Positions 1 to 23,048 of a stretch of 23,048 bases of DNA are shown one piece after another. The translations under genes were made by a program, and so were the position numbers. Source of the DNA: a virus (Duplodnaviria; Heunggongvirae; Uroviricota; Caudoviricetes); the IMG/VR virus record IMGVR_UViG_3300033119_001367. One strand, written 5' to 3'. Each line of letters opens with the position of its first letter. The stretch's first letter is position 1. A model generated the notes under the pieces. That model did no database searches and was not told the DNA's origin. It worked only from the letters and a program-made list of their open reading frames with translations.

Positions 1-728
1 TCAAATAAATAAGTACATATACCTCCATTATTTAACTCTACAAAATTCTCATACCTATCATCTACAAATATATCTATACCACTTTTCTTAGCAACTTCTA
101 CTTTACTTTCCCCAAAACCAACACTGTATACAGGCATAGTAGGGAAACCATTCTTATCTATCCATTCTTCAGTCCACTCTTTTGGAATACTCCTTGAAGT
201 TATATAACAATGTGGCTCAAAGTTAATATCTGAAGGTTTAGTTTTTACAGGTATGGACAGCCAAAAATCTTTATCATCTTTTAAAGAATCAAATTTAGCC
301 TTTATATCCCTGTCAAAATTCCATGTTTCAGGCACTTCCTGAGAATGATGTTTAGTCCAATGTCCTACCCAATCTGCCAGTACCTCATCTATATCTAACC
401 CTATCTTAGGTCTATTTAGATAATTGTGCCTTCTATCATCAAATTGTGGAGCTATTTTATAATAAGCACTTAAAAAGTGAGCATTACATTGTAAATGATC
501 TATATGTTTTAAACCACTTTCCAAATCAAAATCTTCCCCTCTTTCAATAGCTGCTAAATGTCTCTTCATAGAGGCTATAGTAGAACTCCATGAAAGTCCT
601 TTTTCCCAATTCCTAGCCTCATATTTTGTTGCCCCAAAGCTTAGTACTTCTACTAAGCCTTGTTGAGCAACTGGATGAATTAAATCATACCTTAATTTTC
701 CTTGATTAAATCTTATTCCACTATCCAT
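1..728 (-). CDS. DUF5664 (dATP/dGTP diphosphohydrolase N-terminal-like) domain fused to a HAD-family 5'-nucleotidase-like domain; 3' end truncated by the window edge
   Basis: Not in the ORF track; translated by hand from ATG at 728: MDSGIRFNQGKLRYDLIHP...FGATKYEARNWEKG...RHL...GEDFDLESGLKHIDHLQCNAHFL (DUF5664-type motifs), then IGLDIDEVLAD (HAD motif I) and FVDDRYEN (HAD motif IV). The frame stays open to position 1. Confidence 0.85.
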   Translation of the reverse strand, partial: MDSGIRFNQGKLRYDLIHPVAQQGLVEVLSFGATKYEARNWEKGLSWSSTIASMKRHLAAIERGEDFDLESGLKHIDHLQCNAHFLSAYYKIAPQFDDRRHNYLNRPKIGLDIDEVLADWVGHWTKHHSQEVPETWNFDRDIKAKFDSLKDDKDFWLSIPVKTKPSDINFEPHCYITSRSIPKEWTEEWIDKNGFPTMPVYSVGFGESKVEVAKKSGIDIFVDDRYENFVELNNGGICTYLF

Positions 729-731
729 ATT

Positions 732-968
732 TTATTGTAATTTTATACTTGATTCTAAAAAGTCAATATGTGCATATCCTTTAGTAGTATGAACTCTAAC
801 TTCATTTCTATCTTCTACAGCTTCAAATGCTAATATCTCTGCATCACCAGCTTCTTTATCTTGGTGTTCAACTCTATCTCCCACTACCCATGTTTCTCCA
901 TATGAACTAATTGCAGATTTCTTATCTACACTAATATAATTTGTTTTTACTCTCATATATTTACCCAT
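732..968 (-). CDS. hypothetical protein, possibly a small SH3-like barrel (VGDRVEH)
   Basis: 78-aa ORF tightly packed between neighbours on the coding strand. Confidence 0.7.
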   Translation of the reverse strand: MGKYMRVKTNYISVDKKSAISSYGETWVVGDRVEHQDKEAGDAEILAFEAVEDRNEVRVHTTKGYAHIDFLESSIKLQ

Positions 969-1335
969 ATTTTTCCATTAATTTAAAGCATTCTTTAAAA
1001 CCTTCTATTTCACATTCTTCCCTTTTCAAAGTACCTATACCAGTACTATCAAATACATCTATACTCTTATACCTTACTTGCCAAGACCAACCATGCATTT
1101 CATCTGGTCCATCTACTAGTAAGAATATACCCTGCTCGTCAAAGAAATGGTATAAAGACCTGAAATTCTGATTTAGAATATTAGCAGCTCCTAACTCTAC
1201 TATTCTATCTGTAATCTCAGGAGCTTGTGTCTCTGGAACATCCTTAAGAAGTTCCTTTTGTAACTGTAATAACCATTTCTTTACATGCTCATAAAATATC
1301 TCCTTACTTTTTGGATAATCTTTTAAATCTATCAT
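961..1335 (-). CDS. hypothetical protein
   Basis: 124-aa ORF with short overlaps to both neighbours (ATGA overlap at 1332-1335). Confidence 0.75.
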   Translation of the reverse strand: MIDLKDYPKSKEIFYEHVKKWLLQLQKELLKDVPETQAPEITDRIVELGAANILNQNFRSLYHFFDEQGIFLLVDGPDEMHGWSWQVRYKSIDVFDSTGIGTLKREECEIEGFKECFKLMEKYG

Positions 1336-1877
1336 ATCAATTTACTTTTTGTTTCTTCATTAAATATCTCACGGTCTTCGTAGAATTGCCAATGTTCATC
1401 TAAATCTGTTAAATCCAGGTCATATAATTTCTTCCAAAAAGATTTTAAATACTGGCTTTTTCCAAATATATGATGTGGTAATGTAGTTACCAAAGTACCC
1501 TGAGAATTGTTTGTTTTTCTTGGTATTTCCCTTTTATATGGTTCAGAAACCTCTGAGAATTTACCTGTCATAATAATATCTATATCTTCTTGCCATTGTT
1601 CATGGAATTTATAAACAAGCATAGTCCACCCATCAGGATAATCATACTCATCTATTAGATATTTTCTTTCTCTTTCTGCTTCTACAAATTCATTAAAAGC
1701 AGTGATGTCCATAGGTCTAAACAATAAATATACAGCATTCTTGTAATCCATATCCTTTATCTCATCTTTCATATAGGCATTTTCAAACCCATGTTTCCAT
1801 AAATCTTTAAGACTTAATTTAAGAATAGGAACTACGAATATACTAGTAGCTGTTAATTTTAAAAACTCATTCGCCAT
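1332..1877 (-). CDS. hypothetical phage protein downstream of the exonuclease
   Basis: 181-aa ORF with an AT-rich start context (ATTATG). Confidence 0.8.
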   Translation of the reverse strand: MANEFLKLTATSIFVVPILKLSLKDLWKHGFENAYMKDEIKDMDYKNAVYLLFRPMDITAFNEFVEAERERKYLIDEYDYPDGWTMLVYKFHEQWQEDIDIIMTGKFSEVSEPYKREIPRKTNNSQGTLVTTLPHHIFGKSQYLKSFWKKLYDLDLTDLDEHWQFYEDREIFNEETKSKLI

Positions 1878-1885
1878 AATACAAA

Positions 1886-2956
1886 TTAAAGATTAACAAT
1901 TCCTCCAGCTTCAAATGCTGATTTACTAATATTCCATATTTGATTCTCCTGACACCATAGAATATCATTTATAATTTCAAAAACACCTTTGTATTCTCTT
2001 TCATTTTCTATAAAACCTCTCTCTGCTTTATCCAGGTCTTCTACAGTCATTTTATACTGTAGAGGTCTGTAAAAACAACCACTATGAGCTACTATAAAGA
2101 TTGGTGGAAGAATTTCATACTCACTATAGTCAAATCCTAAATCTAATACTCCTGACATTAAAGCTCTCCAGTAGATATATCCCTGAATATAAGCCTGTTT
2201 TTTCAGCCAGTATTCCCTTTTAAAGTTTACAACATCATATACAAATTTTAAATCATATATCTGTATAGTTTTATTATTGTGGTCTACTACAATCCTATCC
2301 AGCATAGCTTTCATTTCTAAACCTTCTACTGTAAAGCCCTCAATTTGTTGTTCATTAAAATACTCACATCCTTCTCTTTCTTCAAAGATAGGACCAGTAA
2401 ACTCATCTTGCATTATTAAAGAAACAGCTTTCTCTGCTATAGTAATATCATCCACGCAACATATTTGTAAATTCCTACTTCTAGCTTCTCTTAATTGGTT
2501 ATAGTACATTTCTGGTGTTTCACCATTATTTTTATTAGGTTTAGTAAAATTTTCTAATACCTTTTCCTTGGATATTTTATACCCACTATCTATATAAGCT
2601 AAATCAACTAAATTAGAAAATTCCTCAGTCACTATCCCATTTTCATCCATATTACTAACTGTATGCTTATATAAGGATTCTGTAAATACAAGCATATTTG
2701 CAGTTGGTGGATTTGTACAAGTACTCATGTAAAACTTACTATCAAAATTTTCAGGTTCTAATAGTAAATTATGTCCCAAGCTTCCAATTAGCAAAGCAGG
2801 ATTATATTCATCTTCCTGTCTTGTCTCAGATTTTTCTATTTTAGTTTTAAAAAACTTTTTTCTATCTATACTAAATTCTCTAAGATCACTAGATGATAGA
2901 TAGTCTAACTTTCTATATTCTTGTTCTGATCTGTTTACTTTTTTCTCCCCCGTCAT
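1886..2956 (-). CDS. PD-(D/E)XK exonuclease (RecE/exonuclease VIII, DUF3799-like)
   Basis: YLSSSDLREF, LLIGSLGHNLLLEP, KAMLDRIVVD and IYDLK nuclease motifs, plus QAYIY. Confidence 0.8.
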   Translation of the reverse strand: MTGEKKVNRSEQEYRKLDYLSSSDLREFSIDRKKFFKTKIEKSETRQEDEYNPALLIGSLGHNLLLEPENFDSKFYMSTCTNPPTANMLVFTESLYKHTVSNMDENGIVTEEFSNLVDLAYIDSGYKISKEKVLENFTKPNKNNGETPEMYYNQLREARSRNLQICCVDDITIAEKAVSLIMQDEFTGPIFEEREGCEYFNEQQIEGFTVEGLEMKAMLDRIVVDHNNKTIQIYDLKFVYDVVNFKREYWLKKQAYIQGYIYWRALMSGVLDLGFDYSEYEILPPIFIVAHSGCFYRPLQYKMTVEDLDKAERGFIENEREYKGVFEIINDILWCQENQIWNISKSAFEAGGIVNL

Positions 2957-2959
2957 AAT

Positions 2960-3649
2960 TTAATTTTTAATTCTTTTATATATTTTATAGGAATCATAGT
3001 TAGATTTTCTAACTGGAATATAATTACCTATTTTATAAAAACCCTCTACTCTCTTATTATTCTTAAGAGATATTATAGCTAAAGACCCTCTTTTTAACCC
3101 TGTCACTTCACAAGCTTCTATAATAGATCTCCATTCTCCATAGAAAGATCCATCCAAATGTAATAATACAATAGCTTCCCCTTCTTTATTTCTTTTATTC
3201 TCTTTACACCAATCTAAATATTCCTTTTTATAAACCACAGGATTTTTTAATTTAGTTAATCTTCTCTTTTCTAAATCTTCCTTTGTCCTCTTTTTCCCAG
3301 TTTGAGACTTTGACATTTTAGCTCTAGTTTCAGCAGAATGAGTTATAATTCCTTCAGGACTAGTTGGTTGAATATTATATCCAAACTTCCTATTATGTGT
3401 ATTTAATATATTACACCAATAGTGTTCCTCAGAAGCTAGAAATTCTGCTTTACATTCAACTAGAATTTCAAATAGAAAATTTGTTTCTCCGTCCCTATTA
3501 AAAGATCTTTGCAGATGGATATTACCATGTGTATTAGAGTTTAATCTACTTATATGATCATTCCATCTCATTTGTATATGAGTAGCATAACCAACATAGA
3601 TCTTTCCATTTATGATATTTGTTATAGTATATATTCCACAATTACCCAT
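2960..3649 (-). CDS. free-standing GIY-YIG homing endonuclease with a NUMOD3-type DNA-binding repeat
   Basis: CGIYTITNIINGKIYVG, RWNDH, E...E and YN motifs, and HSAETRAKMSKSQTGKK. ATG at 3649 preferred over 3673 because it overlaps the upstream stop. Confidence 0.9.
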   Translation of the reverse strand: MGNCGIYTITNIINGKIYVGYATHIQMRWNDHISRLNSNTHGNIHLQRSFNRDGETNFLFEILVECKAEFLASEEHYWCNILNTHNRKFGYNIQPTSPEGIITHSAETRAKMSKSQTGKKRTKEDLEKRRLTKLKNPVVYKKEYLDWCKENKRNKEGEAIVLLHLDGSFYGEWRSIIEACEVTGLKRGSLAIISLKNNKRVEGFYKIGNYIPVRKSNYDSYKIYKRIKN

Positions 3650-4037
3650 GTTCAAAATCGCAATTAGCTTCAAATTTTTTAACTAAGAATGTCCTAGTAG
3701 GAACTTCTATAAAATTCCATGTTTCCTCTACATTATCATCCCAATCAGGAGATTCTTTATTAAGAATAATCCTATCTATTTCCTCAAACTTTTCCGCTAC
3801 GGTATATCCCATAACACCGCAATAATGATTGGATTTTTCACAAAATCTCTTTTTACCATCTAACCATAGATTCCATATTCTCATATATTCTCTCCTGGAA
3901 ACTACTAATATACAAGGAAAATCGGACTCACTATTCTCATTTGGGTAACCATGTGTTTCTATATGAACTTGCTTCCCAAAAACTCCCAAAACTTTATCCT
4001 CACTCGGGTCAAAAAACAATACTAAATCTTTATTCAT
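3642..4037 (-). CDS. hypothetical protein, first gene after the promoter at 4056-4086
   Basis: 131-aa ORF; ATG 18 nt after the TAnnTTTG element. Confidence 0.75.
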   Translation of the reverse strand: MNKDLVLFFDPSEDKVLGVFGKQVHIETHGYPNENSESDFPCILVVSRREYMRIWNLWLDGKKRFCEKSNHYCGVMGYTVAEKFEEIDRIILNKESPDWDDNVEETWNFIEVPTRTFLVKKFEANCDFEHG

Positions 4038-4055
4038 AATCTTTTAATTTAAATA

Positions 4056-4086
4056 CAAAGATAATATAGAATTCCGATATTTCCAA
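4056..4086 (-). promoter_or_regulatory. Bacteroidota sigma70-type promoter (-33 TTG, 20-nt spacer, -7 TATCTTTG)
   Basis: Minus strand reads TTG GAAATATCGGAATTCTATAT TATCTTTG TA; intergenic and upstream of an ATG. Confidence 0.75.
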
Positions 4087-4101
4087 GAATTCTATATTAT
4101 C
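4060..4101. repeat. perfect 15-bp inverted repeat with a 12-nt spacer overlapping the promoter; possible intrinsic terminator for upstream minus-strand transcription
   Basis: GATAATATAGAATTC (4060-4074) / GAATTCTATATTATC (4087-4101); followed on the minus strand by TTTGTATTT. Confidence 0.85.
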
Positions 4102-4107
4102 AAATTG

Positions 4108-4146
4108 TTAAGCTTCACTTCTTACTTCTTTCTTTTCTCCTGTCAT
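4108..4146 (-). pseudogene. 12-codon stub MTGEKKEVRSEA*, a remnant duplicate of the exonuclease N-terminus
   Basis: 9/12 identity to MTGEKKVNRSEQ at 2921-2956, with the same AAATT-ATGAC start context. Confidence 0.75.
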
Positions 4147-4149
4147 AAT

Positions 4150-4416
4150 TTATAATTTTATCCATTTACCATCCCATTCTATTCCATCTTTATACCAGAG
4201 TCCTTTTCTCTGAGTAATATTAGCTCTTAATTGATTTAATCTGTCTTTTGTTACATTTGTAAAATAACCAGCATTTGTTATATAGATTTCTCCATGCATA
4301 GTAAATTCTGCTATTTTATTACCATGCAAATATAAGCAATAATCCAGACTTTCATCATTTCTTACCTTTTTATTATTACCTTTTAAAAAGGCTTTTATAA
4401 CACTTTCTCCTGCCAT
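4150..4416 (-). CDS. conserved-looking phage hypothetical protein (YLHGNKIA / T.VTKDRLN type)
   Basis: 88-aa ORF; start overlaps the upstream stop (TAATG). Confidence 0.75.
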   Translation of the reverse strand: MAGESVIKAFLKGNNKKVRNDESLDYCLYLHGNKIAEFTMHGEIYITNAGYFTNVTKDRLNQLRANITQRKGLWYKDGIEWDGKWIKL

Positions 4417-4853
4417 TATTCATGAATTTTACCTTTAAAAAATTTACCACCTACATTTCCATTATAACAATCTTGTCTGAATAAGACATTATTATTAATC
4501 ATATAAACTATTTCCCAATAGGATAATGATGCCTTATCCTTGCACAATTTAAGAATAGTTCTTCTAAACCCATTAGTATTTCCTCTTTCTTCTATATATT
4601 TTAACAATTCTTTACAACTTCCCCAGTAATCCAGCCATTTAGAATCCTTTACTCCTCTTTCTATTCTTTTCCTTGTTCCAGAAACTACTCTGGCTCTCTT
4701 AGAGAGTACCTTTTTGGTCTGATGAAGAAATGCTTTCTTACCAAAATATGATTTGCCCTTATCGTCATATATTACATATATAAAACCATAGTAACCTTCT
4801 GGTGGTTCATATAAACATTCTCCATTGTAGTACCAGCAATCATCTTTTATCAT
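4416..4853 (-). CDS. compact GIY-YIG family nuclease
   Basis: YGFIYVIY...KSYFGKK, WLDYWGS, F.R.ILKLC, YWE and YNGN; no C-terminal DNA-binding repeats. Confidence 0.75.
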   Translation of the reverse strand: MIKDDCWYYNGECLYEPPEGYYGFIYVIYDDKGKSYFGKKAFLHQTKKVLSKRARVVSGTRKRIERGVKDSKWLDYWGSCKELLKYIEERGNTNGFRRTILKLCKDKASLSYWEIVYMINNNVLFRQDCYNGNVGGKFFKGKIHE

Positions 4854-4856
4854 ATA

Positions 4857-5042
4857 TTATTTTTTATCTTTACCAAAATACTCTTGTTGACTTTCCATAG
4901 GAAAATCTCTAAAATCTCCATCATTAGATTGAGGAGGATTACCAGTAAGACTAGATATTATACCTTTACCATTACAAGTAGGACATTTAGTATAATCTAA
5001 CTTTTTCCCTGTTCCATTACAAATTGGGCATTTTTGATACAT
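4857..5042 (-). CDS. small DnaJ-type zinc-finger protein
   Basis: Two CxxCxGxG repeats (CPICNGTG, CPTCNGKG). Confidence 0.75.
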   Translation of the reverse strand: MYQKCPICNGTGKKLDYTKCPTCNGKGIISSLTGNPPQSNDGDFRDFPMESQQEYFGKDKK

Positions 5043-5299
5043 TATTTCTTAATTTTTATGTAATTTAATATTCCTTTTACATTCTTCCACCCAGTTTCTA
5101 GTAGTAATAAACAAGATACTCCACCATGAATATCTATCTTTAGTCTACCTTCATTATTACCATATCTCCTACCTTCATGGGTAAACTGGAATTGAACCAT
5201 AGGTTTCTTATACTCTACTGGTTTTTTTTTCTTTTTCATTACCCCTGAGAAACTGTCTATCTCATTTTTATTCTTAGGTTTTTGTTTTCTCTTCCTCAT
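5042..5299 (-). CDS. basic hypothetical protein
   Basis: 85-aa Lys-rich ORF in the operon orientation. Confidence 0.65.
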   Translation of the reverse strand: MRKRKQKPKNKNEIDSFSGVMKKKKKPVEYKKPMVQFQFTHEGRRYGNNEGRLKIDIHGGVSCLLLLETGWKNVKGILNYIKIKK

Positions 5300-5317
5300 T
5301 ATAATATTTAAATTTAC

Positions 5318-7342
5318 TTATTTTGATTCATACCAGTTTGTACCTATATTAGCAGAAGCTTTCATAAATAAATCCTTATTAACTAATAACTTATTACCTT
5401 CTTCTATCATAGAATATTCTAAAATTTCAGCATATTCTTTTGTTAAATGCTTTTGAGTTTCAAGATTTATCTCATCATGCACAACTAAAGCTATCCTGGC
5501 TTTCCAAAAATCCTTTTTCTTCCAAATATGCTCATATACTCTATTAGTAGCAGCTTTAGTTTGTAAAGCAGCCTTAGTTTGTGTTGGATTATTTAAAACT
5601 AATCTAAAATATTCCCCTTTTTTCTTAAAATATTGACTAACATTATAAGCATTTTGAGAATATAGAGCATAAGCACTTTCATTTTGAACTTTGTATTCTG
5701 CATCTTTTTTTAGTTCCTTGTGCTCATTTTTACCTTTTCTATACTCAGTCCACCAGCTACTACTTAGACTTTTAATCCATTTATGATTCTTTTTAAATTC
5801 TTCAAAATAAGGCAATTGTAATTTCCAGCCCAAAGCTGACTCAATATATCCCAATTTTATTGCTTCTTCTAATTTATTGTTCCCATAAGTATAAATACCT
5901 GCATGAAGTTCTTTATATGCATTTTCTATATGCATGGCTTCTTCCAAACTAATCCCTTCTTTTTGACTCAAAGTATAAGCTCCTCCACCAAATTGGAAGG
6001 TAAATCTGGGAGCTTTGGATGCTTGTCGTTTATCTTTATGGTTTTTAATAATTTCTTCATCTGTTAAATCTTTAATTTCAGGATATAAAACTCTAGCAAA
6101 GGCACAGTGTAAACAACTATTATTAATAACACTGCTAACCATAGCAGCATCCCCTGTATTATCAGCTCCTGTAACCCCTTCCTGAGCACTATAATCTGCT
6201 ACTATGTAATCAAATCCTTCTTTAGCTTCAAAAGGTCTTCTACTTTTCTCATTGGCCGGGATATTTAAAGTATTCACATCATTTACTTCTGTTTTATCTC
6301 TGTTTTTACCTCCAGCAGAAATCCTTGCAGTATCTAATATAGGCTTATAACTAGTATACAGTCTACCTTCATATATATTCTTATAGAATGATTCTCCAAA
6401 TGTAGTAACATCATGCTTAATAGATTGATAATCAAGCCACAAATCTACAAATTCATGTTTAGTCTTTTTTATCACATCTTCTGCTACTGATTTACCTGTA
6501 GCTGCATCAGGATTTTCCACATTAATTCCTAATTTCTCAAAAACTTCTATCATTTGAGCGGAACTAGTAATTAATAGATCTAAATCTACTCCGTCTGATT
6601 CAAATAAAGAAAATTGTTTTTTTCTGTATTCTGGTAATTTATCAGCAATATATTGCTTAATTATATTTTCCTTAAGTTTAAGCTCTTTTTTGTCATTATC
6701 ACATTTTTCTTGCCATTTCTGTTCATTTATAGGTACTCCACAACACTGCATATAAGCACAAGCCCTAATCCATTTACAATGCAAATTATATACTTGAACA
6801 AAACTTTTTTGTACAATTTGTTTATGTAAACAATCTGCTAAATTTAATAATTTATCCACATCATTAAAGCAGTACTGGATAGCTTTATCAGTACTTAATT
6901 TGATTTTAGCAATGTTTTTTTGCTCTGATTTATCATAAATTACTCCTAATTCTTCTTCCATAACAGTACCAAAATCATGCCTTTTCATAACCAGACCATT
7001 ATACATAATCTTTCTTGCCAAGAAAGTATCTCTTACCTTCCAAGGAAAAAAGTTATGTTTATATAACCAAGTAAGATCAAATAAACTATTATGCATAACT
7101 AGTATCTTATTCTCAAGATAAGGTAAAACCTCTTTAATATTGATACTTTCTAAGTCTATAAGATAGTTATTAGTCCCAGTACCTATTTGTATAGCAAACA
7201 TATCTCCTTTATAGAACTTTAAGCCAGTAGTTTCACTATCATAACTAATAGTCTTAGGTAGAATCATCTCTGTTAAATCACAGTATTTATACTGTCCTAT
7301 ATTATCAAAATAGTTTTTTCTGTTAGTTATTATAAAATTCAT
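5318..7342 (-). CDS. polA: family A DNA polymerase (3'-5' exonuclease + polymerase, no 5'-3' exonuclease domain)
   Basis: ExoI YDSETTG, ExoII HNSLFD, ExoIII YCFND, motif A ADYSAQE, motif B RQASKAPRFTFQFG, motif C VVHDEI. Start placed at MNFIIT (7342) because the promoter occupies the upstream in-frame stretch. Confidence 0.95.
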   Translation of the reverse strand: MNFIITNRKNYFDNIGQYKYCDLTEMILPKTISYDSETTGLKFYKGDMFAIQIGTGTNNYLIDLESINIKEVLPYLENKILVMHNSLFDLTWLYKHNFFPWKVRDTFLARKIMYNGLVMKRHDFGTVMEEELGVIYDKSEQKNIAKIKLSTDKAIQYCFNDVDKLLNLADCLHKQIVQKSFVQVYNLHCKWIRACAYMQCCGVPINEQKWQEKCDNDKKELKLKENIIKQYIADKLPEYRKKQFSLFESDGVDLDLLITSSAQMIEVFEKLGINVENPDAATGKSVAEDVIKKTKHEFVDLWLDYQSIKHDVTTFGESFYKNIYEGRLYTSYKPILDTARISAGGKNRDKTEVNDVNTLNIPANEKSRRPFEAKEGFDYIVADYSAQEGVTGADNTGDAAMVSSVINNSCLHCAFARVLYPEIKDLTDEEIIKNHKDKRQASKAPRFTFQFGGGAYTLSQKEGISLEEAMHIENAYKELHAGIYTYGNNKLEEAIKLGYIESALGWKLQLPYFEEFKKNHKWIKSLSSSWWTEYRKGKNEHKELKKDAEYKVQNESAYALYSQNAYNVSQYFKKKGEYFRLVLNNPTQTKAALQTKAATNRVYEHIWKKKDFWKARIALVVHDEINLETQKHLTKEYAEILEYSMIEEGNKLLVNKDLFMKASANIGTNWYESK

Positions 7343-7347
7343 AACTA

Positions 7348-7378
7348 CAAATTTAAGGAAGTATACCTGAATAAACAA
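7348..7378 (-). promoter_or_regulatory. Bacteroidota-type promoter for polA (-33 TTG, 20-nt spacer, -7 TAAATTTG)
   Basis: Minus strand TTG TTTATTCAGGTATACTTCCT TAAATTTG TAGTT ATG; lies between rIIB and polA. Confidence 0.7.
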
Positions 7379-7388
7379 GTATACTTCC
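7357..7388. repeat. perfect 10-bp inverted repeat with a 12-nt spacer overlapping the polA promoter
   Basis: GGAAGTATAC (7357-7366) / GTATACTTCC (7379-7388). Confidence 0.8.
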
Positions 7389-7396
7389 AATTTAGT

Positions 7397-8779
7397 TTAA
7401 ACTTTAACAACTCTGTTACCTATAACACTGATCATATCCACAATTTCCTGTACTTCTGCATGGCTAATAGGTACTTCTTCCTCCTGGCACTTAATTACAC
7501 TATAATCCCTTTCTTTTAAAGCTTCCTGTAACTCTTCAACAGAGTAAGCATGGTATTGTTCATCAAAATGTACTATATCTACATCTTCATCCATATACTT
7601 ACCATCTTTTTCCTCTATTACAGCAGCTATAAACATCTCACTAACCCTCATCTTATTACCATCATAAATAGGTACACTTCTGATTTTAGCAGGATTTACA
7701 AGGCAGAGAACTTTTGTATCACCAAAACTTCCAATTCCAAAACTTCTGGAACCCACATGTAATCCACTACTACAATCTTGTCTGCTATCTACATCTACTT
7801 CTTCTTCAGCTATAGCATATACTTGTCCAATTCTAATATCCATACTATGGGTATGAGCATCTGTATACCTGTTTTCTTCTAAAGAACCTAAATTATTATA
7901 TAACTCCTGTAGATTGCCTTTAGAAATCTTTCTACCATCATCTTCAGAATTTATCTTACCCAATGAGTATTCCCCATCTTCTTCTAAAACACAGTAATTA
8001 GCAGGAGATTTCTTCCACTTTTTAACTTTAAAATACTCTGTAGAAACAAATTTACTCAATTCTTTGTCACTTTCTCCTACAGATACTATACCTCTATACA
8101 TGATAAGATTGCCAAGAGAAGTTATCCTTATATTTTGATTCCTGATAAACTTAAGAGCATCTTCTCTACTACTTTGTATAGGATTTAAAGCTAACTTTAA
8201 AGTAAATAGTTTTAAAGAAGTGTATTGAGTCATAAGGTCTTCATACTCTTTTCCATCATATAGTGGTTCTACCCATGCGTGATTCATTTTCTCTACAACT
8301 TCTATAAAAGCAGCTACTATAACTGCTGGTAAAGGCATAGAAAGCTTTTTAAGATAGATTTCTCCATTCTTAACTTCAAAATCTGCATGTTTTTCTAAAC
8401 AATTCCATTCCCTTCTAACTAACTCTTTTTCCTGTTTAGTTTCAATTTCCTTTGTGTTTATAACAACAGTTTCGTTTGGTAAGAAAAGTTCTATGATACT
8501 ATCTACTGTATAACAGTTCTTTACCTTCTCATAAAACTCTTTTCCACCTTCACTATTACTAAACAAAGTACCATCATGTAAGGTTACAATTACAGTTTTA
8601 TCTATAATCATAAGCTTTTTATACAGTTTTTGTTTAATTTCCTGTTCTTTTCTTAAATCTCCATCCACAGCTTCAATCTGTTTTTCTATTAATGTACCTC
8701 TTGCTTCTTCATTTTTTACCTGTTGGTCAAGAAGTCTTTTTCTTTTTGGGCTTAACAGCCAGTCAAAATTAAAATTCAT
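7397..8779 (-). CDS. rIIB: rIIB-like protein
   Basis: LALNP..SSREDALKFI, ITSLGNLIMYR and the DCSSGLHVGS motif; downstream of an rIIA-like gene. Confidence 0.8.
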   Translation of the reverse strand: MNFNFDWLLSPKRKRLLDQQVKNEEARGTLIEKQIEAVDGDLRKEQEIKQKLYKKLMIIDKTVIVTLHDGTLFSNSEGGKEFYEKVKNCYTVDSIIELFLPNETVVINTKEIETKQEKELVRREWNCLEKHADFEVKNGEIYLKKLSMPLPAVIVAAFIEVVEKMNHAWVEPLYDGKEYEDLMTQYTSLKLFTLKLALNPIQSSREDALKFIRNQNIRITSLGNLIMYRGIVSVGESDKELSKFVSTEYFKVKKWKKSPANYCVLEEDGEYSLGKINSEDDGRKISKGNLQELYNNLGSLEENRYTDAHTHSMDIRIGQVYAIAEEEVDVDSRQDCSSGLHVGSRSFGIGSFGDTKVLCLVNPAKIRSVPIYDGNKMRVSEMFIAAVIEEKDGKYMDEDVDIVHFDEQYHAYSVEELQEALKERDYSVIKCQEEEVPISHAEVQEIVDMISVIGNRVVKV

Positions 8780-8781
8780 AA

Positions 8782-9024
8782 TTAGTATATTTCTGTTTGT
8801 TTATTATTTTTTAATTCCTGTATATCTTTATGCCTTTCTTCTAATTCATCTCTTAAATCATCTATTTGCCCTTTTAAATCGTCTATTTCACACTCCAAAT
8901 CATATATTTTAGAATCCTTATCACTTACTTTATCTTGAAGATCTGATATAGTTCCTTCAAAACTCTCCATATCTGTACCCATATCTTCTACAAGAGCTAT
9001 TATATCTCTTTTATAATTAGGCAT
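8782..9024 (-). CDS. acidic coiled-coil protein ending in TEIY
   Basis: Heptad pattern ISDLQDKVSDKDSKIYDLECEIDDLKGQIDDLRDELEE. Confidence 0.7.
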   Translation of the reverse strand: MPNYKRDIIALVEDMGTDMESFEGTISDLQDKVSDKDSKIYDLECEIDDLKGQIDDLRDELEERHKDIQELKNNKQTEIY

Positions 9025-11308
9025 CTTGTAGTTCCTCCTCTAACTCTATTTCAACAGCTTGTTGGTTAAAAACTTCATCAGGCACTTTAGGCACAAGTTC
9101 CATATCATCCACTAACTGTCCATTAAGACGTTGCCATTTTAACATGATATATATCATATTTTTAGCAACTCTTAATTCTTCTGTGGTAGTATATCTATCA
9201 TCTAAATTTAATACGGATAAGAAACCAAACTTACTCATTATTTTCTTAAATTCCAAACACTCTGTATAGATATTCATATCCCAACAGTTTGTTTCTTCTG
9301 CTACTTCTAATAGTACAGATTTTAACTCATTATCCACATTATAATAGTTTTCCTGGCTTATATTTTCTAGATAAGTCTCTATTTGTTTCTTTAGTTCCTC
9401 ATATTTAGGAAAAGTTTTATAAATAATCTCTTCATTATTAGGTACTACTGATAAGATATTCTCTATAAATAATCCTGTAACTAACCTAGAAAAAGGCTTT
9501 GTCTTTTTTAATTCTTCCATATCTTTAAAATTATGTAAATCTTTAATGTGTTTTAATTCTCTCTCGCCAATCCATAGAAACTTAACACTTGGAAAAGCAG
9601 AAACATACTTATACAATTCTTCTTTATTAGTCTCTTTGTTTACCAGTATATTTAAACGAGAAAGTTTCCTTAAGTCTTCTATTTTACAAGTTTGCTTATC
9701 GTATACAACAGTACTGTCTCTTTTATGGGACCTGGCTATATTTAAAGTAATTTCTCCTTTTTGTTTATTAAGAGTTTTATAATTACCTACAGATATACCT
9801 TTCTCTCTGTTTTCTTTCTGTTTTAACTTCTTATCAGCTAACCAGTTAATATATTCATCTTTTAATTCTAATCCTTTTTCGTTATTCCATCTATCTGTAA
9901 CTTGTTTTTTAACAAATTGGAACTCCTTAATAATATTTCTCCAGTCTTCCTTTTTATGTTTAGATAACCACAAGGTCTGTTTATACCAATATAAATCTTT
10001 ATGGTATTTTTCTTGTACATATAAAATTCTAGAACCATATTTCTCTCTTAAAAACAATTTCAAGTTACCTGCTAAAACGAAATCTATAAGAACTATATTT
10101 CCTGGATTATCTATAGCTTTTCTTCCTAATTCCCAACTAATATGTTTTCTTTTCCATGTGTTATTATAATCATCAAAAGCTACTGTTTCATAACAATCCA
10201 GTAATTTACTAAATAGTGTTTTATAAAAAGAAACTGGTTTATAAGTAATACCTTCAATTTCAGGATTTTTTAGTACCTTACTAGACAGACTTACTATAGT
10301 ATTAATACAAAACTCTTTATCCCCTACAGTAACATTATAATCTGATTTATCAATAAAATCATAACCTTCAGGAAAAGTCTTAAAAGTCTCTATTTTTTCA
10401 TTATACTGATCTATAAACCAATCTGCAACCGCTTTTATCTTATTGAGTATCAACTCTTTAGACTCTGGAGTAAACATTAAGCTTTCCCTGGATATAGTTG
10501 GATTAACTTTATCACTGAGTTCGAGTTTAATAGCTACAGGAATATAAATATCTGACAATCCTAGTTTTGAAAAATCCATAGGGTAATATACTTCACCCAG
10601 ACACAAATGTAACTTCTTATCAGTAGTTATTCCTGACCATTTAAACAAATCATTCTCATAGATTTTATAATCATTATTAAATGACATATAATCATCAGTT
10701 ACAAATGTATTAGAAAAATAAGCAAGTTGTTCTCTGATTTTCCTAGAGAAAGCACTTGCGTCATAATTCTTAACTTCTAATATCATTTTTACCCCATTTG
10801 GTTCAGATGTATCCTGTTCGTGTAAAAGATCTATCTTATTACCAAATTCTCCTTCATACATGATATAGGTTCTTTCCTTCCCATTTTTTCTGCATCTAAA
10901 GGTAAATGAGTTAGTATAAGCTAAACCACTTTTAAAACCTACTCCTAAAGCCCCTAATTGAGTATTATCCTGCCTTTTTGTAGAACAAAGATATTTCTTG
11001 ATGACATTTTCCACATCTTGGTCATCTAATCCTAAAGCTGTATCTTCAACAGAGAATTCCCACTTGTAATAAGAAAGTTTTTTCAAACCAACTAAAACAG
11101 GATTATTAACACCAGCTTTTACATTTGCATCCCATGCATTACTTACCCATTCTCTGATTGGGCTGCCAATAGGATCTGAATAGATATTCTTACTCAAGAA
11201 ATTCATAAGAATACCTATACTACTCTCATCTATAACCATGTCAATACTTTGACTGGCTTCACCATCTGTTTGTACTTCTACTTGTTTCTGTTGATTTTCT
11301 ATAATCAT
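9017..11308 (-). CDS. rIIA: rIIA-like protein with an N-terminal GHKL (HATPase) domain
   Basis: IYSDPIGSPIREWVSNAWDA, VEDTALG, STKRQDNTQLGALGVGFKS and SRESL. Confidence 0.85.
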   Translation of the reverse strand: MIIENQQKQVEVQTDGEASQSIDMVIDESSIGILMNFLSKNIYSDPIGSPIREWVSNAWDANVKAGVNNPVLVGLKKLSYYKWEFSVEDTALGLDDQDVENVIKKYLCSTKRQDNTQLGALGVGFKSGLAYTNSFTFRCRKNGKERTYIMYEGEFGNKIDLLHEQDTSEPNGVKMILEVKNYDASAFSRKIREQLAYFSNTFVTDDYMSFNNDYKIYENDLFKWSGITTDKKLHLCLGEVYYPMDFSKLGLSDIYIPVAIKLELSDKVNPTISRESLMFTPESKELILNKIKAVADWFIDQYNEKIETFKTFPEGYDFIDKSDYNVTVGDKEFCINTIVSLSSKVLKNPEIEGITYKPVSFYKTLFSKLLDCYETVAFDDYNNTWKRKHISWELGRKAIDNPGNIVLIDFVLAGNLKLFLREKYGSRILYVQEKYHKDLYWYKQTLWLSKHKKEDWRNIIKEFQFVKKQVTDRWNNEKGLELKDEYINWLADKKLKQKENREKGISVGNYKTLNKQKGEITLNIARSHKRDSTVVYDKQTCKIEDLRKLSRLNILVNKETNKEELYKYVSAFPSVKFLWIGERELKHIKDLHNFKDMEELKKTKPFSRLVTGLFIENILSVVPNNEEIIYKTFPKYEELKKQIETYLENISQENYYNVDNELKSVLLEVAEETNCWDMNIYTECLEFKKIMSKFGFLSVLNLDDRYTTTEELRVAKNMIYIMLKWQRLNGQLVDDMELVPKVPDEVFNQQAVEIELEEELQDA

Positions 11309-11604
11309 AGGTATCCTTTTTGTTTTAAATAATTAATTGCTTCTAAATAATCTAATTGTTCCTGCCCTTCTAATTGTTCAGGATTTAATTTAACTATAGG
11401 GGAACTAAGAGGTCTATCTGTTCTATTTATATAGCTAGTATATACTTTTCCCGTAATAGTATTTTTACACCTTAAAACACCATATATAAACCAAAAATTA
11501 GGATTTTCTGCACTACCCAATCCTTTATAAATAGCAAGAATTATATAATTATTATAAGCTACACCTATTAAATCTCCTTTTTGTAAGTCTTTACAATATT
11601 TCAT
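11305..11604 (-). CDS. hypothetical protein
   Basis: 99-aa ORF; ATGA overlap with rIIA. Confidence 0.7.
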   Translation of the reverse strand: MKYCKDLQKGDLIGVAYNNYIILAIYKGLGSAENPNFWFIYGVLRCKNTITGKVYTSYINRTDRPLSSPIVKLNPEQLEGQEQLDYLEAINYLKQKGYL

Positions 11605-11616
11605 ATTAATTATTTT

Positions 11617-12042
11617 TTACATACTCTGTAGAGCAGCAATGTTATTAAATTTAAATTCTTCAAGTAATCTAACTGTTAAATAACAGAAAGTCTTAGGACA
11701 TCTGGTTTGCATAGAAGATAGCCCAGTTCCAAGTCCCTGGAAAGGAAAACAATATGCTTTAAAATTCTTCCCTTCAGCATATATTTTTATTTTAGCTATT
11801 TCTTCTTCTATTACTTTACAGTTTTCCATGTATTCTTCGTCATTAAAGAAATCTTCAGGTTTCATTCCTGGCTCTTTCTTAGTAGCTAATCCTATTGCAT
11901 TAGTTTGCTGCCTGATAACTGCCTGACCAGCTTCTCCTACTCTAAGGAGATTGTCTCCAAATATAAATAAAGTCTCAAAGTTTATTCTACATTGTTCTAT
12001 AGAAAAAAACTTACTTACCATTGTTTCCATTTTCTTTGTCAT
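11617..12042 (-). CDS. macrodomain-like protein (probable start 12021, MVSKFF)
   Basis: FIFGDNLLRVGEAGQAVIR and FPFQGLGTG resemble the N..L..GGG..AI and FP.I.TG phosphate-binding loops of macro domains. Confidence 0.55.
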   Translation of the reverse strand: MTKKMETMVSKFFSIEQCRINFETLFIFGDNLLRVGEAGQAVIRQQTNAIGLATKKEPGMKPEDFFNDEEYMENCKVIEEEIAKIKIYAEGKNFKAYCFPFQGLGTGLSSMQTRCPKTFCYLTVRLLEEFKFNNIAALQSM

Positions 12043-12229
12043 AATTAAATTTTAATTGTTTAAACATCGCTGAACTATAAGGGTCTTCTTCCTTTACCTC
12101 TAAATCTCTAATATGTTTATTAATACCAGAAGCTAATTCGTAAGTATCCTTATACTTACCTATATATCTCGTATTATGTATTGAGTTTAAAGCTCTTAAA
12201 GCCTCCTTTAACATATCTAATGTTGTCAT
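12011..12229 (-). CDS. hypothetical protein
   Basis: 72-aa ORF; ATGA overlap with the upstream gene. Confidence 0.65.
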   Translation of the reverse strand: MTTLDMLKEALRALNSIHNTRYIGKYKDTYELASGINKHIRDLEVKEEDPYSSAMFKQLKFNYDKENGNNGK

Positions 12230-12483
12230 ATATTCATATTTATATATCTCATAATAGCTATTCTTTTACTATACAACATATCATCGGGTATATAGAAAAA
12301 TAAAGATTGATCTATTAACCAACCATCTTCATCTACATCATCTCCAAAACTTCCATCTGGGGATATAGCATTAGATAAACTTTCTACACTTATTTTTCTC
12401 CAACTCTTATATTTCCATATATACAAATCTATAACAGGATATTGTTTATCCTTATACTCAATACTTGTAATCTCTCTGTCCAT
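12226..12483 (-). CDS. hypothetical protein
   Basis: 85-aa ORF in a packed run of small genes. Confidence 0.65.
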   Translation of the reverse strand: MDREITSIEYKDKQYPVIDLYIWKYKSWRKISVESLSNAISPDGSFGDDVDEDGWLIDQSLFFYIPDDMLYSKRIAIMRYINMNI

Positions 12484-12709
12484 CTTTCCAAGGATTTTCT
12501 GTAATAAAATAATTCATTCTGTTCACATAATGCCAACCAGGTAGTATATAACACTTTCCATTACAATCTACTAATGTCCATATTCTGTCTGGTAAAGTAT
12601 TTGTAACTATCTCATAATCATCTCCATAAGTCTCCCATAATATGTTATCTTTATCCCTTTCTACTGGTTTAAATTTGTCAAACCATACATCAAAATCAGA
12701 CTTTCTCAT
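12458..12709 (-). CDS. conserved-looking phage hypothetical protein (ETYG...IWTLVD...GWHYVNR..YFITE.PW)
   Basis: Start moved to the ATG at 12709, which overlaps the upstream TGA (ATGA). Confidence 0.7.
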   Translation of the reverse strand: MRKSDFDVWFDKFKPVERDKDNILWETYGDDYEIVTNTLPDRIWTLVDCNGKCYILPGWHYVNRMNYFITENPWKDGQRDYKY

Positions 12710-12963
12710 AAATATACATTTGACCACATGATAACTACTTCAAAACCATTTCCATCATCATAACTACCATAATCCAGATACATATCTACATCTTTATCTT
12801 TAGCCCCATGACTAGTGGCTAACTCAATAAATTCCTTTTCTGCTTGAGCTACTTGCCTTTTCTCATCTGTTTTATTCATTATGATATAACTATTTACATC
12901 TTCTAAAAGTCCATTTCTTATAGTTATAACATTAACTACTTGTAATTCTTTTACTTTTTCCAT
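12706..12963 (-). CDS. hypothetical protein
   Basis: 85-aa ORF with an A-rich leader. Confidence 0.7.
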   Translation of the reverse strand: MEKVKELQVVNVITIRNGLLEDVNSYIIMNKTDEKRQVAQAEKEFIELATSHGAKDKDVDMYLDYGSYDDGNGFEVVIMWSNVYL

Positions 12964-12975
12964 ATATTTTATTTT

Positions 12976-13707
12976 TTAAAAAGGTACTTCACTATCTAAC
13001 CACTCTAAATCTATGTTATTTATAGCTTTTAGGTCTTTAGCAGCTTTTGAAAAAACATGATTATGCTCCATTCTTCTACTTGCATAAGAAGCAGCTACTG
13101 GATGTTCACATTTATATATCTTATGTATAAAAGGATCAGTATACTGCTCAAGTTCCTGAGCAGCTTTACCCATGAGTATAAATATACTGGGTTTAACAAA
13201 TAGAATCTTTTCAAATACCTGTTTCCAGAAAGGTTTCCATAACTCTATATGTGAATCAGGTCTGTCTTTTACACAAGTAAGTCCTGCATTACAAAGCATA
13301 ATTCCCTGGTTAACAAGATACTGTAAAGATTTCTCATTTTTATCTCTTTCTAAAGCTAATCCATTATAACAATCATCTTCCATAGCATCATATAACTTCT
13401 CTAAAGAAGGACTTATTTTTCCATATTGGGAACAATCGAAACAAAGTCCAGATGCCTTTTTCATATTTAGAATTACCTGTGGATAGGGTGACATACCCAT
13501 TAATACCACATTAATCTTATTCATATCTATCTCAAAAGCTTTAAACACATTCTGGCTATCTGGGGTTATCTTATATTTTTGACCATCTTCTTTTAATTTC
13601 TGATAAATTTCATACACTTCTGGACTCTCTATGATTTCTTTCATTTGAGAATGCCATGAAGGATGAAACTTATCAGAAAATTTTGACCAATCAAGTTTAT
13701 TCACCAT
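12976..13707 (-). CDS. ung: family-1 uracil-DNA glycosylase homologue with non-canonical catalytic motifs
   Basis: VVLMGMSPYP (vs GQDPY), ASGLCF, PSLEKLY, QGIMLCNAGLT, SHIELWKPF, FILMG and HPVAAS (vs HPSPLS). Confidence 0.85.
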   Translation of the reverse strand: MVNKLDWSKFSDKFHPSWHSQMKEIIESPEVYEIYQKLKEDGQKYKITPDSQNVFKAFEIDMNKINVVLMGMSPYPQVILNMKKASGLCFDCSQYGKISPSLEKLYDAMEDDCYNGLALERDKNEKSLQYLVNQGIMLCNAGLTCVKDRPDSHIELWKPFWKQVFEKILFVKPSIFILMGKAAQELEQYTDPFIHKIYKCEHPVAASYASRRMEHNHVFSKAAKDLKAINNIDLEWLDSEVPF

Positions 13708-13915
13708 AAAGTATTTGCTTTAATTCTTTTTGTGTTCTTTTATAAAGTGCTTCTCTACATAATCCCTTCATATAATCCTCATAATTATATAAATTATTAA
13801 ACATATCATTTAGTAACTTATTTACTAATTTCTCTTTATTTTCTCTTTGAATTTTTGCTTTTGCAGGGTTTTTTCTTTTACAAACTGCAATTGGATTATT
13901 ATCTACACTACTCAT
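13697..13915 (-). CDS. hypothetical protein
   Basis: 72-aa ORF with short overlaps to both neighbours. Confidence 0.6.
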   Translation of the reverse strand: MSSVDNNPIAVCKRKNPAKAKIQRENKEKLVNKLLNDMFNNLYNYEDYMKGLCREALYKRTQKELKQILYGE

Positions 13916-14150
13916 CTCCTAATACAATTACTAGTTTATCATCAGATATAGTAATTTCCCAAGGAATTTCCTGTTTCTCAGTAACTTTTTTAATAGTGTC
14001 TATAATATCTGAATTTATAGTATCTGAACCATCACTAATGTGTAGTTTATCATCCATAAAGTTCACACTAAAATAACAACTACCATAAGTATCTCTTAAT
14101 TTACCTACTATTTCAGGTAATTTACTCAACAAAGTTTTTTGACTAAACAT
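13908..14150 (-). CDS. hypothetical protein
   Basis: 80-aa ORF with an A-rich leader. Confidence 0.65.
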   Translation of the reverse strand: MFSQKTLLSKLPEIVGKLRDTYGSCYFSVNFMDDKLHISDGSDTINSDIIDTIKKVTEKQEIPWEITISDDKLVIVLGDE

Positions 14151-14403
14151 ATTATATTATTTTTTAAATTAATAATCAATTTCAATAAAGAATTTTACAC
14201 CATTTCTTAATTCAGGATAATTTTCCCATATCCACGTATCCATAGGACTTCTAAGATGTTCTAACTCTTGCATCTCATATTCCACATAACACCCATTCAT
14301 AAAATCACTAATCCAACTATTTTCAGTTAAATCTTCAGGTATTTCACAATAAGAGACTACTTTACCACTTATTTCTTTTAACATTATATTATTTTTTAAA
14401 TTA
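14151..14403. repeat. 21-bp exact direct repeat at the two junctions flanking ORF 14169-14384
   Basis: ATTATATTATTTTTTAAATTA at 14151-14171 and 14383-14403. Confidence 0.75.
14169..14384 (-). CDS. hypothetical protein (71 aa, MLKEISGK...)
   Basis: Start moved to 14384 to avoid a long overlap with the upstream ORF; the leader matches the other genes. Confidence 0.65.
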   Translation of the reverse strand: MLKEISGKVVSYCEIPEDLTENSWISDFMNGCYVEYEMQELEHLRSPMDTWIWENYPELRNGVKFFIEIDY

Positions 14404-14628
14404 TTGAATTTCAACATAGTAATAATTTTCATCAGAATATTTCCCAGGTAATATTTCACGGTTTATACAATCATAAAATAACTCTGATGGTAAATCATCA
14501 TGTACCATATCAGAGTCACATAAAGCATCAAATCCATATTCTTTAAACCAACTAAAAAATACTTCAGCTTGTTCATTATTATTAAATTGTAATGTAACTT
14601 TACTTGCTTTATATTTCTTTTTACTCAT
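14401..14628 (-). CDS. hypothetical protein
   Basis: 75-aa ORF starting 1 nt after the upstream stop. Confidence 0.65.
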   Translation of the reverse strand: MSKKKYKASKVTLQFNNNEQAEVFFSWFKEYGFDALCDSDMVHDDLPSELFYDCINREILPGKYSDENYYYVEIQ

Positions 14629-14629
14629 A

Positions 14630-14827
14630 TTATAATAATTTTTTTATGTAATTAACTCTTGCAACATAGGCTTCTTCAGGAGTAGTGAAAGAACCTACTA
14701 CTTTAGTATAGGACTTTCCAGTTATTCTCATAGTTATAACAGCCTGATAAACATTGTGTCTAACCATGTGCACACCTTTATAACCAGATTTTCCTATCTT
14801 TTTTTCTGTTTTATTTATTGGTATCAT
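14630..14827 (-). CDS. stand-alone AP2-like DNA-binding domain protein
   Basis: KSGYKGVH....VYQAVI....GK....VGSFTTPEEAY.AR matches the AP2 domain pattern seen in phage HNH-AP2 proteins. Confidence 0.7.
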   Translation of the reverse strand: MIPINKTEKKIGKSGYKGVHMVRHNVYQAVITMRITGKSYTKVVGSFTTPEEAYVARVNYIKKLL

Positions 14828-15798
14828 ATTATTTTTTTATATTTTAATAAATTTTCTAATTCTTTTAATCCATATTTACTGGCTAAACTAAAAAAATCAT
14901 TTACTTCAGGAAGATACTCATTAGGTGGATTTATCCAACCCCAACCAAACTCTTTTGTAATAGCTATGGATTTCTTTTTCCCATCATCATCACTACCATA
15001 AGCAATATATATATCTGTGGATTTCTCAACTATTCTCTTAACAGTGTTCTCATCAAATATCTTAACATGTTCAGCTTGTGTAGCTATTACATGGGGATAT
15101 AGTAATGTAGTAACTATCATATCCTTTGGACTTTTCTGAATGATAAGTTTATCACAACAATCCAGATTACCATAATTCCACAAATACCTATAACTTACAT
15201 TGTTTATAAACCTAGCTTGACCTTTTCTATCAGGAAAATACAGTTTTACTTTATCTTCCTCTGAGCAGTAATATGCAAAGACTCTTTCTTTTGGGTCTAT
15301 ATATAACTTCTTATAGTTTAAAGATGCGGATTTAACTGCAAAACAATTAAATTTTTTACACCATTCTTCGGTTACTTCAGCAACATTCCAGAATTCATGA
15401 TGTCTTTTCTGAAAAGGCATAGTTACAAAAGATATATGGGCAGGCTTTTTATTTAATTCCGTCATAGGTACTGTATACAAAGCTTTACTAACACTTTGTT
15501 TACCTCCGAGTCCAAAATCCCATTTAATCTTATCCATAGCCTCCTGAAAAGTCAATCCAAAGAGTTTTTTAACAAAATCTATTGCATTACCACTATCTTC
15601 TCTGGCTTGGTCCTTCCATAACCATACTCCATTATACAGAAATACTCCCCAAGAAGGTTGTCTATCTCTTCCCCAAGGTCTTCTCATGGATCTACCTACT
15701 TTTTCAGTACAATATTTTTCATATATCTGAAGTCCTCCTCCAGTATAGAACAATATATCATCTACAGTAAGTAATTTAGGCTTTCTTTCACCTCGCAT
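14824..15798 (-). CDS. dnaG: DnaG-type DNA primase (divergent)
   Basis: ZBD-like segment PSWGVF...WKDQ...SGNAIDFV..LFGLTFQEA, plus TOPRIM-like LIIQKSPKD and IAYGSDDDG. Confidence 0.75.
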   Translation of the reverse strand: MRGERKPKLLTVDDILFYTGGGLQIYEKYCTEKVGRSMRRPWGRDRQPSWGVFLYNGVWLWKDQAREDSGNAIDFVKKLFGLTFQEAMDKIKWDFGLGGKQSVSKALYTVPMTELNKKPAHISFVTMPFQKRHHEFWNVAEVTEEWCKKFNCFAVKSASLNYKKLYIDPKERVFAYYCSEEDKVKLYFPDRKGQARFINNVSYRYLWNYGNLDCCDKLIIQKSPKDMIVTTLLYPHVIATQAEHVKIFDENTVKRIVEKSTDIYIAYGSDDDGKKKSIAITKEFGWGWINPPNEYLPEVNDFFSLASKYGLKELENLLKYKKII

Positions 15799-15799
15799 T

Positions 15800-16012
15800 C
15801 TAAATTAGTTTTTGTAATTCTTTTATAAAAGTTTGTAACTCTTTTTTTGGAATATATACTTTTGCCCTGGTGTAACCATTCTTTGAATTAATAGGTGATA
15901 AACAAATATCCAATCCATCATTATACATAACTATACCCTTCTGTCTTGTATAACCATTTCTACCTAAAGCCCTACTACTACATTCTTTTTTAAATAATAT
16001 TTCTCTTATCAT
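15800..16012 (-). CDS. hypothetical protein (70 aa, MIREILF...)
   Basis: ATG at 16012 preferred; the track's TTG start lies inside the hairpin. Confidence 0.65.
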   Translation of the reverse strand: MIREILFKKECSSRALGRNGYTRQKGIVMYNDGLDICLSPINSKNGYTRAKVYIPKKELQTFIKELQKLI

Positions 16013-16047
16013 AATAAATAAAGCCCTGCCCAACTAAGGACAGGGCT
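16012..16047 (-). terminator. GC-rich hairpin with a U-rich tail after the SSB-like gene
   Basis: AGCCCTG (16022-16028) / CAGGGCT (16041-16047), 12-nt loop with extra CC/GG pairing, followed on the minus strand by TTATTTATT. Confidence 0.7.
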
Positions 16048-16068
16048 AGGATTTAAAGTGTTAATTAA

Positions 16069-17019
16069 TTAAAAATCCGAAGAATCTTTACTTACTTTTA
16101 CCATTGTGTCATTACTAGCTATAGTATCTACTGAATCATCATACTTTTTAAAAGGTACGAGTTCAAAGTAATCTTTACTACCATATTCACCAGTGATGTT
16201 AATAGCAAAATCTTCATAGTTTTTAAGATACCTTCCTTTTGGATTATCTGTTTTATGAAATTTATCATTTTTCCACTTTTGAATATTCTCTTCAGAGAAT
16301 TTAGTAGTCCTAATAACTTTCATCGTATTACCTGGTAAAGATTCTTTCCAAACACTCTGATATTGATTCATTTCCCCATCTTTGTCCACTGTCCTAACCT
16401 GTAAAACTTGTACAGTAGGTAAAGCATATTCTCCACCAACTTGTTCCTGCAATTCTTTAAAGTTCCCATTAAACATCTTTTTAGTATCTAATAGAATATT
16501 AGTATTTGCACTGAAGAAATTAAAATCTAACCAATCTCTTAGGAAAGACATTAAATCAACTTCTCCTCTTTTAGCAACTCTGTATTCTTTATCCCCATAA
16601 ACTTCCACTTCTTCTGTACTCTTATTCTTCTTAGTAAAGTGAGTAAAACGCTTAGGTAAATCTTTCTCATCTACAACCCATTGACTATCACCTACTTGGT
16701 TTACCCATTGGGTTTTTGGATTAAAAGCTTCTATTTGCTCATCAGACCAATCATCTTTGGCTTTTTGAGTAACATCTTCATCTTCTAAGAAAAAGGCTTT
16801 CTTAAACTTATAACCAGTCTTTACTTCTTCAAAGTAAACATCAATCCTGGCTGTTTTAACACCATCTTTTTCCTTACAATACTCAATTTCTTCCTTATCT
16901 TCTGTATTATAACCTAACTCTTCCAGTTTAGCTAAATCTGGATTAATAGCTATTACTTTACTTTCAGCAAACCCTACATAAAGGTCTCCAACAATACTTT
17001 CTCTTTTTTCTCCTTGCAT
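16069..17019 (-). CDS. probable single-stranded DNA-binding / replication protein
   Basis: 316 aa, beta-rich N-terminus (KVIAINP...ARIDVYF...FFL...QWVN..G), acidic tail ending in Phe (KDSSDF), located between the AAA ATPase and primase. The SSB call is an inference. Confidence 0.55.
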   Translation of the reverse strand: MQGEKRESIVGDLYVGFAESKVIAINPDLAKLEELGYNTEDKEEIEYCKEKDGVKTARIDVYFEEVKTGYKFKKAFFLEDEDVTQKAKDDWSDEQIEAFNPKTQWVNQVGDSQWVVDEKDLPKRFTHFTKKNKSTEEVEVYGDKEYRVAKRGEVDLMSFLRDWLDFNFFSANTNILLDTKKMFNGNFKELQEQVGGEYALPTVQVLQVRTVDKDGEMNQYQSVWKESLPGNTMKVIRTTKFSEENIQKWKNDKFHKTDNPKGRYLKNYEDFAINITGEYGSKDYFELVPFKKYDDSVDTIASNDTMVKVSKDSSDF

Positions 17020-17020
17020 A

Positions 17021-17347
17021 TTATTTATTTTTTATTTTTGTTTTTAAATCTTCTTTTAATCTTTCTTTTAATGAATCTTCACCATCGTCTCCTGAAAGAA
17101 ACCAATCCACTCTTTGAGCATATATTTGTGCTATAGTAAGATATTTAATTGCATCTTTCATTATTTTTAATACTTGATCATCATACTTTGACCAATATTT
17201 TTCTTCTGGATATTTTTTAAGATACTCTTCATCTTGCCAAAGTTCTTTTTCTGGCTTTAATTTACCATTATTATCTATTACAGATTGTATAGATTCAATT
17301 ATTTCTTTAATTTGATATTGCTTATAATCAAAATGTCCTCCACTCAT
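17021..17347 (-). CDS. phage hypothetical protein (MSGGHFDY type)
   Basis: 108-aa ORF with an A-rich leader. Confidence 0.75.
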   Translation of the reverse strand: MSGGHFDYKQYQIKEIIESIQSVIDNNGKLKPEKELWQDEEYLKKYPEEKYWSKYDDQVLKIMKDAIKYLTIAQIYAQRVDWFLSGDDGEDSLKERLKEDLKTKIKNK

Positions 17348-17354
17348 AATTTAT

Positions 17355-17552
17355 TTATTTTTTAATTATTTTACATATTTCATTAAGTAATGGGGAATCT
17401 ATAGTTTTTTTAAATCTAAGCATTTCATAACCACTCTCATTTATTATACCACTACTTTCATATATAGACACTTCTACTTTTCCACTCTTTTTAAATCTAA
17501 TATGGATTTCTTTCTCTTGACTTAATTTTTTATTAAATTTATATTTTGCCAT
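17355..17552 (-). CDS. hypothetical protein
   Basis: 65-aa ORF tightly packed between neighbours. Confidence 0.6.
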   Translation of the reverse strand: MAKYKFNKKLSQEKEIHIRFKKSGKVEVSIYESSGIINESGYEMLRFKKTIDSPLLNEICKIIKK

Positions 17553-17558
17553 AATTTG

Positions 17559-18500
17559 TTAAACCCATGAAAGTTCTGGGTAAATTTTACTCCAGTAAGT
17601 TTTACCTGTTGTTAATCTGTTACCTTCTTTATCAAAGGTATGTAAATCTGCTATTAATATTTTTTTATTAGCTAGATGTAAAGGTCTTGAATCTGTATCA
17701 GAATCTTCATCTTTCTTTTGAAAATCTAACCAGCAACCTTTATTATCTCTGTAGAATATACCATTAGCATGACTCTGTTGAGTGAATAAAGTAGATAAAG
17801 TACCTTCAAAATCCATATCAGCTACAGAGATACTATCATCCCCTTTGTTAATAATTTTCTTTTTCTCTTTAATGTGTCCTGTATAAATAATAAAAGGGGT
17901 TGCATTTTTCTCTATAAATCTCTTTATTCCAAAAGTAGTCCTTCTGATATATTGACTACCACCATATTCATCCACTCTTTTAATAGATGTTTTAGGTACT
18001 TTAGGTTTAAACTGGTCAAGATAATCAGCTAAGGCTGCTGCATGGAATGTAGATTGTAAATCAGTAATAGGATCTACAGCAAATATAGGAAATTTCATCT
18101 TTCCAATATGCTCTATTAATTTATCATACAATTTCAACCTAACATCTCCTCTGGATTCTTTAAAAGAATTATACAACTCCCAATAAGTACTCATATCATT
18201 AACCTTGTTCAATTCCTGTACAGTTTGGAATATACCCATAGGGACATAAGTACCATCTTTAATAACTTTAAAAGGCTCATCTCCTTCATAAGTTAATAAA
18301 TTAGTAGAATTTTGTGCCTGAAAATAATCTGTACCGCCCTGTGTATCTCCTATAAGGATATTCTTTTGATTTACAAGAGTTTCTGTTTTACCACTCTTAG
18401 GAAAAGATATAATAACTAAATTCCTTGGAGAAATTAGACATTTCTCAGCAGGAAATAACTCTCCCTTCTCATTAATAGGTAATTTTTTAAATTCTGCCAT
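17559..18500 (-). CDS. AAA_24 / Sak4-like P-loop ATPase (putative recombinase or annealing protein)
   Basis: Walker A SFPKSGKT, IGDTQGGT, Walker B FAVDPIT and IIYTGH. Confidence 0.8.
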   Translation of the reverse strand: MAEFKKLPINEKGELFPAEKCLISPRNLVIISFPKSGKTETLVNQKNILIGDTQGGTDYFQAQNSTNLLTYEGDEPFKVIKDGTYVPMGIFQTVQELNKVNDMSTYWELYNSFKESRGDVRLKLYDKLIEHIGKMKFPIFAVDPITDLQSTFHAAALADYLDQFKPKVPKTSIKRVDEYGGSQYIRRTTFGIKRFIEKNATPFIIYTGHIKEKKKIINKGDDSISVADMDFEGTLSTLFTQQSHANGIFYRDNKGCWLDFQKKDEDSDTDSRPLHLANKKILIADLHTFDKEGNRLTTGKTYWSKIYPELSWV

Positions 18501-18516
18501 AGTTTTTTTCTTTTTA

Positions 18517-18547
18517 CAAATGTACTATTTTATTTTAGATTTACAAA
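18517..18547 (-). promoter_or_regulatory. Bacteroidota-type promoter (-33 TTTG, 19-nt spacer, -7 TACATTTG)
   Basis: Full consensus match 16 nt upstream of the AAA ATPase ATG. Confidence 0.8.
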
Positions 18548-18655
18548 AATATCTTTTAAAGTTTTCCAATCCCACATCTCATTAAAAAAAGCATTCTTTG
18601 CAATAGGAAACCCTGCAATAATTGGTCTAATTTTTTCTTTCTTCTTTTTCTTCAT
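18530..18655 (-). CDS. small hypothetical protein (41 aa, MKKKKKEKIRPIIAGFPIAKNAFFNEMWDWKTLKDIFVNLK)
   Basis: Translated by hand; fills the gap in the coding run. Confidence 0.45.
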   Translation of the reverse strand: MKKKKKEKIRPIIAGFPIAKNAFFNEMWDWKTLKDIFVNLK

Positions 18656-18788
18656 ATATTGTTTTTATTAGTGAATCAATCTTGTTTTCAAAGTTCTTTT
18701 TCATTAACTCTATTATACCCACATTATCCTGTAAACCATCTAAAAATGCATTATAATCATTTAATATATCTTGTCTTATTTCACGCAT
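18627..18788 (-). CDS. small hypothetical protein (53 aa, MREIRQDILND...)
   Basis: Translated by hand; ATG overlaps the end of the upstream ORF. Confidence 0.55.
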   Translation of the reverse strand: MREIRQDILNDYNAFLDGLQDNVGIIELMKKNFENKIDSLIKTIYEEKEERKN

Positions 18789-19180
18789 TTTATAATTTTT
18801 ATAGCCTTAGAAACTATCTCTGTATTATTCTTAAGGTATTCTGTTCCTTTTGGTATAATACATTTAACAAATCTAGCTTTAGAAGCAGCTTCTGTCCAAA
18901 GAGGCGAAAAAACATAAGCATAATCATATGTTAAATAAGCGTGAAAACCCTGGTATATCTCATAATATCGATTATTAAAATAAGAAGAATAGGTAAACTC
19001 ATTAACTGTGTATATTTTATTAGGTCTATATACAAATTCTTGATAATAAGAATAAAATCTTCTCCATAACCCAAGATATTTAGATTTATACCCCATCACT
19101 TTCCATACAATTATATCTTCCTGAGCTATTTCTATATGTTCTTCAAATGTTTCTTTTGTTTTTCTTAAATTGAAACACAT
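18776..19180 (-). CDS. phage hypothetical protein (GFHAY / CIIPKG..Y family)
   Basis: 134-aa ORF with IIVWKV, GFHAY and VKCIIPKGTEY...EIVS motifs. Confidence 0.75.
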   Translation of the reverse strand: MCFNLRKTKETFEEHIEIAQEDIIVWKVMGYKSKYLGLWRRFYSYYQEFVYRPNKIYTVNEFTYSSYFNNRYYEIYQGFHAYLTYDYAYVFSPLWTEAASKARFVKCIIPKGTEYLKNNTEIVSKAIKIIKCVK

Positions 19181-20511
19181 AATTTCTTTTTTATTGCGTT
19201 ATAAATATGTTTATTATACTTTGTCCAGGTTATATTCTTCAACATCCATTGAAGATAGTCATTAGGTATTTGAGATACTCTTTTGCCACCATGTTTACCA
19301 AAGGTTACTTCAGGGTCTGTAGCATCTTTTTGCTCAGTTTCTTCTGTTTTTGTACCTATTTGGTCTATTGGTGTACCAGTTAAAAGTTTACCTCCTTCAC
19401 CATATAACTTCCAAATCTTCTCTTTTTTGTAATACAGAGATTCTAACCTACCAAATCTGTCTATATTACCTACAAAATCAACTATAAGACAATCCTGTTT
19501 TAAAGGGTGAATCCTAGTTCCTCTAGCCATAGCCTGGTAAAACCATGATAATGAAGCTGTTGATCTTCCTCCTATAATACAATCTAATTGTGGATGGTCA
19601 AATCCTATAGATAATACATTAACATTAACAACTACTCTGATAGAGAGGTCTTTAAATCCATCTATTATCCTTTTCCTTTCTTTTTTATCCATATCTCCCC
19701 ATACAGCTTCTGCACCAGGAATTTTCTTAGCTAAAATTTGAGCTTCTGCTACAGAAGGGACAAAGATAAGAATACTTTTTCTATCTAAAGCTCTATCTAC
19801 TCTATCTAAAATAGCCTCTTCTACATTATTGAAGATATAAGCTCTCTGGATAGATTCTTCAGTATATTCAGCTTTTGTACTATTAAAAACAAGCAAATCC
19901 TTATTAAATAAGTGACTTTCATATATTAAAGGACTCCAGTATTTTTTTTCAACCATTTCCTGTATCTGACAAACATGAATGATTTCTTTGAAAAGATTAC
20001 CTTTTTTACTCCTTGAGGTAAGAATTTTCAGAATAGAATAACTCTGCATATTAAAAGAGTTAGTTTGTAACTTCAGAGGAGTAGCTGTAAAACCTAATAT
20101 ATGACTTATCTGGCTATCTTTAAGGAATTTACCCAACATACTATCCATATCTCGTGGGTAGCGGTCAGCCTCATCTATGGCTAATTTGTAACCCCTAAAA
20201 GAGGCTCCTAGTAACTTTATACTACCTATGGTTGCATAGACCAGGTTTCCCATCTCTTTTCTTCCTAATGAGGCTGAGAATACTGCTGCATCACCTCCTA
20301 ATAATCTAAGTTTTTCTAAATTCTGCTCCAAAAGTTCTGCTGAAGGTTGTAATACCAGCATTTTCTCCCCCACTTCATGAGCTATCTTACTGATAAGGAT
20401 ACTTTTTCCAAACGCACAAGGGGCAAGAATAATAGAAGGTACTGATTTCTTCTGTTTGAAAAAATCAATACCTTTTTGTACTGGTTCTATTTGGTTATCT
20501 CTTAACTCCAT
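19165..20511 (-). CDS. SF2 helicase (RadD/UvsW-like) with a C-terminal FGKH...IP.DYL.W domain
   Basis: PCAFGKS, DEAD, GFTATP, NVNVLSIGFD.P and QAMARGTR; C-terminal TFGKHGGKRVSQIPNDYLQWM. Confidence 0.9.
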   Translation of the reverse strand: MELRDNQIEPVQKGIDFFKQKKSVPSIILAPCAFGKSILISKIAHEVGEKMLVLQPSAELLEQNLEKLRLLGGDAAVFSASLGRKEMGNLVYATIGSIKLLGASFRGYKLAIDEADRYPRDMDSMLGKFLKDSQISHILGFTATPLKLQTNSFNMQSYSILKILTSRSKKGNLFKEIIHVCQIQEMVEKKYWSPLIYESHLFNKDLLVFNSTKAEYTEESIQRAYIFNNVEEAILDRVDRALDRKSILIFVPSVAEAQILAKKIPGAEAVWGDMDKKERKRIIDGFKDLSIRVVVNVNVLSIGFDHPQLDCIIGGRSTASLSWFYQAMARGTRIHPLKQDCLIVDFVGNIDRFGRLESLYYKKEKIWKLYGEGGKLLTGTPIDQIGTKTEETEQKDATDPEVTFGKHGGKRVSQIPNDYLQWMLKNITWTKYNKHIYNAIKKKLCVSI

Positions 20512-20513
20512 AA

Positions 20514-20771
20514 TTAATATATTTCATATGCTAATGAGTTTATATTCAGAAGAAATTGTCCTAATGTTATTACTGTATAACCATTTTTTTCATACCATTC
20601 CTTACTAGAATGACAACTATTCATCAAATTTATACAATGTTTTTCTTTATACACAGGGTGATCAGTATAAGAATGTCCATTAATACTCTTAACTCTAGCA
20701 ATAATATCCGCATTATTACCAACAAACACTGCTGTTGGATGTTTTTTTAAATATTCTTTAGTATATTTCAT
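20514..20771 (-). CDS. hypothetical protein with a YEIY C-terminus
   Basis: Starts MKYTKE, ends SLAYEIY*. Confidence 0.75.
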   Translation of the reverse strand: MKYTKEYLKKHPTAVFVGNNADIIARVKSINGHSYTDHPVYKEKHCINLMNSCHSSKEWYEKNGYTVITLGQFLLNINSLAYEIY

Positions 20772-21057
20772 AATCTGGTTCTTTTAGTAAATAAAGTATG
20801 TCCCTTAAATAAATATAATAACTTATATATTGATCATTATTATCTATAGCAAAATACTTACCAGTAATATAAAGTTTTTTAGGACATATATTAAAAAACC
20901 CTTCTCGTTTCCAATCTTTGTATAAGGTACTTTTATTAAAATTACAATGATTATAATTTACAAATCCTTGTTTTTTAAGATCTTCTATTAATAAATTAAA
21001 CAGCTCTTCTGATATATTTTTATTATATTCTAGAGTAGTATTTTCAGTAAACTTCAT
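20758..21057 (-). CDS. hypothetical protein with a YEIY C-terminus
   Basis: Starts MKFTEN, ends EPDYEIY*. Confidence 0.75.
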   Translation of the reverse strand: MKFTENTTLEYNKNISEELFNLLIEDLKKQGFVNYNHCNFNKSTLYKDWKREGFFNICPKKLYITGKYFAIDNNDQYISYYIYLRDILYLLKEPDYEIY

Positions 21058-21227
21058 TTCTTTTCTAATTTAAATTTGTTTTTACAAACTTCTATAAATT
21101 CAGGAATAGTAGCTCCTTTATCCATAGCCTTTTCCAAATCTTGTTCCCATTCTTCCCAAGGATCTAGTATTTCTGAAATAATTATCTCTTTTCTGGTTTT
21201 AATATCTATTACTTTAGTATAACTCAT
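21054..21227 (-). CDS. hypothetical protein (57 aa, MSYTKVIDIK...LEKK); the only array member without YEIY
   Basis: Translated by hand; ATG nested in the upstream YELY codons, and its TGA overlaps the downstream ATG. Confidence 0.65.
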   Translation of the reverse strand: MSYTKVIDIKTRKEIIISEILDPWEEWEQDLEKAMDKGATIPEFIEVCKNKFKLEKK

Positions 21228-21495
21228 AAATTATATTTTTATTTAATTCAGGGTACTTATTATAAAAAGCTTGTAAATCACTTTCTGAGGGTTCTCCAAA
21301 TTGCCATTGATACTTAAAACCACATAAACCATTACTTTCATCACCTTCATCTTTTCTTCTTTCCTTCCCTATATAAACACCTTCACCTCTAAAATAACCT
21401 TTTTCATCAGCTTCAGTAAATTTAATTACATGATAATCCAAATCTCTAAACCAAGTTTTATATACTTTACCTGGTATACAATCAGTATATTTCAT
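21214..21495 (-). CDS. hypothetical protein with a YELY C-terminus
   Basis: Start moved to MKYTDC (21495), nested in the upstream YEIY codons like its neighbours; ends NIIYELY*. Confidence 0.75.
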   Translation of the reverse strand: MKYTDCIPGKVYKTWFRDLDYHVIKFTEADEKGYFRGEGVYIGKERRKDEGDESNGLCGFKYQWQFGEPSESDLQAFYNKYPELNKNIIYELY

Positions 21496-21751
21496 AATTA
21501 TATAATTTAGGTTTATCAACTAGTTCCCCAGCAGAAATACAGGCTTGTAACCATAATTTTTCTTCAGGTGTAGCCTCTACCCACTTACCTGAACAACTTC
21601 CTCCTGAGGAACGATATATTCTATTACAATCAATATATTCATTACAATAACCCTCTCTAGCTACTTTAATAATGCATCTACAACCACCACTCCCTATATA
21701 AACACAAATATCTCCTTCAAAGACATCTTTTCCAAATTTTAAATTTTTCAT
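21482..21751 (-). CDS. hypothetical protein with an EATPEE helix and a YEIY C-terminus
   Basis: Ends VEATPEEKLWLQACISAG...LYNYEIY*. Confidence 0.75.
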   Translation of the reverse strand: MKNLKFGKDVFEGDICVYIGSGGCRCIIKVAREGYCNEYIDCNRIYRSSGGSCSGKWVEATPEEKLWLQACISAGELVDKPKLYNYEIY

Positions 21752-21752
21752 A

Positions 21753-21998
21753 TTAATAAATTTCGTAATTTAATGATTCTTGATTAGCATAACACATAAA
21801 TTGTAAATGTCCACTATTTAAATAATTTAATAACTTATCCATTGTGTATGAGTTTATTTGGGCAAAAGGATATTCTTTTTGATTTATATAATCTCTAATA
21901 TAAGTAATTTCTCCTTCTACTTTACATACCCACCATTTAGTATAGTCTGGTCCAGGATCATAAACCACTCCTAGTAAATTATTTCTAGTAAATTTCAT
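21753..21998 (-). CDS. hypothetical protein with a YEIY C-terminus
   Basis: Starts MKFTRN, ends SLNYEIY*. Confidence 0.75.
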   Translation of the reverse strand: MKFTRNNLLGVVYDPGPDYTKWWVCKVEGEITYIRDYINQKEYPFAQINSYTMDKLLNYLNSGHLQFMCYANQESLNYEIY

Positions 21999-22260
21999 AT
22001 TCTTCTAATTTTGTACTATTTAATTTATTAAATTCATCTGAAGTAGGCAATCTAAACATATAAAACCCATTACTAGGAATAAAATCATCCTCTCCTTGTT
22101 CTATACTCGCATATTTAGAAGACCACCAAGTATGTCCTTCCCCATGTTTAAATATGTACCAACCTTGATCTGGATATGTTGTAGCATATACAACACCTCT
22201 TATTAGATTTTTATAAGGTATAAAACATCCCTGTTCTTCCTGAAATAATTGTGCATTCAT
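21985..22260 (-). CDS. hypothetical protein with a YEIY C-terminus
   Basis: Ends FRLPTSDE...LEEYEIY*. Confidence 0.75.
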   Translation of the reverse strand: MNAQLFQEEQGCFIPYKNLIRGVVYATTYPDQGWYIFKHGEGHTWWSSKYASIEQGEDDFIPSNGFYMFRLPTSDEFNKLNSTKLEEYEIY

Positions 22261-22261
22261 A

Positions 22262-22471
22262 TTAATAAATTTCGTAATTAGGTATTTTTTTCCAAATTCT
22301 TATACATACTCTGGCTTTGTCAAAAGACATGTCTCCCTTTAGTTTATAATATATATTATCTGTATTAGATAATTTACCGTTATTAATAATTTTTTGTAAT
22401 TGTTCTTCAGGCATATTACTGTTCTCATATGCATATTTAAGTTCTTCTATTGTATTATAATATTTTTTCAT
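22262..22471 (-). CDS. hypothetical protein with a YEIY C-terminus
   Basis: Ends IPNYEIY*. Confidence 0.7.
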   Translation of the reverse strand: MKKYYNTIEELKYAYENSNMPEEQLQKIINNGKLSNTDNIYYKLKGDMSFDKARVCIRIWKKIPNYEIY

Positions 22472-22490
22472 TTTTTAAAATTAGTTAATT

Positions 22491-23048
22491 TTAAGTGTTA
22501 AAAAAACTATTATTGAATAACGTATCATAATTAAAAAATTCCATATCTTTTGCTTTTGGCAATTCTTTAAATATACCTGTAGAACCCATAAATCCCATTC
22601 CCACTCTTAAATCTGACTCCCCGTATGTATTTTTTAATATTTTAATACTTCTAAAATAGTCACCTCCAGTACTTTGATCAATGAAATTATTTATATTATA
22701 ACTAAGGTCAGTAGTTTTATACCTATATGGCTGAAATAGAGAAATTACACAGTCACTGTCTTCAGAAGGTTTTCCACTTTCTTTTACTTGGTCTAAATTT
22801 GGCTCAAAACTATCCATTTTTTGATATATAGGATTACTTAAATCTCTATTAATCTGAGACACAGCTACAGGAGTATAGCTATAAAAATCTCTAAACATTT
22901 GAAAATATTCACTAACTTTATCAATTGCTTCTTTTTTATTCATTGACTTTTCAGGTCTGGTAAGTCCTAAATGATCTACAATTGGAATTACTATATGATT
23001 TTCATTATTTGGAATATATATTTTCTTATACTCACTTATTTGTTCTAT
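22491..23048 (-). CDS. dnaB: DnaB-like (SF4) replicative helicase, C-terminal part; 5' end outside the window
   Basis: The frame is open from 23048: IVDHLGL (Walker B), PVAVSQINR, ESGKPSEDSD.V..LF.P and ILKNTYG. Confidence 0.85.
   Translation of the reverse strand: MEQISEYKKIYIPNNENHIVIPIVDHLGLTRPEKSMNKKEAIDKVSEYFQMFRDFYSYTPVAVSQINRDLSNPIYQKMDSFEPNLDQVKESGKPSEDSDCVISLFQPYRYKTTDLSYNINNFIDQSTGGDYFRSIKILKNTYGESDLRVGMGFMGSTGIFKELPKAKDMEFFNYDTLFNNSFFNT

Follow-up and report, generated by a model that had tools for sequence, protein, structure and literature searches.

We asked why a phage genome carries the start of an exonuclease gene twice, on either side of a homing-endonuclease gene. In the 23,048-nt stretch of DNA analysed here (the window), in which all features described below lie on the minus strand, an exonuclease ORF (2956-1886, 356 aa) begins with MTGEKKVNRSEQ, and a stub ORF of 12 codons, MTGEKKEVRSEA*, occupies 4146-4108, with its ATG at 4146 and its stop at 4110-4108. 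TAAATT directly precedes both ATGs, and the two heads agree at 22/33 positions over their first 33 nt. In codons 2-5 they differ only by synonymous third-position A/G exchanges, and the two serine codons differ at 3/3 positions. The intact, mosaic exonuclease gene (1886..2956) encodes a probable PD-(D/E)XK enzyme (DUF3799/exonuclease VIII-like) that matched PHROG 412, "exonuclease VIII" (E 1.6e-13), and scored 22.4 bits against Pfam PF12684 (DUF3799), under the cut-off of 26. Its homologues form 77 clusters, many with PF12684/PF12705, and tblastn against INPHARED returned a sole match, cr108_1, at 26%, which is annotated as a PD-(D/E)XK exonuclease.

The origin of the stub became apparent from the cassette-free contig L015, in which the same 88-aa gene that precedes the stub in the window is joined directly to an exonuclease gene via a TAA-ATT spacer. 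The L015 exonuclease begins MTGEKKEVRSE, and its first 33 nt are those of the stub (33/33). The likeness between stub and exonuclease start on which the original prediction was built is thus real and goes beyond chance, since in this outside sequence the stub is the true start of the gene. The 88-aa gene on the left flank (4150..4416; Kyano_Gp96-like, Pfam PF23790, E 2.3e-9) lies in a stretch with 87.8% nucleotide identity to L015 604-906. The final part of this alignment matches at 62/62 nt up to window 4114, where homology ends abruptly; past this point, L015 runs on into the exonuclease and the window into the cassette. This places the breakpoint at 4114|4113 (+/- 2 nt, given the ambiguity of an A-run), in agreement with the insertion predicted near 4111-4113, and L015 is just the cassette-free relative, with ORF 4150-4416 joined to an MTGEKKEVRSE exonuclease, that had been proposed as a check. 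The stub consists of 11 old exonuclease codons followed by GCT TAA from the first bases of the cassette. Accordingly, the left target copy (4114..4159; ~13 nt 5' of the ATG and the opening 33 nt of the recipient exonuclease) is the L015 sequence, identical as far as 4114, and the right target copy (2924..2968) comprises the spacer and the opening 33 nt of the working exonuclease allele that was imported. Taken together, these comparisons show that the PD-(D/E)XK exonuclease gene once began with what is now the stub.

The syntenic site was polymorphic for the cassette, being empty in L015, L001 and L016 and filled in the window, L011-L014, L017 and L018; JGI sample 3300033069 yielded L001 (G001) as well as L011, which bears the cassette. 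Further empty and filled sites were paired in L021 and L007, and in L020 and L022. Neither the stub nor the intervening DNA was present in the relatives without the homing-endonuclease gene (L001/L002, L015, L016, L020, L021), and a stub with intervening DNA in a genome lacking the GIY-YIG gene, a pattern that would speak against insertion, was absent from L001, L015, L016, L020 and L021. Searching viral contigs for the 88-aa protein gave no match, nor did blastn of window 1800-4900 against INPHARED phages.

The insert spans 4113 to ~2960 and comprises a promoter-like leader, a gene for a 131-aa protein and a GIY-YIG/NUMOD3 endonuclease gene that looks intact. This free-standing homing-endonuclease gene (2960..3649, 229 aa), assigned through Pfam and PHROG, matched Pfam PF01541 (GIY-YIG; E 6.2e-9, 36.5 bits against a cut-off of 22.6) and the PHROG family "homing endonuclease" (E 9e-29), with NUMOD3 scoring 20.3 bits, just below its cut-off of 20.4. 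The catalytic-domain columns G5, I6, Y7, Y18, G20, R28, E75 and N83 were invariant in alignment A2. No full-length homologues of the endonuclease were found beyond its own cluster, and its C-terminal 100 aa matched neither a family nor a close homologue; for the C-terminal half as a whole, close homologues were confined to this phage.

The leader (4038..4113) combines a conserved left end, a window-specific palindrome and a promoter-like pattern. Its left end (4115-4089) is identical to that of contig L007 in 27/27 nt; the contig carrying L007 was the sole match to the exact motif among viral and metagenome contigs, so that the motif led to no additional insertion sites, and across the 92-kb genome the motif was not a repeated promoter word. 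The palindrome is perfect over 15 bp (arms 4101-4087 and 4074-4060; -18.9 kcal/mol, z -3.95) and specific to the window, and we rejected the hairpin as a cassette-defining feature because L007 and L023 lack it. A Bacteroidota-type promoter-like pattern, TTG at 4086-4084 followed after 20 nt by TAnnTTTG at 4063-4056, is kept in the window, L007 and L023, and the leader may work as a promoter. Because this pattern is not enriched genome-wide (12 matches compared to 7.4 +/- 3.1 in shuffles), we term the leader promoter-like only; a sigma-70 promoter scan stayed at chance level. Thus, of the terminator and promoter that the cassette was initially thought to bring along, the promoter survives as a conserved promoter-like leader, while the scan for a terminator-like site found none and the hairpin is confined to the window.

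The 131-aa gene (3642..4037), which shares its final 8 nt with the start of the endonuclease ORF, belongs to an unannotated family of ~195 representative clusters, and its product had no sequence match in Pfam, PHROG or PDB. The AF2 model (pLDDT 88) gave weak OB-fold-like matches: Foldseek against PDB and BFVD returned nothing at E <= 0.001, and the best Z in the VIA wide search, which returned many OB-fold rows, was 5.4, below the noise guide of the tool; we therefore assign no fold. Consistent with the suggestion that it is a passenger gene, it accompanies the endonuclease in the window, L007, L022 and L009, and it is absent altogether from the complete cassette-free relative G001; it may be a partner within the cassette or simply a passenger.

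The exonuclease gene that follows the cassette is a mosaic. Its 5' part (2427..2956; ~530 nt, ~175 codons) is 55-76% identical in nucleotide sequence to L001/L015, compared to 80-93% downstream, and the identity profile switches at ~2480-2430. Over its N-terminal 175 aa, the protein shares 60-65% identity with each of the 76 other allele clusters and 100% with L017; over its C-terminal 181 aa, identity is 93, 92, 88 and 76% to P0007, P0006, P0008 and P0009, respectively. Among the more than 70 exonuclease allele clusters, only the one containing the window and L017 has this N-terminal half. The imported piece is therefore not a 12-codon head, as originally envisaged, but ~530 nt (~175 codons) of a foreign, co-converted exonuclease allele. 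Given a tract of this length, with the head 67% identical compared to 55-75% over the whole tract, the supposed recoding of the head is ordinary allele divergence and not demonstrably targeted.

Together with the 88-aa gene, the stub and the cassette, this exonuclease 5' part forms a 2-kb block (2427..4424) shared with L017. The two contigs differ at only 9 positions over 4424-2427 compared to 8-14% divergence on either side, with mismatches beginning at 2426, indicating that the block moved recently between the backgrounds of the window and L017. Since the exonuclease region in this clade is generally more variable than its flanks, part of the mosaicism may be independent of the endonuclease, and could come from unrelated recombination linked, for example, to the neighbouring conserved SegE-like gene.

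We consider it probable (roughly 0.8) that one-sided homing of a free-standing GIY-YIG cassette from a diverged relative left both the stub and the foreign head. The donor would be a diverged relative with the cassette just upstream of its exonuclease gene; this endonuclease would have made a break ~33 nt past the ATG of the recipient exonuclease gene, and the donor would have served for its repair. On the right side, repair would have proceeded through homologous exonuclease sequence and been resolved ~530 nt into the gene, which would be why the recipient now has the donor N-terminal half as a co-conversion tract. On the left side, homology would have been missing because the upstream genes differ between the lineages, and the unresected recipient end was presumably joined to the left end of the cassette illegitimately, at the level of microhomology (the A-run). 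The first 11 codons of the recipient would thereby have been left as a dead stub ending in the cassette TAA. Later, the whole block would have passed from one background to another through recombination or homing of the ordinary, two-sided kind, and the imported allele would be expected to resist cutting. Contig comparisons document where the cassette was inserted, the empty site, the foreign tract, the transfer of the block and the reuse of the cassette elsewhere. The original idea of an intron-less mobile cassette retains its insertion, its accompanying gene and its empty site, but the imported piece is larger than a 12-codon head, its recoding is not demonstrably targeted, and at one other site the duplicate does not restore the gene. 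A search for the donor found neither a stub-less cassette upstream of this exonuclease nor the foreign N-terminal allele alone.

The same cassette was found at other gene termini. In L007, whose homology to the window (71% over 754 nt) starts sharply at window 4115, it sits between the exonuclease and a DUF4031-like gene, and a 5-codon stub of the latter likewise ends in GCT TAA; L021 is the empty site corresponding to this insertion, and the duplicated copies in L007 agree at 13/15 positions. At the third site (L022/L023), the cassette lies 3 codons ahead of the exonuclease stop, with a right flank 97.6% identical to the cassette-free L020 and a left flank only 69-76% identical. In L022, and only there, the endonuclease ORF forms a fusion with the duplicated tail of the exonuclease, and L023 has no separate stub. 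The duplications at the three sites measure ~46, 11-16 and 27 nt, and the left ends of the cassette in the window, L007 and L023 coincide to within 2 nt, although the L023 junction may have arisen from one like that of L007 through loss of 19 nt. The catalytic domain of the endonuclease is conserved across the three sites, but its C-terminal (putative DNA-binding) parts differ by site. Because the duplicate at L022/L023 does not restore the gene, as a duplicate copy had been supposed to do, we regard the duplication as a by-product of repair and not a design. At two sites, the breakpoint falls within an AAAAGG motif that is missing from the retained copies, a weak hint that an AAAGGA-type motif is the target there; we rejected such a motif as a common target at all three sites, since the breakpoints are out of register at the third.

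Random illegitimate joining is unlikely to reuse one left end, so more end-specific joining is conceivable, particularly as the 27 nt of the left end are conserved though the cassette proteins are only ~60% identical. The cassette might then be an end-defined mobile element in which gene termini are cleaved by the GIY-YIG enzyme at AAAAG|G-like motifs, the fixed left end is joined to the cut without homology, and the always adjacent, translationally coupled and weakly OB-fold-like 131-aa protein acts as a helper that binds or anneals single-stranded ends; we hold this elaboration to be unlikely. A transposon-like insertion, which would have duplicated its target in situ as copies of 11-45 nt that were identical at first and then diverged, or of which one flank was overwritten by recombination, could account for the copy-cassette-copy layout at 3/3 sites, for the left end being fixed within 2 nt and for the L007 copies still being 13/15 alike. 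However, duplication lengths that vary as widely as ~46, 11-16 and 27 nt fit such a mechanism poorly, and the cassette encodes no transposase or integrase. Moreover, the stub is identical (33/33) to the living L015 allele, whereas the other copy is foreign and lies within a 530-nt tract of 60-65% identity, which argues that two lineages were brought together rather than that copies decayed in place, making a transposon-like origin distinctly improbable.

Direct repeats flanking a cassette could in principle permit its deletion, and the cassette-bearing state might be ancestral, with L015, L001 and L016 having lost the cassette by recombination between the short copies. Deletion would leave the window-type N-terminal half, which only the window/L017 cluster among more than 70 possesses, but L015, L001 and L016 have the common type; G001 is entirely without the 131-aa gene and relatives differ in the site of the cassette, so that we give ancestry very little credence. 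Slightly less remote, though still very unlikely, is that the stub was retained as useful, namely as a uORF with the old ribosome-binding site and ATG that would stop ribosomes arriving from the 88-aa gene directly ahead of the cassette promoter/hairpin. Such a role would be compatible with an origin by insertion, to which it adds a function. The stub is in frame with the cassette TAA in both the window and L007, yet two in-frame cases are expected by chance about 1 time in 9; it has not decayed relative to L015 (33/33) and is identical in all cassette-bearing contigs, but this equally fits a recent insertion, the 2-kb block being nearly invariant between backgrounds, and L023 has no separate stub at all. 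Lastly, a chimera or misjoin of the assembly that gave an apparent duplication has only the general risk of metagenomic contigs in its favour. Since the arrangement was found in at least six independent contigs from other samples (L011-L014, L017, L018), with the same junctions in at least five other samples and assemblers (JGI, Logan), it is not an assembly artefact, for which we see next to no chance.

One-sided homing of this kind has relatives among known systems. In fungal mitochondria, mORFs make "gene hybrids" (atp6 of Allomyces macrogynus; atp6, atp9, cox2 and nad3 of Glomus) that have been read as endonuclease-driven horizontal transfer (PMC3630166). As there, an endonuclease gene lies near a gene end and a diverged foreign copy replaces the native end, with a remnant that here equals L015 in 33/33 positions and a working head that agrees with it in 22/33 and lies in the tract of 60-65% identity. 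However, the C-terminus is duplicated in mitochondria and the N-terminus here, in mirror image, and the mitochondrial insert usually shares the reading frame of its host gene, whereas the phage insert is a separate two-gene unit. Indeed, no fusion or in-phase arrangement of endonuclease and host gene was found in the window, where the endonuclease is a separate cistron ending 3 nt 5' of the exonuclease ATG. The phage case further differs in its bacteriophage host, its own promoter-like leader and its ~175-codon imported tract.

The free-standing seg/mob endonucleases of T4-like phages carry out intronless homing in which flanking markers are co-converted (PMC2988022), and nuclease genes lie at boundaries of genetic exchange (PMC10448857). 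The window resembles them in having a GIY-YIG gene between conserved genes, presence/absence polymorphism and a co-inherited flanking tract, as seen in the foreign 530-nt tract and in the block 4424-2427 that is near-identical in two backgrounds. It differs in that an unannotated partner gene travels with the endonuclease, and no retained stub or duplicated target end is described in the searchable literature on seg/mob endonucleases. According to the account in PMC2988022 of 1999 work on T4 td intron homing, double-strand breaks can be repaired in a one-sided, illegitimate manner at microhomologies, which is proposed there as a route by which endonucleases reach ectopic sites. The likeness lies in homology on one side only, with the other joint at microhomology, although td was a laboratory construct and the window would be a natural product, inferred from sequence alone. 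Homing-endonuclease "transposition" into genes has also been described, for mobE in nrdA of Aeh1 and mobA in the T4 topoisomerase gene (PMC2988022). In those cases, too, a free-standing endonuclease gene lies within coding sequence that relatives keep uninterrupted, but two working polypeptides result there, in contrast with the dead 11-codon stub and the complete gene with foreign sequence found here. Taken together, the phage variant is new, and its kind is known from fungal mitochondria and T4.

The routes by which free-standing homing endonucleases reach new sites have mostly been inferred from laboratory constructs. Here, one locus keeps a natural record of such an event, with the empty site, a break located within 2 nt, an unresected end and a co-conversion tract with its endpoint, and the same cassette is caught at three gene termini, with the putative DNA-binding part swapped each time. 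An unannotated family of ~195 clusters is found repeatedly beside GIY-YIG genes. If the cassette were an end-defined element, it would represent a homology-independent, transposition-like homing-endonuclease pathway with a dedicated accessory protein. Finally, the locus shows that a phage recombination gene can have half of its sequence exchanged for that of a foreign allele by a selfish nuclease, which is relevant to how mosaicism and gene-tree analyses are read in uncultured gut-type phages.

Every gene in window 1-9000 is encoded on the minus strand, with a family-A DNA polymerase (7390-5318) first in transcription order, followed by two small ORFs, a 145-aa SegE-like GIY-YIG protein (4853-4416; Pfam SegE_GIY-YIG, E 2e-20; best PHROG match labelled 'NAD synthetase'), and an 88-aa ORF with a family match to Kyano_Gp96 (4416-4150). 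A 12-codon stub (4146-4108) lies between this ORF and the 76-nt cassette leader, which precedes a 131-aa ORF (4037-3642) and a 229-aa GIY-YIG endonuclease ORF with a borderline NUMOD3 match (3649-2960); a 356-aa exonuclease of probable PD-(D/E)XK type (2956-1886) starts 3 nt after the latter. The original prediction, that a homing-endonuclease cassette had split the exonuclease gene and supplied a recoded N-terminus, described the resemblance between stub and exonuclease start accurately: 22 of 33 nt agree, TAAATT precedes both, and the sole differences within codons 2-5 are synonymous third-position A/G changes.

One of 77 exonuclease homologue clusters, P0009 (71% identical overall), has MTGEKKEVRSE, the exact stub peptide, at its N-terminus. 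In the contig carrying this allele, L015, the 88-aa Gp96-like gene is followed by the same TAA-ATT spacer and the exonuclease with nothing intervening, the arrangement anticipated for a cassette-free relative. L015 and the window agree at all of the final 62 nt before homology ends at window 4114, beyond which L015 continues with exonuclease codons and the window with cassette DNA. As the proposed insertion also required, both stub and insert are absent from the endonuclease-free relatives L001/L002 and L016, in which the gene preceding the exonuclease encodes 112 aa and 68 aa, respectively.

Over 2970-2480, the window exonuclease shares 55-76% nucleotide identity with L001 and L015, while beyond ~2480 it is 80-93% identical to L001. 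Over its first 175 residues, the protein shares 60-65% identity with other alleles, excepting that of the cassette-bearing contig L017, and its last 181 residues are 93, 92, 88, and 76% identical to the P0007, P0006, P0008, and P0009 alleles, respectively. L017 shows only 9 differences from the window between 4424 and 2427, whereas 8-14% of positions differ just outside this block (SegE-like gene on the left, exonuclease remainder on the right). Taken together, these comparisons indicate that ~530 nt of foreign exonuclease sequence is linked to the cassette, and the near-identity with L017, bounded by divergence on both sides, indicates that a block running from the 88-aa gene through the stub and cassette into the 5' part of the exonuclease has been transferred recently between backgrounds. 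The N-terminus is thus imported as predicted, but as the start of a whole foreign half-gene rather than a head alone; at 67% identity to the stub, it has diverged to a degree in keeping with the remaining foreign tract, which points to ordinary allele divergence. The SegE-like genes of the window and L017, adjoining this near-identical block, differ by ~14%. The L017 Gp96-like gene (853-1118, equivalent to window 4416-4150) has a 1-nt deletion at window position 4354, and gene calling splits it into two short ORFs; this gene may be dispensable.

Close relatives of the 131-aa protein are few, and their surroundings show the same unit recurring at other sites, in keeping with the proposed mobility. 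In contig L007, the order is exonuclease, 131-aa homologue (61%), GIY-YIG gene, and DUF4031-like 58-aa gene. DNA homology with the window (71% over 754 nt) sets in sharply at window 4115, where the first 27 nt are identical, spans the 131-aa gene and catalytic domain, and breaks off at the start of the endonuclease C-terminal part. Immediately left of the shared cassette end, 5 codons of the 58-aa gene remain as a stub that ends in the cassette's GCT TAA, and the full 58-aa gene, its head bearing two A-to-G changes, lies to the right; L021, in which an orthologous 57-aa gene directly follows the exonuclease, is the empty site. In contigs L022/L023, the cassette attaches by the same left end 3 codons ahead of the exonuclease stop, giving the exonuclease 5 new terminal residues, and the endonuclease ORF runs in frame into a 27-nt copy of the exonuclease tail. 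Identity to cassette-free L020 is 97.6% in the right flank and only 69-76% in the left. This duplicated piece restores nothing, which speaks for the duplications being by-products of joint formation; the predicted restoration of the target gene holds for the window, where the exonuclease is intact, but not for L022/L023. The left joint of L023 may have arisen from one like that of L007 via a 19-nt deletion between short repeats, and so may not represent an independent event.

The endonucleases of these three sites have a common catalytic domain and unrelated C-terminal regions, which fits different target sites. A 131-aa family gene again abuts a GIY-YIG gene in L009 and L030, where stubs are absent, and in L010 a NUMOD3 ORF lies two genes from a family member. 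In L030 (1631-3497), which comes from a phage less closely related, a family member of 122 aa directly follows a 307-aa GIY-YIG-like ORF and precedes an MT-A70-like (DPPW) methyltransferase, with an exonuclease homologue 1.5 kb further. G001, the complete cassette-free relative, lacks a family member. Further GIY-YIG genes without the 131-aa gene, with ~70% nucleotide identity in the catalytic domain, occur at other positions in L015 (7548-7938) and L021 (3605-4522) and at three sites in G001; the catalytic module seems to be widely shuffled in this phage clade.

The cassette had also been proposed to carry its own terminator and promoter. The leaders of the window, L007, and L023 contain TTG, 20 nt, and TAnnTTTG, ~20 nt before the 131-aa start, a pattern resembling the Bacteroidota promoter consensus, with no genome-wide enrichment. 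For the terminator, no terminator-like site was detected, and the strong leader palindrome is restricted to the window. The 131-aa family comprises ~195 representative clusters. The protein, modelled with confidence (pLDDT 88), had no significant match in structure or sequence searches, the weak, non-significant structural rows being mostly OB-fold ssDNA-binding proteins; it may be a passenger or an endonuclease accessory. Its ORF always ends in residues FEHG, and in the window (3642-3649) and L007 (2242-2252) an 8-nt overlap between these last codons and the endonuclease ATG suggests translational coupling; in L009, 12 nt separate the two genes.

In all relatives examined (L001 5229-5666, L015 2-268, L016 1763-2200, L017 416-853, L007 1-327), the SegE-like gene occupies the same place upstream of the exonuclease, and so looks fixed or domesticated, not mobile. 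The interval between the two is a gene-swapping hot spot of varying content (112-aa gene in L001, 68-aa in L016, 69-aa plus 67-aa in L007); in L015, an additional 110-aa ORF (268-600), which belongs to no known family, separates the SegE-like and Gp96-like genes. The DNA polymerase region is a second replaced module nearby: window 5283-7355 and L001 1064-4991 have no detectable DNA similarity (690-aa PolA versus 722-aa and 181-aa ORFs), while both flanks are 89-92% identical.

The anatomy of the locus is consistent with one-sided homing. The recipient exonuclease gene would have been broken near codon 11, with homologous repair on the exonuclease side leaving a long co-conversion tract. On the left, the un-resected recipient end and the cassette left end would have formed an illegitimate joint, because the upstream genes are non-homologous between lineages (88-aa, 112-aa, 68-aa, or a 110-aa and 88-aa pair). 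One-sided, microhomology-mediated events are documented in T4 intron homing and have been put forward as the way in which ectopic sites are reached (PMC2988022). The two well-resolved breakpoints (window and L007) each lie inside an AAAAGG motif that is present in the empty-site sequence and missing from the retained functional copies, compatible, in these two cases, with target-site immunity. The position of the cassette left end varies by no more than 2 nt across sites, with 27 nt there perfectly conserved against ~60% identity of the encoded proteins, possibly reflecting a promoter/operator element or an end-specific joining process. Since cassette-free L001 (IMGVR_UViG_3300033069_001022) and cassette-bearing L011 come from the same metagenome sample (JGI 3300033069), co-infection and homing between such phages is ecologically possible.

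The closest described anatomy is that of mitochondrial mORF 'gene hybrids' (Allomyces atp6; Glomus atp6, atp9, cox2, and nad3). There, the native C-terminus is displaced by a foreign one together with an endonuclease ORF and survives as a remnant exactly matching the sequence of a sister species (PMC3630166). The window locus mirrors this at the N-terminus, belongs to a phage, and has a two-gene, putatively separately transcribed cassette. It can also be grouped with free-standing T4-type seg/mob elements, which show intronless homing and co-conversion and for which a limited literature search found no description of retained target stubs. The locus is a clear, well-resolved natural example rather than a new principle.
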